In this document: positions 1 to 64,000 of the stretch, one piece after another
Position numbering within the stretch: the stretch's first letter is position 1
How the letters are laid out: each line of letters begins with the position of its first letter
Assembly: GCA_030649895.1 (NCBI GenBank)
Contig: JAUSEX010000020.1
Location: 23,109 to 87,108 of the forward strand
Source of the DNA: Candidatus Omnitrophota bacterium
Lineage (GTDB): Bacteria; Omnitrophota; Gorgyraeia; Gorgyraeales; Gorgyraeaceae
Length of the DNA: 64,000 nt
Reading direction: 5' to 3'
Made by a program: the position numbers and the translations under genes
Notes under the pieces: model-generated
The model's input: the letters and a program-made list of their open reading frames with translations, nothing else
Told to the model about the DNA's origin: nothing
Database searches by the model: none

Positions 1-512
1 GCGGAATTATTTTTTTGTCATTATGCGCTCTTAAGAATTATTACGCGAACTATTTGCCAGGGGCATTTGAAAAGCATATAGGAGTGTGCATGAAGAAGGA
101 CCAAGAAGGTGCGGCAAACTATGTTGCGAAGAATTTTCAAAAGGGGGACATCATCTTTCATGCCTGCCTCAATACTGTCCCTTCATTTGAATATTATTTT
201 AGTAAAGCAGGCAAAAGCGATTTTTCAATCAGAAAAAATTTGCTATTAAAATTTTCTAAAAAAGATAATAATTTAATGCCTTTCGAGTACAATAGCGCGC
301 TCCATAAATTTATTGATCAATCCGAGTGCATCGATCTTGAAAATAAAGAAAGAATCTGGCTGATTTTTTCAGGATGGGATTTTGAAGAGGCTAAGCAGCC
401 GTATTCTCCTGAATCAAAAATGATTCGATGGATGAATGAACATTATGCCGAGAAGGATAATAAAGAATTTTCAGGCATTATCGTATATTTATATATAAAA
501 GCAGGTCTATAA
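1..512 (+). CDS. Hypothetical protein, 5'-truncated by the window edge. Its frame is open back to position 3; the ORF track starts it at TTG 15.
   Basis: Open frame from the window start with no upstream stop. No recognisable motif. Lies next to O-antigen-ligase and GT2 genes, so it may be envelope related. Confidence 0.35.
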   Translation, partial: GIIFLSLCALKNYYANYLPGAFEKHIGVCMKKDQEGAANYVAKNFQKGDIIFHACLNTVPSFEYYFSKAGKSDFSIRKNLLLKFSKKDNNLMPFEYNSALHKFIDQSECIDLENKERIWLIFSGWDFEEAKQPYSPESKMIRWMNEHYAEKDNKEFSGIIVYLYIKAGL

Positions 513-660
513 AAAAGTAAAACTTTTTTGAGCGCTATTCCAAAATCTTTTGGAATAGCGAAGCGAACCAGATCCTGAACGAAGTGAATTTCGCGTTAAC
601 TTGAATTGAGCGAGGAGGGGCACTCTTAATTAACCCCGAGCTTATCATAACTCAATTTTC

Positions 661-1863
661 TTAAAATGCCAGCCCCATCAATATCCACCAAAATAATCCT
701 GCTTCAGGGATAAAATAGGTATTGTCTATCAGATTGTGCAGCAGGAAAGCTATGATGGCCAGAAGTATAAATTTTTGCCCGTCTTTTTTTAACCCTTTCA
801 GAAACAGGCTGAATAGCAAAAAGGAAATCCCGGTAAATCCCAGGACCCCAGCTTCTGACCATATATGCAGGAATATATTGTGGGCGTACCTGGTGTTGGT
901 GCTCAGGCCTGTCTTGTATTTTAAAAATACTTCCTGAAAATTTCCAGGGCCTACCCCTAAGAAAGAATGATCTTTTATTATACCTATGGCGGCGCGCCAG
1001 TAATTCAGGCGCTGGGTTATGGAATTCTCGGGATTTTCCAGATTCATAAGGTATTCCCGTCGGTTTAATATGATAAAAAGTAGTATTAAAAATATGAGAA
1101 TAGAAGATATGGCGATTAGCCATCTTTGTTTTTCCAGGCGGTTATAAGAAACAGCGATTAACACGATTAGTGTTAATATAACGCTTAACCATGTACCCAT
1201 AGATTTTGTAAGCACCATGGCAGTGGCAATTAAAAAAGAAGAGATAAGCCATTTTTTATCAGATATCTTGTTTTTTACAGTCGCTAATGACAGGAAGAAC
1301 ATCATTATCAAATATCCGCCTAGAATATTCGGCGAAGGAAATGTGCCTATCGCCCGTTTTGAAAGCAGAATATCCCTGCTATAAGATGAAATTGATAAAA
1401 GATCCATGTTTGTCTTTTTTATATAGTTTAAGGTATGCTGATACCCCCAGAAATATTGATATATAGAATACAGGCTTATTATCGACGCGGTTACGACCAT
1501 GGTTTTTATAAGGATTATTTTTTGCCTGCCGTCTATTTGGGAGACTATAAAAAAGACAGAGATGTAACTCAGTAATTTCAGCGTTTCTTTGATGGAATTG
1601 TAAATATTTATGGATGTTACGGTTGAGATTACGTATGAAGCTAAAAGCAGTAAGATCGGAAATATAAGCGTATTAATTTTTAATTCGCGGAACCGTTGAG
1701 CGGAAAGAAGCAATACTGCGAGGGCGATTGATATTATAAAGCTTTCGTAATAGGTTTCGAATGCGGGGTATGCGAGCCCTGAGATAAAAGGCCTGAGAAA
1801 AATAACGGATAATAAAAGATAAAACACCGGGAACGATAAAAGTTTAGGATTTTCTTTTTCCAT
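661..1863 (-). CDS. O-antigen ligase / Wzy_C-family polytopic membrane protein
   Basis: 400-aa protein with about 10 hydrophobic helices. Has the O-antigen-ligase-like loop motif NIFLHIWSEAGVLGF. Diverges from a GT2 gene. Confidence 0.6.
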   Translation of the reverse strand: MEKENPKLLSFPVFYLLLSVIFLRPFISGLAYPAFETYYESFIISIALAVLLLSAQRFRELKINTLIFPILLLLASYVISTVTSINIYNSIKETLKLLSYISVFFIVSQIDGRQKIILIKTMVVTASIISLYSIYQYFWGYQHTLNYIKKTNMDLLSISSYSRDILLSKRAIGTFPSPNILGGYLIMMFFLSLATVKNKISDKKWLISSFLIATAMVLTKSMGTWLSVILTLIVLIAVSYNRLEKQRWLIAISSILIFLILLFIILNRREYLMNLENPENSITQRLNYWRAAIGIIKDHSFLGVGPGNFQEVFLKYKTGLSTNTRYAHNIFLHIWSEAGVLGFTGISFLLFSLFLKGLKKDGQKFILLAIIAFLLHNLIDNTYFIPEAGLFWWILMGLAF

Positions 1864-1877
1864 GATATAATAAAAAC

Positions 1878-2810
1878 ATGATATCAGTAATTATTGTAAA
1901 TTACAACAGGAAAGATCTGTTAAGGCAATGCCTTGACTCTTTAAGAAGCCAGAGTTTTAAGGATATAGAAATTATAGTGGTGGATAATGCGTCAAAAGAC
2001 GGCAGCCTGGATATGCTGAAGGATGTTTATCCCGAGGTTAAATTGATACAAAATACGGATAACCTGCTTTTTTGCAGGGCGCAGAATCAGGGGGTAGAGG
2101 CGTCAACCGGCGATTTTATATTATGTTTGAATAACGACGTTATTCTGGACAGGGATTATTTGAAAGAGATGGTGTTCAGCGCAGGGTTAGAAGACAGGAT
2201 AGGCATGATTAGCGGCAAGATTTTAAGAACCGGCGGAAAGGTAATAGATTCTACAGGTTTATTTTTAGGCAGGAATAGAAAGGCGGTTGAAAGAGGTTAT
2301 GGTGAGATTGATAATGGGCGGTACGATAAGCCGGAATTTGTTTTTGGCGTAAGCGGATCTTGCGCGTTTTTAAGAAAAGGCATGCTGTTGGATCTGAAAG
2401 ACGAAAATGGCTATTTCGACGAAAGATTTGGGATGTATTACGAGGATCTGGATTTATGCTGGAGGGCGCAGAAAAAAGCCTGGAAAGCGTATTATAATCC
2501 GAATGCATTAGCGTATCACATGAGGGGAGGCACTGCAGCCGGCAGCAATCGCAAAACCTGGCCAGTATTTCATTATATAGGCCGGGATTTGAAAAAAAGA
2601 TATATTGTCAATAGATACAGATGCATAAGGAAAAACGATTCATTTTTAGGCTTTTTAATAAACTTGCCGTTCATATTATTTTACGAAATAAAGATGTATG
2701 GTTATTTAGCTCTTTACTTGGCCTTTGGCTTTGCTCGAACAATATTCTTCGAGCGAGCGAAGCGAGCCGAGAAGAAGAAAAATTTACTTGACCGTAATCC
2801 TTATGCATAG
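1878..2810 (+). CDS. Family 2 glycosyltransferase
   Basis: N-terminal VIIVNYNRKDLLRQCLDSL...IIVVDNASKDGS followed by DxD-region NNDVIL, typical of GT-A/GT2. The C-terminal 25 aa and the stop codon are encoded by a REP-like repeat (2714-2775). Confidence 0.8.
   Translation: MISVIIVNYNRKDLLRQCLDSLRSQSFKDIEIIVVDNASKDGSLDMLKDVYPEVKLIQNTDNLLFCRAQNQGVEASTGDFILCLNNDVILDRDYLKEMVFSAGLEDRIGMISGKILRTGGKVIDSTGLFLGRNRKAVERGYGEIDNGRYDKPEFVFGVSGSCAFLRKGMLLDLKDENGYFDERFGMYYEDLDLCWRAQKKAWKAYYNPNALAYHMRGGTAAGSNRKTWPVFHYIGRDLKKRYIVNRYRCIRKNDSFLGFLINLPFILFYEIKMYGYLALYLAFGFARTIFFERAKRAEKKKNLLDRNPYA
2714..2775. repeat. REP-like nested-palindrome element, copy 1 (CTTGACTTGGCCTTTGGCTTTGCTCGAACAATATTCTTCGAGCGAGCGAAGCGAGCCGAG)
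   Basis: Inner stem GCTCGAA/TTCGAGC around CAATATTC. Shares more than 80% identity with copies at 26705, 40507 and 24931. Provides the C-terminus and stop of the GT2 gene. Confidence 0.7.
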
Positions 2811-2835
2811 TATAATTTGAAATCGGAGGTAAAAA

Positions 2836-3102
2836 GTGATAGTAAAGGAAAGAAAAAAAGAGGTAATAAAGAAGTTTGCCGAACACGAAAAAGACACTGG
2901 CTCCTGTAACGTGCAGATAGCCATACTTACGGAGAGGATCAACGGCCTTACAGACCATTTTAAGTCCCATAAAAAGGACTTTAATTCAAGGGTCGGGCTT
3001 TTACGTATGGTTGGCAAGAGAAAAAAGCTTCTAGATTATCTTAAAAAAGAAAACCCGGAAAAATATCGCGAACTCGCTGATAAGTTGAGTTTGAAAAAAT
3101 AA
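2836..3102 (+). CDS. rpsO: 30S ribosomal protein S15
   Basis: 88-aa protein with GTG start. Sequence DTGSCNVQIAILTERINGLTDHFKSHKKDFNSRVGLLRMVGKRKKLLDYL is canonical S15. Followed by pnp, the conserved rpsO-pnp pair. Confidence 0.92.
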   Translation: MIVKERKKEVIKKFAEHEKDTGSCNVQIAILTERINGLTDHFKSHKKDFNSRVGLLRMVGKRKKLLDYLKKENPEKYRELADKLSLKK

Positions 3103-3107
3103 TGGAA

Positions 3108-3176
3108 GGCGGATTTAACGACCTGTTATTTGTTTTTAGATTTCAGGAGTAAAGGTCTTTAATTCCGCTTTTTTCA
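3108..3176 (+). terminator. rpsO terminator / pnp leader hairpin: nested stem-loop ending in a TTTTTTC run
   Basis: GGCGGATTTAA at 3111 pairs with TTAATTCCGC at about 3160. An inner GACCT/AGGTC stem is present, then a T6 tract. Placement matches the rpsO-pnp attenuator/RNase III hairpin region known in other bacteria. Confidence 0.4.
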
Positions 3177-3299
3177 TGATATCTGCGCAGGCTACCCGTT
3201 TCGACGAAGGCGTTGAGGCGAGGCGAAAAATCCGCTACATCAAAGCATAAGGGAATAGCGAATTTTAGTCTGCGTCTAATACAATAAAAAAGGAGACAT

Positions 3300-5381
3300 A
3301 TGATTCATAGAGTCGAAAGAAAAATAGGCAAAGAGACAATTATTATAGAAACAGGAAAGATGGCAAAACAGGCAAATAGCGCCGTGTGCGTCCGGTATGG
3401 GGGCACAGTGGTCCTGGTTACGGCTGTTTGCTCAAATGAACGAAGAGAAGGCATTGATTTCTTTCCTCTCACAGTGGAATATCAGGAAAAAACATACGCA
3501 GCGGGCAGGATCCCCGGAGGATATTTTAAGCGCGAAGGAAAACCCACTGAAAAAGAGATCTTAACCTCAAGGCTTATAGACAGGCCCATAAGGCCTCTTT
3601 TTCCGAAAGGTTTTATTAATGATGTCCAGGTTGTCGCTATGGTTCTTTCAAGCGACGGGCAAAATGATTCCGACATACTTGCGATCATAGGCGCTTCCTG
3701 CGCTTTAGCTATTTCCGATATACCTTTTATGGGGCCTATGGGAGCGGTAAGGATTGGTTTAGTGGCCGGAGAATTTGTGATCAACCCTACTTTCAAAGAA
3801 CTGGAAGAAAGTTCATTAAACATGGTTTCGGCGGGGCTTAAGGACAGGATTATAATGTTAGAGGCAGGAGCGAATCAGGTGTCGGAAGAGAAGATGCTTG
3901 AGGCGATAGAACTAAGCCAGGAATTTATAAAACTAAGCATAGAGCTTCAGGAAGAGCTTCAGAAAAAATGCGGCAAAGAGAAGATAAAGCCGGAATTGAA
4001 GCTTGTGTCCGGAGAACTGCTCGAAAAAGTAAAAAAACTTTCCCTGGAAGAGCTTAAAAAAATAAATTTGCTGCCCGCTAAAGAGCAGAGAGAAGATGCG
4101 TTCAATGTTTTAGCCAAGCAGATTGTGGAGAAAATGACTAAGGATGATGAGAATCTTAGCGAGGCTGACATTAAGAATGCGTTGCATGAAGTGGAAAAGA
4201 CCGAAGTCAGGAAGCATATTCTGGACAAAAAGATAAGGATAGACGCCAGGAAATATGAAGAAATAAGGCCGATAACCTGTGAAGTCGGGATTCTACCCAG
4301 GACTCATGGTTCAGGGCTTTTTACAAGAGGCCAGACCCAGAGTTTATCGATAACTACGCTTGGCACCAGCCAGGATGAGCAGAGGCTGGATACTCTTGAG
4401 GGCGAGAAATTCAAGAATTTTATGCTGCATTATAATTTTCCTCCTTTTAGCGTTGGAGAGGCAAGGCCGATGAGGGGCCCTGGCAGGCGCGAGATCGGGC
4501 ATGGCGCGTTAGCGGAAAGGGCGCTCAGGGCAGTTATGCCTTTAAATGCGGAATTTCCTTATACCGTAAGAATTGTTTCAGAGATACTTGAATCAAACGG
4601 TTCAAGCAGCATGGCAACTGTCTGCGCCAGCACTCTTTCCCTGATGGACGCAGGCGTCCCTATAAAAAAACCTGTTTCAGGTATAGCCATGGGCCTGGTA
4701 AAAGAAGGAAATGACGCGGCTATATTAACCGATATTGCCGGGTTAGAGGATCATTACGGGGATATGGATTTTAAAGTGACGGGAACCGACGCAGGCGTGA
4801 CTGCTTTGCAGATGGATCTTAAGATAGACGGGATAGACATGGACCTGATAAGAAGAATAATGAAACAGGCAACCCCTGCGAGGGCGTTTATTTTAAACAA
4901 GATCCTTGAAACGATAAACGCTCCCAGGACGGAACTCTCAGGGTATGCGCCCAGGATAACTACGCTGATGATAGACAAGGAAAAGATAGGCGCTTTAATA
5001 GGGCCCGGAGGCAAGATAATAAAAAAGATAATACAGGATACCGGCGCTACGATAGAAGTGGATGACGAAGGAAAGGTTTCAGTCGCTTCTGATAATGAAG
5101 AGGCTTCCAAAAAGGCGATCGATATGATAAAAGGTATTACAAGCGAGCCTGAGGTCGGGACGATTTACGAAGCTACTGTAAAAAAGATAATGAACTTCGG
5201 GGCGTTCTGCGAGATACTGCCAGGCAAAGAAGGCCTGGTGCATGTTTCCGAGCTCTCGGACAAGTTTGTTAAAAACGCAGAAGACGTTGTCAAGATCGGA
5301 GATAAAGTAAGAGTCAAGCTTATTAAAATAGATGAAATGGGCAGATTGAACCTGAGCATAAAACAGGCGATGGCCAGTTAG
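3300..5381 (+). CDS. pnp: Polynucleotide phosphorylase
   Basis: 693-aa protein with two RNase PH domains, KH and a C-terminal S1 domain (GKEGLVHVSELSDKFVKNAEDVVKIGDKVRVKLIKIDEMGRLNLS). Conserved position after rpsO. Confidence 0.96.
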   Translation: MIHRVERKIGKETIIIETGKMAKQANSAVCVRYGGTVVLVTAVCSNERREGIDFFPLTVEYQEKTYAAGRIPGGYFKREGKPTEKEILTSRLIDRPIRPLFPKGFINDVQVVAMVLSSDGQNDSDILAIIGASCALAISDIPFMGPMGAVRIGLVAGEFVINPTFKELEESSLNMVSAGLKDRIIMLEAGANQVSEEKMLEAIELSQEFIKLSIELQEELQKKCGKEKIKPELKLVSGELLEKVKKLSLEELKKINLLPAKEQREDAFNVLAKQIVEKMTKDDENLSEADIKNALHEVEKTEVRKHILDKKIRIDARKYEEIRPITCEVGILPRTHGSGLFTRGQTQSLSITTLGTSQDEQRLDTLEGEKFKNFMLHYNFPPFSVGEARPMRGPGRREIGHGALAERALRAVMPLNAEFPYTVRIVSEILESNGSSSMATVCASTLSLMDAGVPIKKPVSGIAMGLVKEGNDAAILTDIAGLEDHYGDMDFKVTGTDAGVTALQMDLKIDGIDMDLIRRIMKQATPARAFILNKILETINAPRTELSGYAPRITTLMIDKEKIGALIGPGGKIIKKIIQDTGATIEVDDEGKVSVASDNEEASKKAIDMIKGITSEPEVGTIYEATVKKIMNFGAFCEILPGKEGLVHVSELSDKFVKNAEDVVKIGDKVRVKLIKIDEMGRLNLSIKQAMAS

Positions 5382-5398
5382 TGGTAAAAATATAAGAT

Positions 5399-6148
5399 AT
5401 GGGGTTATTGCAGGCGATAATTTCAGGGGTAGTGCAGGGCGTAGCTGAGTTTTTGCCGATTTCAAGCTCAGGCCATTTAGTTATTTTACATAAATTAATG
5501 GGCCTTAAAGAGCCTGAAATGCTTTTTGATATATTTTTGCACCTCGGAACCCTGGCGGCTGTATTTATAGTATTCGGCAGGGATATAGTAGAAAGTGTGA
5601 CTACTAAAAAAAGAATAGGTTTTTTGATTTTATTAAGCAGCGCCGTAACGTTTATTATCGCCCTTATTTTTATAAAAAATATAGAAGCGGCTTTCAGCAA
5701 TACTGGAACAGTCGGCGTTATGCTTGTAGTGACAGGCGTATGGCTTATAGCTGGCAATTTTATAAGGCTGGGGACGGAAGGCATGACGGTTTTTAAGGCC
5801 AGCCTGATTGGCCTTGCTCAGGGTATAGCGGCTTTACCAGGCATATCCAGGAGCGGCGCTACTATTTCTACGGGATTATTTTTAGGGCTTGACGGTCAGG
5901 CTGCAGCAAAATTCTCATTTCTATTATCCGTTCCTGCGATAATCGGCGCGTTTTTATTTAAAGTAAAAGAATCAGGGTTTGATCTTGCCGGCATAAATGT
6001 AAATTATTTTATCGGATTCTTTATATCTTGCATTGTAGGGGTTTTGTCATTAAAATTATTGTTAAAAGTTCTTTATAAGAACAAGTTTCACTGGTTCGGG
6101 GCGTATTGCATCTTGTTGGGGATAACAGCGTTATTGTTCATAAAATAA
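5399..6148 (+). CDS. uppP: Undecaprenyl-diphosphatase
   Basis: N-terminal GVVQGVAEFLPISSSGHLVIL and PGISRSGATISTGL are BacA/UppP signature motifs. 8 TM helices. Confidence 0.9.
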   Translation: MGLLQAIISGVVQGVAEFLPISSSGHLVILHKLMGLKEPEMLFDIFLHLGTLAAVFIVFGRDIVESVTTKKRIGFLILLSSAVTFIIALIFIKNIEAAFSNTGTVGVMLVVTGVWLIAGNFIRLGTEGMTVFKASLIGLAQGIAALPGISRSGATISTGLFLGLDGQAAAKFSFLLSVPAIIGAFLFKVKESGFDLAGINVNYFIGFFISCIVGVLSLKLLLKVLYKNKFHWFGAYCILLGITALLFIK

Positions 6149-6202
6149 TAATTTCTTACCCAATTTACACTTCGTAAGTGTAAATTCAGAGGCGACTATA
6201 CA

Positions 6203-8461
6203 TTGAGCAAGGATAGAAAAGATCTCATGGTTTCAATAGGTTTGTTTGTCCTGGCGCTGTTACTATTGGCCGGGATGATTTCCTACTCGTCTTACGATAT
6301 CGGTTTCGAGACATCCACCCCTAATATACATATCCGCAATTATATAGGAATAACAGGCGCATATACTGCGTGGGCTATATTCAAGCTGATAGGCTATGCC
6401 GGATTTTTTATCCCGTTTCTCTTTATTGTATGGGGCATAGGGATTCTGGCAGAGAGGCTGACCGGAAAACTATTATACAGAATCCTTGGAATTTTATTTT
6501 TATTTTCAGCCAGTTCTGCGTTTTTCAGCTTGACGGCAAGGCCTGATTCGGTTTTGATGGTTGCAAGAGGCGGGCTTTTAGGGTATGTATTAGCGGACAG
6601 GTTTTTGCTGGATTATCTTGGGGCTATAGGCGGGTACATAGTTACGGTAAGTTTAACAATACTGGCGCTTTTAGTAGCCACAGAATTTCTAATAGTGCCT
6701 GTAATCTCTATTTTATTAATGAAAACATGGGCTATAGCGGATAAGATAGGCAGGCAAAAAAGAGAAAAAGGCGTTACCGGTCATGCAAAAACTGAAAAAT
6801 TTGTCAGTGGCCCGAGATTGAGGCCTGCTGTGAAGGTGGAAAAAGCAGCTCAAGGCTCAAGGCTCAAGGCTCAAGGGGAAGAGATAGAAGACAAAAAAGA
6901 GACCAATTCTAAGGACAGGCCGAGGATAAATATAATGTCGAAGCCTGCGGCTAAACCTAAACCCGCGCCTGCAAAAGCAGTAAAGCTTGAGCCGAGAGTC
7001 GTAGGCGATTATAAGCTTCCAAGCCTTGATTTATTGGACTCTCCCGTATTTAAGCCGGGAAGTATTTTTGGAGAAAATCTGGAAGAAAGCGCGAGAATAC
7101 TTGAAGATACGTTAAGGGATTTTGGAATAGAGTCAAAGGTCATTGATATAAGCAAGGGACCTGTTATCACAAGGTATGAGTTGCAGCCCGCGCCTGGGGT
7201 GAAAGTGAACAGAATCACTAGCCTTAACGATGACATAGCCCTTACCATGAAGGCAACCACCGTGAGGATAGTGGCGCCTATACCCGGAAAATCATGCGTC
7301 GGCATAGAAGTGCCTAACGCGGATACCTCAATGGTTTTCTTGAGGGAAATATTGGAATCCAGCGAGTTTCAGAAGATGGCGGCTTCTTCAAAGCTTGCAA
7401 TGGCTTTAGGAAAAGATATCTCAGGTAAATCTGTCGTAACGGATCTTGGAGACATGCCTCATCTTTTAATAGCGGGCACTACCGGTTCAGGAAAAACTGT
7501 TTGCGTGAATTCCTTGATAATGAGCATGGTCTATAACGCTACGCCTGAAGAATTGAAATTTTTAATGGTTGACCCTAAGATGGTGGAACTTGCTATATAT
7601 AATGGACTGCCGCATTTATTGTGCCCTGTTGTTACTGACGCTAAAAAAGTCGCAGGCGCGCTTGGGTGGGTTGTAGGCGAAATGGAAGCAAGATATAAAA
7701 TGCTGGCCAAGATAGCCGCGAGGAACATAACTTCATTTAATCAAAAATCAGAAGAAAAGCTCCCTTACATAGTTGTCATAATAGACGAATTGGCGGACCT
7801 TATGATGGTTGCCCAGGAAGATATCGAGAACGCTATTACGAGACTAGCCCAACTTTCAAGGGCGGTTGGCATTCATATGATACTCGCTACGCAAAGGCCG
7901 TCAGTGGATGTGGTAACCGGCGTAATAAAGGCGAATTTTCCTGCAAGGATCTCGTTTAAGGTTGCCTCAAAGGTTGATTCCAGGACAGTTCTTGATATGA
8001 ACGGCGCAGATAAGCTGCTGGGAAAAGGCGATATGTTATTCTTGGAACCGGGAAGCCCCAAGCCTGTAAGGGCTCAAGGCACGTATCTTACGGACCCTGA
8101 GATAGAAAAGGTCGTAAATTTTATAAAAGCCCAGCAGGAACCGGTATATGACAATGAGATACTCGAGCACCAGAAAAAAAGCGTTTCAGGAAGAGGCGGT
8201 TTTGAAAAAGATGATTTTTTTGAAGAAGCAGTGCAGATGGTGCTTGAAACAGGCCAGGCGTCTGTTTCAATGCTTCAGAGAAGATTAAGGCTTGGCTATA
8301 CGAGGGCTGCCAGGATAGTGGACGCGATGGAAGAAGAAGGCATAATAGGCCCTTTCAGAGGCTCTAAGCCCAGAGAGATATTGATACAGGAATACCAGCC
8401 AAAAGAAGAAGAGGCTGTTGCTAAAAAAGAAGAAGAAAACCAGGAACAGATATCTAGCTAA
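6203..8461 (+). CDS. ftsK: DNA translocase FtsK. The start could instead be ATG 6227.
   Basis: N-terminal TM helices and a Pro/Lys/Ala-rich linker. FtsK/SpoIIIE ATPase with GTTGSGKTV Walker A, then a C-terminal gamma domain (QASVSMLQRRLRLGYTRAARIVDAMEEEGIIGP). Contains an in-frame GCTCAAG x4 heptamer repeat at 6848-6875. Confidence 0.92.
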   Translation: MSKDRKDLMVSIGLFVLALLLLAGMISYSSYDIGFETSTPNIHIRNYIGITGAYTAWAIFKLIGYAGFFIPFLFIVWGIGILAERLTGKLLYRILGILFLFSASSAFFSLTARPDSVLMVARGGLLGYVLADRFLLDYLGAIGGYIVTVSLTILALLVATEFLIVPVISILLMKTWAIADKIGRQKREKGVTGHAKTEKFVSGPRLRPAVKVEKAAQGSRLKAQGEEIEDKKETNSKDRPRINIMSKPAAKPKPAPAKAVKLEPRVVGDYKLPSLDLLDSPVFKPGSIFGENLEESARILEDTLRDFGIESKVIDISKGPVITRYELQPAPGVKVNRITSLNDDIALTMKATTVRIVAPIPGKSCVGIEVPNADTSMVFLREILESSEFQKMAASSKLAMALGKDISGKSVVTDLGDMPHLLIAGTTGSGKTVCVNSLIMSMVYNATPEELKFLMVDPKMVELAIYNGLPHLLCPVVTDAKKVAGALGWVVGEMEARYKMLAKIAARNITSFNQKSEEKLPYIVVIIDELADLMMVAQEDIENAITRLAQLSRAVGIHMILATQRPSVDVVTGVIKANFPARISFKVASKVDSRTVLDMNGADKLLGKGDMLFLEPGSPKPVRAQGTYLTDPEIEKVVNFIKAQQEPVYDNEILEHQKKSVSGRGGFEKDDFFEEAVQMVLETGQASVSMLQRRLRLGYTRAARIVDAMEEEGIIGPFRGSKPREILIQEYQPKEEEAVAKKEEENQEQISS
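6848..6875. repeat. Perfect heptanucleotide tandem repeat (GCTCAAG)x4 inside ftsK
   Basis: Read directly. Encodes AQGSRLKAQG in the FtsK linker. Confidence 0.9.
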
Positions 8462-8462
8462 C

Positions 8463-8515
8463 GCTGTTCGAGCGAATCCTTAGGCCTAGCTCAGGACAGG
8501 TTTCGACTTGCTCGA
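8463..8515. repeat. REP-like element, copy 2, diverged, immediately 3' of ftsK
   Basis: GTTCGAGCGAATCCTTAGGCC...GGACAGGTTTCGACTTGCTCGAA shares the TTCGAGCGA / TTGCTCGAA arms and the GGACAGG core. Confidence 0.5.
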
Positions 8516-8527
8516 AAAATATTAATT

Positions 8528-9319
8528 ATGCCAGAGTCCTTAGGTAAGATATTAAAAAGAGCGAGAGAATCAAAACACCTTTCCCTGGAAGATGTATCCG
8601 AAAGAAGCCGCATACCGAAGCATATTGTCTCAACCATAGAGGATGACCGGCTAGGTGAAATTAAGCCTGTTTTTTATGCAAAAAGTTTTGTAAAAACATA
8701 CGCTGTTTTTTTAGGCGCCCTGAATGAACCCGGCGTAAAAGAATATCTAAGTAGAAATACGCAAGAACCGCAAAAAAAGCAGGAGATAGTCTTAAAGCCC
8801 GCCCCTAAAACCCATGGTGAAAAAATAGATTTTTCCGGCATAGCTAAGTATAAAAATCAGATGATAGCCATAATTATAGGGATATTTGCATTATGGGTGC
8901 TGTCTTTAGCTATTGGCCAGGCTGTTAAATTTGTTAAAAACAGGCCTGTAAAAAAACATGAGAAAACAACCAAGGTTAAAAAAGAGGCTTCCAAGAAAAC
9001 AGAGAAAGAGAAACCAGGGGATGCAATCGCGGTAAAAGACGTAAAAAAAGATGCCTCCGGCGGGAAATCTAGTTTTGTGGAATTGGAGATTTTCGCTTCC
9101 GATAATACATGGCTCCAGGTGACAGGCGACGGAGAAATTGTGTTTACGGGGTTGTTTAAAAAAGGCGGTAAAGATATTTGGAAGGCGAAAAAAGAAATTA
9201 AACTGGAAGCGGGCAATTCAGGCGTTGTTAAAATAAATGTAAATGGAAAACCTGCGGATTTTTCTGGTAAAAAAGGCGAAAAAAAAGAAATTATAATTAC
9301 GAAAGATGGAATAAAGTAA
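8528..9319 (+). CDS. rodZ: RodZ-like cytoskeleton protein (HTH-XRE, one TM, C-terminal DUF4115-like domain)
   Basis: N-terminal XRE HTH (LGKILKRARESKHLSLEDVSERSRIPKHIVSTIE), one TM segment (MIAIIIGIFALWVLSLAIG), a Lys-rich linker and a beta-rich C-terminal domain. Confidence 0.65.
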   Translation: MPESLGKILKRARESKHLSLEDVSERSRIPKHIVSTIEDDRLGEIKPVFYAKSFVKTYAVFLGALNEPGVKEYLSRNTQEPQKKQEIVLKPAPKTHGEKIDFSGIAKYKNQMIAIIIGIFALWVLSLAIGQAVKFVKNRPVKKHEKTTKVKKEASKKTEKEKPGDAIAVKDVKKDASGGKSSFVELEIFASDNTWLQVTGDGEIVFTGLFKKGGKDIWKAKKEIKLEAGNSGVVKINVNGKPADFSGKKGEKKEIIITKDGIK

Positions 9320-9335
9320 TGCCCCTCCCGCCCTA

Positions 9336-10601
9336 ATGCAAAAAACAATCAGCGTTATAAGCCTTGGTTGTCCGAGAAATCTCGTAGATTCTGAAAAACT
9401 CGTGTCTAATTTTATAAAAAAGGGTTACAGGTTTCATGAGGGTATATTAAATTCTGATACTGTAATCGTGAATACGTGCGCTTTTATAGAAGACGCCAAG
9501 AGAGAGTCGATAGACAGTATTCTTAAAGTAATAGACGCCAAGAAAGCAGGCCGCGTTAAAAAGGTTATAGTGGCGGGCTGTTTATCGGAGAGATATAGAA
9601 ATGAACTGGCGGATGACTTAAGAGAGGTGGATGAGTTTAGAGGGGTCCTGAATTTCGATGAATGCGGGGGGCGGTCGCGGCCGTCTGCCGTAAGGCTTAC
9701 GCCAAGACACTATGCGTATGTCAAGATTTCAGAAGGGTGCGCCAACAGGTGCGCTTATTGCGTGATACCTTATTTAAAAGGTAACTATAAAAGCAGGGCT
9801 ATAAGGCCTATAGTTAACGAGGTAGCGCAATTAATCGATAAAGGCGCGAGAGAGATTATTTTAGTAGGCCAGGACACTTCTTTATACGGGATAGATTTGT
9901 ATGGAAAAAAGAGACTGGGAGGCCTGTTAAAAGAGTTAGTTAAGATTTCAAAAGATGCGTGGATAAGATTATTGTACCTGCATCCGGCGAATTTAGATGA
10001 AGAAATTATCAAGGTTATAAGGGATAATAAAAATATATGCAGGTATATAGATTTGCCACTTGAGCATATTAATGATAGAATATTAAATAAGATGCGCAGG
10101 AGGATAAATAAAAAGGAGATAGCGTCTCTTGTAGAGCTTATAAGAAAAGAAATACCGGGTGTAGGCATAAGGACTTCATTTATAGTAGGTTTTCCTGGAG
10201 AAACGGAAAAAGAATTCAAAGAGCTGGCGTCTTTCGTGAAAGAGAAAAAATTTGAGAGGCTCGGTGTTTTTAAATATTCAAAGGAAGAAGGCACCCCGGC
10301 CTATTCGTACAAAAACCAGATCTCAGAAAAAGACAAAGAAAGAAGATTTAACAGGTTGATGTTGGAGCAAAAGGGCGTGTCCGTAAAAATAAACGAAGGT
10401 TTGGTGGGCAAGGTGCTGAAAGTGCTTGCAGAGGAAAAAGGTAAGGATTATTATATAGGCAGGACAGAATACGATGCGCCTGAAATAGACGGACTTGTGT
10501 ATATTAAAGGCAAAGATTTGAAGATAGGGAATTTTTATAATATCAGAATAACCGATGCGTATGAATATGACCTTGTAGGTAATTATGAATCTGGCGAATA
10601 A
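9336..10601 (+). CDS. rimO: Ribosomal protein S12 methylthiotransferase RimO (MiaB-family radical SAM)
   Basis: N-terminal ISLGCPRNLVDSE, radical SAM CANRCAYCVIP, a C-terminal TRAM domain. About 420 aa, typical of RimO rather than MiaB. Confidence 0.7.
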   Translation: MQKTISVISLGCPRNLVDSEKLVSNFIKKGYRFHEGILNSDTVIVNTCAFIEDAKRESIDSILKVIDAKKAGRVKKVIVAGCLSERYRNELADDLREVDEFRGVLNFDECGGRSRPSAVRLTPRHYAYVKISEGCANRCAYCVIPYLKGNYKSRAIRPIVNEVAQLIDKGAREIILVGQDTSLYGIDLYGKKRLGGLLKELVKISKDAWIRLLYLHPANLDEEIIKVIRDNKNICRYIDLPLEHINDRILNKMRRRINKKEIASLVELIRKEIPGVGIRTSFIVGFPGETEKEFKELASFVKEKKFERLGVFKYSKEEGTPAYSYKNQISEKDKERRFNRLMLEQKGVSVKINEGLVGKVLKVLAEEKGKDYYIGRTEYDAPEIDGLVYIKGKDLKIGNFYNIRITDAYEYDLVGNYESGE

Positions 10602-11151
10602 ACTTACGATTTCCAGGATAATCCTGGCGGCTTTTTTTATATTATTTTTGTTTATAAAAGGCCCTGGAGCCAAGTGCATGGCAATGGCTATTTTTCTGGC
10701 AGCCTGCATAACGGATTATTACGACGGTTATTTTGCCAGGAAGACAGGCAGTGTTACAGCTTTCGGCAAATTAATGGACCCCATAGCGGATAAGATACTT
10801 ATTTTAGGGGCGTTTCTGGCTTTTGTGGAACTGGAGATAGTGCCGGCATGGATGGCTATGATAATCATAGCCAGGGAGCTGGTTATTACAGGGATAAGGA
10901 TACTGGCGCTTTCGCAGAAAAAAGTCCTTGCTGCGGAAACCGGAGGGAAACATAAGACGGTTTCACAGATGGTGGCAGTTATCTCTATATTGGTATTTTT
11001 GATAATAAGGGATATGGGGTTCGGTTTCAGGCATATGGAAGCCTTTGGGACAGCGGTATATTTACTCATGCTTATAACAGTGGGCATGACTCTGACATCG
11101 GGCGTTTCTTATATGCTTAGAAACAAAGACATCTTTATGGGGGATCAATGA
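10585..11151 (+). CDS. pgsA: CDP-diacylglycerol--glycerol-3-phosphate 3-phosphatidyltransferase
   Basis: CDP-alcohol phosphatidyltransferase motif DYYDGYFARKTGSVTAFGKLMDPIADK. Polytopic membrane protein. Confidence 0.8.
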   Translation: MNLANKLTISRIILAAFFILFLFIKGPGAKCMAMAIFLAACITDYYDGYFARKTGSVTAFGKLMDPIADKILILGAFLAFVELEIVPAWMAMIIIARELVITGIRILALSQKKVLAAETGGKHKTVSQMVAVISILVFLIIRDMGFGFRHMEAFGTAVYLLMLITVGMTLTSGVSYMLRNKDIFMGDQ

Positions 11152-11609
11152 GAGACCGTATATATAAAATGATAGCAAGCATTTTTTATATAGGCTATCT
11201 GCCTGTTGCGCCTGGCACGCTTGGGAGCCTTGCCGCGCTTATCCCGTATTATTTTATAAATCATAATCCTGTCATAAACGGGATAGTCATATTGATAATT
11301 ATATTTCTTGGTTTCCTAACATGCGGTAGAGTAGAGAAGATATTCAAAGAAAAAGATCCCGAAGAAATAATCATAGATGAATTCGCAGGCATGTTAATAA
11401 GCTTATATCGTTTGCCTCCCACTATGGGTTATATAGTGGCGGGATTTTTATTGTTCAGATTTTTTGATATAGTAAAACCAAGGCCTCTGAAAAATCTTGA
11501 AAAATTAAAAGGCGGCGTGGGCATAATGTCTGACGATATAGTAGCCGGCGTATATGCAAATATAATACTGCAGCTTGTTTATATGGCGAGCTTATTGTGC
11601 TGGCGTTAA
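11148..11609 (+). CDS. pgpA: Phosphatidylglycerophosphatase A
   Basis: YIGYLPVAPGTLGSLAAL is the PgpA signature. Coupled to pgsA by a 4-nt overlap. Confidence 0.8.
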   Translation: MRDRIYKMIASIFYIGYLPVAPGTLGSLAALIPYYFINHNPVINGIVILIIIFLGFLTCGRVEKIFKEKDPEEIIIDEFAGMLISLYRLPPTMGYIVAGFLLFRFFDIVKPRPLKNLEKLKGGVGIMSDDIVAGVYANIILQLVYMASLLCWR

Positions 11610-11657
11610 TTGTAAACGGGCTGTTGGCTGCGCTGCATGATACAGGAGATCTATAGT

Positions 11658-12206
11658 TTACAGCTTGGAATAGATAGCGCCTTTTGGAGTGAGGGTGCTT
11701 TGGAAAAGAGCGAGTTCATTAACTATAGCGCCTGTTTCAATGGAAAAAGGAATTTCTTTTAATAGTTTTACGAGATTATGTATGTTTCTGGGTGCGCGGA
11801 TCCTGCCTAAAGTAAGATGAGCTGTAAATTCCCTTGATTTCTTTGCGAATCCAAGTTTTTCCATAGCTGTTTCTATTTTTTCTGCCAATATTTTCAAAGA
11901 AGAGGCCTCTTTGTTTATCCCTATCCATATGACGCGGGGATGGTCAATGTTTGGAAACGCGCCTATCCCTGAAAATCCGATCGTAAAAGGTTTTAGGGCG
12001 CTTGATATGACCGATAATGCATCTGAAATCTTTTTAATATCGTCCTCTGCGATATTCCCCAGAAATTTTAGCGTAAGATGCATCTGATCTTCAGTTATCC
12101 ATTTGACATCAGCGCTGGATTGTTTAAGGCAGGAAATAAGCTTGGATATTTTTTGCTTGACCTGAGGATCGATTTCAACCGCTATAAAGGCGCGTATAGA
12201 TGACAT
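11658..12206 (-). CDS. thpR: RNA 2',3'-cyclic phosphodiesterase (2H family, LigT/ThpR)
   Basis: Two H-x-T-x motifs (HLTLKFLG and HLTLGRI), about 180 aa. Confidence 0.8.
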   Translation of the reverse strand: MSSIRAFIAVEIDPQVKQKISKLISCLKQSSADVKWITEDQMHLTLKFLGNIAEDDIKKISDALSVISSALKPFTIGFSGIGAFPNIDHPRVIWIGINKEASSLKILAEKIETAMEKLGFAKKSREFTAHLTLGRIRAPRNIHNLVKLLKEIPFSIETGAIVNELALFQSTLTPKGAIYSKL

Positions 12207-12237
12207 GTTTAGAGTCGCCTCGATCTTGCAGGATGCC

Positions 12238-13539
12238 TTAAGTCACCCGCGAGATTTCTTTTCTGAGCAGGTTTAAGGCGGCTTGGGTAGATTTGTATTT
12301 TATCAGGCTGCGCGTGCCGGTAAAGCGAAATTTTTTACAGGTAATTTTGGATTTACCGGATAGCGCAATATAAACAAGGCCTACGGGTTTTTGCTTCATA
12401 GCTCCGCCTGGGCCTGCAATACCTGAGACGCTTATTCCGTAATCAGCGCGGGCCAGCACCCTAACGTTTTTTGCCATTAAGCGTACAACTTTTTTTGATA
12501 CCGCGCCGTATTTTTTTATTGTTTTTATGGGAACGCTTAGAAGGTTGCTCTTGGACTCATTGCTATATACCACAAGGCCAAGCTTGAAATAATCCGAGCT
12601 TCCGGGAACATCCGTGATTCTATTCGCCAGAAGCCCGCCTGTGCAGGATTCAGCCGCAGCTAAGGTTTTTTTAGATTTTTGAAGTATCCTGCCTGTAATT
12701 TCTTCGAGTTTTTCATTGTCATATCCGAAGATGTATTTTTTAAGGCGCGATTTGATCTGTTTTTCTATCTTAAATATTATTTTATCAGCTGATTTTTCGT
12801 TTTTTTCAGTAACGGTAATTTTTACATGTATCTCTTCAGGGTGCGGGTATATGCCCATCTGGACATTACCGCTTATTTTTAAAATATCCTCAATTAGTTC
12901 GTTTACCTTTGATTCAGCCAGGCCTGTGATTTTGATGACCCTGGATTTTATGATCAGGCCTGCGGAAAATTTTTTCCTGAGATAAGGAATAGCGGTTTCT
13001 TCGAGCATTGGATACAGTTCAAAAGGTACGCCTGGGAATGCGATCAAAACCCTTGCCCTGGCTTTCTCCTGTTTCTTTGAAATAGCAGAGGCGAGGGGGA
13101 CGATTAAGCCCGGGGCTGTGCCTATATCGTTATCAATCGGTATTCCGCCTTCCGGTACCAGTGCTTGGCGCATATTGTTCGCAGGCATTCCTATATTGCG
13201 CCTCTTAAAATGAGCTTTTATACGGCTGGCTATTCTTTTGCTGAAGACTAATTTTTTATTTAATGCCTTTCCAATGCATTCTAATGTAAGATCGTCAACG
13301 GTAGGGCCGAGCCCGCCGCTTAAGATCACTATCTCTGATTCATCGAGGGATTTTCTTATAGAGGATATGATAACATCTGGATTATCCGGTATGTCCAGGT
13401 GTTTAGAGGTTTTAATGCCTATGGCAGCTAGTTTACTTGAAACAAACCGGGCGTTTGTGTTCGTGATATGGCCTAACATTATTTCATTGCCTATGCAGAT
13501 TACCTGAGCGCTTATTTCCATAGGATTTATTATAAGCAA
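12238..13539 (-). CDS. cinA: CinA (competence/damage-inducible protein, NMN deamidase)
   Basis: N-terminal MoCF-biosynthesis domain (VICIGNEIMLGHITNTNARF) and C-terminal CinA domain (LAAAESCTGGLLANRITDVPGSSDYF). Positioned next to recA, as is common. Confidence 0.85.
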   Translation of the reverse strand: MLIINPMEISAQVICIGNEIMLGHITNTNARFVSSKLAAIGIKTSKHLDIPDNPDVIISSIRKSLDESEIVILSGGLGPTVDDLTLECIGKALNKKLVFSKRIASRIKAHFKRRNIGMPANNMRQALVPEGGIPIDNDIGTAPGLIVPLASAISKKQEKARARVLIAFPGVPFELYPMLEETAIPYLRKKFSAGLIIKSRVIKITGLAESKVNELIEDILKISGNVQMGIYPHPEEIHVKITVTEKNEKSADKIIFKIEKQIKSRLKKYIFGYDNEKLEEITGRILQKSKKTLAAAESCTGGLLANRITDVPGSSDYFKLGLVVYSNESKSNLLSVPIKTIKKYGAVSKKVVRLMAKNVRVLARADYGISVSGIAGPGGAMKQKPVGLVYIALSGKSKITCKKFRFTGTRSLIKYKSTQAALNLLRKEISRVT

Positions 13540-13872
13540 TCTATGTTATATAATCAAGAGTTTTTGGGGACATATCCCGCTTTAGCCCTAGAGCCGTTCA
13601 TCTTTTTTGAGATTTTTTGAAAGAAAATGCTTGCGAAATGTGTCTACTATAGCGAAAGGAGGCGAATACAATTTGTGCTTTACTTTGAGATATGGCGAAG
13701 GTATAATTAAATCTTAAAATAAGAGAGTTTCTTGCCATACAAAGTAAAGTTATGGCGGTTCCGGATTTCTGCCTGGCGGCAGAGGAAGTTTTGTTTTATC
13801 CCGCCTTTTTTGGGCGGGCATCTGAGAATCTTCGTCAAAGGGGCGGGGTTTCGCAAAATTTAGGAGGAGAAA

Positions 13873-14922
13873 ATGGTTAAGAAAGAAGAAAAGAGAGAAG
13901 AAAAAAAGACAGTGGCGGCAAAGACTGACGATAAGCAAAAGGCGATCGAATCAACTGTTTTGCAGATAGAAAAACAGTTTGGTAAGGGGTCTATCATGCG
14001 CCTTGGGCAGGGCACTAAGTTTGACGTGGATGTTATTTCTACGGGAGCGCTGTCTTTGGATCTGGCGTTGGGCGTAGGAGGAGTACCTTACGGAAGGGTT
14101 ATTGAGATATTCGGGCCTGAGGCAGGAGGAAAAACCACGCTTACTTTAAGCATAATTTCGCAGGTTCAGAAGGCAGGGGGCGTAGCTGCTTTCATAGACG
14201 CTGAGCATGCTCTTGACCCTACATACGCAAGGAAGCTGAAAGTAAACCTTGATAATCTTTTAATATCCCAGCCGGATACGGGTGAACAGGCCCTGGACAT
14301 TGCAGATATGCTCGTGAGAAGCAATGCGGTTGATTTAATTGTAATAGATTCTGTGGCAGCCCTGGTTCCAAAAGCAGAAATAGAAGGCGAAATGGGGGAC
14401 AGACATATAGGGCTACAGGCAAGGCTTATGTCCCAGGCATTGAGGAAGCTTACGGCTATAATAGCCAAGACTCATACCTGCGTTATTTTTATCAATCAGA
14501 TAAGAGAAAAAATAGGTGTTATGTTCGGGAACCCTGAGACAACTACAGGTGGAAGGGCGCTGAAATTCTATTCTTCCGTTAGAATTGACATGAGGAACAT
14601 AGGGGCAATAAAGACAGGCGATAAGGTTATAGGTAACAGGGTCAGGGCAAAGGTTGTGAAAAATAAAGTTGCCCCGCCGTTCAGAAACGCTGAATTTGAA
14701 ATAATACACGGCGAAGGTATTTCAAGGGAAGGCAGTATGCTGGAGCTTGGCGTAGAATCCGGAGTTTTGACCAAATCCGGTTCTTCAATAAGTTTTGGAA
14801 ACGAAAAATTAGGCCAGGGCATGGAATCCGCCAGGGGGTTCCTGAAAGGTAACCCAAAATTGTCCAATGAGATAGAAAAGAAGATAAAAGAAACTCTGGC
14901 AAAGGCAGCTGAAGGAAAATAA
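13873..14922 (+). CDS. recA: Recombinase RecA
   Basis: Canonical RecA: ALDxALGVGG.[21 protein letters not shown] Walker A and [22 protein letters not shown]. Confidence 0.98.
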
Positions 14923-14946
14923 ATAGCATTAGCGGAGGCGCGCATA

Positions 14947-16383
14947 ATGAAAAAAAATATAATAGCGGGTTTGATTTTTTCATCGGTTTTAATAGCATCT
15001 TCCGTAAGCGCTGAATCGCCAAAAGAGGCGTTGAATCTACAGGATGCGTTTGTAAAGGTTTCAAAAGATGTCGGCCAGGCAGTTGTAAGCATAAGCACCG
15101 AACATACGGAGCGCTATCAGACAAGATATTATCCTTTTGCGCAATTTCAAGACCAGTTTTTTAATGAGTTTTTTGTAGAAGGCCCTGAGAGGGAATTAAA
15201 AAAGATAGGACTTGGATCAGGCCTTATTATTAATAAAGAGGGATATATAATTACCAACGAACATGTGGTACACGGGGCGGATAAGATCACCGTTACTTTG
15301 CCTGACGCCAGGGAGTTTGACGCAAGGCTTACGGGTTCTGATATTTATTCTGATCTGGCTGTTATCAAGATCGAGCCGATAGGAGAATTGCCCTTCGCGA
15401 GGCTTGGGAATTCAGATGACATCCAGATAGGATACTGGGCGATAGCGATAGGAAATCCTTTCGCTTTTGCGGTAAAAAGCCCGGAGCCTACAGTGACCGT
15501 AGGGGTTATCAGCGCCCTCCACAGGAATCTTCCGATGACGGATAAAAGGGCCAGGGAATATTCAGATCTTATACAGACAGACGCTGCCATAAACCCAGGC
15601 AATAGCGGCGGGCCGCTTGTAAATATTTATGGGGATGTTATAGGTATTAATGTGGCTATATTTACGCTGAGCGGAGGATCGGAAGGCATGGGGTTCGCGA
15701 TCCCTATAAACGCGGCGAAGAAAATAATTGATGACCTGATGCAGGGTAAGAAGATTTTATATGGATGGCTTGGCGTGATTATCCAGGATATAGACGCTGA
15801 TTTGGCTTCTTATTTTGGATTGAAAGACAATAGCGGGGTTCTCGTTTCCAGGATAGTGAATGCGAGCCCTGCTGAAAAAGCAGGGCTGAAACCAGGCGAT
15901 ATAGTTATTTCCCTGGACAATGAAAAAATAAAGAATACAGAAGGTCTCGTAAGGACTGTTTTGAAAAAGGATATAGGAGAAAAAGTTGCCCTGGGTATCG
16001 TAAGGAATAAGAAGCTTTATTCCGCTGTTGTGGAAATAGGAGAGCGGCCTGAAGATAAAACTACGCTGGTTGAGCAAAAAAAGCCGGAACCTGCTCAAGA
16101 GGTTCAAAAAATTGTTAAATCGTGGAGAGGCATAGAGGCATCCGACATTACTTCTGATATAGCCCAGCGTTTTAAAATTGTCGCAGAGAGCGGCGTTATT
16201 GTTTTGTCTGTCCAGCCCCAGAGCCTGGCTGAACAGGCTGGTATCAGGCCGGGAGATGTGATTTATGAAATCGATAGAGTCCCGGTTAAAAACATGAGAG
16301 ATTATTCAGTTGCCGCAGGCAGGGTCTCGGGCGATGCGTTGATAGGGACTTACAGGGGATATGTAGTGCTTAAAGAAAAATAA
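14947..16383 (+). CDS. htrA: Periplasmic serine endoprotease DegP/HtrA with two PDZ domains
   Basis: Signal peptide, trypsin-like catalytic triad with GNSGGPLVN, two C-terminal PDZ domains. Confidence 0.9.
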   Translation: MKKNIIAGLIFSSVLIASSVSAESPKEALNLQDAFVKVSKDVGQAVVSISTEHTERYQTRYYPFAQFQDQFFNEFFVEGPERELKKIGLGSGLIINKEGYIITNEHVVHGADKITVTLPDAREFDARLTGSDIYSDLAVIKIEPIGELPFARLGNSDDIQIGYWAIAIGNPFAFAVKSPEPTVTVGVISALHRNLPMTDKRAREYSDLIQTDAAINPGNSGGPLVNIYGDVIGINVAIFTLSGGSEGMGFAIPINAAKKIIDDLMQGKKILYGWLGVIIQDIDADLASYFGLKDNSGVLVSRIVNASPAEKAGLKPGDIVISLDNEKIKNTEGLVRTVLKKDIGEKVALGIVRNKKLYSAVVEIGERPEDKTTLVEQKKPEPAQEVQKIVKSWRGIEASDITSDIAQRFKIVAESGVIVLSVQPQSLAEQAGIRPGDVIYEIDRVPVKNMRDYSVAAGRVSGDALIGTYRGYVVLKEK

Positions 16384-16396
16384 ACACAGGCTGCGC

Positions 16397-19006
16397 ATGA
16401 ATGTTGACGAGATAAGAGAAAGATATTTAAGTTTTTTTAAGGCAAGAGGCCACAGGATCTATCCGAGCGATTCGCTTGTGCCGGCTAATGATCCGTCGCT
16501 TTTGTTTACAGGCGCTGGCATGAACCAGTTTAAGGAAGAATTCCTGGGCAGGGTTAAGGGGTCGGCTAGGGCGGCTACGTGCCAGAAATGCATCAGGACG
16601 GGAGATTTGAAAAACGTAGGCAGGACAGCTGGGCATCATACATTTTTTGAAATGCTGGGCAATTTTTCTTTCGGGGATTATTTTAAGAAAGACGCTATCT
16701 TATGGGCGTGGGAATTTCTTGTAAAAGAGCTTGGCATTAAAGAAGAAGATTTATGGATTTCTGTCTATAAGGAGGATAAAGAGGCGTATGAGATATGGAG
16801 GGATACGGTAAAAATCCCGGAGCGGAAGATTTTAAAGTTAGGCGAAAAAGATAATTTCTGGCCGTCCAATGCCCCCAGCGACGGGCCTGACGGACCATGC
16901 GGCCCGTGTTCCGAGATATTTTTCGGCGGGCCTGACGGCGCAGAGATATGGAATCTTGTTTTTACGCAATTTGACAGAAAAGACGGAGGCAGATTAGAGC
17001 CGCTGCCCTGCAAGAATATAGATACCGGCATGGGCCTGGAAAGAATTGCCAGGGTAATGCAGGGCAAGAAGACGAATTTTGAGATAGATTCTTTTGTAAC
17101 TATCATAGAAGCTATAATAAACCTATCCCGTTCTCCGAACGGGAACGGAGAAGAAGACCTTTCTGTTCCCGTTCGGAGAACGGGAACCGGTCAAAATGTG
17201 AATGCGATTGCGGACCATATAAGGGCTGTGACTTTTGCAATATCTGACGGGGTCCTGCCTTCAAATGAAGAAAGGGGTTATGTAATACGAAAACTTATAA
17301 GGAAGGCATTTTGGTACGGGAGAAGCCTGGGCATTGACAAGCCCTTTTTATACAAGATAGTCCCTGTGGTGGCGCAAGTTATGAAAAGGCCTTATCCTGA
17401 AGTTGCGGATCACAGGGAGAGTATAAGCCAGATAGTGATGGAAGAGGAAAAAAGATTTAAAAATACAATAGACGAAGGTACCGAAAGATTGAAAACAATG
17501 CTGACCGAATCCAAGGAATCAGGCGTTTTATCTGGAGAGCATATATTTAAATTGTATGACACTTACGGATTTCCATGTGAATTAACGCAGGAGATAGCAG
17601 GCGTTGAAAATATAAAAGTGGATATAGAGGGTTTTAAAGCGCTTATGGAAAACCAGCGCTCTATATCAAAACAAGGGAGTAAGATCGCGGGCAATATATT
17701 TAACGTGGAAGGGAACATCAATATAAAGCTGCCCGATGCCGCTCGTTTTATAGAAGATAAGGAAGACATAAAAACCCAGGTAGTTCAAATAATTTCAGAA
17801 GGTGACTTGAAAAATGAGATAGGCAAAAGGGACAAGGCCAGCATTTTTTTAAAAGAAACTGTTTTTTATGGCGAAAAAGGCGGGCAGGTAGGCGATAAAG
17901 GGGTAATTTTAAAAGACGAAAAGATAATCGCGGACGTGATAAACGTTATTGATATAGCAGGCAGGGCGCAGCATGAAATAGAGATGAAAGAAGGTGTTTT
18001 AAAAACCGGGGACAGCGTTACCGCAAAGGTTGATATCGGCCGCAGGGAAGACATAAAGAAAAACCACACCGCTACGCACCTTCTGCATAATGCACTGAGA
18101 AAGGTTTTGGGCATGCACGTAAAACAGGCAGGGTCCATGGTAGCGCCGGACAGGCTGCGTTTTGATTTTTCGCATTTTAAGGCAGTCACAAAAGAAGAGC
18201 TTTTAAGAATAGAAGAGATAGTAAATGAGAACATAAGGAAAGATTCCGTGGTCAGCATAGATGAGCTGAGCATGGAAGAGGCTAAGAAAAAAGATGTAAT
18301 AGCGCTTTTCGGAGAGAAATACGGGGATGTGGTGAGGATGGTGTCCGCGGGCGATTATTCCAGAGAGTTATGCGGCGGGACTCATGTAAAAAGGACAGGC
18401 GAAATAGGCGTTTTTAAAATTATCTCCGAGTCTTCTATCGCCAGCGGGATGAGAAGGATCGAAGCTGTTACAGGTAGAACAGCTTATGAGCGGATAAAAC
18501 AGGAAGAGGCTGTTATAAAGGATATTGCGCGGGAATTAAATGTAAAACCGGAGGATATAGCTAAGGAAATAGAAAAATTGGCAAACAGATTAAAACAGAT
18601 GGAAAAAACCCTCGAAGTTTTTATCAATAAAAACGCTCAGGATAACGTAAATAGCCTTTTTGGATCGATGAAAAAAATAAAAGGCATCGATGTGATAATC
18701 GGCAGCATTAAAAATGCAGATTCTTCTTTATTGAGAAAAAACGCGGACCTGTTAAGAGACAGGCTTGTAAACGGTATATTTATGCTTGCGGCTGAAGCGG
18801 ACGGAAAGATCGCGATTATAGTAGGCGCTGGAAAATCGCTTCAGCCCGGAAAGATCGATGCGGTGAAAATTTTAAATGATATAGGTGCTGATTTTGGGAT
18901 AAAAGGCGGTGGCAGGCAGGATTTTGCTCAAGCAGGCAGCCGCTCAGGCCCTAGGCTTCAGGATATATTAAAAAAAGCGGAAGGGATTATAGAGGGGTAT
19001 ATATGA
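16397..19006 (+). CDS. alaS: Alanine--tRNA ligase
   Basis: 869-aa canonical AlaRS: catalytic domain, editing-domain HxxxH/CxxxH (HTATHLLH...CGGTHV) and C-Ala domain. Contains an in-frame 58-nt palindromic element at 17127-17184. Confidence 0.97.
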   Translation: MNVDEIRERYLSFFKARGHRIYPSDSLVPANDPSLLFTGAGMNQFKEEFLGRVKGSARAATCQKCIRTGDLKNVGRTAGHHTFFEMLGNFSFGDYFKKDAILWAWEFLVKELGIKEEDLWISVYKEDKEAYEIWRDTVKIPERKILKLGEKDNFWPSNAPSDGPDGPCGPCSEIFFGGPDGAEIWNLVFTQFDRKDGGRLEPLPCKNIDTGMGLERIARVMQGKKTNFEIDSFVTIIEAIINLSRSPNGNGEEDLSVPVRRTGTGQNVNAIADHIRAVTFAISDGVLPSNEERGYVIRKLIRKAFWYGRSLGIDKPFLYKIVPVVAQVMKRPYPEVADHRESISQIVMEEEKRFKNTIDEGTERLKTMLTESKESGVLSGEHIFKLYDTYGFPCELTQEIAGVENIKVDIEGFKALMENQRSISKQGSKIAGNIFNVEGNINIKLPDAARFIEDKEDIKTQVVQIISEGDLKNEIGKRDKASIFLKETVFYGEKGGQVGDKGVILKDEKIIADVINVIDIAGRAQHEIEMKEGVLKTGDSVTAKVDIGRREDIKKNHTATHLLHNALRKVLGMHVKQAGSMVAPDRLRFDFSHFKAVTKEELLRIEEIVNENIRKDSVVSIDELSMEEAKKKDVIALFGEKYGDVVRMVSAGDYSRELCGGTHVKRTGEIGVFKIISESSIASGMRRIEAVTGRTAYERIKQEEAVIKDIARELNVKPEDIAKEIEKLANRLKQMEKTLEVFINKNAQDNVNSLFGSMKKIKGIDVIIGSIKNADSSLLRKNADLLRDRLVNGIFMLAAEADGKIAIIVGAGKSLQPGKIDAVKILNDIGADFGIKGGGRQDFAQAGSRSGPRLQDILKKAEGIIEGYI
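17127..17184. repeat. Double-hairpin palindromic element CCCGTTCTCCGAACGGGAAC-N18-GTTCCCGTTCGGAGAACGGG inserted in frame in alaS
   Basis: The two 20-nt arms are perfect reverse complements, and each arm is itself a hairpin (CCCGTTC/GAACGGG). Encodes SPNGNGEEDLSVPVRRTGT within AlaRS. A relative lies at 21474. Confidence 0.8.
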
Positions 19007-20223
19007 AAATCTTAAAGTTGTCATCCAGGGAAATGCAAAAGCTTTTTGAGCGTTATTATACGAATAAAAGGCATGTCGAGGAAAAGGTCAGGAGGATAGT
19101 CGATGATGTCAGGAATGAAGGGGATAAAGCTGTCCTGAAGTACACGAAGCGTTTTGATAAAGTAAGGCTTACCTCCAAGGATTTAAGGGTTAGCGCGAGT
19201 GAGATTAACGGATCTTTTCAGAATATAGACGCGGCTTTTATAACAAGCCTTAAAAATATCATCGAGAATATACAAAGGTATTACAAAAAAGAACTGCCAA
19301 AGACATGGAAGATAAAATACGATGATGGCGCGGAGCTTGGAGAAATCTTCAGGCCTGTTGAGAACGTAGGGATATATGTCCCTGCAGGCACGGCGCCTCT
19401 TGTCTCGAGCGTTTACATGAGCGTTGTTCCGGCGAAAATGGCCGGGGTTAAAAAGATAATATTGGTCACCCCTCCTAACAAGTACGGGAGCGTGGATTCG
19501 CATATACTGGCTGTCGCGAATCTTTTGAAGGTAGACGAGATTTATAAGATAGGAGGAGCTCAGGCTATAGCAGCATTGGCATTCGGCACAAAGACTATCC
19601 CTAAAGTTGATAAGATAGTCGGCCCGGGGAATGAATATGTTACAGAGGCGAAGAGGCAGGTATTCGGTTTCGTGGATATAGATATGCTGGCAGGCCCGAG
19701 CGAGGTTGTGATACTCGCAAATCATTTTTCAGATAAGAATTATGTCGTGCAGGACCTCAAGGCTCAGGCGGAACATTTTAAGGGGCTGGCGGTGCTGGTG
19801 ACTACATCCAAGAAGTTTGCGAAGGCTATAAAGCAGGAAGACGTAAAAGGATATATAGTCTTGGCGAAAAATATCGACCAGGCGATAGAGGTCATAAACA
19901 GGATTGCGCCGGAGCATCTTGAGATATTGATTAAAAGGCCGAACAGGATACTGAAAAAGATCCAGAATGTCGGGGCGATATTCATAGGGCCGTATTCGCC
20001 TGTGTGCGTAGGCGATTATGTAGCAGGGCCGAGCCATATATTGCCCACAGGCGGGACCGCAAGATTTTTTTCAGGCCTTGGCGCAAGGTCGTTCTTGAAG
20101 AGCATCCACACTATTTCTTATTCCAAAAAAGCGCTTGAAAAAGAGAAGGCTGCTATCGAAAAGATGACAAAAATAGAAGGGCTGCAAAAACATTTAGAAT
20201 CATTCAAAGAAAGGTTTAAATAA
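19003..20223 (+). CDS. hisD: Histidinol dehydrogenase
   Basis: 406-aa protein with HisD-typical [17 protein letters not shown] and AGPSEVV motifs. Start overlaps the alaS stop by 4 nt. Confidence 0.9.
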
Positions 20224-20225
20224 TC

Positions 20226-20852
20226 ATGAAAAAACGTATAGCTAGGATAGCCAGAAAAACTAAAGAAACCAATATAGTCGTTAAACTATCTATTGATGGC
20301 AAAGGTGAGTCGGATATTAAAACAGGCGTGGGTTTCCTGGATCATATGCTTACGCTTTTTGCGAAACATGGCTTCTTTGACCTGGAGATATCCGCTAAAG
20401 GCGACCTGGACGTGGATATTCATCATACCAATGAAGACGTGGGCATCACGCTCGGAAGCGCATTTAAAAAAGCCCTTGGGGATAAAAAAAGCATAACCAG
20501 GTTCGGGGATAGTTTTGTCCCTATGGACGGTTGTCTCGTGAGGGTAGTCGCGGATATAAGCAACAGGCCGTCTTTGCATATACACTATAAAACAAAACGC
20601 GACATAGAGAACCTGTTAACCAATCTTGCGATAGGCGATAGCGTAAAATACTCTTTTGTTAATCTGGAACAATTCAGCCAGGCGTTTGTCGCGAATGCGG
20701 GCATTAATATGCATATAGAAATTCTCGCGTTTGATAAGGACCTGCATCATTTAATAGAGGCTGTTTTTAAGGCAATGGGCCGTTCTCTTGACGAGGCGAC
20801 TCAGATTGATAAGAGGGCAAAAGGCGTTCCGTCTACCAAGGGCAAGCTTTAA
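20226..20852 (+). CDS. hisB: Imidazoleglycerol-phosphate dehydratase
   Basis: RKTKETNIVVKLSIDG...GFLDHMLTLFAKHG...DIHHTNEDVGITLG are IGPD signature motifs. Confidence 0.9.
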   Translation: MKKRIARIARKTKETNIVVKLSIDGKGESDIKTGVGFLDHMLTLFAKHGFFDLEISAKGDLDVDIHHTNEDVGITLGSAFKKALGDKKSITRFGDSFVPMDGCLVRVVADISNRPSLHIHYKTKRDIENLLTNLAIGDSVKYSFVNLEQFSQAFVANAGINMHIEILAFDKDLHHLIEAVFKAMGRSLDEATQIDKRAKGVPSTKGKL

Positions 20853-20853
20853 G

Positions 20854-21468
20854 ATGATAGTTATTATTGATTACGGGATGGGGAATTTAAGGAGCGTTCA
20901 GAAGGCGTTTGAAAGATTCTGTTCAAATGTTATAGTGAGCCGGTCTGCGAAGGATATTCAAAAGGCGGATAAGATAGTATTGCCAGGCGTAGGGGCTTTT
21001 AAGGTGGCAATGGATGAGCTGGAGAAAAGAGATTTAGTGGGGCCGATAAAAGATTCAATAAAAAATGGCAGGCCTTTTTTAGGCATATGCCTTGGGCTGC
21101 AGCTCTTGTTTTCCGAGAGCGAAGAGGGCGGGAAGATAAAAGGCCTGGATATAATAAAGGGCAAGGTTAAGAGATTTAGAGAACAACGCGGATTAAAGAT
21201 ACCGCATATGGGGTGGAATAATATTAAGCTTAATGCTAAATGCTCGAGGCTCAAGGCGATGAATGAAATCAAGAGCGGGAGTTATATGTATTTTGTGCAC
21301 TCGTATTATGCGGCGCCGAAAGACAAAAAAGTGATTTTATGCGAAACAGATTATGGCGGAAACTTTACCTCGGGCATTCATAAAGATAATGTATACGGTT
21401 TTCAATTTCATCCTGAAAAAAGCCAGGGAGCTGGTCTAAAGATAATAGAAAACTTCGTTGATTTGTGA
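20854..21468 (+). CDS. hisH: Imidazole glycerol phosphate synthase glutaminase subunit
   Basis: MIVIIDYGMGNLRSV...LPGVGAF...GICLGLQLLF (Cys nucleophile)...HPEKS are class I glutamine amidotransferase motifs. The ORF track begins earlier at an internal Met; ATG 20854 follows the hisB stop. Confidence 0.9.
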   Translation: MIVIIDYGMGNLRSVQKAFERFCSNVIVSRSAKDIQKADKIVLPGVGAFKVAMDELEKRDLVGPIKDSIKNGRPFLGICLGLQLLFSESEEGGKIKGLDIIKGKVKRFREQRGLKIPHMGWNNIKLNAKCSRLKAMNEIKSGSYMYFVHSYYAAPKDKKVILCETDYGGNFTSGIHKDNVYGFQFHPEKSQGAGLKIIENFVDL

Positions 21469-21473
21469 CCGAA

Positions 21474-21517
21474 TCCCGTTCGTCGATCGGGAACTATTTC
21501 CCGATCGACGAACGGGA
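21474..21517. repeat. Palindromic element of the same CCCGTTCG/CGAACGGG family in the hisH-hisA spacer
   Basis: TCCCGTTCGTCGATCGGGAA-CTATT-TCCCGATCGACGAACGGGA is an 18-bp perfect IR with a 5-nt loop. Confidence 0.75.
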
Positions 21518-21528
21518 TAGGTGTAAAT

Positions 21529-22257
21529 ATGATAATAATACCAGCGATAGACATTATTGGCGGCAAGGTTGTAAGGCTTGAAAAAGGCGATTTTGGCAAA
21601 GAGAAGGTTTACGCTTTAGATCCCGTGGAAACTGCAAGAGTGTGGGAATCCAAAGGCGCAGAATTTTTGCACATAGTTGATCTGGACGGGGCAAAAGAAG
21701 GCAAAATAAAAAACGCCAAGCTGGTGGTTAAAATCATAGAAGCCGTAAAGATACCATGTGAAATAGGCGGCGGCTTAAGGGATATAAGCGACATAGAGTA
21801 TTTTTTGAAAAAAGGGGCGGCTCGCGCAGTGGTCGGCACAAAGGCCTTTGAAGACACCGAATATTTCGAGAAGATTGTGCATAAATTTAATAAAAGAATA
21901 GTCGTTAGCGTGGATTTTTCAGATAACAAGGTTGTAAAAAAAGGCTGGCAGGAAAAGATAGACCTGAAACCGCTGGATGCCATCAGGTCCATGGAAAAGA
22001 TAGGCGTGGCGAGGATCGTGGTTACTGATATTAAGACGGACGGGATGCTGAAAGGCCCGAACTTAAAAAGATTAAGAGAGATTCTTGGCGCGACAAAGAT
22101 TTTAATAATAGCGTCCGGAGGCATTTCGTCTTTGGAAGACATAAAAGAGCTTAAGGAAATAAAAAACAATAGATTAGAGGGCGTTATTATCGGCAAGGCG
22201 CTGTACGAGGGCAGGATGGACCTGCGGAAAGCCATAGAGATCGCGAGACAACGATGA
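21529..22257 (+). CDS. hisA: ProFAR isomerase
   Basis: IIPAIDIIGGKVVRLEKGDF and (beta/alpha)8 HisA motifs. Confidence 0.9.
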   Translation: MIIIPAIDIIGGKVVRLEKGDFGKEKVYALDPVETARVWESKGAEFLHIVDLDGAKEGKIKNAKLVVKIIEAVKIPCEIGGGLRDISDIEYFLKKGAARAVVGTKAFEDTEYFEKIVHKFNKRIVVSVDFSDNKVVKKGWQEKIDLKPLDAIRSMEKIGVARIVVTDIKTDGMLKGPNLKRLREILGATKILIIASGGISSLEDIKELKEIKNNRLEGVIIGKALYEGRMDLRKAIEIARQR

Positions 22258-22304
22258 ACCTCGTTGGTTCTGCGTAACATTCCGCGCAGTTTAGCGGCAC
22301 CAAT

Positions 22305-23063
22305 ATGTTAACTAAGCGTATAATCCCATGTTTAGATGTTAAAAATGGCAGGGTTGTTAAAGGCGTAAAATTCCTGAATCTTAGGGACGCAGGAGACCCT
22401 GTCGAGGTTGCCCAGCTTTATGACAAAGAAGGGGCCGATGAGATAATATTTTTAGATATCACGGCTAGTTTCGAAAAAAGAAATATAATGCTGGATGTTG
22501 TAAAGAGGACCGCGGAGACTGTTTTTATGCCATTGACTGTGGGCGGAGGCATACGGAATTTAGAAGATATAAGGCAGTTGTTAAAGGCAGGGGCTGACAA
22601 GGTTTCTATAAATACGGCTGCTGTAAAAGACGTCAGGCTTGTAAAAAAAGCCAGCGAAAAATTCGGCAGCCAGTGTATAGTAGTTGCAATAGACGCCAAA
22701 AGAAGCGAAAAAGGGAAATGGGAAGTTTACATACACGGGGGCAGGACCTCTACCGGTATAGACGCTATTGAATGGGGCAAGAAAGTGGAAAAGATGGGCG
22801 CAGGAGAAATACTTCTTACAAGCATGGATATGGACGGCACAAAAGATGGTTATGATATAGAGCTTACAAGGAAATTTTCAGAAAGCTTGAATATTCCTAT
22901 AATAGCTTCAGGCGGGGCAGGAAACCTGGAGCACATATACAACGCGTTTACAAAAGGCAAAGCAGACGCAGCTCTTGCAGCGTCTATATTTCATTATAAG
23001 GAATATTCAATCATAGAAGTTAAGGAATATCTAAAAGAGAGAAAGGTGAGAGTGAGGGCATGA
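22305..23063 (+). CDS. hisF: Imidazole glycerol phosphate synthase cyclase subunit
   Basis: [19 protein letters not shown]...VGGGIR...ASGGAG are HisF motifs. Confidence 0.95.
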
Positions 23064-23404
23064 AGAGCTTAGGGTTTAAGGTTGAAGGCTTAAAGTTTGA
23101 CAAGGACGGATTGATCCCTGCGATAGTGCAGGAATATGAGACCGGAGAGGTCTTGATGCTGGCGTATATGAATAAGGATTCCCTGAAGAAGACATTAAGG
23201 CTTAAAAAGACATGTTTCTGGTCAAGGTCCAGGCAAAAATTCTGGATAAAAGGAGAAACCTCTGGAAATTTTCAGGTTGTTAAGGCGGTTTATTATGATT
23301 GCGACATGGATACCCTGCTTATCAAAGTAAGGCAGATGGGAGATTGTGTCGCGTGTCATACGGGAAACAAGAGTTGTTTCTACCGTAAAATAAAAACTGC
23401 ATAG
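23060..23404 (+). CDS. hisI: Phosphoribosyl-AMP cyclohydrolase
   Basis: 114-aa protein with GLIPAIVQ...[17 protein letters not shown]...CDMDTLL...CH is HisI-like. Overlaps hisF by 4 nt. Confidence 0.85.
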
Positions 23405-23411
23405 ATAGCGG

Positions 23412-24929
23412 TTGGAGCGGTTGAAAATGCATTATCCGTCAAAACAAGAATTTGTAAAATTAGCTGAGAAAGCTAATATAATACCTGTCTATAAAGAAAT
23501 ATTGGCAGATACATTGACGCCTGTTTCCGCCTTTCAGAAAATAGGCGGAGGATATTCGTATCTGCTGGAGTCTGTCGAAGGCCAGGAGAAGATAGCAAGA
23601 TTTTCATTTATAGGCATAGAGCCTTCTCTGATATTAAAAAGCAAAGGGAATTCTATCGAGATAAATAAAAACGGCAGGGTTAAAAAATATTTTACAGACG
23701 ATCCGTTAAAAGAAATTGAGAAAGTAATGAGTTCTTTTAAGGCAGCTGAAGTAAAAGGTCTTCCGAGGTTTTCAGGAGGCATGGTGGGGTATATGGGGTA
23801 CGATATGGTGAGGTTTTTTGAAAACCTGCCTGATAAAAATCCAGATAACTTAAAGATCCCGGATTCTGTATTCATGATGGCGGATAGCCTCGTGATATTT
23901 GATCACTCTACGCATAAGGTTAAGATAGTGATAAACGCGTATCTGGCTCAGGGCTTCCCCCGGCTTCGCTCGGGACAGGCAAGGCTCAAGGCTCAAGGGA
24001 TATACGAAAAAGCGGTAGAAAAGATAGAAGAGATTATAAAGAAATTAAACAAGCCTGAGAAAAAGCAAAAGGCAAAAATAAAAAGCAAAAAGCGCAAGAT
24101 GGAATCAAACTTTACAAAAAAAGAATTCGAAGGCTTGGTTAAAAGAGCGAAGGAATACATAAGGGCCGGGGATATAATACAGGTTGTGCCGTCGCAAAGA
24201 TTTCATACAAGGCTGAACTGCGGGCCGTTTGATGTTTACCGCTCTCTCAGGTCTTTAAATCCGTCGCCTTACATGTATTATTTAAATTTCGATGAACTGC
24301 AAATCGTAGGGTCGTCTCCTGAGCTTTTAGTAAGGTGCGAGGATGGTATAGTTGAGACCAGGCCCATAGCAGGCACGAGGCCGAGAGGCAGAAGCGAAGC
24401 TGAGGATAAAAAATTAGAGGAAGAACTTTTAGCTGACGCGAAAGAAAGGGCGGAGCATGTGATGCTGGTGGATCTTGGCAGAAATGATATAGGCAGGGTC
24501 TGCAAGCCTGGCAGCGTCAAGGTAACGGATTTTATGTTTATAGAAAAGTATTCTCATGTTATGCATATTGTTAGTAACTGCAAGGGCGTTTTGGATGAGA
24601 ATAAGAATTCGTTTGATGTTTTACGGGCGTGTTTTCCGGCGGGCACCGTATCAGGCGCGCCAAAGGTCAGGGCAATGGAAATAATAGACGAGCTTGAGAA
24701 TACAAGAAGAGGTTATTACGCCGGAGCAGTGGGGTATTTCAGCTTTTCCGGGAATATGGACACATGTATAACTATAAGGACGATGCTAGTCAAAGGGAAA
24801 GATGCTTTTATCCAATCAGGCGGAGGAATAGTGGCTGACTCTATCCCGTCTAAGGAATATCAGGAGACAGTGAATAAAGCAAAAGCAATGGTTAAGGCAA
24901 TTGAGATAGCCGAGAAAGGATTAGATTAA
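23412..24929 (+). CDS. trpE: Anthranilate synthase component I
   Basis: 505-aa chorismate-binding enzyme (SPELLVR...IAGTRPRG...GAVGYF). Carries an in-frame insert of a roughly 50-nt GC-rich repeat at 23948-23999. Confidence 0.9.
23948..23999. repeat. Roughly 50-nt GC-rich mosaic element with GCTCAAG heptamer repeats, in frame in trpE
   Basis: CAGGGCTTCCCCCGGCTTCGCTCGGGACAGGCAAGGCTCAAGGCTCAAGGG is near-identical to 45481-45534 in nadC. Translates [15 protein letters not shown]. Confidence 0.75.
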
Positions 24930-24930
24930 G

Positions 24931-25000
24931 CTTCTCGACTAAGCCGCTTCGTGGCTTCGCTTGAAGAGTGTTGTTCGAGCGAACGAAGCGAGTCGAGAAC
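24931..25000. repeat. REP-like element, copy 3, in the trpE-trpG spacer
   Basis: CTTCTCGACTAAGCCGCTTCGTGGCTTCGCTTGAAGAGTGTTGTTCGAGCGAACGAAGCGAGTCGAGAAC has outer stem TTCTCGACT/AGTCGAGAA and inner arms. Confidence 0.65.
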
Positions 25001-25013
25001 ATAGGAGCAAAAT

Positions 25014-25577
25014 ATGATTTTAATGATAGATAATTATGATTCATTTACCTATAACCTGGTTCAGTATTTGTCTGAGCTGGGAGAAAAACTGGTTGTGCGT
25101 AGGAATGATAAAATAGGTATCGAAGAAATAAAAAAACTGAAGCCTGATCACATAGTGATCTCTCCTGGGCCTGGGAGGCCGAGCGAGGCTGGTATTTCAG
25201 AAGAGGTCATAGGAGAATTCGGGCCAAGGATTCCGCTTCTGGGAGTTTGCCTGGGGCATCAGGGCATAGGAGAGGTTTTTGGCGGCAAGGTTATTCGCGC
25301 GGAGAACCTTATGCACGGCAAAACATCGATGATATACCACAATAGCGACTCGTTGTTTAAAGATGTCTCCAATCCATTCGAGGCAACCAGGTACCACTCA
25401 TTGATAGTTGAAAAAAAATCACTGCCTGATATTTTTCAGGTCATAGCTTGGACAAAGGCTGATGAGATAATGGGTATTAAACATAAAAAATTTCCGATAT
25501 GGGGAGTGCAGTTTCATCCTGAGTCAATATTAACTAAGGAAGGAAAGCAGCTGTTGAAGAATTTTATTAACATATGA
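25014..25577 (+). CDS. trpG: Anthranilate synthase component II (glutamine amidotransferase)
   Basis: MILMIDNYDSFTYNLVQYL...GVCLGHQ...FHPES is the classic TrpG/PabA triad. Confidence 0.9.
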   Translation: MILMIDNYDSFTYNLVQYLSELGEKLVVRRNDKIGIEEIKKLKPDHIVISPGPGRPSEAGISEEVIGEFGPRIPLLGVCLGHQGIGEVFGGKVIRAENLMHGKTSMIYHNSDSLFKDVSNPFEATRYHSLIVEKKSLPDIFQVIAWTKADEIMGIKHKKFPIWGVQFHPESILTKEGKQLLKNFINI

Positions 25578-25636
25578 TACATTTTTCGTTCGGCGATCGG
25601 AACATTATTCTAATCGCCTAATGGAATTAGATCAAA

Positions 25637-26701
25637 ATGGAGATTGTTATGATTCGTGAAGCTATAGGCAAAATAGTAGATGGGTTGGATCTAACGCGAG
25701 ACGAGATGATTTCCTGCATGAATGAAATCATGACTGGCATTGCAACCCAGGCCCAGATAGGAAGTTTTATTACAGCCCTTAGGCTTAAGGGAGAGACAGT
25801 GGAAGAGATTACAGGCGCTGCTATTGTGATGCGGGAAAAAGCTACCAGGATAAACATTGCCGCTAACCTGATAGGCGCAAGCAAGGATGATATAGCTATA
25901 GACAGGGGGACGATTATAGACACATGCGGGACAGGCGGAAGCGGGGTCAATACCTTTAATATTTCAACAACGGTTGCTTTCGTAGTCAGCGGCGCAGGTT
26001 TGAGAGTGGCTAAACATGGAAATCGGGGCGTTTCAAGTGTATGTGGAAGCGCGGATGTCATCAAGGCACTAGGCGTAAACATAGAAATCCCGGCTGAAAA
26101 GGTAAGAGAATGTATAGAAAAGATAGGCATAGGATTTTTATACGCGCCTTCTTTTCATAATGCAATGAAGTTTGCGATAGGGCCCAGGAGAGAGATAGGC
26201 ATAAGGACGATATTCAATATACTCGGCCCTCTTACGAATCCTGCGAATGCCACGTGCCAGGTCCTGGGAGTATATGAAGAAGAGCTTACGGATAAGCTGG
26301 CAAATGTACTTAATAACCTGGGGACTAAAAGGGCGTTTGTTGTATATGGCATGGATGCGCTCGACGAGATAACTATAACAGGCAAAACTAAAATCAGCGA
26401 GCTAAAAAATAAAAAGGTAAAAGGGTATTACATAAAACCTCAGGACTTTGGCATGAAGAGAGCGGATCTCTTAGACATAAAAGGCGGGACTATAGAAGAG
26501 AACGCCGGTATTGTAAAAAAGGTCCTTGAGGGAGAAAAAGGCCCGAGGCAGGATGTAGTGCTGTTAAACGCGTCTGCCGCGCTTATTGCAGGCGGGATGG
26601 CAAAGGATTTTAAAGACGGGATTGAAATAGCCCGGGATTCGATTAAATTCGGCAGGGCAAAAGAGAAACTGGACAAGCTGGTAGAGCTTACAAATAAATA
26701 G
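25637..26701 (+). CDS. trpD: Anthranilate phosphoribosyltransferase
   Basis: IDTCGTGGSGVNTFNISTTVAFVVSGAG..KHGNRGVSS is the TrpD signature. Confidence 0.9.
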   Translation: MEIVMIREAIGKIVDGLDLTRDEMISCMNEIMTGIATQAQIGSFITALRLKGETVEEITGAAIVMREKATRINIAANLIGASKDDIAIDRGTIIDTCGTGGSGVNTFNISTTVAFVVSGAGLRVAKHGNRGVSSVCGSADVIKALGVNIEIPAEKVRECIEKIGIGFLYAPSFHNAMKFAIGPRREIGIRTIFNILGPLTNPANATCQVLGVYEEELTDKLANVLNNLGTKRAFVVYGMDALDEITITGKTKISELKNKKVKGYYIKPQDFGMKRADLLDIKGGTIEENAGIVKKVLEGEKGPRQDVVLLNASAALIAGGMAKDFKDGIEIARDSIKFGRAKEKLDKLVELTNK

Positions 26702-26704
26702 TTT

Positions 26705-26790
26705 GGTTCTCGACTTGGCCTTTGGCCTTGCTCGAACAATATTTTTCGAGAGGATATTTTCGATTATACATGTAAGCCTAGTCGAAAAGA
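26705..26790. repeat. REP-like element, copy 4, in the trpD-trpC spacer
   Basis: GGTTCTCGACTTGGCCTTTGGCCTTGCTCGAACAATATTTTTCGAG...GCCTAGTCGAAAAG. The track ORF 26703-26903 here is an artefact of the repeat. Confidence 0.7.
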
Positions 26791-26796
26791 CAAGAT

Positions 26797-27594
26797 ATGA
26801 AAAATTTTCTGCAGAATATAATTATATTAAAGAGAAAAGAAATAGAAGCGTTAAAATCCAAAAGGCCTATTACGGAATTCATCGATTCAAAGCGTCTCTC
26901 TAGGGGTATAAGGCCGTTCAAAGAAGCTATCTCCGGAGGGGACGGCCTGAATCTTATCGCAGAGATAAAAAAGAAATCTCCTTCTTTCGGGAGGAATTTT
27001 TTCAGAAAACTGGACATAGCAGGAATAGCCAATACCTATAAAAAAGAAGGCGCCAGCGCCATGTCGGTCTTAACGGATAAGAAGTTTTTCAGCGGGAACA
27101 TCCTGCATATAAACGAAGTGAAGCGCGCCGTAGACCTCCCTGTACTGAGAAAGGATTTTATAATAGATGAATACCAGGTTTACGAGTCCCGTTATTTCGG
27201 CGCGGACGCGATACTTTTGATCGCCAGGATCTTATCAGTGGACCAGATAAAGAGTTTTATGCTTCTCGCGAAAAAGATTAATATGGACGCCATTGTAGAG
27301 ATCCATAATGAGAATGACTTGCAGAAGGCTTTATTGGCCAGTCCGGAGATAATAGGCGTGAACAACAGAGACCTGGACACTATGGAGATATCCATAGAAA
27401 ACACCTTAAGGCTTGTTCCTAAGATTCCTAAAGAGATAGTGACGGTAAGCGAAAGCGGTATATCCAACAATGAAGACATAGAGAAAATAAAGAAAACAGG
27501 GGTAAGCGCGGTATTGATAGGCGCGGCATTTCTTGAATCAGAGGATATAGCGGGCAGGGTGCGAAAGGTGATGGGTAATGAGAGTAAGGGTTAA
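26797..27594 (+). CDS. trpC: Indole-3-glycerol phosphate synthase
   Basis: IAEIKKKSPS...LRKDFIIDEYQVYESR...NNRDL motifs of IGPS. Confidence 0.9.
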   Translation: MKNFLQNIIILKRKEIEALKSKRPITEFIDSKRLSRGIRPFKEAISGGDGLNLIAEIKKKSPSFGRNFFRKLDIAGIANTYKKEGASAMSVLTDKKFFSGNILHINEVKRAVDLPVLRKDFIIDEYQVYESRYFGADAILLIARILSVDQIKSFMLLAKKINMDAIVEIHNENDLQKALLASPEIIGVNNRDLDTMEISIENTLRLVPKIPKEIVTVSESGISNNEDIEKIKKTGVSAVLIGAAFLESEDIAGRVRKVMGNESKG

Positions 27595-28225
27595 ATTTTG
27601 CGGGATAACGTCGGTTGAAGACCGCGACAGCGCAATAAGCGCGGGCGCTGATGCGATAGGGATTGTGTTTTTTAAAGATAGCCCTCGTTTTGTGCCATTG
27701 GAAAGAGCGGAGATAATAGTAAAGGATCTGCCGCCTTTTATAAGCGCGGTAGGCGTTTTTGTTAATGAAGATTTGAGGTTTATAGAAGAATGCGTGGAGA
27801 GGTGCAGCCTGAACGCCGTGCAGATACACGGCGATGAAGACGTTCAATATTGTTTAAAGTTTAAAGGTTTAAAATTGAGAGGCGTAAAACTAATAAAGGC
27901 TATAAGAGTCAAGGATTGGGAAAGCCTGGCAGCTATAGAAGATTGCCCCGCTGACGCTTTTATATTGGACGCATATAAAAAAGGCTTGTATGGCGGCACA
28001 GGAAAAGGCTTTGATCCTTCGCTGGCTACCATAGCAAATGAATACGGGAGAAATATTATCATATCAGGCGGGTTAAACCCTGATAATGTGTATAGTATAA
28101 TAAAGGAAGCAAAGCCTTACGGAGTGGATGTTTCCTCTGGTATTGAATCCTCTCCAGGGAAGAAAAACATAGAATTAATGGAGCGGTTCACAGTAGAAGT
28201 CAGGCTCGCAGAACAAGAAATATAA
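27578..28225 (+). CDS. trpF: Phosphoribosylanthranilate isomerase
   Basis: VKFCGITSVED...VQIHGDE...SGGLNPDNV. Overlaps trpC by 17 nt. Confidence 0.85.
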   Translation: MRVRVKFCGITSVEDRDSAISAGADAIGIVFFKDSPRFVPLERAEIIVKDLPPFISAVGVFVNEDLRFIEECVERCSLNAVQIHGDEDVQYCLKFKGLKLRGVKLIKAIRVKDWESLAAIEDCPADAFILDAYKKGLYGGTGKGFDPSLATIANEYGRNIIISGGLNPDNVYSIIKEAKPYGVDVSSGIESSPGKKNIELMERFTVEVRLAEQEI

Positions 28226-28485
28226 CCTTATCTAACGCAGTATATTAATCATACCCAAAATTGCCGGAATTCCCTCGCCGCAAACATAAATAGTCATAAT
28301 ATGGAAAAACTGGCTCGGTCAGTTCCGCCATTTGCTCGCTGTAATTTCTTGCGGACTTTTGCCGAAATTTTTCTAATGCGCCTCAGACCTGCTTGACAGG
28401 ACGAGTGACCCTTCGACAAGCTCAGGGTTCTTGGTCCCGAGCAAAGCTGGGGCGTCTTTTCGTAGGCCTAGTGGTAGGAAAGACA

Positions 28486-28513
28486 ATAAGCTGACTTGAC
28501 AAACCGCATAAGA
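28486..28513 (+). promoter_or_regulatory. Sigma-70-like promoter for the downstream nine-gene operon: TTGACA, 16 nt, TATACT
   Basis: TTGACA at 28486-28491 and TATACT at 28508-28513. Lies in a 340-nt noncoding gap after trpF and about 50 nt upstream of the GTG of the HTH gene. A second TTGACA lies near 28395. Confidence 0.35.
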
Positions 28514-28563
28514 TCATTATACTTCTTTATACTGCGACTTAAAGAGATATAAAGGGGTTTAAC

Positions 28564-28758
28564 GTGACTAAAGCCAAGCAGGTAATGACGGTTAAGGAAA
28601 TAGCGGAATATCTGGGCGTGCACCCTATGACAATATACAAGTATGTCAAGGACGGCAAGATCCCTGCTTTTAAAATAGGGACGAGCTGGCGTATTAGGAG
28701 AGATTCCATAAAGAAATGGATGGATGAGAATGAATACAAAAACCAGGGAGGTGTTTAA
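28564..28758 (+). CDS. Excisionase-family helix-turn-helix DNA-binding protein (putative transcriptional regulator)
   Basis: 64-aa protein. MTVKEIAEYLGVHPMTIYKYVKDGKIPAFKIGTSWRIRRDSI matches the MerR-superfamily excisionase-type HTH. GTG start with AAGGGG Shine-Dalgarno. The stop abuts the ATG of the next gene. Confidence 0.6.
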   Translation: MTKAKQVMTVKEIAEYLGVHPMTIYKYVKDGKIPAFKIGTSWRIRRDSIKKWMDENEYKNQGGV

Positions 28759-30054
28759 ATGTTTAAGCGGGCTGCGATTGTCGCGTTTTTATCTTTTATC
28801 TTAACGGTTTTATCTTGCAGCGCTGTTTTTGCGAATGGTTTTAAGAATGACGCGCTTTTGGACACAGAAGCTACTGGTATGGCTACTTTATTTGTGGCGC
28901 AGGCAGATTCTCCTGCGGCAGTGCAGTTTAACCCAGCCGGACTTACTCAATTAAAAGGAAATCATGCAAGGGTGGGATATACCAGCGCAATCCCAAGGAA
29001 TTTCCGTACGGATACAAGCGGCAATGATCAAAGCAGCTCGCAAATAGACAATTTTTTCATACCTAGTATTTATCTTGTAAATAACTTGAAATCTGAAAAT
29101 TGGAAATTTGGTTTAGGCGTGACATCGCCTTACGGCCTTGGGACAGACTGGGCAGATGACAGTTTTGCAAGATTTCAGACCACAGAATCCAGTTTACAGG
29201 TTTTGCAGATAAACCCGACAATTGCGTATAAATATAATAATACGATTTCTCTTGGGTTTGGGATAGATTATATAATGTCAGAGACATCGAGTCATAAAAG
29301 AATAGCGGATACTACGGGTTTAGGGGATTTTCACGCAAAAGGTAACGATGATGGTTGGGGTTATAATTTAGGACTTCTTGTTAAGCCTTCGGAAAAATAT
29401 AGCATTGGGGTTGCTTATAGAAGCAGAGTAAAGCTTACCTATAAAGGCACTATTTCTATGACTAACTTGTCTAGCGGCATATACGGGTCCGGTGGTTTAG
29501 GATATTTCCCGAATGATACTTATGTAACAGGCATGGAATCCAGGCTTACCCTGCCTCAGACTCTTGCGTTAGGTTATGCGTTCAAACCGGATCAAAAATT
29601 AACAATAGAAACCGATGCCATATGGACAGATTGGTCTAGCGTACAAGAAGATTTCGCGAAATATACTGAAGAAGGAGATGCAAATCGATTAGCTGTTCTA
29701 AATGACGGTAATCCATTGGCAAAGGACTGGAATGCAACTATGTCATATGGTATAGCTGCTAAGTATCAGGCTACTGATAAATTGGTTTTAAGGTGCGGAT
29801 ATTTATATGCGGAAACACCTGTGCCTGCTGCTAATTTTGAGCCTTCCATGGTTGACATGGATATGCACTGCGTTAGCGTGGGAGCGGGATATGCTCTGAA
29901 AAAAGACCTTACTGTTGATGCTGCGTACTTCGGAGGATTTTATAAGGATAGATATATTACAAATGACATAGCCCTTTCTAGCGGTTCTGATTTAGACGGC
30001 ATGTATGAATCGTATGTAAATGTCTTTTCAGTAAGCTTCACTTATAAATATTGA
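28759..30054 (+). CDS. FadL/OMPP1/TodX-family outer-membrane transporter for hydrophobic compounds
   Basis: Signal peptide, N-terminal hatch with the NPAGL motif, amphipathic beta-strand-rich sequence, C-terminal aromatic residues ...FTYKY typical of an OM beta-barrel. Confidence 0.7.
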   Translation: MFKRAAIVAFLSFILTVLSCSAVFANGFKNDALLDTEATGMATLFVAQADSPAAVQFNPAGLTQLKGNHARVGYTSAIPRNFRTDTSGNDQSSSQIDNFFIPSIYLVNNLKSENWKFGLGVTSPYGLGTDWADDSFARFQTTESSLQVLQINPTIAYKYNNTISLGFGIDYIMSETSSHKRIADTTGLGDFHAKGNDDGWGYNLGLLVKPSEKYSIGVAYRSRVKLTYKGTISMTNLSSGIYGSGGLGYFPNDTYVTGMESRLTLPQTLALGYAFKPDQKLTIETDAIWTDWSSVQEDFAKYTEEGDANRLAVLNDGNPLAKDWNATMSYGIAAKYQATDKLVLRCGYLYAETPVPAANFEPSMVDMDMHCVSVGAGYALKKDLTVDAAYFGGFYKDRYITNDIALSSGSDLDGMYESYVNVFSVSFTYKY

Positions 30055-30064
30055 TAATAGAATA

Positions 30065-30343
30065 ATGAAAAAAGCTAAAGATCTGAAGATAGCTGAATTA
30101 TCAAAGAAGAGGGAGAGCGTCAAGAAGTTAATAGCCGAAATCGCCAGGATGGATGCAGACAAGATAGATGAGAGCGATGGCATCAGGGATGATTTAGGCA
30201 TTGACTCCCTGATGGCAGTTGAGATGCTGGCAGCGATCGAAAAGAGATTGGGCGTTGTTATGGATGAAGCAAAGGCGTTTGACATAGTGACAGTAAAGGA
30301 TCTTATAGATCTTGTAATGGAGTGGTTTAAAAACAAAAGGTAA
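30065..30343 (+). CDS. Dedicated acyl carrier protein
   Basis: 92-aa protein with phosphopantetheine attachment motif LGIDSLMAVEM. Not the housekeeping acpP context. Confidence 0.8.
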   Translation: MKKAKDLKIAELSKKRESVKKLIAEIARMDADKIDESDGIRDDLGIDSLMAVEMLAAIEKRLGVVMDEAKAFDIVTVKDLIDLVMEWFKNKR

Positions 30344-30411
30344 GATATATAAAACCGTAATTAACCGTGTAGGTTGCGCGCGACAAACCTATGCGGTTGG
30401 GGTGGTAAAAG

Positions 30412-31839
30412 ATGAACCTAGGTACCTCGCTTCATTGGGTTTCAACTAAGATGAAGGATAAGGCATGCCTGATTGAAGGCGCCATAGAGGTATCTTATTC
30501 AGAGTTATGGAAAAACATAGAAACGCTGGCAAAAGGTTTCCTGAAAATAGGCATAAAAGAAAATGATAAAGCAGTTATAATCCTTCCTAATTGCAAAGAA
30601 TTTATTTATAGTTTCTACGGTCTTGCCAGGATAAATGCAATAAGCGTACCGCTTAATACTTACTTGACTTCTTATGAATTAGATAAGATCTTCAAGGATT
30701 GCGACCCCAAGGTTATTATCACTACATATCAGCTATATAAAAAGAAGATATCTGCTATATCGAATAAAAATATATTAATAATACTCACTGATGAATCGTT
30801 AGAGCCTGGCAAGGACGGCCTATTTGAGTTAGGGGATTTGCTGGCGAAAGGCGGAACCGGAAGATTGCCGCGCTTCAGCGCGAATAATAATCAAATAGCT
30901 ACTATTAATTACACATACCGCGGTTTAGGAGAGGCTATTGGCGCGGTGCTCACGCACGGCAATTACCATCATGGCGCGATAGGGTATCTGCGGCTTACAA
31001 AACTTGTTACAACTCAACGCGTGTTATTAATAACCCCGATGTCGCATATCTTTACTCTGGTAAGCTGCGTTATTGTGCCTTTGTTGCGCGGCGCAACAGT
31101 CGTAATAATGAAAAGCTTTATTCCAAGCCATATATTCAAGGCAATAGAAGATCATAAGATTGATTTTGTTATAGCTGTGCCTACTATTTACATATCGCTT
31201 CTTAAAAATTACAAAAAGGGCCGTTTTGATATATCCAGTCTTAAATATGGAATAACAGGCGGCAGTTATCTATCCGAAAGCCTTAATAAAGAGATCAAAG
31301 AAGAGATGGGCATAGAATTATTGCAGGGTTACGGCCTCACAGAGACAATGCCTATAATGTGCAATCCTCATTCAAGAAATAAGATGGGCTCTCTTGGCGT
31401 AGCGGGCCATGAGGTAAAAGTTAAGATTGTAGACGGCGAAATATTAATAGGCGGGCCTACAGTCATGAGAGGTTACTATAATAAGAACGGCGAGAACAAA
31501 AAATATTTAAAAGACGGATGGTTTAAGACAGGGGACATGGGCTACATAGATGAAGAAGGGTATGTTTATTTTAAGGGCCTGAAAAAAGATATTATAAAGG
31601 TAGGCGGCAATAATGTTGATTTAACTGAAGTAAAAAACGTTTTAAATTCTTTCCCGGGCGCGCGGAATGTGCGCCTGGATATAGTAGGGGATGAATTATG
31701 GGGTCACAGGATACACGCGGAAATAACGGGCCCTTTCAAAAAAGAAGTCACGGATAAAGATGTAAAGGCGTTTTGCAGCGAGAGAATGGCTTTATATAAA
31801 ATACCAAAAAGGATATTAATAAGGATGAGCCGGGGTTAA
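30412..31839 (+). CDS. Acyl-AMP / acyl-ACP synthetase (ANL adenylate-forming enzyme)
   Basis: 475-aa protein with AMP-binding motifs YTYRGLGEAIGAVLTHGN (A3-like), GYGLTE and GWFKTGDMGYIDEEGYVYFKGLKKDIIKVGG. Sits between an ACP and an alpha-oxoamine synthase. Confidence 0.75.
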   Translation: MNLGTSLHWVSTKMKDKACLIEGAIEVSYSELWKNIETLAKGFLKIGIKENDKAVIILPNCKEFIYSFYGLARINAISVPLNTYLTSYELDKIFKDCDPKVIITTYQLYKKKISAISNKNILIILTDESLEPGKDGLFELGDLLAKGGTGRLPRFSANNNQIATINYTYRGLGEAIGAVLTHGNYHHGAIGYLRLTKLVTTQRVLLITPMSHIFTLVSCVIVPLLRGATVVIMKSFIPSHIFKAIEDHKIDFVIAVPTIYISLLKNYKKGRFDISSLKYGITGGSYLSESLNKEIKEEMGIELLQGYGLTETMPIMCNPHSRNKMGSLGVAGHEVKVKIVDGEILIGGPTVMRGYYNKNGENKKYLKDGWFKTGDMGYIDEEGYVYFKGLKKDIIKVGGNNVDLTEVKNVLNSFPGARNVRLDIVGDELWGHRIHAEITGPFKKEVTDKDVKAFCSERMALYKIPKRILIRMSRG

Positions 31840-31874
31840 CCGCGTTTTATATTTAACAACCAAGAGGCATTAAT

Positions 31875-33074
31875 ATGCAAAAATCTCACGCAAATTTTAA
31901 GAACAGGGTTGATTCAGTAATTAAAAGGGTTAAATGGACAAAAGGTAAAAATTATTATTTTTATATGCGAAACCTTGAATCCCCCTCAGAGTCGCGCGTA
32001 AAGATTAATGGCAGAGAGATGATCATGCTCGGCTCCAATAATTATTTAGGATTAACAACGCATCCTGAAGTAAAAGAGGCTGCGATAAATGCGGTTAAAA
32101 AATATGGCGTAGGTTCGGGCGGAGTGAGAATTCTAAGCGGGACGTATAAACTGCACGAAGAACTGGAAAGAGAAATCGCCAAATTCAAGGGGACGGAATC
32201 AGCTATAGTATTTAATACAGGTTTTATAACAAACCTGGGCACTATCATAGCCCTTGTCAATGAAAATAGCGTGGTGATAAACGATGAGAAAAATCACGCC
32301 AGTATAGTAGACGGTTCTATTTCTTCCAGGGCGCAGATCAGAGTTTTTTTACATAATGATATGAAATATCTGGAAAAGATTTTACGTTCTTATCCTAGGA
32401 CTCAGGATAAGCTGATCATAGTGGATTCTGTTTACAGCATGGATGGCGATATAGCGAACCTGCCGGAGATACAAAAGCTTGCAAAGAAATATAACGCCAG
32501 GACGATGATCGATGAAGCGCATGCGTCAGGCGTATTAGGCAGGACCGGCAAAGGGGCTCCGGAATATTTCAATATGACAGGAAAGATAGATATAGTCATG
32601 GGCACTCTTAGCAAGGCCATGGGCGGCTTAGGAGGATTTATTGCTTCCACGGAGGATATAGTCACATATCTGAAACATGTAAGCAGAGAATTTATCTTTT
32701 CCGCGAGTTTACCGCCTGCGATTATCGCTGGAAATATAGCGGCAATTAAAGTTATCCGGAAAGAGCCGCATTTGCTGAAGCAGCTTTGGAGAAACATAAA
32801 ATATATAAAAAAAGGGCTGGCGGGATTAGGTTACGACATAGGCAATAGCCAGTCAGCTATTATACCGGTTTTAATCAGGGATGAGGTAAAGACATTTAAG
32901 ATGGCGCAGATACTGGATGAGGCGGGTATTTTCGTAAACCCGGTGGTCTTTCCTGCAGTAAAAGAATCAGAATCAAGGATCAGGATTAGCGTAATGGCCT
33001 CGCATAGTTTAGCGGACCTAACCAGGGCATTAGAGGCTTTTAAGAAAGCAGGAAAACAGATAGGGCTGATTTAA
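31875..33074 (+). CDS. PLP-dependent alpha-oxoamine synthase (BioF/KBL/serine-palmitoyltransferase/CqsA family)
   Basis: 399-aa protein: LGSNNYLGL, DEAHASGVLG, GTLSKAMGGLGGF (PLP lysine). The stop TAA is immediately followed by the ATG of the histidine kinase. Confidence 0.8.
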   Translation: MQKSHANFKNRVDSVIKRVKWTKGKNYYFYMRNLESPSESRVKINGREMIMLGSNNYLGLTTHPEVKEAAINAVKKYGVGSGGVRILSGTYKLHEELEREIAKFKGTESAIVFNTGFITNLGTIIALVNENSVVINDEKNHASIVDGSISSRAQIRVFLHNDMKYLEKILRSYPRTQDKLIIVDSVYSMDGDIANLPEIQKLAKKYNARTMIDEAHASGVLGRTGKGAPEYFNMTGKIDIVMGTLSKAMGGLGGFIASTEDIVTYLKHVSREFIFSASLPPAIIAGNIAAIKVIRKEPHLLKQLWRNIKYIKKGLAGLGYDIGNSQSAIIPVLIRDEVKTFKMAQILDEAGIFVNPVVFPAVKESESRIRISVMASHSLADLTRALEAFKKAGKQIGLI

Positions 33075-35279
33075 ATGATACAGCTACAACTAAGCAGCGT
33101 TTCTATCGCGATAATAATCAATATTCTTTTGGGGTTATTCGTCTATTTTAAAAACCCAAAGAAATGGGTCAATCTTTCTTTTGTGCTGATGACCTTTAGC
33201 GTTGCTTTGTGGAATGCAGGGGATGTTTTGATTGCATTTTCAAAAGATTCCTCGATTGCTATTATTTGGAGTAGAATTTCTTATGTAGGCGCGGTTTTTT
33301 TTCCAACATTTTCTATTCATTTCGTAGTTTCTATAATTAGAGACGTAGTGCATAAAAATTGGAAGAAAGTTCTTATTGTAACTTATGCCAGCACGATTTT
33401 TTTACTTTGTTTTATTTTTACGCCTTTCATTATTAAAGGCGTAATGCTTAAACCTTTCAAAGAAATACCCGGGCCTCTTTATTTTCTTTTTATATTATTT
33501 TTTATGTCCTGCTTTGCATACCTGTTTTATATCCTGATCAAAGCCCTTAAAAAATCCACAGGTTTAAAGAGAACGCAATTAGGATATGTATTATTAGGAT
33601 ATTTCACAGGCGCCATCGCCGGATTGATTTATTTTTTAATATTGCAGGGATTTAATATACCGCCTATTCATTACATAGTTGAAATAGGCTATACCCTGGT
33701 AGTGTCCTACGCTATTATAAAATACAGGCTAATGAATATAAGATCAGCAGTTACCCGCGCCGGGGTATTTGCTTTTGTTTATACGGTAGTATTGGCTATT
33801 CCTTTTATAGTGGGGGGTATAATAAAGACGCATATTTCCAGCGTATCTTCTAATTGGTGGATAATACCGCTTTTGACAGGTATTGTCCTGGCCAGCGCAG
33901 GCCCTTTTATTTATATAGGGTTACAGAGAAGATTCGAATCCAGGTTAAGAGCTATGGAGTTCAAGTCGCACGAGGCGTTGAGGCGGCTTTCGCATAATAT
34001 GCTCAGATTCACTAACCTGAATGTTCTTTTAAGGCTGATGGTGCATTATTTAGTTAAAGTTTTGAAACTTAGATTCGCAGCTATATATTTATTTGATAAA
34101 CAGAACGAAAGATATATATTAAGCAGCGTCTGGTATAGCGGTGAAAACGTTGAATTGCCGCAAGAATTTGAGGTAAATAGCTATCTTGTGGAATATATGC
34201 ATTTAAAGAAACTGCCTGTAGTAGCAGAAGAGCTATCGCTTTATGCGCCTGTATCCTTGGCCTCTAAGATAGGGAAGCTTTCTTCTGATTTATCAGCTAT
34301 CAAGATAAATACAGCGATCCCGTCATTTTTAAGAAATAATCTCATAGGTTTCTTGATATTATCTGACAGAAGGAGGAAAAATATACCATTTACCCAGGAG
34401 GACCTCAATTTTTTGATGGTCCTTTCTAACGAGGCGGCGCTTGCTATTGAAAACGCGCAGTTTCATCAAAAGGAGGTTTCAACGCTTGTTGAAAAATCCA
34501 AAAGAGAAGCTCTTGCGGATATGGCTCCCGGGGCGTCCCATCAGTTTAATAACCGCCTTGCTTCCATAAGTTCTTCAGTGGAGCTTTTACTTTTCAAAAT
34601 GGAGAATTTTAATATAGAAGCTCATTATGACGAGAAGACCAGGGCCTTGCTTAAGGATACAAAAGAAACCCTGGAATTAATAGATAACGAGGTCTATAAA
34701 GGCAAGGAAATAACGTCCGCAATCTTAAAAAGGGCTAAGGCAAAAGTGGAGTTTCAGGAGTTTGACCTGCCAACCCTTATTGAAAATACATACAAGCTTG
34801 TCATGATAAGCCGTTCCCGTTCAGGCCTGGATAGAGCAAAAGAGCTGAAATTTAATATAGTCTGTCTTAATAAGATACCTGATATATTCGCAAGCGAAGC
34901 GCTGCTGCAGGATGTTTTTTATAACCTTATAGATAACGCTTATGACGCCATACAGGACAAGGCAAGGCTTATGAGCCAGGGAGGAAACTCTTTTTATCAG
35001 GGCGATATCGAGGTTTCGCTTAGTCAAGAAGGCAATATTATAGTGGCCAAGGTGAAGGACAACGGGATAGGCCTTACAAAAGAAAACCATAGAAAGCTTT
35101 TCACGCCTTATTTTACCACCAAGGCTACGTCTAATAAGGGAAGCGGGCTGGGTTTGTGCGTAATAAGGGATTTTATAGAGATGCACAAAGGCGCGATTGC
35201 CTGCGATTCGGAATACGATAAAGGCGCCACCTTTACCATAAGATTACCGATAAAGAAGGAGAAAATCCATGGAACCTAA
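33075..35279 (+). CDS. Membrane-bound sensor histidine kinase (7-TM N-terminal domain, GAF, HisKA, HATPase_c)
   Basis: About 290 aa of multi-pass TM helices, a GAF-like region, H-box ASHQFNNRLASI, and ATP-binding G-boxes DNGIGL...GSGLGLCV. Confidence 0.8.
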   Translation: MIQLQLSSVSIAIIINILLGLFVYFKNPKKWVNLSFVLMTFSVALWNAGDVLIAFSKDSSIAIIWSRISYVGAVFFPTFSIHFVVSIIRDVVHKNWKKVLIVTYASTIFLLCFIFTPFIIKGVMLKPFKEIPGPLYFLFILFFMSCFAYLFYILIKALKKSTGLKRTQLGYVLLGYFTGAIAGLIYFLILQGFNIPPIHYIVEIGYTLVVSYAIIKYRLMNIRSAVTRAGVFAFVYTVVLAIPFIVGGIIKTHISSVSSNWWIIPLLTGIVLASAGPFIYIGLQRRFESRLRAMEFKSHEALRRLSHNMLRFTNLNVLLRLMVHYLVKVLKLRFAAIYLFDKQNERYILSSVWYSGENVELPQEFEVNSYLVEYMHLKKLPVVAEELSLYAPVSLASKIGKLSSDLSAIKINTAIPSFLRNNLIGFLILSDRRRKNIPFTQEDLNFLMVLSNEAALAIENAQFHQKEVSTLVEKSKREALADMAPGASHQFNNRLASISSSVELLLFKMENFNIEAHYDEKTRALLKDTKETLELIDNEVYKGKEITSAILKRAKAKVEFQEFDLPTLIENTYKLVMISRSRSGLDRAKELKFNIVCLNKIPDIFASEALLQDVFYNLIDNAYDAIQDKARLMSQGGNSFYQGDIEVSLSQEGNIIVAKVKDNGIGLTKENHRKLFTPYFTTKATSNKGSGLGLCVIRDFIEMHKGAIACDSEYDKGATFTIRLPIKKEKIHGT

Positions 35280-35652
35280 TCCGGGCCGCAAGGTCCTGCT
35301 AATCGACGACGAAGAAACTTTATTAAAAAACATAGGGGAATTTTTAAAGGTCGGGGGATATTCTGTTTTTACATCTTCCAATAGTACGGATGGGCTGGAG
35401 TTGCTGAGAAACCATGGCCCTGATTTATTGCTTCTGGACCTGCATCTAAAAGAAGGGCTTACGGGCATGCAGGTCCTGAGGGCCGCAAAGATGCTGAAGC
35501 CTGATTTAAAGGTTGTTATATTGTCAGGATTCGGCGAAGAAGAGGATACGAAAAAGAGCTGTATTTCACTTGGCGCAAGCGCTTTTTTAGGAAAACCCAC
35601 GTCTCTGAGAAGCTTGTCTGAGATTATAAAGAATCTTCTGGAGGTAAAATAA
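35269..35652 (+). CDS. Stand-alone response-regulator receiver (CheY-like)
   Basis: KVLLIDDEETLL...DLLLLDLHLKEGLTGMQVL...KVVILSG with conserved D, D, T and K of REC. Overlaps the HK stop by 11 nt. Confidence 0.85.
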   Translation: MEPNPGRKVLLIDDEETLLKNIGEFLKVGGYSVFTSSNSTDGLELLRNHGPDLLLLDLHLKEGLTGMQVLRAAKMLKPDLKVVILSGFGEEEDTKKSCISLGASAFLGKPTSLRSLSEIIKNLLEVK

Positions 35653-35892
35653 ATGCAAGGAAAATTAAGAGAAGAATTTCATGGTATAAACAATTTACTT
35701 AACAAAATAACTACTCAGGCAGGCATGGCTAAGTATCATCTGGAAGAAAAAGGGTTTGATCTTGCAAAGATCGAAGAGGAGAAAGAGCGGCTCATAAAAG
35801 TCCTGGATAGCATGGAAGAGAACGCCATGAATATAGGGGAGTTGTTAAGGAACCTGCGCAAAGGCATCGAAACAGGGAGATCCTGGGAATGA
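35653..35892 (+). CDS. Small helical protein, possible Hpt-like phosphotransfer protein
   Basis: 79-aa predicted all-helical protein with one His in EEFHGINNLLNKITTQAGMA (HxxxN..L..K...G, Hpt-like). Start abuts the REC stop, and its stop overlaps the next REC gene by 4 nt. Assignment is inferential. Confidence 0.3.
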   Translation: MQGKLREEFHGINNLLNKITTQAGMAKYHLEEKGFDLAKIEEEKERLIKVLDSMEENAMNIGELLRNLRKGIETGRSWE

Positions 35893-37835
35893 GTAAGAAG
35901 ATTTTGATAGTGGATGACGAGATAGACATTACCTTGGTTTTGAAAGAATTTTTTATATCGAAGGGCTATGAGGCGCTTGCTGCGTTTAACGGCAGGGAAG
36001 CGGTAGGCTTTTTAAATCAGCCTGGCATAGATCTTATTTTATTGGATATGCAGATGCCGGATATGAGCGGGTTAGAGGTATTAAAGGAAGCGAGAAAAAT
36101 ACACAAAGACACGAAGATAATAGTATTGACGGGTTTTTCAGAGGAATATAAAGAAGAAGCGGAAAAGATAGGATGTGATGCGTTTCTGACAAAACCATTT
36201 TCCATAAGAACGCTTATAACTGCAGCAGAGTCTGTCCTGACCGGTAAAGAAGAAGGTAGAAGCGATATAGCGACTCTTATGGAAGATGATAATGTATTAG
36301 CGAAGGCGAAACTCCTTTTTATTGAGCCAAACGAAATAACATACGGCTCGAAATTATCGTATTTCCGGGATTTGAAACATTGCAAAGGCAGGTATCGGGT
36401 AGCAGCGGCTTTCACGGAAAACGAGGCTATGAAAAAGCTGGAAGAATTTAAACCTGACATTGTATTGAGCGATATAGGCGTATTCAGGTTATATAAGCTG
36501 AGAGATAAGATTTTAAAGATGCAAAGCCCTGCAAAAGATATAATATTATACGGCCTTTCCCCTGACGCCAAGGATTCGTTGAAAAACGGCTATGCCTCGT
36601 TTGTCGGGGGCCTGTTTGATCCGATAACTGCTATGGTTAGCCCGGAAGAAATGGATAGGCTGGGAAAAATTGTCCGCAGGGCAGCGATGGAACATGGTTT
36701 GTATAAAAGTCAGGAAACAGAAACCGAGCAATTTTACAACTATCATAAAGTCCTCCTGGAAGCCAGTAAAGGCATGGTGCTTATAACTGACACAAGCAAG
36801 TTGTTGTATCTTATTGTATACGTAGTGAAAAAACATATGAAGCTAAAAAGCGCGTGCATATTTTATTATGATGAACAGGACAAGAGTTTTGTCCTAACGT
36901 GTAAGCGCGGAGAAAGCGATGCGCAAAGAGGCTACAGGATAGGCGATTCGCACCCTTTTATAAAATGGTTAAAGGACAGGCAAAGCGGGTTTTCATATAA
37001 TAAAGACGATTTTATGAATCTGCCTGATGTCGGAAACGAACTGGAGAAGCTTGGCTGCGCAGCGTGCGTGCCGAGTTTTAATAAAGACAAGCTTATAGGA
37101 TTTTTGATTTTGGGCAATAAACTGTCGGGTGATTCGTACGCGAGGGAGGAGCTGGAGTTATTGTTAACCATTTCTAACGAAGCCGCTATTGTAATAGAAA
37201 ACGCTAAAAATGTCTTTGAACTGCAGAAATTAAGGGAAAAAGAGAAAGAAAATTATTTTCAGACAATTCTCGCCTTAGCCAGGACAGTGGATGAAAAAGA
37301 CGCTTATACGCGTGGCCATTTGGATGAGGTTACCAGGTATGGGGTGATAGTGGCGGAAGAACTGACGGAATCTTTAAAAATAAATATAGACATGGAAGAA
37401 TTGAAGACAGCGCTTCTTCTTCACGATATAGGAAAGATTGGCGTGCCTGACGCGCTGCTTCATAAAATATCCAGCCTGACGCCCGAAGAGTTTGAAATAA
37501 TGAAACAGCATTCTGCAATAGGCGCAAGGATTATCGAGCCTATAGAGAAACTGAAAAAGATAGGCAGGATCATAAAACATCACCAGGAAAAATATAACGG
37601 CACAGGTTACCCCGACGGACTTAAAGGCGAGGATATCCCCCTTGAGTCCAGGATAGTGGCTGTGGTGGATGCGTATCACGCAATGATATCGGACAGGCCT
37701 TACAGAAAGGCCCTGCCCGAAGATACGGCCTTGAATGAGCTCAGGAGCTGCAGAGGCACGCAATTCGACCCTTTGATAGTAGATGCGTTTCTCAGGGCTT
37801 ATGAAAAAGGTAAAATAGTAAAGCGTAAAATTTAG
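35889..37835 (+). CDS. REC-(REC-like)-GAF-HD-GYP c-di-GMP phosphodiesterase-type response regulator (RpfG-like)
   Basis: N-terminal REC (ILIVDDEIDI...DLILLDMQMPDMSGLEVL), a second degenerate receiver, a GAF-like domain, and a C-terminal HD-GYP domain (LLHDIGKIGVPD ... HHQEKYNGTGYPDGL). Confidence 0.85.
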   Translation: MSKKILIVDDEIDITLVLKEFFISKGYEALAAFNGREAVGFLNQPGIDLILLDMQMPDMSGLEVLKEARKIHKDTKIIVLTGFSEEYKEEAEKIGCDAFLTKPFSIRTLITAAESVLTGKEEGRSDIATLMEDDNVLAKAKLLFIEPNEITYGSKLSYFRDLKHCKGRYRVAAAFTENEAMKKLEEFKPDIVLSDIGVFRLYKLRDKILKMQSPAKDIILYGLSPDAKDSLKNGYASFVGGLFDPITAMVSPEEMDRLGKIVRRAAMEHGLYKSQETETEQFYNYHKVLLEASKGMVLITDTSKLLYLIVYVVKKHMKLKSACIFYYDEQDKSFVLTCKRGESDAQRGYRIGDSHPFIKWLKDRQSGFSYNKDDFMNLPDVGNELEKLGCAACVPSFNKDKLIGFLILGNKLSGDSYAREELELLLTISNEAAIVIENAKNVFELQKLREKEKENYFQTILALARTVDEKDAYTRGHLDEVTRYGVIVAEELTESLKINIDMEELKTALLLHDIGKIGVPDALLHKISSLTPEEFEIMKQHSAIGARIIEPIEKLKKIGRIIKHHQEKYNGTGYPDGLKGEDIPLESRIVAVVDAYHAMISDRPYRKALPEDTALNELRSCRGTQFDPLIVDAFLRAYEKGKIVKRKI

Positions 37836-37844
37836 GAGATACTT

Positions 37845-39053
37845 ATGAAATATATTGTTCTCGTTGGAGACGGAATGGGCGACAGGCCCATTGAAGATCT
37901 TGGCGGCAAGACCGTGCTTGAGGCGGCAAAGATTCCTAATATGAATTTTATAGCTGAGAATGGCAAGGTGGGGCTTACAAACATGATCCCGTCCAGGATG
38001 TTGCCTGCAAGCGACGTGGCGAATCTTTCTATACTCGGATATAACCCTAAAAAATACTACACGGGACGCGGTCCGCTGGAAGCGGCGAATATGGGCATAG
38101 ACCTGAAGGAGGACGAGGTGGCGTTCAGGTGTAACCTTGTGACTATTTCAGGCGAGAGAATGGCGGATTACAGCGCAGGCCACATATCAAATGAGGAAGC
38201 AAAGTCTATAATAAAGGAGCTGAATTTCAAGCTGGGCTCTGATGATATAAAATTTTATCCCGGCGTAAGCTACAGGCATCTTATGATTTTTAAATGCAAA
38301 GATAAAAGTGTCCAGGAAGGGTTTGTGAATGCAAAGTGCACTCCGCCTCACGATATAGCGGGAAAGATAATAAACAGGTTCCTTCCCGCGAGGACTCCTC
38401 AGGCAGAGATACTAAAAAGATTGATGGATGAATCTAAAAAGATTTTAGCAGACCATGATGTGAACAGGGTAAGGCTTGATTTAAAAGAAAATCCCGCTAA
38501 CATGATATGGTTGTGGGGCCAGGGCGTAAGGTCTTTTATGCCGAAATTTTCAAAGCTTTATCACGTGGAAGGTTCTATTATTTCAGCGGTTGACCTTATA
38601 AAAGGCATAGGGAGGATTATCGGGCTGGATGTTATAGACGTGCCAGGGGCTACCGGATATTACGATACGAATTATTTAGGCAAGGCAGAGTATGCCATTG
38701 ATTCTCTGAAACATAAGGATTTTGTGTTTGTTCATGTGGAGGCCCCTGACGAGGCTGGCCATAACGGGGATCTGAGAGAAAAGATTTACAGCGTAGAAAA
38801 ATTTGATAAGTTCGTAGTGGGGACCATACTGAGCCATTTCAAGGCCTCTAAAGAAGAATTCAGGATAATGGTTTTATATGACCACGCTACGCCGGTAGCG
38901 TTAAAAACCCATTCCCGGGACCATGTTTGTTTCGCTATGTACGGTACTGATATTGAACAAGGGGCAATAAAGCATTTCAACGAAAAAGAAGCCCGCCTGA
39001 CAAAATTCCGCATAGATAAGGGCCACGAGTTAATGGAATTCTTCATAAAATAA
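37845..39053 (+). CDS. apgM: Cofactor-independent phosphoglycerate mutase, archaeal type
   Basis: MKYIVLVGDGMGDRP...AKIPNMNF...HVEAPDEAGHNGD metalloenzyme motifs of ApgM/PhosphMutase. Confidence 0.8.
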   Translation: MKYIVLVGDGMGDRPIEDLGGKTVLEAAKIPNMNFIAENGKVGLTNMIPSRMLPASDVANLSILGYNPKKYYTGRGPLEAANMGIDLKEDEVAFRCNLVTISGERMADYSAGHISNEEAKSIIKELNFKLGSDDIKFYPGVSYRHLMIFKCKDKSVQEGFVNAKCTPPHDIAGKIINRFLPARTPQAEILKRLMDESKKILADHDVNRVRLDLKENPANMIWLWGQGVRSFMPKFSKLYHVEGSIISAVDLIKGIGRIIGLDVIDVPGATGYYDTNYLGKAEYAIDSLKHKDFVFVHVEAPDEAGHNGDLREKIYSVEKFDKFVVGTILSHFKASKEEFRIMVLYDHATPVALKTHSRDHVCFAMYGTDIEQGAIKHFNEKEARLTKFRIDKGHELMEFFIK

Positions 39054-39104
39054 CCTGATTTTACAATTTGCGCCAGCGCTGTTCGTAAAGCCAGGATACT
39101 GTCT

Positions 39105-39170
39105 GAAAATTTTGCTGTCCGCTCAAATGCGCCTAAGGCCCAAGCCGGCTTGAGCGAATGAACGTATTTT
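39105..39170. repeat. REP-like element, copy 5, diverged, upstream of lysC
   Basis: GGCTTGAGCGAATGAACGTATTTTCGAAAGCC has inner arms like the other copies. Confidence 0.4.
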
Positions 39171-39280
39171 CGAAAGCCTGCCGGAACTGGCTATTACGTA
39201 ATATGTTATCTGGCTATTCAAATGGCAATTTCAAATATTTTAATAGATTATTTTTGGCATATGTGGTAATATTTATCGAT

Positions 39281-40504
39281 ATGGGAAAACGTTTGATTGT
39301 TCAAAAATATGGCGGCAGTTCTGTAGCGAATACAGACAGGATAAAAAGTGTAGCGAACCGCATCGCAAAATACAAAAAGCAAGGCTATAATGTGGTGGTG
39401 ATAGTTTCCGCTTTAGGCGATACTACCGACGAATTGTTGGAACTTGCGGGACAGATAACGGATAAGCCAAGCGATAGAGAATTAGATATGCTCATATCTA
39501 CTGGCGAACAGGTGTCTGTGGCGCTTCTGGCAATGGCGCTACATAAGATAGGGGTTGATGCAATATCTTTTACAGGCCCTCAGGTAGGCATAATAACGGA
39601 CCGCACTCACACAAAGGCTAAGATCCTGAAGATAAGCGCTGACAGGATCAAGGGGCAGATCAATAAGGGCAGGGTTGTTATAGTGGCGGGCTTTCAGGGT
39701 ATGAACGCTGATCAGGAGATCACTACTCTTGGCAGGGGCGGTTCGGACCTTACCGCTGTCGCTATTGCTACAACGCTAAATGCTGACATGTGCGAGATAT
39801 ATACTGACGTTGAAGGTGTCTATACAGCTGATCCCAGGATCGTAAAAGACGCGAAAAAACTTTCCGTTATCAGTTATGAAGAGATGCTTGAGCTGGCTTC
39901 TCTGGGCGCGCAGGTTATGCAGGCCAGGTCCATGGAGGTCGCGAAAAAATATTCAGTATCGCTGCATATACGGTCAAGTTTTACGAATGAAGAAGGGACG
40001 ATTATTTCAAAGGAGGTTAAGGCGATGGAAGATGTTCTTGTGAGCGGGGTGACTGCAAATAAAGGCGAGGCAAAGGTGACTATCTGCGATGTCCCTGACA
40101 GGCCCGGAATAGCAGCGAAAATATTCACGGATATAGCAAGGCATGATATAAACGTTGATATGATAATTCAGAATATAAGCAGAAAAGGTTACACGGATCT
40201 CTCTTTTACGGTACCCGTGGCTGAGCTTAATAAGGCGAAAGATATGATGTCTAAAATAGTGAGATCCGTGAAGGCGAAAGGCGTGGTGTATAATAATGAG
40301 ATTGCCAAGGTTTCTATAGTCGGCGTAGGCATGAAGACGCATTCCGGGGTCGCGGCGAAGATGTTCGGGGCACTGGCCTCAAAAAAGATAAACATAGACA
40401 TGATTTCAACCTCTGAAATCAAGATATCGTGCGTGATAAATAAAAGATATGCGGATAAAGCGGTGATCGCGCTGCATAAGGCGTTTGGATTGGGGAAGAA
40501 ATAG
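39281..40504 (+). CDS. lysC: Aspartate kinase (monofunctional, two ACT domains)
   Basis: LIVQKYGGSSV...VVVIVSALGDTTDEL and tandem C-terminal ACT domains. The ORF track starts 41 codons earlier in the same frame (39158); I call ATG 39281. Confidence 0.9.
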   Translation: MGKRLIVQKYGGSSVANTDRIKSVANRIAKYKKQGYNVVVIVSALGDTTDELLELAGQITDKPSDRELDMLISTGEQVSVALLAMALHKIGVDAISFTGPQVGIITDRTHTKAKILKISADRIKGQINKGRVVIVAGFQGMNADQEITTLGRGGSDLTAVAIATTLNADMCEIYTDVEGVYTADPRIVKDAKKLSVISYEEMLELASLGAQVMQARSMEVAKKYSVSLHIRSSFTNEEGTIISKEVKAMEDVLVSGVTANKGEAKVTICDVPDRPGIAAKIFTDIARHDINVDMIIQNISRKGYTDLSFTVPVAELNKAKDMMSKIVRSVKAKGVVYNNEIAKVSIVGVGMKTHSGVAAKMFGALASKKINIDMISTSEIKISCVINKRYADKAVIALHKAFGLGKK

Positions 40505-40506
40505 GA

Positions 40507-40600
40507 TTCGCTTCTTGACTTGGCCGATTTGTGGCCTCGCTCGAAGAATAATATTGTTCGAGCGGACACCAATGTTTTGTTTATAAGCCCAGTCGAAAAC
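40507..40600. repeat. REP-like element, copy 6, in the lysC-cimA spacer
   Basis: TTCGCTTCTTGACTTGGCCGATTTGTGGCCTCGCTCGAAGAATAATATTGTTCGAGCGGACACC...GCCCAGTCGAAAAC. Confidence 0.65.
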
Positions 40601-40617
40601 TATTAGAGGAAAATAAG

Positions 40618-42189
40618 ATGCGAGAAATCAAGATTTACGATACTACATTGAGGGATGGGTCGCAGGGAGAAGGCATCTCTTTCTCTGTAATGGACAAGAT
40701 AAAGATCGCTAAGAGATTAGATGATTTCGGGGTTCATTATATAGAAGGAGGATGGCCGGGCTCTAACCCGAAGGATATGGAATTCTTCAGGCAGGCAAAA
40801 AAGCTTAAATTTAAGAATTCCGAGATTGTAGCATTCGGCAGCACTAGGCGCCCAAAGATTAGCCCTCAAGACGACGAAAACCTTCACGCGCTTATAAAGT
40901 CAGGCGCGAGTTCGGTTGCAATTTTTGGCAAGACGTGGGATATGCATGTAATAGACGTCCTCAAGGTTTCTTTGCAGGAAAATCTTAAAATGATCAAGGA
41001 TACCGTAGAATTTCTGAAGTCTAAAAAGCTGTACGTGTTTTACGACGCAGAGCACTTTTTTGACGGGTATCTGAAAAATAAAGATTATAGCCTGGAAACC
41101 CTGCGTTCCGCTGTAAGCGCAGGATGCGATGCAGTGGTTTTGTGCGACACGAACGGCGGGATGCTCACAAACGAATTAGCTGTTATTGTCAGGACGATTT
41201 CCAGCGAATGCCACGATGTCAACCTTGGTATCCACACTCATAATGATGGCGGATTAGCAGTGGCGAATACTATAGTTGCGGTTGAAGCAGGCGCAAATAT
41301 TGTTCAGGGGACTGTAAATGGTTACGGCGAAAGGTGCGGTAATGCAGACCTGTGCGCTATTATTCCAAATCTTCAGCTAAAGCTGGGATATAAATGCGTC
41401 TCTGAATCCAGGCTTAAAGAATTAACCGAGGTGTCCAGGTATGTGAGCGAGATCTCAAACATGAAACCTCAGGATAATCAGCCTTTTACGGGCAGGAGCG
41501 CTTTTGCCCATAAAGGAGGGGTTCATATCAATGCGGTCATGAAAAATCCCGTGTCTTATGAGCATATGGCGCCTGAAAAAATCGGTAACCACAGAAGGAT
41601 CCTGGTTTCTGAATTATCCGGCAAGACCAGTATTATCCTAAGGGCGAAAGAGATGGAGCTGGATCTTACAAAGGATGATCCAAAGACAAAGAAAATATTA
41701 AGGTTGGTCCAATTAATGGAAAACCAGGGCTATCATTTTGAAGCAGCTGACGGGTCTTTTGAGCTCTTGATGAAAAAGGCATTAAAGAAATATAAGCCAT
41801 TTTTTACTCTTGAGGGATTTAAGGTGAGCATTGAAAAAAGAGAGGACGATACTCTCATCTCAGAAGCTATTATAAAGCTTAACGTAAATAAAAAAGAAGA
41901 ACATACTGCGGCTTTGGGCGACGGGCCTGTAAACGCTTTGGATAACGCGTTGCGCAAAGCCCTTGCGAAGTTTTATCCTACGCTTTCCAAGATGCACTTG
42001 TCTGATTTCAAAGTAAGGGTGCTGGATGAAAAGGCAGGCACTGCCGCTAAAGTAAGAGTCCTTATCCAATCCCAGGATGAAAATAGTTCCTGGGGCACTG
42101 TAGGAGTTTCTGAAAATATTATAGAAGCTAGCTGGCAGGCCCTTGTGGATAGCGTGGAATACAAGCTATTAAAAGATAAGGTCAGATAG
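40618..42189 (+). CDS. cimA: (R)-citramalate synthase, CimA-type (LeuA family)
   Basis: IYDTTLRDGSQGEGISFS...IEGGWPGSNPKD, HTHND..G.A.AN, and LeuA-dimer C-terminal domain. The lysC-cimA adjacency recalls Geobacter. Confidence 0.65.
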   Translation: MREIKIYDTTLRDGSQGEGISFSVMDKIKIAKRLDDFGVHYIEGGWPGSNPKDMEFFRQAKKLKFKNSEIVAFGSTRRPKISPQDDENLHALIKSGASSVAIFGKTWDMHVIDVLKVSLQENLKMIKDTVEFLKSKKLYVFYDAEHFFDGYLKNKDYSLETLRSAVSAGCDAVVLCDTNGGMLTNELAVIVRTISSECHDVNLGIHTHNDGGLAVANTIVAVEAGANIVQGTVNGYGERCGNADLCAIIPNLQLKLGYKCVSESRLKELTEVSRYVSEISNMKPQDNQPFTGRSAFAHKGGVHINAVMKNPVSYEHMAPEKIGNHRRILVSELSGKTSIILRAKEMELDLTKDDPKTKKILRLVQLMENQGYHFEAADGSFELLMKKALKKYKPFFTLEGFKVSIEKREDDTLISEAIIKLNVNKKEEHTAALGDGPVNALDNALRKALAKFYPTLSKMHLSDFKVRVLDEKAGTAAKVRVLIQSQDENSSWGTVGVSENIIEASWQALVDSVEYKLLKDKVR

Positions 42190-42196
42190 TCTCTCC

Positions 42197-44971
42197 ATGA
42201 AAGACATACCTCCAAGATATAATCCAAAAGATTACGAAGAATCCATTTATTCTAAATGGGAAAAGAGCGGTTTTTTTCATCAGGAGCCCGACCTTTCGAA
42301 AAAACCTTTTACGATAGTGATTCCTCCTCCCAATGTTACGGGTATTCTTCATATGGGGCACGCGTTAAATAATACAATACAGGATATCCTGGTAAGATGG
42401 AAGAGGATGCAGGGGTTTGCAAGTCTCTGGGTGCCTGGCACTGACCACGCAGGCATAGCCACCCAAAACGTAGTGGAGAAGAGCCTGGCCAGGAAAGGCG
42501 TAACAAGGCAATTGTTAGGCAGAGAAAAGTTCGTAGACGAGGTCTGGAAATGGCGGGAGCAGTATGGCGATACCATTATAATGCAGCTTAAAAGGCTGGG
42601 CGCGTCATGCGATTGGGAAAGAACCCGCTTTACTATGGATAAAGGCCTTTCGGAAGCCGTGCTTGAAGCGTTTGTCCGGCTTTACAATAAAGGGTTGATT
42701 TACAGGGGAAATTATATAATCAACTGGTGCCCCAGATGCCAGACAGCCCTTTCTGATGAAGAAGCGCCGCATCAGGACGTGGAAGGGAAACTGTATTACA
42801 TATTGTATCCATTCAAGGAGGCTCAAGGCGATACCCTTCAGCCTTCAGCCTTCAGCCTTCAGCCCGGTATAGTTGTGGCGACTACAAGGCCCGAGACCAT
42901 GCTTGGCGATGTGGCTGTGGCAGTAAACCCGAAAGACAGGAGATATAAAAAACTGATAGGCGCAAAACTTATGCTGCCTATCGTGGAAAAAGAAATAGAA
43001 ATTATTGCGGATGATTTTGTGGATAAAAAATTTGGCACAGGCGCTGTAAAGGTTACGCCTGCGCACGATCCCAATGATTTTGAAATGGCAAAGCGGCACG
43101 GGCTTGAACCTGTCAGGATTATGAGGCCCGATGGAAAAATGAATGAAAACGCCTCTAGGTTTAACGGAATGGACAGGTTTGAGGCGAGAAAATTAATAGT
43201 AGCTGAACTTGAAGAAAAGAAGCTGTTAATAAAAATAGAAAAGCATGATCACGCAGTAGGGCATTGTTACAGGTGCAACACCGTGATAGAGCCGTATCTG
43301 TCTTTGCAATGGTTTGTTAAGATGAAGCCATTGGCGGAACCTGCGATAGAGGCCGTAAAAAGCGGAAAGATTAAATTTTATCCAAAGAGATGGACAAAGG
43401 TTTATCTTAACTGGATGGAGAATATAAGGGACTGGTGCGTTTCAAGGCAGATATGGTGGGGGCACCGTTTGCCTGTTTACTATTGCATGGATTGCGCGAA
43501 ACAGGCAAGTGAACTCAAGGCTGATAGAGATTCTCTTGAGCCCGCAGCCTGCAGCCTGCAGCCAAATATCGGCGTTATAGTATCTAAGGTTAAACCCGAT
43601 AAATGTCCTGTCTGCGGCGGAATAGATCTGAGGCAGGATGAAGATGTGCTGGATACGTGGTTTTCGTCCTGGCTCTGGCCGTTCTCAACGCTTGGGTGGC
43701 CTGAAGAAACAAAAGACCTGGAATATTTTTATCCGACATCCGCGCTGGTGACAGCGCCTGAGATATTATTTTTTTGGGTAGCCAGAATGATAATGTCCGG
43801 AATAGAATTTAAAAAAGATATACCTTTCAGCGATGTTTATATTCATGGAACAGTGAGAGATGCGGCAGGAAAGAAAATGTCCAAATCTCTGGGGAACATA
43901 ATAGACCCGCTGGAAATAATAGACGGATTTAGCGCAGATGCTTTAAGATTCAGCATTATATCTATAACATCTGCCGGGCAGGATGTATTTTTATCTAAAG
44001 AAAAATTCGAGATAGGCAGAAATTTTGCAAATAAGATATGGAATGCGTCGCGGTTCGTGCTGATGAACGTTGCGGCGGATGACTTCTCGACTCGGCCTGC
44101 GGCCTCGCTTGGAGAATATAGCGCCCCAGGGACGAGTCTGGAGCTATCCATCGCTGATAAGTGGATTTTAAGCAGATTAAGCAGGACAATAGACGCGACG
44201 ACAAAGGCGTTGAAGATTTACAGGTTTAATGAAGCAGAGGGCCTGGTTTATGATTTTTTCTGGCACGATTTTTGCGACTGGTATGTGGAGATGGTTAAGC
44301 CGCAGATTATGACTCAGGGCTCCGGACCAGAGGACGGGGGAGCGAAAGATGTTTTGATACATGTGCTGGAGGATTCGCTGAAGTTGCTACATCCTTTTAT
44401 GCCGTTCGTGACAGAAGCTATCTGGCAGAATATCAAGGAAAGAGAAAGTATAATGGTTTCAAAATGGCCTGAGCCTGAAAAGCGCTACGTAAATAAACAG
44501 ATAGAATCCGATATAGAGGTGATGAAGGAGGCTATTGTGAATATCAGGAATATACGTTCCGATATGAACATACCCTATTCAAAAAAGCTTACAGTGAATA
44601 TTGTCCCGTTGAAGCCTGGGGTTGAAGCTATCCTGTCTGGCAGCGTGAAATATATCAAGAGTTTGGCGCAGCTTGAGAATCTGATAATAGACGCTAAACT
44701 GAAGAAACCAAAAAGTTCCCTGAGCGCAGTTACTGAGAATTTCAATATGTTTGTACCTCTGGAGGGCGTTATAGATATAGAAGCAGAAAAGGCCAGGCTT
44801 TTTAAGAAGCAAGACGCGTTAAAACAGCAGCTTTTATTGACTGGAAAAAGGCTTAAAGATAAGAATTTCATGGGCAATGCGCCTGATAATGTAATAAACG
44901 CGGAGCAGGAGAAGGCTGAAAAAATCAAAGAGCAGATAGGCAGGCTGGGGAAAACAATCAAGGATTTATGA
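42197..44971 (+). CDS. valS: Valine--tRNA ligase
   Basis: PPPNVTGILHMGHA, ATTRPETMLGD, KMSKSLGN, and C-terminal coiled coil. Contains two in-frame heptamer-repeat segments (42834-42861 and 43544-43563). Confidence 0.97.
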   Translation: MKDIPPRYNPKDYEESIYSKWEKSGFFHQEPDLSKKPFTIVIPPPNVTGILHMGHALNNTIQDILVRWKRMQGFASLWVPGTDHAGIATQNVVEKSLARKGVTRQLLGREKFVDEVWKWREQYGDTIIMQLKRLGASCDWERTRFTMDKGLSEAVLEAFVRLYNKGLIYRGNYIINWCPRCQTALSDEEAPHQDVEGKLYYILYPFKEAQGDTLQPSAFSLQPGIVVATTRPETMLGDVAVAVNPKDRRYKKLIGAKLMLPIVEKEIEIIADDFVDKKFGTGAVKVTPAHDPNDFEMAKRHGLEPVRIMRPDGKMNENASRFNGMDRFEARKLIVAELEEKKLLIKIEKHDHAVGHCYRCNTVIEPYLSLQWFVKMKPLAEPAIEAVKSGKIKFYPKRWTKVYLNWMENIRDWCVSRQIWWGHRLPVYYCMDCAKQASELKADRDSLEPAACSLQPNIGVIVSKVKPDKCPVCGGIDLRQDEDVLDTWFSSWLWPFSTLGWPEETKDLEYFYPTSALVTAPEILFFWVARMIMSGIEFKKDIPFSDVYIHGTVRDAAGKKMSKSLGNIIDPLEIIDGFSADALRFSIISITSAGQDVFLSKEKFEIGRNFANKIWNASRFVLMNVAADDFSTRPAASLGEYSAPGTSLELSIADKWILSRLSRTIDATTKALKIYRFNEAEGLVYDFFWHDFCDWYVEMVKPQIMTQGSGPEDGGAKDVLIHVLEDSLKLLHPFMPFVTEAIWQNIKERESIMVSKWPEPEKRYVNKQIESDIEVMKEAIVNIRNIRSDMNIPYSKKLTVNIVPLKPGVEAILSGSVKYIKSLAQLENLIIDAKLKKPKSSLSAVTENFNMFVPLEGVIDIEAEKARLFKKQDALKQQLLLTGKRLKDKNFMGNAPDNVINAEQEKAEKIKEQIGRLGKTIKDL
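42834..42861. repeat. Heptanucleotide tandem repeat (CCTTCAG-type, x4, one imperfect) inside valS. It is the reverse complement of CTGAAGG.
   Basis: CCCTTCA GCCTTCA GCCTTCA GCCTTCA read directly. Preceded by GGCTCAAGG. Confidence 0.9.
43544..43563. repeat. Heptanucleotide tandem repeat (GCAGCCT, about x3) inside valS, preceded by CTCAAGGCTGA
   Basis: CCCGCAGCCT GCAGCCT GCAGCC read directly. Confidence 0.85.
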
Positions 44972-45852
44972 AGCTAACAAAAGAAAAAATATTTCCGATA
45001 ATCATAAGCGCCCTGAAAGAAGATATCGGTTCGGGCGATATTACGAGTTCTGTTGTGTTTGAAAAAGACGTCAGCTTATTAGCGCATATTGTGGCGCAAG
45101 AAAGGTGCGTTTTAGCCGGCATAGATGTTGCCAGATGGACCTTTGACGCAGTGGATGAAAAAATAGCGTTTACAGCTTTATGCAAAGACGGGGACAACGT
45201 TAAAAAAGGCAAAAGGATTATATCGGTAAAAGGTTCCGCCAGGAGCGTATTGACAGCCGAGAGGACGGTTTTAAATTTTCTCAGTCACCTGTCCGGCGTG
45301 GCTACGATTACAAATATATTCGCAAGAGAAGTCAAAGGCACGGATGCAGAAATATATGACACAAGAAAAACTACCCCTGGGCTCAGGGAACTGGAGAAGT
45401 ATGCCGTTGCAATCGGCGGCGGATTTAGTTACAGGATTGGATTATGGGATGGGATTATGATAAAGGATAATCACTTGTCGGGCTTAAGGCTCAAGGCTTC
45501 CCTCGACTTCGCCCGGGACAGGCAAGGCTCGAAGGTAAAAGCCATAAAGGCGGCTGTAGAAGCATTTAAAAATAAAGGATATAAGAATATAGAGGTTGAG
45601 GTAGAAACGTTAGCAGAATTTCAAGAAGCCCTGGAAGCAGGCGCGGATATTATAATGCTGGATAATATGGAGCCGGAAGATATAAAAAAGGCCGAAAAAC
45701 TCAGAAAGGGCTCAAATGTAATTTTAGAAGCTTCCGGCGGAATCAGCACGGAGAACATAAAAAAGATCGCTAAAACAGGGGTAGATAGAATTTCCATAGG
45801 CAGGATTACCCACTCAGCTCCTTCGATAGATTTTTCATTAGAAATAGCATAG
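44968..45852 (+). CDS. nadC: Nicotinate-nucleotide (quinolinate) pyrophosphorylase
   Basis: QRPRT type II motifs: TRKTTPGLR, MIKDNH, LDNM. Carries an in-frame 45-54-nt GC-rich element after IKDNH (45481-45534). Confidence 0.9.
   Translation: MKLTKEKIFPIIISALKEDIGSGDITSSVVFEKDVSLLAHIVAQERCVLAGIDVARWTFDAVDEKIAFTALCKDGDNVKKGKRIISVKGSARSVLTAERTVLNFLSHLSGVATITNIFAREVKGTDAEIYDTRKTTPGLRELEKYAVAIGGGFSYRIGLWDGIMIKDNHLSGLRLKASLDFARDRQGSKVKAIKAAVEAFKNKGYKNIEVEVETLAEFQEALEAGADIIMLDNMEPEDIKKAEKLRKGSNVILEASGGISTENIKKIAKTGVDRISIGRITHSAPSIDFSLEIA
45481..45534. repeat. Same mosaic element, in frame in nadC
   Basis: GGCTTAAGGCTCAAGGCTTCCCTCGACTTCGCCCGGGACAGGCAAGGCTCGAAGG. Inserted between the conserved NadC motifs IKDNH and GS..KA. 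Confidence 0.75.
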
Positions 45853-45997
45853 TAATCGCGAAACTATACGGAAGCGGTTGTCCGTTATGTTTGTAACTGA
45901 CGCGGGAAAACGCGGAAATCCAAGTTTAATTTCAGCGTAATCCCGCGTTGCGTCCTGCGTATTTCTGCGATCAACAAAGGTAGCAAGGTATAGGATT

Positions 45998-48013
45998 ATG
46001 TCCAAATTTGAATTAATCAGTTCATTTAAGCCGTGCGGGGATCAGCAGCAGGCTATAGATAAGCTTATTGACGGTCTGCAAAAACGCCTGAAGCGTCAGA
46101 CGCTTCTTGGGGTCACGGGCAGCGGCAAGACGTTTACTATGGCTAACGTGGTGGCTAATATTCAGAAGCCAACGCTTGTGATCTCGCATAATAAAACTCT
46201 GGCTGCTCAGTTATACAGCGAATTCAAAGAGTTTTTTCCTCATAATGCCGTAGAATATTTTGTCAGCTACTATGATTATTACCAGCCGGAGGCGTATGTG
46301 CCGCAAGCGGATATTTATATAGAAAAAGATGCTTCTATAAATGACAATATAGACAGGCTCAGGCTTTCCGCCACCAGTTCCCTGATGTCGAGGACAGATG
46401 TTATTATAGTTGCGAGCGTTTCGTGCATTTACGGCCTTGGTTCTCCCGGGGATTACGAGGATTTATTGTTATTTTTAAAAAAAGGAGATATTATAAAAAG
46501 AAACGACCTGTTATTCAGGCTTGTAAATATACATTACGCCAGGAATGACATTGATTTTAAGAGAGGTTGTTTCAGGGTCAGGGGAGATACAATAGATATC
46601 TTTCCTGCGTATAAAGAGACCTTTTTCAGGATAATTTTTTTCGGGGATGAGGTAGAAAAGATTTCTGAATTAGATCCTGTCGGCGGAAACACCATGGCAG
46701 ATTTTATCGAAAAGATAGCCGTATATCCCGCCAAACATTTTGTTATCACCCAGGACAGGATAAACTTAGCTATACAATCAATAGAAGCGGAGCTTGGAGA
46801 GAGGCTTAAAGAATTAAGATCTCAGAATAAGTTGCTGGAGGCCCAGAGGCTTGAGTCCAGGACTCATTATGACATTGAGATGCTTCAGGAGGTGGGGTTT
46901 TGTAACGGCATCGAAAACTATTCCAGGCATTTGAGCGCCAGGGCTTCCGGCTCGAGGCCTTACTGTCTTTTGGATTATTTTCCAAAAGATTTTCTGACGA
47001 TAATAGACGAATCGCATGTTACCGTGCCGCAAATAAGGGGCATGTATAATGGAGACCGCGGCCGCAAACAGACCCTGGTTGATTATGGATTCAGGCTTCC
47101 GTCAGCCCTGGATAACAGGCCTTTAAATTTTGAAGAATTTTTAGGTATTGTCAAGGATATGATATTCGCTTCGGCTACGCCGTCGGAATATGAGCTGCAA
47201 AATTCAAACAAGATAGTCGAGCAGGTTATAAGGCCGACGGGATTATTAGACCCCGAAATAATCGTTAAGCCTACTGAAAATCAGATACAGGACCTTGTTG
47301 AAAATATAAAAGAAAGGGTTGCTAAAAAACAGAGGGTCCTGGTGACTACGTTGACAAAGAGGATGTCAGAAGATCTTGCCGGATATTTGAAAGAATTGGG
47401 CTTGAGCGTGCAGTATATACACTCGGAATTAGATACTATTGAGAGGGCGGAGATATTAAGGGATTTAAGGATGCGGAAGTTTGACTGCCTGGTGGGTATA
47501 AATTTATTAAGGGAAGGCCTGGATCTGCCGGAGGTATCTTTGGTGGCTATCCTGGATGCAGATAAAGAAGGTTTCTTGAGGTCAGAGACAGCTTTAATGC
47601 AGGTGGCGGGCAGGGCAGCCAGGAACATAGATGGCTATGTCATAATGTACGCTGATACTGTGACAAATTCAATGAGAAAGGCGATTGACGAGACGGATAG
47701 AAGAAGAAAAAAACAGGCGGAGTTTAATAAGGCGAATAATATTACGCCAAGATCCATCGAAAAGGCTATTAAGGACGGGATAGAATCGTTCAAGAAGGCA
47801 GAAGAGATCGTTATTGAGGCGGCCGGACAGAGCGAAGAAGAGTACGAAAAAGAAATGCTTATCGTTGAGCTTGAGAGAGAGATGGAGCTTTACGCTAGAA
47901 ATTTACAGTTCGAACGCGCAGCAAAATTAAGAGATAAAATAAAAGCATTAAAAGATAGGGACGGTTCTGAAGCTAATCGGAGAAGTGTCCCTGAAAAAAG
48001 GGGACAGGTTTAG
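45998..48013 (+). CDS. uvrB: Excinuclease ABC subunit B
   Basis: GDQQQAI..L..G......[14 protein letters not shown], helicase motifs, C-terminal UvrB/UvrC interaction domain ([25 protein letters not shown]). Confidence 0.97.
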
Positions 48014-48054
48014 CTTTAGCTTCAGAACCGTCCCTGGGTACAGGTATTTACTTT

Positions 48055-49017
48055 ATGCTGGATGATAAGATTTTAGAATATTTAAAAAAACATGAGCAGG
48101 GTTATGTTTCTGGAGAAGAATTGAGCTGCGAGCTTGGGGTATCGCGGGCAGCTGTGTGGAAGCATATCGAAAATCTTAGGCAGGAAGGCTATGATATCGA
48201 GGCGTTTCCGCATCTTGGGTACAGGATGATTTCCATACCTGACCGCCTGACAGAAATAGAGTTGAAGTGGAAGTTGGAAACGGATATAATAGCCAGAAAA
48301 ATTTACTCTTACAAAGAAACGTCTTCCACGAATGACGCGGCTTATCATCTGGCTGTTAGCGGGGAGAAGGAGGGTTCTGTTGTTATAGCTGAATCGCAGA
48401 CTGCAGGGAGAGGCAGGATGGGCAGGATTTGGGTTTCGCCAAAATCCAAAGGCGCTTATTTTTCTGTTATATTAAGGCCTGAGATATTGCCGAAAGAAGT
48501 TTCCAGCATTACGCTCTTTTCTGCCCTGAGCGTTGCGAAGACCATCAGAGAAATGGTTAATCTGGCCGCATTTATAAAATGGCCGAACGATGTTTTGATA
48601 AATAATAAAAAGATATGCGGCATATTGACCGAAATGAATGCCGAGACAGATAAAATTAATTTTGTTATAATAGGCATAGGGATTAATATCAATACGAAAG
48701 AAGAGCTTTTACCAAAAGGCGCTACATCTATAATGGAGGCGCAAGGCGCAGGGGTATCAAGGGTTGAGCTTGTAAAAGGTATTTTTAAAAATCTGGACAA
48801 ATATTACAAGCTTTATAATAGCGGCCGCATAGGCGATATAATAAAGGAGTATAAAGAATTTTCAAATTTTTTAGGCACAAGGGTCCAGGTGGCATATCAT
48901 GGCGCCAATTTGGAAGGTTACGCTATTGATGTTGACAAAGACGGGGCGCTTATTTTAAGAATGGATTCGGGCCTTAACGAAAGGGTTCTTGCCGGCGATG
49001 TAACAATGTTGAGATGA
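48055..49017 (+). CDS. birA: Bifunctional biotin--[acetyl-CoA-carboxylase] ligase / bio operon repressor
   Basis: N-terminal HTH, GRGRMGRIW biotin-binding motif, C-terminal SH3-like domain. Confidence 0.9.
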   Translation: MLDDKILEYLKKHEQGYVSGEELSCELGVSRAAVWKHIENLRQEGYDIEAFPHLGYRMISIPDRLTEIELKWKLETDIIARKIYSYKETSSTNDAAYHLAVSGEKEGSVVIAESQTAGRGRMGRIWVSPKSKGAYFSVILRPEILPKEVSSITLFSALSVAKTIREMVNLAAFIKWPNDVLINNKKICGILTEMNAETDKINFVIIGIGININTKEELLPKGATSIMEAQGAGVSRVELVKGIFKNLDKYYKLYNSGRIGDIIKEYKEFSNFLGTRVQVAYHGANLEGYAIDVDKDGALILRMDSGLNERVLAGDVTMLR

Positions 49018-49060
49018 ATAAAACATCCCGCAGGTGGCCTGCGGGGCGGAGGCGGTTAAG

Positions 49061-49807
49061 ATGTTGTTAGCTATAGATATAGGAAATACGAGTATTCATA
49101 GTGGAATTTTCAATAAGAAGGTTTTAAAGAAAACATTCAGGATATCCGCGCATTCCGTAAGCCTGGCTAAAGATTATAGATTAAAATTAAGGCCTTATGC
49201 CGGAAAAATAGACTCTGTTATTATAACAAGCGTAGTTCCAGGCGCTCTGGAAAGCATAGAGAAGATCATTAAAAAAATAATTAAAAAAGATTGCGTGGTT
49301 GTGGGCAGGGATGCGGACAGCGGGATTAAGAATCTTTATTCAAATCCAAGACAGGTGGGAACTGACAGGCTTGTAAACGCGAGGGCTGCCTATGAATTAT
49401 ACGGAGGAGAATGCGTAATTGTTGACTTTGGGACAGCTATAACAATAGATATAGTGAATAAAAAGAAGCAATATATAGGCGGGGTTATAGCGCCCGGGCC
49501 GGGCATTTCATTGTGGGCATTGTCGGAAAAAACAGCGTTATTGCCTAAGGTCGCTATTAAAAAGCCCAAGGGGATACTGGGCAGGGAGACGAAAGAGAGC
49601 ATGCTTGCAGGTATTGTATATGGATTCAGCAGTTTGTGCGATGGCATAGCGAATAAGCTGAAAAAGAAATATTGCAGGAACGCAAAGGTTGTGATCACGG
49701 GAGGTTTTTCTGAGCTCATAGGCCCTTACTGCGAAAGCGCGGATAAGATAGATGCCGATCTTACCCTTAAGGGCTTAAGATTGATAAGCGAAGGGCTCAA
49801 TGTTTAA
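49061..49807 (+). CDS. coaX: Type III pantothenate kinase
   Basis: MLLAIDIGNTSIHSGIF (ASKHA PHOSPHATE1) and DRLVNA motifs. Conserved birA-coaX pairing. Confidence 0.85.
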   Translation: MLLAIDIGNTSIHSGIFNKKVLKKTFRISAHSVSLAKDYRLKLRPYAGKIDSVIITSVVPGALESIEKIIKKIIKKDCVVVGRDADSGIKNLYSNPRQVGTDRLVNARAAYELYGGECVIVDFGTAITIDIVNKKKQYIGGVIAPGPGISLWALSEKTALLPKVAIKKPKGILGRETKESMLAGIVYGFSSLCDGIANKLKKKYCRNAKVVITGGFSELIGPYCESADKIDADLTLKGLRLISEGLNV

Positions 49808-50066
49808 GGTTTATTTCAACGAAAAAATAGCCGCTGGTATCTTTTGACTATTGTGGATATAGCCTAGAACTATAACTATAGGCCCGCCAGGCCTGTTTAC
49901 TGAAGGCGGTCACGTGATTGCCGAGATGGGCGCTGGAAAGCGCGCAGCACGGGTAATAGATGAATATTTGGTGAAAAATATACAGCCTGCTATTCAGTAG
50001 AGCCTATAGCTGAATTTATTGTTGAAGGCTCCAGGTGAGGGCTCCAGGGATATGGGAATTAATAAT

Positions 50067-51131
50067 ATGCGGGTTTTGGTTGCCATGAGCGGCGGGGTAG
50101 ACAGTTCAGTAGCAGCAGCTGTTTTGAAGGAAGCCGGGTATGAGGTGATAGGAGCTACTATGAAAATCTGGCCTAAAGAATTATGCGGCCAGGAAAAAGA
50201 AAAATCATGCTGCTCTTTAAAAGACATCGACGACGCTAAAAAAGTTTCAGGCGTCCTGGGTATAAAACATTATGTATTAAACCTTGAAGAGGATTTTAGA
50301 AAAGGAGTGATAGATTATTTTATTGATGAATATCTTGCGGGCAGGACGCCGAATCCATGTATTGTATGCAATGAAAAAATAAAATTCGGAAGCCTGCTTA
50401 AAAAAGCGGAAGGCCTTGGATGCAATTTTATCGCAACAGGGCATTATGCCAGAATAGAAACAAAGGGTTCTTGCAGGCTAAGAGAAGCTGCCGATAAAAC
50501 AAAAGATCAGTCATATGTCCTTTTTTGCCTGAAGGCAGGCCAGCTAAAGAAGATATTATTGCCGGTAGGAAGTTTCACGAAAAATGATGTAAGGGGTAAG
50601 GCAAAAGAGCTGGGGCTTAACGTACACGATAAGCCTGATAGCCAGGAGATATGTTTTGTGCCGGATAATAATTATTCTAATTTTATAAAGAAACACAGGG
50701 ATCTGAAACATGAGAAAGGCAATATAACAGATGTATCCGGCAGGGTGCTTGGCCAGCATGCGGGTTTTTGGAATTTTACAATAGGCCAGCGTAGAGGCCT
50801 CGGTATAGCCGCTAAAACCCCGCTCTATGTTACAGAAATAAAACCGGAGGACAATGCGGTCGTTGTAGGGATTGCGAAAGATGTAAGGAAAAGTAAATTT
50901 CTGGTAAAAAAAGTCAACTGGTTAATAAAGCGCGGAGAAAATAAAAAAAACCTGGCTGTGAAAATAAGATATAATCATAAAAAGGCTTCAGCTTCTGTGA
51001 AAGATTTGGGAGGCGGCAGGGCAGAGGTGGAATTTAAAGAAGCGCAGAATGCGATAACGCCTGGCCAGGCAGCTGTTTTTTACGAAGGCGAATACGTGGC
51101 AGGCGGCGGCTGGATTGATAAGGTTCTGTAG
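50067..51131 (+). CDS. mnmA: tRNA-specific 2-thiouridylase
   Basis: [19 protein letters not shown]-loop, catalytic Cys residues, C-terminal beta-barrel. Confidence 0.9.
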
Positions 51132-51195
51132 CGGCAATGATAAATGCTTCCTATCCGACTCATGGAGTCGGATAGGTTAAGAATGGAACGAGAAG

Positions 51196-51996
51196 ATGGG
51201 CGACATAGGTGAGTTAAAAAAGATTTTAAATAGAACGGGAAAGGTGATAGTGGCGTTTTCCGGCGGGGTAGACAGCAGCTTTTTGCTTAAGATGGCAAAG
51301 GATACTTTGCAGGATGGGGATGTTCTGGCCGTGACAGCTGTTTCAGAGACATATACCGGCTCTGAGCTTAAGCAGGCAAAGAGGTTCGCAAAAAAGCTAG
51401 GCGTAAGGCATAAAATAATTCATACAAATGAACTGAAAGATAAAAATTTTACAAAAAATCCTGAAAACAGGTGTTATTACTGCAAAAAAGAATTATTTGA
51501 AGAACTGGACAGGATTAAAAAAGAAAAATGTTTTAACTACGTTTTGGATGCGTCAAATACCGATGACATAAGAGATTACAGGCCCGGAAGCAGGGCAAAA
51601 AAAGAATTTGGAGTCAGGAGCCCTCTCATAGAAGCGGGTTTTTCAAAAGACGAGATACGGAAATTTTCCAGAAGATTAAAGCTGGATACCGCAGATATGC
51701 CTTCAATGGCGTGCCTGGCGTCCAGGTTTCCGTATGGCGAAAAGATAAATAAAAAAGCATTAAGAAAAATAGAGGCAGCCGAAGGTTTCATAAAGAGCCA
51801 GGGCGTGCAGCAGGTAAGGGTACGCTGTCATAGTAATATAGCCAGGATTGAGGTAGAAAAGCAAAGCATAAAAAGGTTTGTGAATAGTAAGTTTTGTGAT
51901 AAAATAACAAAGCGTTTAAAACAGCTCGGGTTTAAATACATAGCTTTAGACTTAGAAGGATACAGGACGGGAAGTCTTAATGAAGTGTTAAAGTAG
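51196..51996 (+). CDS. LarE-family PP-loop ATP pyrophosphatase (TIGR00268 / sulfur-transferase-like)
   Basis: VIVAFSGGVDSSFLL PP-loop, conserved Cys (MACLASRFPYG), about 265 aa. Confidence 0.6.
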   Translation: MGDIGELKKILNRTGKVIVAFSGGVDSSFLLKMAKDTLQDGDVLAVTAVSETYTGSELKQAKRFAKKLGVRHKIIHTNELKDKNFTKNPENRCYYCKKELFEELDRIKKEKCFNYVLDASNTDDIRDYRPGSRAKKEFGVRSPLIEAGFSKDEIRKFSRRLKLDTADMPSMACLASRFPYGEKINKKALRKIEAAEGFIKSQGVQQVRVRCHSNIARIEVEKQSIKRFVNSKFCDKITKRLKQLGFKYIALDLEGYRTGSLNEVLK

Positions 51997-52085
51997 GTTC
52001 TTCGGCTGCTCCTTATTCAGTCGCAGTTTTAGGATCGAAATTTTTTCAAAAATTTCAGAAATTTGAATAAAATTTTGAAGCAAGA

Positions 52086-52145
52086 AGGTCCTTCGGCAGC
52101 TAAAATGTTCGCTTCGCTCACATTTTTGACGCTGCCTCAGGATCA
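52086..52145 (+). repeat. tRNA-leader repeat (GGTCCTTCGGCAGCTAAAATG..GCTTCGCTCACATTTTTGACGCTGCCTCAGGATC), copy B, upstream of tRNA(CAU). A half-copy lies at 52015-52055.
   Basis: Shared with 59111-59170 and 59732-59790. Contains the AGCTAAAATG/CATTTT..GCT hairpin. A TTGACG hexamer lies 33 nt before the tRNA. Confidence 0.7.
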
Positions 52146-52163
52146 AATCTGCTTCGCAGATTT

Positions 52164-52240
52164 GGCGGCGTAGCTCAGCCTGGCAGAGCAGTCGGCTCAT
52201 ACCCGGCGTGTCACTGGTTCAAATCCAGTCGCCGCTACCA
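52164..52240 (+). tRNA. tRNA with CAU anticodon: elongator tRNA-Met or, after lysidinylation, tRNA-Ile2. The CCA end is encoded.
   Basis: Cloverleaf: acceptor GGCGGCG/CGCCGCU, D-arm GCUC-AGCCUGGCAG-AGC, anticodon stem GUCGG/CCGGC with loop CUCAUAC, T-arm GGUUCAAAUCC. Lacks the three consecutive G-C pairs of initiator tRNA. Confidence 0.85.
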
Positions 52241-52383
52241 ATTTTGCCGAAGGCAAAATTGATCCCGAGAAAACGACGAATAGGAATTTTCGAGGGACCT
52301 GCCGAAGGTAAAATTCGTCCCTAGCAAACCTGATTTTTAATTTGGCTGCGAGGGGCAGGTGTTATACAAATTGCAAATATATT

Positions 52384-53391
52384 ATGCCTACCACTTTTCT
52401 GGACAAAATCAAAGCTACCATAAAAAAACATAATATGCTTCAGAAGCACGATAGGATTTTGGTCGGCGTTTCAGGAGGCCCTGATTCGGTTACCCTGCTG
52501 CATATCTTGTGCGAATTAAGAAAAGAATATTCATTAAATATTACTATCGCTCATCTTGATCACAAATTCAGAGGAGATGAATCCGAAGGCGACAGGAGAT
52601 TTTGCGAAGGCCTTGCGAAAAAATATAATATAGAGATTGTCTGGGAAGAAATAGACGTGCCGAAGATTTCAAAAGAAAAAGGCCTTTCTCCGGAAGAAAC
52701 CGCGAGGTTTGAGAGGTATGATTTTTTTAAAAGGATAGCTTTAGAAAAAGGTATAGATAAGATAGCGGTTGGGCATACAAGAGATGACCAGGCCGAGACA
52801 GTGCTCATGAGAATCATGCGAGGTACTGGAATGAAAGGCCTGGGAGGCATGAGCCCGGTAAAAGAAATCTCCGGTAATAAGATAATAAGGCCTTTAATCG
52901 AGGTATCCAGAAAAGATGTGGAAGATTTTATTTCGGAATCCGGGCTTAAATTCAGAACAGACTCCTCGAACGAGAAAGCCATTTTTACAAGAAATAAGAT
53001 CAGGATGGAGCTGATCCCTTTGCTGGAAAAAGATTTTAATCCGAACATCAAGGAGGTTCTCGGCAACATGGCGGAGAACCTGCAGATTGAAAATGATTTT
53101 TTGAGCAGGTACGCAAAGAGAAAATTTAAAAGCGTGTCTAAAATCAGGCAAGGGCAGATCCTGATAGACAGCAAAAAATTTAAAAAACTCCCGGAAGCGC
53201 TAAGAAAAAGAGTTTTAAGGGTTGGCCTGGAAGAACTTAAAGGTGATTTAAGAAGGCTTACATATCAGCACTGGAAGGAGATGGAAGAATTGATCGATGC
53301 CAGGCCCGTAAATTCGATCGTAGATCTTCCGGCTGGAATAAGTATCATAAAAGATAGGGCAAATATTATTTTAAAATTAATAAAAAGTTGA
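52384..53391 (+). CDS. tilS: tRNA(Ile)-lysidine synthetase
   Basis: ILVGVSGGPDSVTLLH PP-loop, DH..RG.ES.GD motif. Conserved tilS-ftsH linkage. The track ORF begins 14 codons upstream; ATG 52384 preferred. Confidence 0.85.
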   Translation: MPTTFLDKIKATIKKHNMLQKHDRILVGVSGGPDSVTLLHILCELRKEYSLNITIAHLDHKFRGDESEGDRRFCEGLAKKYNIEIVWEEIDVPKISKEKGLSPEETARFERYDFFKRIALEKGIDKIAVGHTRDDQAETVLMRIMRGTGMKGLGGMSPVKEISGNKIIRPLIEVSRKDVEDFISESGLKFRTDSSNEKAIFTRNKIRMELIPLLEKDFNPNIKEVLGNMAENLQIENDFLSRYAKRKFKSVSKIRQGQILIDSKKFKKLPEALRKRVLRVGLEELKGDLRRLTYQHWKEMEELIDARPVNSIVDLPAGISIIKDRANIILKLIKS

Positions 53392-53439
53392 TTTATCTTA
53401 GTAAACTGTGCTAATATATTTATCTAATATAGGAGATAT

Positions 53440-55293
53440 ATGAAAATCGAGAAAAAAGGCGGAAATAAAATCAATACAAATATTCTGTTTTGGATAGGGT
53501 TATTTTTACTTCTTATCTATATCTTCAGGCTGGATTCTCTCCCTCCGGCCTCGCTTCCAAAAGAGCTTAGTTACGGCGAGTTTTACAGGCTTCTCGGGGG
53601 AAATAAGCAAACGGCAGCCATCAAGTCTGTTGTAAAAGTGGAAGATGAGCTCAAGGGTGTTCTTTCCAGCGGGGCGCATTTTACCGTGCATATGCCTCAG
53701 GAAGATTCTGAAATTTTAAGTTTGCTTAGAAACAATGTGTCTGATTTTGACGTCAAACCTCCGAAGACTCTTTGGGTAAACATTTTTTATTCTCTCGGGC
53801 CCATGCTTTTATTTATCGGGTTTTTATGGTTTTTTGTATACAGGGGCAGCCAGGGTGGCGGCAAGATACTTTCATTCGGCAAAAGCCGCGCAAAACAGAT
53901 ATCAGGCGATAAATTAAAGATAACGTTTGATAATGTTGCGGGAGTTGACGAGGCAAAGGAAGAACTGAAAGAGATTATAGAATTTTTAAAAGACCCTAAA
54001 AGATTTCAGAAATTAGGCGGCAAGATACCAAAAGGCGTATTGCTCATGGGGCCTCCCGGCACAGGAAAAACGCTTTTAGCAAAGGCAGTGAGCGGCGAGG
54101 CAGGCGTGCCGTTTTTTAGCATAAGCGGCTCGGACTTCGTGGAAATGTTTGTGGGGGTAGGGGCTTCCAGAGTAAGAGATCTTTTTGAGCAGGCCAAGCG
54201 CTCCGCAAAAATGAGCGGCAAAGGATGTATTATTTTTATTGACGAGATAGACGCTGTAGGAAGGCAGAGGTTTGCCGGAATTGGCGGAGGGCACGACGAA
54301 CGGGAACAGACGCTAAACGCGCTTCTTGTAGAGATGGACGGTTTTGATACTCAAGAAGGCGTTATTTTGATAGCGGCGACAAACAGGCCGGATGTTTTGG
54401 ACCCGGCGCTATTGAGGCCTGGGAGATTTGACAGGACGATAGTTATCTCCAGGCCTGACATTATAGGTAGAGAAGCGATATTGAAAGTTCATGCAAAGGG
54501 CATCAAGCTTAGTAAAGACGCTGATCTTAAATATATAGCAAGGCAGACATCAGGCTTTTCAGGAGCGGACCTTGCTAATCTTGTGAACGAGGCCGCTCTT
54601 TTGGCTGCGCGAAGGAACAAAGAGACCGTAGAAATGAAAGAGCTGGGGGAGTCTATTGAAAGAGTTATTGCAGGCCCTGAGAGGAAAACCAGGGTTATAA
54701 ACGCGGAAGAAAAAAAGATAGTTTCATATCATGAATCAGGGCATGCGCTTTTAGCGCTTCTTATACCAGGGGCTGACCCTTTACATAAAGTTTCGATCAT
54801 ACCAAGAGGAATTGCGCTTGGTTATACCATGAGATTGCCTTTGGAAGACAGGTACATTGTTACTAAAAAAGAACTGTTGGGAAGGATAGTAGGGATATTA
54901 GGGGGCAGGGCGAGCGAAGATCTTGTGTTCGGAGAACTTTCAACAGGCGCTCAGGATGACCTGGAAAAGGCGACTGATATCGCAAGGGATATGGTGATGA
55001 GGTGGGGCATGAGCGAGAAAATGGGGCATCTCACATTCGGAAGAAGGGAAGAGCAGATATTTCTCGGGAGAGATATTGCTGAAGAAAGAAATTACAGCGA
55101 GGCAACAGCTGTGGAAATAGATAAAGAGATACGTAAGATTATAGAAGAGTGCTACCAGAGAGCGAGGAATGAATTAAGCAGCAATGCCGATAAACTAAAA
55201 ACCCTTGCTGAGACATTGCTTGAAAAAGAAGTTTTGGATTCAGAGGAAGTGAGAAAGATAGCTTTCCCGGAGAATCCAGAGAATCAGGCATGA
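53440..55293 (+). CDS. ftsH: ATP-dependent zinc metalloprotease FtsH
   Basis: Two N-terminal TM helices, AAA+ ([13 protein letters not shown], second region of homology), HEAGH zinc site written HESGH. Confidence 0.97.
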
Positions 55294-56114
55294 TAGATTT
55301 TAAATTCGGTTCCCGCGTTTATATAATGGGGGTGCTGAATATTACGCCTGATTCTTTCAGCGGAGACGGTGTTTATCAGGATGTAGGCAGGGCAGTTGAA
55401 ACAGCGGAAAGGCTGGTTGAAGACGGGGCTGATATAATTGATATAGGAGGCGAGTCTACCAGGCCTGGAGCAGAGCCCGTTACAATTGAAGAAGAAATAA
55501 GAAGGGTAATCCCTGTTATAAAAAAACTGTCAAAAAGAATAAATACCCCTATTTCAATAGATACGACTAAGTCAGATATTGCCAGACTTGCTTTGGAAAA
55601 CGGGGCGTCGATAGTGAATGATGTAACAGGATTGGGGTCGGATTTTAAAATAATAGAAATTATCAGGGAATTTAATGCAATGGTTGTGCTGATGCATATG
55701 AAAGGCACTCCACAAACAATGCAATATAGCCCAAATTATGGGAATCTGATTCAAGAAATCAAAGATAAATTGAGAGATAGCATTGAAAAAGCTGTAAAAG
55801 GCGGGATAAAAAAAGAAAATATAATAATAGATCCTGGGATTGGGTTTGGAAAAACATTAGAACATAACCTTGAGATCCTAAACAAACTTTCTGAGTTTAA
55901 AGAATTTAAATTGCCAATACTTGTAGGGCCTTCTAGAAAGTCTTTTATAGGTAAGATTACAGGCGCAGGGCCCGATAAAAGAATTTTCGGAACAGCGGCA
56001 TCAGTGGCTATAGCAATTAAAAATGGCGCAGATATAGTCAGGGTGCACGATGTCAAAGAAATGAAAGAGGTTGCTGCGGTTAGCTATGCGATTAGCCGCA
56101 ACGGAGAAAAATAA
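55290..56114 (+). CDS. folP: Dihydropteroate synthase
   Basis: MGVLNITPDSFSGDG...IIDIGGESTRPGA...GIGFGK are DHPS motifs. Conserved ftsH-folP neighbourhood. Confidence 0.9.
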   Translation: MIDFKFGSRVYIMGVLNITPDSFSGDGVYQDVGRAVETAERLVEDGADIIDIGGESTRPGAEPVTIEEEIRRVIPVIKKLSKRINTPISIDTTKSDIARLALENGASIVNDVTGLGSDFKIIEIIREFNAMVVLMHMKGTPQTMQYSPNYGNLIQEIKDKLRDSIEKAVKGGIKKENIIIDPGIGFGKTLEHNLEILNKLSEFKEFKLPILVGPSRKSFIGKITGAGPDKRIFGTAASVAIAIKNGADIVRVHDVKEMKEVAAVSYAISRNGEK

Positions 56115-56872
56115 TGAATGATTATATATTTCTAACCAAGATGCTTATAGAGATAGGCATATTGTGGTTCGTATATTACGGTATTTTGCTATTTGCAAGA
56201 GGCACTAGAGGCGTGTATGTTTTAAGAGGTATTATTTTAATAACGCTGATATTCATTATAACTAAACAATTGGGTTTTGACAGGATAAACTGGATATTTA
56301 CGAAAATATTTGCATTGTCGATATTGGCGTTTCTTATAATATTTCAGCAGGAGATCAGGCGAGGGCTTGCGAATATAGGCCAGCGCAGATGGTCCAGATT
56401 TTTTCTTAAGGAGTCTGAGATAATAAACGAGATAACCACAGCCTGTTTCTTGCTTTCTAAAAGAAAGACAGGCGCGCTGATCGCTATCGAAAGAGAGACA
56501 AGGCTTGAAAACTATATAGAGAGCGGCATAGAAATAGACGCAAAAGTGAATTCAGAACTTTTGATAACAATATTTACGCCGAATACCCCTCTTCATGACG
56601 GCGGTATAGTCGTTGCAGGGGAAAGGGTAGCTGCTTCGGGATGTCTTTTTCCTCTTACCCAGAATCCAAAGGTTTCAACAACCCTTGGCACGAGACACAG
56701 GGCAGCTCTTGGTTTAAGCGAGGAGACTGACGCAATAGTGGTCGTTGTTTCCGAAGAGACAGGCGGGGTTTCCGTAGCGATAGGCGGCAGGCTTACGCAT
56801 GATTTGGATAGAGAGTCTCTTGAAAGGGTTTTGAGTAATCTTTACAGGCCGGACAAGAAAAATAGGAAATAA
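56114..56872 (+). CDS. cdaA: Diadenylate cyclase CdaA (c-di-AMP synthase)
   Basis: Three N-terminal TM helices. DAC domain with GALIAIERE, DGAIVV (written DGGIVV), RHRAALG motifs. Confidence 0.9.
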   Translation: MNDYIFLTKMLIEIGILWFVYYGILLFARGTRGVYVLRGIILITLIFIITKQLGFDRINWIFTKIFALSILAFLIIFQQEIRRGLANIGQRRWSRFFLKESEIINEITTACFLLSKRKTGALIAIERETRLENYIESGIEIDAKVNSELLITIFTPNTPLHDGGIVVAGERVAASGCLFPLTQNPKVSTTLGTRHRAALGLSEETDAIVVVVSEETGGVSVAIGGRLTHDLDRESLERVLSNLYRPDKKNRK

Positions 56873-56873
56873 T

Positions 56874-57056
56874 ATGAACAGCTGGATGATAAATAATTTC
56901 TGGATAAAGATAGTATCGTTGATACTCGCCATAATAACCTGGTTTTATGTTAATGAAGAACTAGTCAAAGAGAAAAGAATGGCTAAGCAGTTATATAAAT
57001 CCTCAGTTGTAAGCCAGAGTCAGAGTCCATCCTATGGTAAAAAGCCAGTGAAATAA
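56874..57056 (+). CDS. 60-aa single-TM protein in the position normally held by CdaR (YbbR)
   Basis: Starts 2 nt after cdaA. One N-terminal TM helix then a short tail. No YbbR repeats. Confidence 0.4.
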   Translation: MNSWMINNFWIKIVSLILAIITWFYVNEELVKEKRMAKQLYKSSVVSQSQSPSYGKKPVK

Positions 57057-57058
57057 AG

Positions 57059-57799
57059 ATGTTTTTAGAGGAGAAAAGCAAAGTGCCTAAGCTTGGCGTC
57101 AATATAGATCATGTCGCAACCTTGAGGCAGGCTAGGGGAGGTTTGGAGCCTGATCCTGTTGAGGCTGCTCTTATGTGCGAAAAGGCAGGCTGCGATAGCA
57201 TAGTCGCTCATTTAAGGGAAGATAGGCGCCATATAAACGATAAAGATGTCGTTGGGCTAAGGAAAGAGGTGGAGACAAAATTTAACCTTGAGATGTCAAT
57301 GAATCCCGGTATAGTGGATATCGCGTTAAAAATCGGGCCTGATCAGGTTACCCTTGTGCCGGAAAAAAGACGAGAGCTTACTACAGAAGGCGGGTTGAGT
57401 GTTATAAAATATGAAAAAAGGCTATCCGGCATAACAGCCTTATTCAATAAGAAAGGCATAGATGTGAGCGTTTTTATTGACCCGGACAGGGATGAGATAC
57501 GCTCCGCTATATATATAGGTATAGGTATTATCGAAATACATACAGGAGGCTATAGCTTGGCCAGGGATAAAAGGTCTCAGGCTAAAGAGTTTAAAAAAAT
57601 AAAAGACTCGGCTGAATACGCTATGTCTAAAGGGATTATCGTAAATGCCGGACATGGACTCAATTATACAAACGTTAAGCAGATAGCCAGTATTAAAGGC
57701 ATAAGCGAGCTGAATATAGGCCACTCTATAATATCCAGGGCTGTTTTTACCGGGCTATACAGGGCAGTAAAAGAGATGAAGTTGATTACATGCGGTTGA
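57059..57799 (+). CDS. pdxJ: Pyridoxine 5'-phosphate synthase
   Basis: LGVNIDHVATLRQARG...AHLREDRRHI...IEIHTG motifs. Confidence 0.9.
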   Translation: MFLEEKSKVPKLGVNIDHVATLRQARGGLEPDPVEAALMCEKAGCDSIVAHLREDRRHINDKDVVGLRKEVETKFNLEMSMNPGIVDIALKIGPDQVTLVPEKRRELTTEGGLSVIKYEKRLSGITALFNKKGIDVSVFIDPDRDEIRSAIYIGIGIIEIHTGGYSLARDKRSQAKEFKKIKDSAEYAMSKGIIVNAGHGLNYTNVKQIASIKGISELNIGHSIISRAVFTGLYRAVKEMKLITCG

Positions 57800-57853
57800 A
57801 GGCTCAGGGTTGAAGGAAATGTCGCGGGGCTTACAGCCAATAGGTGTTTTAAT

Positions 57854-58237
57854 ATGATTGTAGGGACTGGCATAGACATAATAGAGGTGTGCAGGATAAA
57901 AAAAGCCCTGGATATGTGGGGCAAAAAATTCCTGAACAGGGTTTTTACAAAGAGGGAACTTTCTTACGCAAGTAAGAAAAGGTTTTCTCATGAAAATCTG
58001 GCTGCGAGATTTGCCTGTAAAGAGTCTGTATTGAAAGCGTTTGGGGATACAAGGGTAGGTATCCGCTTAAAGAATATAGAAATACTTAACGATTCGAAAG
58101 GCAAGCCTGAAGTGATATTGCACAGGGAAGCTAAAGAGTTTGCTGATAAGAATAAGCTGGATAAGATAATAGTAAGCATGTCGCATACGAATAATTACGC
58201 AGTAAGCAACGCGGTCCTCTGGAGAAACGAGAAATGA
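57854..58237 (+). CDS. acpS: Holo-[acyl-carrier-protein] synthase
   Basis: MIVGTGIDIIEV...FAAKEA (written FACKES)...LSMSHT. pdxJ-acpS linkage as in E. coli. Confidence 0.9.
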   Translation: MIVGTGIDIIEVCRIKKALDMWGKKFLNRVFTKRELSYASKKRFSHENLAARFACKESVLKAFGDTRVGIRLKNIEILNDSKGKPEVILHREAKEFADKNKLDKIIVSMSHTNNYAVSNAVLWRNEK

Positions 58238-59103
58238 GGATAAGTAAAGAATTCAAAAGGCTTCTAAAAAAGCGCCCCAGAAATAGCCATAAAGGCGATT
58301 TTGGGCGCGTTTTTATTATCGCCGGTTCCAGGGGATTGACAGGTGCTGCAGCGTTATGCTCGAATGCAGCTATGCGTTCAGGCGCAGGGCTTGTAACATT
58401 AGGCACGCCTGTTTCGTTGAATTCAACAATGTCCAGAAAGCTTACGGAGGTAATGACTATCAGCTTGCCGGAAACAAATAAAATAACATTGTCTTTAAAA
58501 GCGGAAAAAGAAATATTAAAAAAAGCTAAGGCATCGGATGTAGTGGTTTTAGGCCCGGGGCTTTCACAATATCATGAAACTCAAAAATTAATAAATAGGC
58601 TGGTCCTTAATATTAACAAACCGATGGTATTGGACGCGGATGCGTTGAATGCGATAAGTAAAAATACAGCTACGCTTAAGAAAATAAAAACAGAATATAT
58701 AATCACCCCTCACCAGGGAGAGATGGCGAGGCTTATTAATAAAGGCGTAGGGTATATAAAAAATAATAGATTAATTGTTGCAAAAAAATTTTCGCGTGAT
58801 TATAATGCTGTGGTAGTTTTAAAAGGCGCGGGAACAGTGGTAGCGGCGCCGGGCGGAAAGTATTTTGTAAACAGCACAGGTAATCCTGGTATGGCTACTG
58901 CAGGAAGCGGGGATGTGCTTGCCGGGATCGTAGCGGGATTTTTAGCGCAGGGGTTTAAGGCATTTGAAGCAAGCGTCCTGGGCGTTTACGTGCATGGCCT
59001 CGCAGGAGATATTGCAGCAAAGGATAAAGGGGAAATAGGACTGATAGCAGGGGATATTTTAGAAAACATTCCATATGCTATAAAACAGATACAGCGGAGT
59101 TAA
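58234..59103 (+). CDS. nnrD: ADP-dependent NAD(P)H-hydrate dehydratase (YjeF C-terminal domain)
   Basis: HKGDFGRVFIIAGSRGLTGAAALCSNAAMRSGAGLVT and C-terminal GSGDVLAGI are carbohydrate-kinase-like YjeF_C motifs. Confidence 0.85.
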   Translation: MRISKEFKRLLKKRPRNSHKGDFGRVFIIAGSRGLTGAAALCSNAAMRSGAGLVTLGTPVSLNSTMSRKLTEVMTISLPETNKITLSLKAEKEILKKAKASDVVVLGPGLSQYHETQKLINRLVLNINKPMVLDADALNAISKNTATLKKIKTEYIITPHQGEMARLINKGVGYIKNNRLIVAKKFSRDYNAVVVLKGAGTVVAAPGGKYFVNSTGNPGMATAGSGDVLAGIVAGFLAQGFKAFEASVLGVYVHGLAGDIAAKDKGEIGLIAGDILENIPYAIKQIQRS

Positions 59104-59110
59104 AGAAATA

Positions 59111-59170
59111 GGTTCTTCAGCAGCTAAAATGCTAGTTATTGTCCGCATTTCTTAACGCTGCCTCAGGATC
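59111..59170 (+). repeat. tRNA-leader repeat, copy C, upstream of tRNA-Tyr
   Basis: GGTTCTTCAGCAGCTAAAATGCTAGTTATTGTCCGCATTTCTTAACGCTGCCTCAGGATC. A TAAAAT hexamer lies immediately before the tRNA 5' end. Confidence 0.7.
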
Positions 59171-59190
59171 TAAAGTTATTTTGTAAAATT

Positions 59191-59276
<86 letters not shown>

Positions 59277-59386
59277 CTGTTGTTTTAAATATTTGTGGGA
59301 CATATAAAGGATTCGAAGAGAGTCCTGATAGATGCGACTAACAGGAGCATCTGTTTATCAGGACGAGTGGCCGACCCGAAGCGAAG

Positions 59387-59407
59387 CGGAGGGCGCCGAA
59401 TCCTTCT
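59387..59407 (+). repeat. Direct repeat of the last 21 nt of tRNA-Tyr (GAATCCTTCTCTGCCCACCA plus the preceding GCGCC), an att-like duplication
   Basis: Exact match to 59256-59276, lying 110 bp downstream of the intact tRNA. Confidence 0.7.
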
Positions 59408-59487
59408 CTGCCCACCAAATCCGCTGAAAGCGGATTTGATCTTGAGATTGCGACTGAATAAGGAGCAATCGAAAGACCTTATAAATA

Positions 59488-59732
59488 TGGATTTTTGGCA
59501 TGTCTATATCATAGAATGTAAAGATAAGAAATTTTATGTAGGCATAGCCAAAGATTTAGATAATCGCATTAAATTACATAGCAAAGGGCTGGCTTGTAGG
59601 TTTACAAAATATAGGAAGTTTATTAGATTAGTTTATAAAGAAACTTATAATACCAAGTCAGAAGCAAGAAAAAGAGAATTAGAAATAAAAGGGTATAAGA
59701 GAGAGAAAAAGTTAGAGTTGGCAGGTGGATAG
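59488..59732 (+). CDS. GIY-YIG nuclease superfamily protein (COG2827 / UPF0213-like small endonuclease)
   Basis: 81-aa protein: WHVYIIECKDKKFYVGIAKDLDNRIKLHSKG...EARKRELEIKGYKREKK matches the GIY-YIG fold motifs (YIYxL..G..YVG..D...R...H) and conserved Arg/Glu. The longer track ORF (59295) runs through the tRNA-fragment repeat and is probably not translated. Confidence 0.8.
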
Positions 59733-59790
59733 GTTCTTCGGCAGCTAAAATGCTTGCTTTGCTCGCATTTTTTACGCTGTCTCAGAATCA
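59732..59790 (+). repeat. tRNA-leader repeat, copy D, followed by a pseudo-tRNA fragment instead of an intact tRNA
   Basis: GGTTCTTCGGCAGCTAAAATGCTTGCTTTGCTCGCATTTTTTACGCTGTCTCAGAATC begins at the stop codon of the GIY-YIG gene. Confidence 0.7.
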
Positions 59791-59805
59791 GTTTTGCTTC
59801 GCAAA

Positions 59806-59860
59806 GCTGGCGTAGCTCAACGGTAGAGCAATGGTTTTGTAATGTGATTTGAGCATTTTT
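59806..59860 (+). pseudogene. Degenerate tRNA 5'-half fragment (acceptor plus D-arm) similar to the tRNA(CAU) at 52164
   Basis: GCTGGCGTAGCTCAACGGTAGAGCA aligns with GGCGGCGTAGCTCAGCCTGGCAGAGCA of the upstream tRNA. No anticodon or T arms can be folded. Confidence 0.4.
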
Positions 59861-60227
59861 CATAACTCCTTGAAATTATTGTAACTACATTATATTGCAA
59901 TAAGTTAGAATGGGTTAAGAGCAGGCTTGAGCAGGCCCGAAAAGGCTGGTTATGGGCTGTGCATGGACAGCATTTGGACAGCAGAGTTATATTGAGTGTG
60001 TGGTGTGTTTTAAATGAGAAGAATACGATTCCCCTTGACGCTCAGAGGGAAGTCAGGTAAACTAAGCTATAATGAGTGGACATCATTCTTGCGATAGTAG
60101 GGGCAGCTATTAAAAAATATGGCTGTTATTTTTTTCTCTAAAATTGGGCAATTTTGTGGTATACTTATAGTAGGGGATAGCCGGGGGTTATACCCTAATA
60201 TTTGTCTATAAAAAGGAGGTGATAGAT

Positions 60228-60620
60228 ATGTTTAGAAAAATTTTAGGAATCAAGAAAGGTTTTTCTGGAGGTAAAAAAGTTTCTTCTCAAGTGGAATCCC
60301 TTTTAACCTGCTTAGAATATAAAGACGATGATTATTGTATAGCTCATTGTTTAGAGTTTGATATAGTTGCACAGGGAAAGACATTTGAGCAGGCTAATGA
60401 ATCTTTGGCAGAATTAATTAAAGAGCAGATAACTTTTGCTGTTGAGAAAGATTTAGAGGAGACGGTTTTATTTCATCCTGCTCCATCTAAATATTGGGAT
60501 ATAGTTCGCAACTTAAAAACAAAAATGGCTAGAAAAGAATTATTGAGCAGACCTAATATTACTACAGAGCAAATTTTAGATAGAACAGAATGCATTTCTG
60601 CCCATGCATACTCAAGATAA
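60228..60620 (+). CDS. hicB: HicB-family antitoxin (UPF0150 / RNase-H-like fold)
   Basis: YCIAHCLEFDIVAQGKTFEQANESLAELIKEQITF matches the HicB N-terminal domain. ATG 60228 sits 6 nt after AGGAGGTG; the track uses GTG 60219. Overlaps the downstream hicA by 17 nt. Confidence 0.65.
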   Translation: MFRKILGIKKGFSGGKKVSSQVESLLTCLEYKDDDYCIAHCLEFDIVAQGKTFEQANESLAELIKEQITFAVEKDLEETVLFHPAPSKYWDIVRNLKTKMARKELLSRPNITTEQILDRTECISAHAYSR

Positions 60621-60843
60621 GCCCCTCCCGTATCGTGAGATTCTCTCAAAGTTAAGAGAATTTGGCGTCCAAGAGATTAAAAGAAAAGGTGTTAAAATAA
60701 TATTATTTCATCCTAACGTTAATGGAAAGCCAGCTTCTTATCCTATGGATATTCATAAAGAGAGTCAGGTATTCAGTAGACCTGTTGTAAGGGCCATTAG
60801 AAATAGGTTCAATATTCCATTGGAGCAGTTTTATTCAAGATAG
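60604..60843 (+). CDS. hicA: HicA-family mRNA interferase toxin (YcfA-like)
   Basis: 79-aa protein: ILSKLREFGVQEIKRKGVKIILFHPNVNGKPASYPMDIHKESQVFSRPVVRAIRNRFNI fits the HicA dsRBD-like pattern (G.H..F.HP.....T.P.H....L...T...I..Q). Coupled to hicB. Confidence 0.6.
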   Translation: MHTQDKPLPYREILSKLREFGVQEIKRKGVKIILFHPNVNGKPASYPMDIHKESQVFSRPVVRAIRNRFNIPLEQFYSR

Positions 60844-60999
60844 ACATCGCAAGCCATAGCCATTCCTTCCGACTGAAAGCCAGCCAATAAAATAAGTCCT
60901 TGTGTTCATAAGAGAGAATTGATATAATTTTAGTATGAGCTTCCAGACATCTCAATTTAAATTGTGGCGGAAACGCTACGGAAAGACCCTTGTGCTTTG

Positions 61000-61029
61000 A
61001 GTCTGGATCTCGCACGGGGGTTTTTTATT
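61000..61029 (+). terminator. Candidate intrinsic terminator: GC stem followed by a T6 run
   Basis: CCCTTGTGC...GCACGGGGG TTTTTT ATT lies downstream of hicA. The stem is imperfect. Confidence 0.35.
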
Positions 61030-61039
61030 CAGAATAGGT

Positions 61040-61960
61040 TTCAGAAACTAATAGTGATATACCTTCCGACTGCGCACAGTCGGCCGAATGAGAAGATAGC
61101 TCGTCTACGGCTCGCAAGCCGTAGTTTACATAACGAAAGTTATGTAAAAGAGCTAAGCCAGTAATCACCGACCGTTATAGAGGTAATAAAGCTAAAGGGC
61201 ATACAGGCATTAAGCACGAACCCGCCTACATAGTAGACGGGACACAGTCATCACGCCGCGCGTGATGTCTGTGGGTGATTAAAGGTAAATAGTGGCATAT
61301 TCTTGAGGCAAACCACAAGAATGTGCCTCTATTTACCGCTGCCTGTATGCGTTCCTTAAATTCTTTATTACCTCTGTAACGGGAACCGACTATAGTGGAC
61401 ACTATAGGCGGTTAGGTGATGTATGGCGGTTCTTCGAATGGGCTTGTGATGTTGATGTGTTGAAGAGTTTCTATGCGTATTAACGTATGCCAGGGACACT
61501 GAGACGCTTGGAATATCGAAGACAAACGGATACACAATGGCGATGATAGTTTTTAGTAGTCGCAGCGAACCTGAACAATCGAAGCGTTCGCATTGGACAC
61601 ATTGATGGATTTGACATATCGCAGCGAACCTAAATAGTCGAAGATGTTGCCTAAGACGGCGGGCAGTTTAATTTGTTGAAGCGTTCGCATTGGACGCATG
61701 TTGGAGTTGAATATCACGCGAAACGTACTCACATAGAGTGTGGCTCGGATGAAGATGTAGCGCAGCGAAGCGCGCCTCCGAAGGACGACTCGCCGAATAG
61801 GCGAGACGGCGCGCGGAGCGGAGCGGGTCAACGCTGAAGATGTAGCGACACGACGAATAGGAGTGTCGCGGGCATAGGAAAGGAGAAGCTCGTTCTCGCG
61901 AGAAGCGAGAACGAGCGGACGACTGGCAGTTTAATTTGAAGTAATGAGCGCGAAGCGGCC
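61040..61960 (+). other. GC-rich, hairpin-dense noncoding block: three perfect tetraloop hairpins, a roughly 220-nt nested inverted repeat, then degenerate tandem hairpin repeats
   Basis: Hairpins CCGACTG-CGCA-CAGTCGG (61066-61083), CTACGGCT-CGCA-AGCCGTAG (61105-61124), TACATAAC-GAAA-GTTATGTA (61128-61147). Outer IR 61165-61208 pairs with 61329-61384. Repeated modules CGCAGCGAACCT..TCGAAG / GAAGCGTTCGCATTGGAC occur twice, and GGCAGTTTAATTTG twice. 12-bp perfect hairpin GCTCGTTCTCGC-GAGAA-GCGAGAACGAGC at 61888-61916. Confidence 0.6.
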
Positions 61961-62219
61961 GTAAAGTTTCATTGATTTTTCTTTCTTTTTAAGAACAATT
62001 TTTTAGTTTAACTTTAACACAATAAAACCGTGAAAAAAATAGAACTTTCAAGATTAAACATAGGTATGGTTCCAGCTCATACTCGGGGCAAAAACAATTT
62101 TGGGGGGAGAAAAAACAATGAATAGTTACTTGGTAACCTTGATACAAGCGAAGTAAAAAGTTTTGTTAGATGTCCAGAGAAAATAGCCTTTCATGAATAT
62201 ATAAGAGTAAGGAGCATAA

Positions 62220-62603
62220 ATGAGAAAGATCTTAGCGTTGTTATTGTGTTTGGGGTTGTGTGGATGTGCTTCTCTGAGTGGAGTTAGGACAATGAATAGG
62301 GAAAACTTATTGAAGTTATCTATTGGAATGACCAAACAAGAGGCGTTGAATGTTATGGGGACTAAGTCATTTGGAACATATACCGATGGTAGAATAAATA
62401 ATCCATATCGGAACGAAATTTTATCTAATAAAGAAGGCAAGGTCTTTGAAGTTTTATACTATTATACAGACGCAAAAAGGATAGACGGTGCTATTACCGA
62501 TGACGAACTTACTCCACTTATATTTGATAATGGAAAACTCACAGGTTGGGGTTGGAGTTTTCTACAGGATAATGTCCAGAAGTATGAATTGAGGATGAGA
62601 TAA
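62220..62603 (+). CDS. SmpA/OmlA (BamE-like) domain lipoprotein
   Basis: Lipoprotein signal with lipobox LGLCGC-A, then LKLSIGMTKQEALNVMGTK resembling the BamE motif. AT-rich codon usage. Confidence 0.55.
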   Translation: MRKILALLLCLGLCGCASLSGVRTMNRENLLKLSIGMTKQEALNVMGTKSFGTYTDGRINNPYRNEILSNKEGKVFEVLYYYTDAKRIDGAITDDELTPLIFDNGKLTGWGWSFLQDNVQKYELRMR

Positions 62604-62744
62604 ACTCCACTTTAGATACATAAAGCGAAGTTGAGAGAGGGAAAGATGCGTCAGAGATGCTGGCGAAAAGGTAATTTAATCCCTACAAGGAAATTTCAGA
62701 GAAAAGAAATTCGTATTAATTGTTAGAGTTAATTAAAAATATCT

Positions 62745-63467
62745 ATGCGAGAATCTAATAAATGTGTTATTTGTTTAAAGAATTTTAATAATTCTATTAA
62801 AGATGATTCCAAGACAGAGGAACACGTTTTTCCAAAATCATGGTATCCTGAAAGTACGCCCAATGACCTTGAAAAGTGGAAAGTTCCTTCATGCAGAAAA
62901 TGCAATAATGACTATAGCCTCTACGAGCAAAATTTATTAATTAGATTAGGTCTAGGTCTTTTTAAAAAAAATGAAAAATGTTCTGGAATAATAGAAAAAG
63001 CAAGGAGATCGATTGACCCAACATACGCAAAAAATGAGAGAGATAGGCAAAAAAGGTTAAAATGTAGAGAAGAAGTAATAAGAGATTTAAGTAGCTCAGA
63101 TAAGATATCTTCAAAAGGTATCTTGCCAAATTTTGGTGCTGATGAAAAAATCAAATATAAAGAATATCCTATTTTACTAATCAGAGCCGATTATTTAAAA
63201 AAGTTCGCCATTAAAATTGTCAGAGGGATGACATTCCTTTTTGATGGATTTTTGATAGAAGATGATTACGAGATCAATCATTTCTTTATAAAGGATGAAG
63301 AGCAAAAGCCTTTCATGGAAATTATAGATAAATTTGGAAGTACCGAACATAGAGGTCCTGGGATTGTTGTGGGACGAGCAGTAGTATTTGATGATCATAA
63401 ATCTTCTTTTTATAGAATTGATATTTGGGGGAAATTAAAAATTTTCGCAACTGTTAGAAGAAGGTGA
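62745..63467 (+). CDS. HNH-endonuclease-domain protein with about 180-aa uncharacterised C-terminal domain
   Basis: N-terminal CVIC..(22)..EEHVFPKS..(10)..NDL..(9)..CRKCNN fits the HNH pattern: CxxC, catalytic H, structural N, CxxC-N. The C-terminal region has no recognisable motif. Confidence 0.6.
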   Translation: MRESNKCVICLKNFNNSIKDDSKTEEHVFPKSWYPESTPNDLEKWKVPSCRKCNNDYSLYEQNLLIRLGLGLFKKNEKCSGIIEKARRSIDPTYAKNERDRQKRLKCREEVIRDLSSSDKISSKGILPNFGADEKIKYKEYPILLIRADYLKKFAIKIVRGMTFLFDGFLIEDDYEINHFFIKDEEQKPFMEIIDKFGSTEHRGPGIVVGRAVVFDDHKSSFYRIDIWGKLKIFATVRRR

Positions 63468-63523
63468 ATGATTTAAAATACTCTAATAAAGCGCTCATCT
63501 TTGTGTTAGACAGAAATAAAGAA

Positions 63524-64000
63524 TGATGATAAATATTACAATTACAGATATCAATGCTGTTTTAGGTATTTTATTTGGTCTCTCGGGTTTAACCCTTGCT
63601 ATTATAAATTATCATCGTGATAATCCGAAGATAGTTGTAGATTTGAGCTGGGATATGAGGATGATTGAAGTTGGTGGAGGGCCACAAAATACGGATAAGT
63701 TGCATGGTGTGATAACTGTAACAAATATTGGAAGAAGACCCATCTATATTAGTCACGTATCGTTAAAACTACCCTCAAAAGGTTATCTTCTCTTAATAGA
63801 AGGGGTATCAGGGCAGAAGCTTACTGAAGGAGATACACCAAGGACATTTACGGTTAGCCATGATCAAATAATTCAAAAAATTGGTGGGCGTTTACAAAAA
63901 CAACCGAATATGTGGAGACTAATAAGAGCTCAAGTTAGTGACTCAGCAGGTAAAGTATATTTATCAAAGAAAATAAAGAATTGCCCTGATTGGGCTAAAA
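63524..64000 (+). CDS. Single-pass membrane protein of unknown function, 3'-truncated by the window
   Basis: ATG 63524. One N-terminal TM helix (AVLGILFGLSGLTLAII) then a soluble beta-rich domain. The frame is open to the window end, so it is absent from the ORF track. Confidence 0.4.

Follow-up and report, generated by a model that had tools for sequence, protein, structure and literature searches.

What is the GC-rich block of about 0.9 kb, packed with hairpins and lacking any convincing gene, that lies between protein-coding genes in a genome of Candidatus Omnitrophota? The DNA analysed, hereafter the window, is a stretch of 64,000 nucleotides (positions 23,109 to 87,108 of contig JAUSEX010000020.1, assembly GCA_030649895.1), and all coordinates are window positions. 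The block appears to be a previously undescribed noncoding RNA of about 0.8-0.9 kb, inferred from sequence alone, with a predicted fold that is preserved by compensating mutations, carried on a mobile defence island. Bacterial RNAs of this size without a known function are rare.

The block is noncoding, GC-enriched and predicted to be highly folded

The initial annotation of the block as a dense array of perfect hairpins, a nested inverted repeat and recurring hairpin modules is confirmed, as every feature it listed is present in the sequence. The nested inverted repeat pairs 61172-61191 with 61363-61382 (20 nt, 95%) and 61199-61209 with 61340-61350 (11 nt, 100%), enclosing 61284-61308 with 61313-61337 (25 nt, 88%), 61243-61273 and 61384-61413. 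Among the recurring modules, TCGCAGCGAACCT, GAAGCGTTCGCATTGGAC, TGAAGATGTAGCG and GGCAGTTTAATTTG each occur twice, as do CGAATAGG loops. Two corrections are required: the element starts at about 61060 rather than 61040, and the “tandem hairpin modules” are two copies of a unit whose copy number varies from 0 to 3 among homologues. GC content is 0.44-0.585 inside the block, compared with 0.32-0.385 in the flanks.

The minimum free energy (MFE) of the block (61060-61970) is -376 kcal/mol, against -279 +/- 7.7 for dinucleotide shuffles (z = -12.6, 0 of 20 shuffles as good), and homologues give z = -13.5 and -9.2. The initial annotation regarded the only open reading frame, of 92 amino acids on the minus strand, as a GC artefact, and this is correct: the frame is not kept in homologues, and the alignment contains indels that are not multiples of three.

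Table 1. Features of the block and of the adjoining part of the island. L034, L039, L040, L041 and L046 are loci carrying homologues of the block.
Position	Strand	Feature	Supporting observations
59806-59842	+	5' half of tRNA-Thr(UGU), cut right after the anticodon loop; left junction of the island (59842/59843)	97% identical to the 5' part of intact tRNA-Thr(tgt) genes of related Omnitrophota; ARAGORN finds no tRNA here; L046 has a CAU-anticodon tRNA half cut at the same position
59846-59980	+	Conserved noncoding left arm with two GAGCAGGC repeats that look like arm-type recombinase sites	82% identical over 136 nt to L046 7901-8035, which also follows a truncated tRNA
60219-60843	+	HicB-like and HicA-like toxin-antitoxin pair; variable cargo between left arm and block	Weak Pfam hits only (HicA_toxin E = 0.05, UPF0150 E = 0.02); L046 has a NYN-domain gene in this position instead
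60981-61027	+	Intrinsic terminator ending the hicBA unit, immediately before the block	15-bp GC-rich stem followed by U6 (T6 run at 61021-61026); local fold z = -3.7
61066-61083	+	Hairpin H1 (CCGACTG-CGCA-CAGTCGG), first conserved element, preceded by conserved CCTTCC	Stem changes but stays paired: CCGACUG/CAGUCGG in the window, CCGCC/GGCGG in L034, CCGCAC/GUGCGG in L046
61097-61155	+	Three-way junction: closing stem 61097-61102 with 61150-61155; H2 at 61105-61124 (CTACGGCT-CGCA-AGCCGTAG); H3 at 61125-61148 (TTTACATAAC-GAAA-GTTATGTAAA)	MFE and local fold; closing stem AGCUC/GAGCU becomes AGCGGC/GCCGCU in L034 and L046; one H2 pair changes from G-C to A-U; L034 and L046 have a 65-nt structured insertion in the H2 loop
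61157-61427	+	Large closed multibranch domain: outer helices 61157-61160 with 61424-61427, 61164-61169 with 61415-61420, 61172-61191 with 61363-61382, 61199-61211 with 61338-61350; inner hairpins 61221-61241, 61243-61273, 61284-61337, 61384-61413	RNAalifold on the window, L034 and L046; pairs changed on both sides: 8 in the 20-bp helix, 6 in the 23-bp hairpin, 4 in 61384-61413
61447-61518	+	Hairpin domain ending the 5' scaffold (61471-61488 with 61496-61511)	14 pairs, 97.6% paired, several conserved G.U pairs
61560-61618	+	Expansion module “a” (59 nt): TCGCAGCGAAC...TCGAAGCGTTCGCATTGGAC...GGATTTGA	Present in the window, L041 and L040; absent in L034 and L046
61619-61715	+	Expansion module “c” (97 nt): same ends as module “a”, with an inserted hairpin and GGCAGUUUAAUUUG	Present in the window, L034, L041 and L039; L040 has an a/c hybrid and L046 has none, so copy number varies by recombination between modules
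61716-61881	+	Nearly invariant, purine- and GC-rich 3' core: GGAUGAAGAUGUAGCG, a UCC-GAA-GGA triloop hairpin, the hairpin CUCGCC-GAAUA-GGCGAG, GGAGCGGAGCGGG and a second GAAUAG-loop hairpin	Most columns identical in all 6-7 sequences
61882-61970	+	Variable 3' tail: perfect 12-bp hairpin at 61888-61916, second GGCAGUUUAAUUUG at 61926-61939, and GAAGUAAUGAGCGCGAAGCGGCCG; U-rich tract follows at 61976-61990	Tail resembles that of L039; replaced by the leader of the HTH_17 gene in L034, L041 and L046
61553-61831	-	92-aa Arg-rich ORF, not a gene	No Pfam hit; homologues split it over two frames; only one similar “protein” among 5.8 billion, itself a call on a 574-bp contig that carries the same RNA

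Homologues and database searches

Homologues were identified by a motif scan of metagenome contigs (with one 18-mer), through neighbouring genes, and by using translated spurious ORFs as protein queries, which gave one extra copy, whereas a concatenated six-frame pseudo-protein gave nothing. They comprise six sequence variants, 76-92% identical, on at least 11 metagenomic contigs, and the two with an informative record are Candidatus Omnitrophota. A covariance model built from the 3' core scores 182-240 bits on every family member and nothing else in about 400 kb of retrieved loci. The block is single copy in the window and is not repeated in other Omnitrophota loci. Relatives found by synteny through the NnrD protein show the normal locus (tRNA-Tyr, -Gly, -Thr, -Thr, tufA), and none of them carries the block.

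The initial annotation had recognised no core of RNase P, tmRNA, SRP or 6S. No Rfam 15 family, including these, GOLLD, ROOL, OLE, HEARO, raiA and group I and II introns, matches the block: at gathering thresholds only two tRNAs are found in the whole window and nothing in four homologous loci, and at E <= 10 with permissive filters the window, L034 and L046 copies give only unrelated, non-recurring hits of 13-24 bits to miRNA, snoRNA and sRNA models. Blastn against phages and plasmids gave no match. Scans of viral contigs with three internal motifs, a 21-mer of the island left arm and the HTH_17 protein returned only chance hits in a tape-measure gene (three loci) and five HTH_17 loci without the block. 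An exact look-up of the HNH-like protein encoded downstream in the window, which might have extended the locus past the window end, found no record.

Base pairing in the predicted fold is maintained by compensatory change

In the 5' domain, 156 pairs are predicted, 97.3% of cells are paired, and 29 pairs are changed on both sides, against 11 +/- 2.6 in shuffles (0 of 500 as high) and 2-5 in slid controls. In the 3' core, 51 pairs are predicted, 93.4% are paired, and 9 are changed on both sides, against 2.6 +/- 1.3 in shuffles. However, only a few closely related sequences are known, from one or a few lineages, and the covariation therefore rests on few independent events. The structure used for the counts was also predicted on these same sequences and on the + strand, which inflates both the paired fraction and the G.U : A.C ratio given below. 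The alignment at the extreme 5' end (61097-61160) is imperfect, and RNAalifold chose an alternative there that we consider wrong.

G.U pairs greatly outnumber A.C mismatches in conserved helices (35:3 in the 5' domain and 26:3 in the core), pointing to the + strand, and we count single transitions in helices as about 15 G.U against 3 A.C. The + strand MFE is 26-49 kcal/mol lower than that of the minus strand in all three copies folded. Shuffle z-scores, on the other hand, do not separate the strands, as the minus strand scores -10.7, -11.3 and -11.8 and both strands fall between -9 and -13.

Overall, the element consists of a covarying 5' scaffold of about 460 nt, 0-3 dispensable modules of 58-98 nt that vary by recombination, a nearly invariant, purine-rich core of about 170 nt, and a variable tail. 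With more than 500 nt, several multistem junctions, covariation-supported helices and conserved nucleotides, it has the characteristics of large ornate ncRNAs as a general kind, though not of any particular family; its transcription is inferred.

Genomic context

The block lies about 1.2 kb inside an island inserted just after the anticodon loop of a tRNA gene, tRNA-Thr in the window and a CAU tRNA in L046, and its distance from the left end is the same in these two islands. The left arm and the block are the only sequences shared between the two islands, which have different cargo, suggesting that both are part of the island backbone. In five of six variants the block sits just upstream of the promoter of a 57-aa HTH_17 gene, in the same orientation, which leads variable anti-phage cargo. 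The window copy lacks this neighbour and is followed by unrelated genes, a DUF3192 lipoprotein and an HNH-like protein, and so the context is not uniform.

The HTH_17 gene has its own promoter, scoring 10-11 of 12 with an extended -10 in two loci of the other upstream type (“type B”). We read the same hexamers in block-carrying loci (TTGTAT-17-TATGAT), although the promoter scan did not flag them in L041. HTH_17 loci in other lineages keep this promoter and leader without the block. At the 5' edge of the block, no convincing conserved promoter was found.

Interpretation

The interpretation of the initial annotation, which offered a large ornate ncRNA, a phage or plasmid-type origin with iterons, or an attP/oriT-like site, is partly supported. 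A large structured RNA is strongly supported, and the suggestion of a kind found near tRNAs and in mobile DNA is correct. An origin with iterons is weakened, as the modules are absent from the otherwise intact homologue in L046. An attP site is unlikely, since the island's junction lies about 1.2 kb upstream with its own conserved arm. A role for the folded + strand as single-stranded DNA (oriT or single-strand origin) or as a primer RNA is not excluded.

With moderate confidence, we interpret the + strand of about 61060-61970 as encoding a member of a previously undescribed family of large (about 0.72-0.95 kb), highly structured noncoding RNAs, a backbone component of an Omnitrophota island carrying toxin-antitoxin and anti-phage cargo. 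The analysis shows that the sequence is conserved and noncoding, that its multibranch fold, including helices spanning 180-330 nt, is maintained by compensatory substitutions, and that there are three functional zones: a 5' region conserving structure but not sequence, the recombination-prone modules, and a 3' core conserving sequence almost perfectly. It is by inference only that we regard the block as transcribed as its own unit, given its position between the hicBA terminator and a U-rich tract in the window and upstream of the HTH_17 promoter elsewhere, the core as the working part (a binding or active site for a conserved protein or nucleic acid partner), and the 5' domain as a scaffold. 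The RNA probably acts as a stable trans-acting scaffold (RNP or RNA-only assembly) serving the island, in the manner of GOLLD, ROOL and OLE RNAs, an antisense or guide-RNA role being less likely. Complementarity to the HTH_17 5' region was not better than shuffles in two of three loci, in an RNAduplex test that is uninformative on long inputs.

Among alternatives, it is unlikely but possible that the folded + strand works as single-stranded DNA, or that the region is a cis-acting DNA site: an origin of transfer, a single-strand origin or priming site used after excision, a replication origin, or the preferred insertion or recombination site for the HTH_17-led cassettes. The block is island backbone at the exact border where variable cassettes begin, it has long near-perfect inverted repeats and repeated modules, and the type B region, which occupies the same position in other loci, forms long terminal inverted repeats around the cassette. 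Helices of 20-25 near-perfect base pairs are unusual for stable bacterial RNAs, being RNase III substrates, and are common in DNA-level elements; the block is also rich in C(GAA)G- and GCA-type triloops, which are very stable in single-stranded DNA, as reportedly found by Hirao and colleagues for d(GCGAAGC). The absence of a detected promoter is consistent with this view, and as G.T wobbles are tolerated in ssDNA hairpins, the strand bias does not rule it out. However, about 800 nt with 14 or more helices, some of them covarying and closing 180-330-nt multibranch domains, is far larger than known oriT, single-strand-origin or att sites. The modules are dispensable, since L046 has none, and so do not look like essential iterons, the att junction is elsewhere, no inverted copy of the block was found within 10 kb in L046 or L040, and no relaxase, Rep or integrase gene is seen in the available flanks.

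Still less likely is a cis-acting RNA tied to its downstream neighbour, such as a long structured leader, a transcriptional insulator or terminator platform, a processing platform controlling the HTH_17-led operon, or a ColE1 RNA II-like primer. The position and orientation relative to HTH_17 are compatible with this, L034 has a terminator-like hairpin between the block and the HTH_17 promoter, and the purine-rich, G-rich 3' end (GC skew +0.23 to +0.29) would favour an R-loop, but the gene's own promoter, the many HTH_17 loci lacking the block and the unrelated neighbours in the window speak against it, as does the complementarity result. The least likely reading is selfish or decaying palindromic DNA without a function of its own (stacked MITE-like hairpin repeats or the remnant of a terminal repeat), with arm complementarity kept by repair or template switching. 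The narrow distribution, the similarity of the copies, the varying modules and the mosaic surroundings, which contain other repeats, would fit. In contrast, the core is almost invariant while flanking cargo is completely replaced, compensatory changes occur in helices whose arms are 170-330 nt apart with other hairpins in between, G.U is strongly favoured over A.C, and the block is not repeated.

Comparison with known systems

GOLLD (RF01998) and ROOL (RF03087) are very large (about 800 and 581 nt), multi-junction bacterial ncRNAs of unknown function, often found near tRNA genes and in prophages or mobile DNA (PMC5737381), that form RNA-only assemblies (PMC12286853). The present RNA is likewise multibranch, lies on a tRNA-inserted island and has a more conserved 3' part, but matches neither covariance model even at E <= 10, occurs in a different phylum and in a defence island rather than a prophage, has no copies in the viral contigs scanned, and carries variable internal modules and unusually long perfect helices. 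OLE RNA (RF01071) is an ornate RNA of ~600 nt with stretches of highly conserved nucleotides that acts as an RNP scaffold (PMC9723947, PMC12054373). The block does not match its model, and while OLE is chromosomal in Bacillota and flanked by the partner genes oapA and oapB, no conserved partner gene is adjacent here apart from the frequent but separable HTH_17. ColE1-type RNA II is a structured transcript of several hundred nt on a mobile replicon, acting in cis with no Rep protein needed and with a G-rich 3' part. The block has no antisense RNA I-like unit, no origin signature and no evidence of autonomous replication.

Type III toxin-antitoxin (ToxI) and CRISPR or TIGR-like arrays also have tandem RNA units of variable copy number in a defence context, but the units here are few, embedded in a much larger fold, and have interiors that are conserved between homologues rather than locus-specific. 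No ToxN, AbiQ, Cas or Tas gene follows, the downstream genes being those for DUF3192 and an HNH-like protein in the window and HTH_17 elsewhere. IS110/IS1111 bridge (seek) RNAs and other guide RNAs are likewise structured ncRNAs of mobile elements inserting at a defined target; the block is four to five times larger and is not next to a recombinase gene. The longest words shared with or complementary to the tRNA-Thr and tRNA(CAU) junctions are 7-8 nt, equal to the shuffle mean, in a weak test using ungapped exact words only. A group II intron or HYER-like ribozyme is not supported, as there is no Intron_gpII or group-II-D1D4 hit at E <= 10 and no GUGYG at the element start. Nor is a retron or DRT-type ncRNA, as no reverse transcriptase-like ORF or Pfam hit occurs in the flanks of the window, L034, L040 or L046, the right-hand part of the island lying beyond the window.

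Significance

Very few bacterial noncoding RNAs longer than 500 nt with complex, conserved folds are known, and only rRNAs, GOLLD and group II introns are noted to exceed ROOL in size and complexity (PMC5737381). Each such RNA has proved, or is expected, to have unusual biochemistry. A new RNA of 0.72-0.95 kb would extend this short list, as it comes from an uncultivated phylum, sits on a mobile defence island, and has a clear split between scaffold and invariant core, offering a compact, well-delimited target for study. It also draws attention to an unusual island family that interrupts tRNA genes after the anticodon loop, and to a 57-aa HTH_17 gene, conserved across phyla, that leads interchangeable defence cassettes. 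More tentatively, this may be a new class of ornate RNA with a biochemical role of its own, for example an RNA-only assembly, an RNP core or a ribozyme centred on the purine-rich 3' core. It would then be a required backbone component of a so far undescribed family of Omnitrophota islands, linking a giant structured RNA to island maintenance, mobility or anti-phage defence.

The folded block and its coding potential

All of the features listed in the initial annotation are present in the sequence, and so its observation holds: the block is real and far beyond chance. A T6 run closes a strong intrinsic terminator, and is followed by three perfect hairpins, a nested inverted repeat that encloses three more hairpins, and, further downstream, recurring motifs together with a perfect 12-bp hairpin. 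The GC content is 0.44-0.585 inside the block, compared with 0.32-0.385 in the flanks. As RNA, the + strand folds to -376 kcal/mol, while dinucleotide shuffles give -279 +/- 7.7 (z = -12.6). Coordinates of these and other features are collected in the table below.

The block is noncoding and matches no known family. Its longest open reading frame (ORF), of 92 aa on the minus strand, has no Pfam hit, the corresponding ORFs of homologues fall in different frames, and the alignment contains 1- and 2-nt indels. Searches with the Rfam 15 models found only two tRNAs in the window at the gathering threshold, and at E <= 10 with permissive filters three diverged copies of the block gave only unrelated, non-recurring weak hits. 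No phage or plasmid record matched in the searches made.

Coordinates of the block and of associated features (window unless another locus is named)
Feature	Coordinates	Strand
Last 20 nt of tRNA-Tyr and its exact repeat	59257-59276 and 59398-59417	
77-nt piece with two hairpins	59308-59384	
GIY-YIG domain ORF, with the duplicate of the sequence preceding tRNA-Tyr	59478-59732, with 59110-59170 and 59733-59790	
End of homology to tRNA-Thr(UGU), after the anticodon loop	59842	
Truncated tRNA and island arm	59806-59980; L046 7860-8035	
Arm shared with L046	59846-59980	
Intrinsic terminator	60981-61027	
T6 run closing the terminator	61021-61026	
Three perfect hairpins	61066-61083, 61105-61124 and 61125-61148	
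5' scaffold	61066-61518	
Nested inverted repeat, 20-bp helix	61172-61191 with 61363-61382	
Nested inverted repeat, second pairing	61199-61209 with 61340-61350	
92-aa ORF	61553-61831	-
3' core	61716-61881	
Invariant motif GAUGAAGAUGUAGCG	61746-61761 and 61835-61847	
Perfect 12-bp hairpin	61888-61916	
240-aa protein with weak N-terminal HNH_5 match	62745-63467	
Uncharacterised ORF running off the window end	63523-64000	
HTH_17 gene (homologues P0002-P0121)	L025 542-715	
Type B region	L053 1-540; L065 94-246 vs 6226-6341; L068 627-1073 vs 11024-11736	
Leader element of HTH_17	L034 2723-2790 and equivalent in L050-L067	
Transposase-like gene	L040 13-1509	

The tRNA locus and its disruption

The NAD(P)H-hydrate dehydratase encoded upstream is 78-83% identical to proteins of Candidatus Omnitrophota MAGs. 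In those relatives tRNA-Tyr is followed by tRNA-Gly(UCC), tRNA-Thr(UGU), tRNA-Thr(GGU) and tufA, whereas in the window homology to tRNA-Thr(UGU) stops after the anticodon loop and foreign DNA follows. None of the relatives carries the block.

In the window the last 20 nt of tRNA-Tyr are repeated exactly 141 nt downstream, the intervening sequence is 92-93% conserved in other Omnitrophota (loci L018 and L005), and a 77-nt piece with two hairpins recurs after tRNA-Thr genes in L018 and in two further loci, L009 and L008. This has no Rfam hit, and looks like a small tRNA-linked repeat or the remnant of an integration. An ORF with a GIY-YIG domain (Pfam E = 5e-15) is flanked by a duplicate of the sequence that precedes tRNA-Tyr, and the tRNA-Gly(UCC) gene present in relatives is missing here, suggesting a homing-endonuclease-type insertion or rearrangement in the tRNA cluster.

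Identification of homologues

The 18-mer GAAGCGTTCGCATTGGAC occurs twice inside the block, and we reasoned that it had survived divergence of the internal repeats and was therefore constrained. A scan of metagenome contigs with this 18-mer gave 18 loci, of which two were true homologues as checked by BLAST, namely L034, which is full length, and L025. Use of the spurious minus-strand ORFs as a protein query added a further locus, L039. In L025 and L034 the block is followed by a gene for a 57-aa HTH_17 (excisionase-family) protein, and retrieval of contigs encoding that protein gave the loci L040-L047, all of which carry the block directly upstream of the gene. In L040 a 498-aa transposase-like gene with a weak HTH_32 hit is inserted between the block and HTH_17, and the sequence of the block ends abruptly at ...CCGGCAGTAAAATT. 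Altogether there are six sequence variants, from at least 11 contigs: the window (identical to locus L004), L034, L046 (identical to L047), the L041 group, L040 and L039. Pairwise identity is 76-84% in the 5' part and 84-92% in the 3' part.

Conservation of the predicted structure

RNAalifold on the three full-length copies predicts 156 pairs in the 5' domain, and on that alignment 97.3% of cells are paired. Of these pairs, 29 have a change on both sides, compared with 11.0 +/- 2.6 in column shuffles (0 of 500 as high) and 2-5 when the partners are shifted by 1-3 columns. Covariation is concentrated in the long helices: the 20-bp helix of the nested inverted repeat has 8 such pairs, and its arms are 171 nt apart with four hairpins between them. 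At the extreme 5' end MAFFT misplaced one arm, because L034 and L046 carry a 65-nt insertion. When the alignment is read by eye, the first hairpin (H1), the stem of the three-way junction (AGCUC/GAGCU becoming AGCGGC/GCCGCU) and the second hairpin (H2, G-C becoming A-U) also covary, and we therefore prefer the local fold of the single sequence in this part. The 3' core is almost invariant in six sequences, but still shows 9 pairs changed on both sides, against 2.6 +/- 1.3 in shuffles. One example is CUCGCC-GAAUA-GGCGAG, which becomes CUCGUC/GACGAG and CCCGCC/GGCGGG.

In the conserved helices G.U cells outnumber A.C cells 35:3 in the 5' domain and 26:3 in the core, and a count of single transitions in helices, made from the table of pair changes, gave G.U about 15 times and A.C 3 times. 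The minimum free energy of the + strand is lower by 49, 26 and 46 kcal/mol in the three copies. However, the structure was itself predicted on the + strand, and shuffle z-scores are equally extreme for both strands. We take the + strand as the folded one, meaning an RNA transcribed left to right or, less likely, the + strand as single-stranded DNA.

Architecture of the block

The block can be divided into four parts. In the 5' scaffold structure is conserved while sequence drifts. This is followed by an expansion segment built of units that all start with TCGCAGCGA(A) and end with GCATTGGAC-N8-GGATTTGA, and that fall into the module types a (59 nt), b (58 nt) and c (98 nt). The window has a and c, L034 has b and c, L041 has a, b and c, L040 has an a/c hybrid, and L046 has none. 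The modules therefore vary by recombination between repeats and are dispensable, which argues against essential iterons. The 3' core, of about 170 nt, is nearly invariant and is rich in GA and in C(GAA)G triloop hairpins, with CGAA the most enriched 4-mer. Its invariant motif GAUGAAGAUGUAGCG contains a start-Lys-Met-stop mini-ORF (AUG AAG AUG UAG) that is conserved in all copies, although this is probably coincidence. The 3' tail is variable. In the window and L039 it ends near a U-rich tract, while in L034, L041 and L046 it is replaced by the leader of the HTH_17 gene.

Genomic context

L046 comes from an 89.5-kb Omnitrophota contig, which carries in order dnaG, rpoD, a gene for a 227-aa protein, and the 5' half of a CAU-anticodon tRNA cut after the anticodon loop. 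Next come 136 nt that are 82% identical to positions 59846-59980 of the window, then a NYN-domain gene, the block, and HTH_17 with its cargo of an AAA_15 ATPase, a methyltransferase, a ResIII helicase and a TIR protein. The same island family thus sits in two different tRNA genes, Thr-UGU and a CAU tRNA, at the same sublocation, and in both the block lies about 1.2 kb inside the left end. The shared 136-nt arm has two GAGCAGGC repeats, while the genes between this arm and the block differ, being hicBA in the window and the NYN gene in L046. An orphan 5' half at this junction is unusual, because most tRNA-targeting integrases duplicate the 3' part of the gene.

The HTH_17 protein is 82-100% identical across at least four phyla (Omnitrophota, Thermodesulfovibrionia, Nitrospinae and Elusimicrobiota), and is always the first gene of highly variable defence cargo, including type I, III and IIL restriction-modification, PLD-SNF2, TIR, DarT-Macro, GmrSD, RadC and KAP NTPase. 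Many contigs break just upstream of it. The gene has its own predicted promoter of sigma-70 type, scored in two loci that lack the block; the same hexamers can be read in block-carrying loci, although the scan did not flag them in L041. Between the upstream region and this promoter is a conserved leader element that reads CCCACC..CAGCAGUCACAG..GGCGGCUUCAGCCC-UUCG-GGCU... and includes a terminator-like hairpin. The element is duplicated in locus L062 and has no Rfam hit. Loci outside the family share only the leader and promoter. The block is therefore not the 5' UTR of HTH_17, and the two are separable. In the window the block is instead followed by genes for a DUF3192 lipoprotein and for an HNH-like protein of 240 aa (HNH_5, E = 0.0015); the latter and the ORF that runs off the window end are possible further island cargo.

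In loci without the block, a different GC-rich region, which we call type B, lies upstream of HTH_17. It folds better on the minus strand, with z = -7.2 against -3.6. In two loci it forms long inverted repeats (up to about 450 nt, 93-100%) that bracket the whole HTH_17 cassette, as if the cassette were a mobile or invertible unit bounded by terminal inverted repeats. L039 carries the block fused to the inner part of this region.

Possible modes of action

The initial annotation proposed a large structured RNA or a replication or recombination site, an interpretation that is partly supported, the RNA being the reading we prefer. A guide or bridge-RNA role is not supported, as no complementarity to the two island junctions was found in a weak test with ungapped exact words only, and neither is antisense control of HTH_17, for which complementarity was no better than in shuffles in two of three loci. 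A cis-acting DNA or single-stranded DNA site (an oriT, single-strand origin, origin or cassette target) seems unlikely, but is kept alive by the absence of a recognisable promoter in the searches made, the long perfect helices, the triloops of a type favoured in DNA, and the position of the block at the cassette border. More doubtful still is a cis-acting RNA for the downstream operon, or a primer RNA, and we consider functionless palindromic DNA the least likely of these.

The closest known RNAs are GOLLD and ROOL, which are large, multi-junction, near tRNAs, on mobile DNA and of unknown function (PMC5737381, PMC12286853), and OLE is also close. Membership in any of these families was tested with their covariance models and is not supported. 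Large RNAs of this general sort are already known, and what is new is the family. The case for it is weakened by narrow sampling and by the lack of expression data, while its strengths are the size of the element, the clear covariation from only three to six sequences, and a sharply defined invariant core.

We consider it shown by the analysis that the block is a conserved, noncoding, single-strand-folded element with a scaffold, a dispensable expansion and an invariant core, and that it is part of the backbone of a mobile island. That it is separately transcribed as a stable RNA, and that its invariant core binds a conserved partner or forms an active site, is inferred. In this view it would most likely act as a scaffold RNA, in the manner of OLE, GOLLD and ROOL.

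Follow-up and report, generated by a model that had tools for sequence, protein, structure and literature searches.

Endonucleases of the HNH_5 (PF14279) and PF01844 families rank with the most abundant functions encoded by genes found in integrons (PMC7370490), and integron cassettes are known reservoirs of defence genes, those of unknown function often encoding phage defence (bioRxiv 10.1101/2024.07.02.601719). The locus described here, at the end of a 64,000-nucleotide stretch of a Candidatus Omnitrophota contig (JAUSEX010000020.1; hereafter the window), encodes an HNH_5-like nuclease (g2) between a small lipoprotein (g1) and a membrane protein (g3). It had initially been annotated as an AT-rich module of three same-strand genes following a GC-rich block, and both the composition and the gene content hold: the GC fraction is 0.334 over 62000-64000, against 0.419 for the whole window and 0.474 for the block 60850-61960, and three plus-strand open reading frames occupy 62220-62603 (127 aa), 62745-63467 (240 aa) and 63523 to the window end (159 codons). 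Our reading of the segment differs from that of a three-gene system. With a probability of roughly 0.65, the end of the window is a decayed integron-type cassette array, in which g2 is a solitary nuclease and g3 is separate from it. The features are as follows.

62220-62603, plus strand: g1, DUF3192-family lipoprotein of 127 aa, with signal peptide and lipobox LCGC
62643-62674, plus strand: 3' end of a small Xer-like tyrosine recombinase gene, reading ...EMLAKR and stop
62675-62728, plus strand: post-recombinase module conserved in about 27 loci, ending in ATTAATTGTTAGAG; core GTTAGAG at 62722-62728
62723-63505, plus strand: g2 cassette, 783 bp, with limits taken from homology breakpoints
62745-63467, plus strand: g2 open reading frame, 240-aa protein with an N-terminal HNH_5-like zinc-finger nuclease motif
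63480-63513, plus strand: truncated attC-like site of the g2 cassette, CTCTAAT ... GTTAGAC, with the L boxes deleted; core GTTAGAC at 63505-63511
63506-64000, plus strand: g3 cassette, cut by the window end
63523-64000, plus strand: g3 open reading frame, cut by the window end, 159 codons present of about 162 aa; N-terminal membrane helix and beta-sandwich

Boundaries and junctions of the array

The lipoprotein gene g1 is an unrelated gene upstream of the array and not one of its members. Described earlier as BamE-like, its product belongs instead to the DUF3192 family (PF11399 in Pfam: 58.3 bits against a cutoff of 26.9, E=8.5e-16, residues 24-113), its BamE score (PF04355) reaching 16.7 bits against a cutoff of 23.2 over residues 25-50 only, with OsmE also below threshold. 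No homolog of g1 occurs in any related array, and the recombinase-gene remnant separates g1 from g2. A GTTAGAT motif 50 nt upstream of g1 was considered as the edge of a further cassette and rejected, there being no attC match near g1 and no counterpart in the related arrays. A search of the GC-rich block for CRISPR arrays, tandem repeats, Rfam families and group II introns found none, and a promoter and terminator scan of 61900-64000 stayed at chance level. Of the proposed tRNA-linked island, the accessory and exchangeable character of the DNA is borne out, but the tRNA link does not hold everywhere; the syntenic contig L151 has housekeeping genes separating tRNA-Tyr from the array.

Ahead of the array remain about 30 nt (an 85-nt remnant is also given) of the 3' end of an Xer-like recombinase gene of about 200 aa. 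Its counterparts are the recombinase 3' ends in L096, L095 and some 27 metagenome loci, with which homology always starts at 62642-62645. It was also considered as the intI of an "inverted" integron, an assignment rejected on the intact relatives, which are 197-248 aa long and score 63-68 bits on TIGR02249 (cutoff 265), matching the C-terminal part of that model only; IntI itself is absent from the window. The module that follows, 62675-62728, is a putative attI-like insertion point of the first cassette: homology with the approximately 27 loci stops at 62726-62727, homology with L004, which carries the g2 cassette, starts at 62721, and an "empty" junction is seen in L183. The array would thus start at the conserved GTTAGAG site just 3' of the last ~30 nt of the deleted recombinase gene.

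At the second junction, L095-98 and L013-14 become homologous to the window from 63504-63505 onward. Taken together, the breakpoints against L004, L095, L096-98 and L013-14 fall on GTTAGAG (62722) and GTTAGAC (63505), so that G|TTRRRY boundaries and the exchange of cassettes one by one are both read directly from the homology breakpoints in the window. In L096-98, 96% identical over 63505-64000, the slot of g2 holds a gene for a 136-aa secreted protein; in L095, with 86% DNA identity to g3, it holds a 123-aa gene; and L004, 84% identical over g2, carries g2 without g3, the array end following directly 3'. The same g3 cassette is found behind different genes in L096-98, L095 and L013, with attC matches flanking the g3 relative in L013 and preceding it in L096 and L095. 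No g2 relative stands beside g3 relatives in seven contexts, and no g2 locus contains g1 or g3. Accordingly, g2 and g3 are separately swappable cassettes and not partners in one defence system, and the comparative data place downstream of g2 an unrelated gene, the very finding that the initial annotation had named as contradicting its HNH and membrane-protein module. The array would comprise two or more single-gene cassettes that are independent of one another, among them g2 and g3, each gained or replaced by site-specific recombination at the G|TTRRRY cores.

In the relatives, the hairpins at these boundaries are of the attC type. Across the related sites, the R''/L''...L'/R' structure with its bulged base pairs 83% of cells, against 22-45% in slid controls, with five pairs showing compensatory changes, and all 30 attC matches in the recombinase loci point the same way as the recombinase gene; many cargo regions behind the small recombinase lack attC. 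In the window, the best match of both covariance models is the 34-nt site 63480-63513 at the 3' end of g2, which scores weakly and not significantly with either (12.2 bits, E=3; 14.8 bits, E=0.5). The window itself thus holds one weak attC remnant; the next site, behind g3, would lie beyond 64000, and its counterpart in L096 is a 46-nt hairpin left unreported by the model. With its attC truncated and its recombinase deleted, the window copy has probably become immobile.

The second cassette encodes a separate membrane-anchored beta-sandwich protein. Its description as a membrane-anchored, beta-rich protein running off the window was correct except in extent: because the relatives measure 153-166 aa and the 96%-identical one 162 aa, only three codons ("IQK") and the stop codon are lacking. 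The spacer between g2 and g3, given as 56 nt, is 55 nt. The g3 model shows only generic beta-sandwich or pilin-like similarities (best E=1.1e-3, TM<=0.49). In L095, L096 and L004 the array ends at GTCGCAAAAG-N5-CTTTTGCGAC, followed by acyP, a metallophosphoesterase gene and ligA. Past 64000, one would accordingly expect the "IQK" and stop, a short attC-like hairpin (GTCTAAC...GGTTAGTTAGCC) and then this inverted repeat, before which the window ends. The repeat resembles a simple tyrosine-recombinase core site with a 5-nt spacer.

The nuclease and its family

On sequence and model, g2 displays the catalytic His, the Cys4 zinc ligands and the metal-binding Asn that define an HNH or His-Me finger enzyme. 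Its match to HNH_5 (PF14279) reaches 18.9 bits (E=0.0015), below the Pfam threshold of 27.5, and its relatives score 13-27 bits; hhalign aligns residues 5-66 with a canonical HNH_5 protein. Within the family, H27, C50, C53 and N54 are invariant in 95 of 95 members and C7 and C10 are kept in 94, so that the HNH motif recognized in the initial annotation is real in these positions, except that the Asn of its "NDL" element (N40) is variable; R104 is likewise invariant. The AF2 model (pLDDT 92.5, pTM 0.89) places strands at 23-27 and 46-50, followed by a helix at 51-70. It is therefore predicted that g2 is a solitary His-Me finger (HNH_5-like) nuclease, whose active site would combine a Cys4 zinc finger with the catalytic His and the metal-binding Asn.

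The remainder of the protein is without described relatives. Residues 60-240 match none of the models of Pfam, NCBIfam, PADLOC and PHROG and resemble no fold in PDB or BFVD, and g2 has no sequence or fold similarity to solved structures at E<=1e-3; profile and structure searches thus agree with the view that an HNH-type nuclease is joined here to an uncharacterised part. That part had been called Lys/Asp-rich, which at 11.7% Lys and 7.8% Asp it is not to a notable degree. These remaining ~180 residues would constitute a compact, previously undescribed part, which may select the target. As also stated earlier, g2 corresponds to no named defence system, PADLOC-DB 2.0.0 giving only weak HNH-motif matches (E>=0.0019) and no match to g1 or g3; profile scans of all three proteins against Pfam, NCBIfam, PADLOC and PHROG yielded nothing beyond DUF3192 for g1 and the weak HNH matches for g2.

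The family comprises 449 representatives at E<=1e-30, nearly all of about 240 aa, from Proteobacteria, Cyanobacteria, Acidobacteriota, Planctomycetota, Nitrospirota and candidate phyla. Across 79 loci, drawn from many phyla, no neighbour of the gene is conserved and nothing recurs beyond lineage synteny, and of the 125 proteins immediately flanking it at most two belong to any one Pfam or PADLOC family; defence genes occur among the neighbours only sporadically (GmrSD_C, HEC-06, kinase). A same-strand open reading frame of about 190 aa lies 3' of the g2 homolog in many loci and was considered as a divergent partner, an idea abandoned on finding these frames mutually unrelated. Most relatives, for example those in Nostoc, reside in ordinary chromosomal contexts, and attC sites adjoin a relative in only about 6-10 of some 68 non-redundant loci. 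Among these are relatives between attC sites in L035 (Xanthomonas chitinilytica), L086, L022 and L046, and cassettes beside IntI in Xanthomonas, Rhodanobacteraceae and Aidingimonas; the integron integrases of L035, L086 and L021 score 473, 475 and 407 bits on TIGR02249 (cutoff 265). An attC model trained solely on the groundwater arrays detects six evenly spaced sites in L035 (E 1e-5 to 3e-4), which bracket every cassette, the g2 homolog included.

Function of the nuclease and origin of the array

Most likely, g2 is a solitary DNA nuclease cassette, possibly one used in defence. Since g2 travels without a methylase, immunity or ATPase partner, the mechanism that we prefer, tentatively and by analogy, is that of a one-protein, DNA-targeting defence nuclease, which would tell foreign DNA by itself as type IV enzymes do. 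The likeness to McrA serves here as a working analogy for a lone nuclease that spares its own DNA. Doubtful, if conceivable, is the reading that g2 founds a new family of single-protein anti-phage nucleases in which the fold for target recognition is also new; it is more modest than the platform considered below.

A selfish or toxic nuclease in place of host defence, that is, a free-standing homing-type endonuclease or a toxin for addiction to, or stabilisation of, the array, appears unlikely. Such a role would accord with the patchy distribution of the family over many phyla, always solitary in unrelated neighbourhoods, and with the disruption of several copies (L004 frameshifted; L056, L082, L083 and L092 split or truncated). 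In addition, integron arrays carry many toxin genes, which stabilise them (PMC7370490), and HNH domains occur widely among homing endonucleases (PMC5714182). Against it, no antitoxin gene is conserved next to g2 across its loci, g2 never lies inside an intron, an intein or another gene among the loci examined, tblastn finds no copy in phage and plasmid records, and recombination at attC, rather than homing, accounts for the movement. The disrupted copies are compatible with any dispensable gene.

It is quite improbable that the segment is the cargo of an integrated plasmid-like or integrative element (with ParA, a RepA-like protein, a small recombinase and an inverted-repeat site), assembled by ordinary recombination between such elements, with the GTTAG junctions and hairpins being incidental. 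The backbone of the intact relatives does consist of a ParA-like gene, a small open reading frame, a gene for 300-444 aa and the recombinase gene, continuing with variable cargo and then the GTCGCAAAAG-N5-CTTTTGCGAC site; many of the cargo regions are tightly packed operons without attC, and tandem accretion leaves recombinase 3' fragments. However, the covariance model built from these arrays recognises the classical attC sites of the Xanthomonas integron, no attC match departs from the orientation of the recombinase gene, in four independent comparisons homology breaks at the G of GTTAGRC, and canonical integrons contain g2 relatives. Finally, although known defence systems do include HNH proteins paired with membrane proteins, and g2 and g3 lie close together on the same strand without a terminator-like site between them and share an AT-rich composition suggestive of joint foreign origin, a single new anti-phage or exclusion system of g2 and g3 (perhaps with g1) along the lines proposed earlier, with the membrane protein as sensor or effector and the HNH protein as its partner, is highly improbable, as the two families never occur together in about 90 other loci, a different gene precedes g3 at 96% DNA identity with a bona fide attC at the junction, g2 is directly followed by the array end in L004, and g1 and g3 match no PADLOC model.

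We consider it doubtful, if conceivable, that the array belongs to an undescribed integron-like platform, in which attC cassettes are collected 3' of, and co-oriented with, a non-IntI, Xer-like recombinase of about 200 aa. This enzyme would be an Xer-like tyrosine recombinase consisting of the catalytic domain only, acting in insertion at the conserved site ...ATTAATTG|TTAGCC-GACC-GTCGCAAAAG-N5-CTTTTGCGAC, which would be borne on the ParA/RepA-type elements that abound in bacteria of groundwater and sediment. With growth in tandem, 3' fragments of the recombinase gene would stay behind as scars, one of which the window may retain. Attachment of attC cassettes behind a small non-IntI recombinase is an unusual context and, if the link is functional, would widen the range of cassette-collecting platforms.

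Adjacency in an AT-rich island is not equivalent to a system, each gene of this array being its own mobile unit. The g2 family, with at least 449 clusters (E<=1e-30), conserved catalytic residues and a confidently predicted fold without a solved relative, is uncharacterised, widespread and repeatedly carried as an integron cassette. Because compact phage-defence genes have recently been recognised in many cassettes of unknown function, the family is a concrete and cheap candidate for defence screens and as a source of a possible new DNA-recognition domain.

Comparison with known systems

Each element of the locus is worth comparing with its nearest described counterpart. The upstream gene g1 resembles the small lipoproteins of the BamE, OsmE and DUF3192 families in its signal peptide and lipobox, its length of ~125 aa and its above-threshold DUF3192 score; it is not an orthologue of BamE, to which, as to OsmE, its similarity is weak. 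With the HNH_5 (PF14279) nucleases, including PtuB of Septu, g2 shares the motif CxxC ... (D/E)H(V/I)xP ... CxxCN, and both profiles match residues 3-57 weakly (HNH_5, E=0.0015; PtuB, E=0.0019). In contrast to Septu, no PtuA-type ATPase stands beside g2 in the window or in the 79 loci, and from the HNH_5 nucleases in general g2 differs by its sub-threshold score and by the family-specific residues 60-240. Like type IV enzymes of the McrA type, g2 is a solitary HNH nuclease with an extra domain, unaccompanied by a methyltransferase and sporadic in accessory DNA, whereas its domain order is reversed, with the HNH at the N-terminus, and it has no detectable similarity to known modified-base reader domains.

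As regards the array, it is like the integron cassettes of unknown function in sedentary chromosomal integrons or in CALIN, the attC clusters without an integrase. It shares with them its single, co-oriented, short-spaced open reading frames, its G|TTRRRY bounds and one-at-a-time swaps and, in its relatives, an attC hairpin behind each cassette, in which R and L boxes and a bulged base are present. Unlike integrons, it starts behind the 3' end of an Xer-like recombinase gene and not at an attI beside intI, and the attC belonging to g2 is cut to 34 nt in the window. The array is likewise Xer-linked in the manner of pdif modules and IMEX elements, and its relatives end at the inverted repeat GTCGCAAAAG-N5-CTTTTGCGAC. 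In distinction from both, its recombinase is a dedicated protein of ~200 aa consisting of the catalytic domain alone and encoded beside the cargo, and its internal boundaries are attC-type hairpins in place of paired dif-like sites.

Gene content of the AT-rich end

The final 1.8 kb of the window is occupied by three plus-strand ORFs, referred to here as g1, g2 and g3. Their positions, together with the GC contrast (0.334 for 62000–64000; the whole window averages 0.419 and the ORF-free block 60850–61960 reaches 0.474), confirm the earlier observation of three same-strand genes in an AT-rich terminal stretch, with small corrections.

Features of the window end
62220–62603, plus strand: g1, ORF of 127 aa
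Within 62643–62727: recombinase remnant, the 3'-terminal ~30 nt of a gene for a tyrosine recombinase (...EMLAKR, then stop)
Within 62643–62727: post-recombinase module, ~55 nt, 3' end ATTAATTGTTAGA
62745–63467, plus strand: g2, ORF of 240 aa
63523 to window end, plus strand: g3, ORF with 159 codons present

In the g1 product, a lipobox accompanies the signal peptide; the protein had been called BamE-like, but in the profile search the BamE and OsmE profiles give sub-threshold matches only, and it is DUF3192 that passes the threshold (58.3 bits). The g3 gene, described as running off the window, is indeed cut by the edge but is essentially complete (relatives are 153–166 aa long), judging by a 96%-identical relative that terminates in IQK, three codons beyond. 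Its structure model (pLDDT 81.8), in which an N-terminal membrane helix is followed by a β-sandwich with generic fold similarities only, bears out the proposed membrane anchor and β-rich domain.

The initial annotation joined g2, an HNH-motif protein, and g3 into a single defence module, a proposal that is not borne out. Relatives of g2 were collected from 80 genomic loci spread over many phyla (among them Nostoc, Geobacter, Xanthomonas, Rhodanobacter, Acidobacteriota, Planctomycetota and Nitrospirota) and from seven metagenomic contexts. Clustering of all ORFs neighbouring these relatives revealed no accompanying family beyond lineage synteny, and in the 125 proteins encoded directly alongside, each Pfam or PADLOC family was seen twice at most. 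Relatives of g1 and g3 occur in none of the g2-relative loci examined, nor g2 relatives in the g3 loci examined. The closest relatives (L-numbers denote fetched loci) are decisive in showing that g1–g3 are not a unit: the slot held by g2 encodes a 136-aa secreted protein in L096–98, which are 96% identical to the window over 63505–64000, and a 123-aa gene product in L095 (86% identical), while L004 has a frameshifted g2 (84%) and no g3. The homology breakpoints lie at TTGTTAGAG (62721–62728) and GTGTTAGAC (63503–63511). The window end is probably a decayed array of integron-type cassettes that are independent of one another; one carries the gene for a member of a family of putative solitary nucleases that is both widespread and uncharacterised.

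Probable cassette sites in the window and its relatives

The integron core site is GTTRRRY, with recombination falling between G and TT, and the junction cores GTTAGAC and GTTAGAG agree with it. Related arrays have, behind the gene that precedes g3, a 56–78-nt hairpin with the layout YTAAC-AA-n-AATCCAGC ... GCTGATTT-n-CGTTAGG, corresponding to R''-L''...L'-R' with one bulged base. Across ten sites, compensatory changes occur at five hairpin pairs, and pairing is found in 83% of cells vs 22–45% with slid partners, a test not fully independent because the seeds were partly selected for hairpin strength. An independent test is provided by the first-generation attC covariance model (R1), built from these groundwater seeds without any classical integron. 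In Xanthomonas chitinilytica (L035), R1 finds six co-oriented, evenly spaced sites (E 1e-5 to 3e-4), one behind every small ORF, with the g2 homolog (5980–6699) between sites 5904–5966 and 6693–6755; an opposite-strand 367-aa protein there scores 473 bits on the integron integrase model TIGR02249 (cutoff 265), and L086 and L021 likewise encode integron integrases (475 and 407 bits, respectively). With the second-generation model (R2), the g2 homolog sits amid attC arrays in L086, L022 and L046 and adjoins a single site in L067 and L069; weaker sites show in L021, L019 and L029. For g3, the relative in L013 is flanked by attC matches (1343–1416 and 1980–2058), and matches precede the relatives in L096 and L095. 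From these contexts, both families are cassette-borne elsewhere. The cassette setting accounts for about 6–10 of ~68 non-redundant g2 loci, the others being ordinary chromosomal sites, a location also reported for defence cassettes (10.1101/2024.07.02.601719).

Across both strands of the entire window, the two models have their best match at 63480–63513, which lies immediately behind the g2 stop codon and closes with GTTAGAC. The scores are weak (12.2 bits, E=3 with R1; 14.8 bits, E=0.5 with R2), and a short stem is retained together with the R boxes, the L boxes being deleted; hence the window copy of g2 looks like a fossil cassette. A longer version of the site is retained in L004, where the best match over 2 kb is placed just 5' of g2 (E=0.069).

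The recombinase elements and the upstream region

About 27 metagenome loci share the stretch 62643–62727. When the C-terminal end of the recombinase was searched against proteins, it gave fragments only (39–111 aa, 53 database proteins) and no full-length recombinase, while a DNA-pattern scan recovered 83 loci, 31 with an intact gene (197–248 aa). Assignment to IntI was rejected (63–68 bits on TIGR02249, cutoff 265); the recombinases are Xer-like, with the catalytic domain only. Their elements (L099–L188, e.g., L121, L146, L167, L182 and L187) are abundant in groundwater and sediment metagenomes and consist of a ParA-like gene, a small ORF, a 300–444-aa RepA-like gene, the 197–248-aa recombinase and variable cargo, followed by an inverted-repeat site (GTCGCAAAAG-N5-CTTTTGCGAC) and an additional half-site ~55 nt further. 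This inverted-repeat site lies ~60 nt past the g3 stop in L096–98, just outside the window, and an apparently empty junction (...ATTAATTTGTTAGCCGACCGTCGCAAAAG) is found in L183. Tandem growth of the elements, of which L146 carries two copies on a single contig, leaves recombinase 3' fragments behind. In L099, a ~130-nt repeat (CTCTGAAAGTGCCAAATAACC...CTTAGAGCAAAAA.ATCTTGCAA), absent from the window, occurs three times (~4930–5060, ~5540–5680 and ~7030–7160) around a recombinase fragment and cargo.

As a less likely reading, a cassette platform may lie behind a small non-IntI recombinase. In the recombinase loci, the 30 attC matches all point the same way as the recombinase gene, yet many cargo regions contain no attC site; the small recombinase may itself handle the cassettes, or an IntI may act in trans, using a favoured secondary site.

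The island had been regarded as tRNA-linked. In the syntenic L151, however, a carbohydrate-kinase gene, tRNA-Tyr, a second tRNA and three housekeeping-type genes precede an MNT/HepT pair, a half-site, a recombinase fragment and cargo, so that the array is not tRNA-linked in general, and in the window the stretch from tRNA-Tyr to g1 reflects a local rearrangement. Within 59111–59830, several features point to old insertions and rearrangement: the last 21 nt of tRNA-Tyr (59256–59276) are repeated at 59397–59417, ~60 nt behind the carbohydrate-kinase stop (59111–59170) recur behind a GIY-YIG gene (59733–59790), and a tRNA fragment, GGCGTAGCTCAACGGTAGAGCA, lies at 59809–59830, where L151 has the intact second tRNA. 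The stand-alone GIY-YIG protein (59484–59732, 82 aa; PF01541, E=4.9e-15) is encoded between the tRNA repeats. Overlapping ORFs at 60219–60620 (133 aa) and 60604–60843 (79 aa) weakly resemble a HicB/HicA antitoxin–toxin pair, with no Pfam match at 0.01 and a PHROG 'toxin' match at E=0.017.

Within the GC-rich, ORF-free block, 61160–61420 (261 nt) matches no Rfam family and is a candidate for a structured element, either RNA or DNA. It adopts a multi-branched fold whose stems are long and nearly perfect (−135 kcal/mol, z=−13.5; opposite strand equally strong), and its homolog at L182:1290–1560 (z=−11.9) has the same architecture, the stems differing in sequence but staying paired. A hairpin at 61284–61337, which has a conserved loop, TTGAGGCA(A/G)(A/C)CC(A/G)CAA, on stems that vary but compensate, turns up again in recombinase-element contigs L117, L120, L121, L139, L143 and L182. 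The GC-rich non-coding 61540–61960 contains clustered short direct repeats (61544–61584/61603–61643; GAAGCGTTCGCATTGGAC, GGCAGTTTAATTTG and TGAAGATGTAGCG, each twice) and a perfect 12-bp hairpin (61888–61916).

The g2 family of putative nucleases

A word-indexed search gave 17 relatives of g2. An exhaustive profile search gave 2666 cluster representatives at E<=1e-3, of which 449 reach E<=1e-30; almost all are ~240 aa long and match over the full length. The HNH motif is genuine despite a weak HNH_5 score (18.9 bits, threshold 27.5) because it is conserved across the family: H27, C50, C53, N54 and R104 are invariant in the alignment (n=95) and 94 of 95 members retain C7 and C10, although the Asn of the 'NDL' originally included in the motif varies. 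AlphaFold2 yields one compact, confident model (pLDDT 92.5, pTM 0.89). No profile library searched has a model for residues 60–240 and Foldseek finds no match to PDB or viral models at E<=1e-3, so the C-terminal part is uncharacterised, as described initially; nor did g2 match anything in PADLOC, phage or plasmid searches, in line with the remark that it resembles no nameable system. In Aidingimonas lacisalsi (L021), a canonical HNH_5 protein (6743–7408, 222 aa) directly follows the g2 homolog and has the nuclease motif alone in common with it (hhalign, residues 5–66); the integron integrase is located 1.4 kb upstream.

A complete His-Me finger active site is thus retained across a large family that always travels alone. 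We infer that g2 would be an active metal-dependent nuclease, whose unique remainder, carrying invariant R104 and conserved D100, K157, G161 and W228, may supply target choice. Having no methylase, immunity or ATPase partner, it must spare self DNA unaided, for which the best-known route in a lone nuclease is modification-dependent (type IV-like) cleavage. By this reasoning and the cassette location, a one-protein defence nuclease is ranked first, tentatively, at roughly 35–40%. A selfish or toxic nuclease, ranked second, is unlikely. Disrupted homologs (frameshifted, split or truncated) in L004 (160–1010, in the closest long-contig relative, 84% DNA identity), L056, L082, L083 and L092 show that the gene is dispensable, and it is often decaying. 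The reading as a defence nuclease is supported by comparison with known integrons, in which endonucleases of PF14279 and PF01844 rank with the most abundant associated functions (PMC7370490) and cassettes of unknown function frequently give phage resistance (10.1101/2024.07.02.601719; likewise 10.64898/2026.03.17.712381, citing Science 2025 papers).
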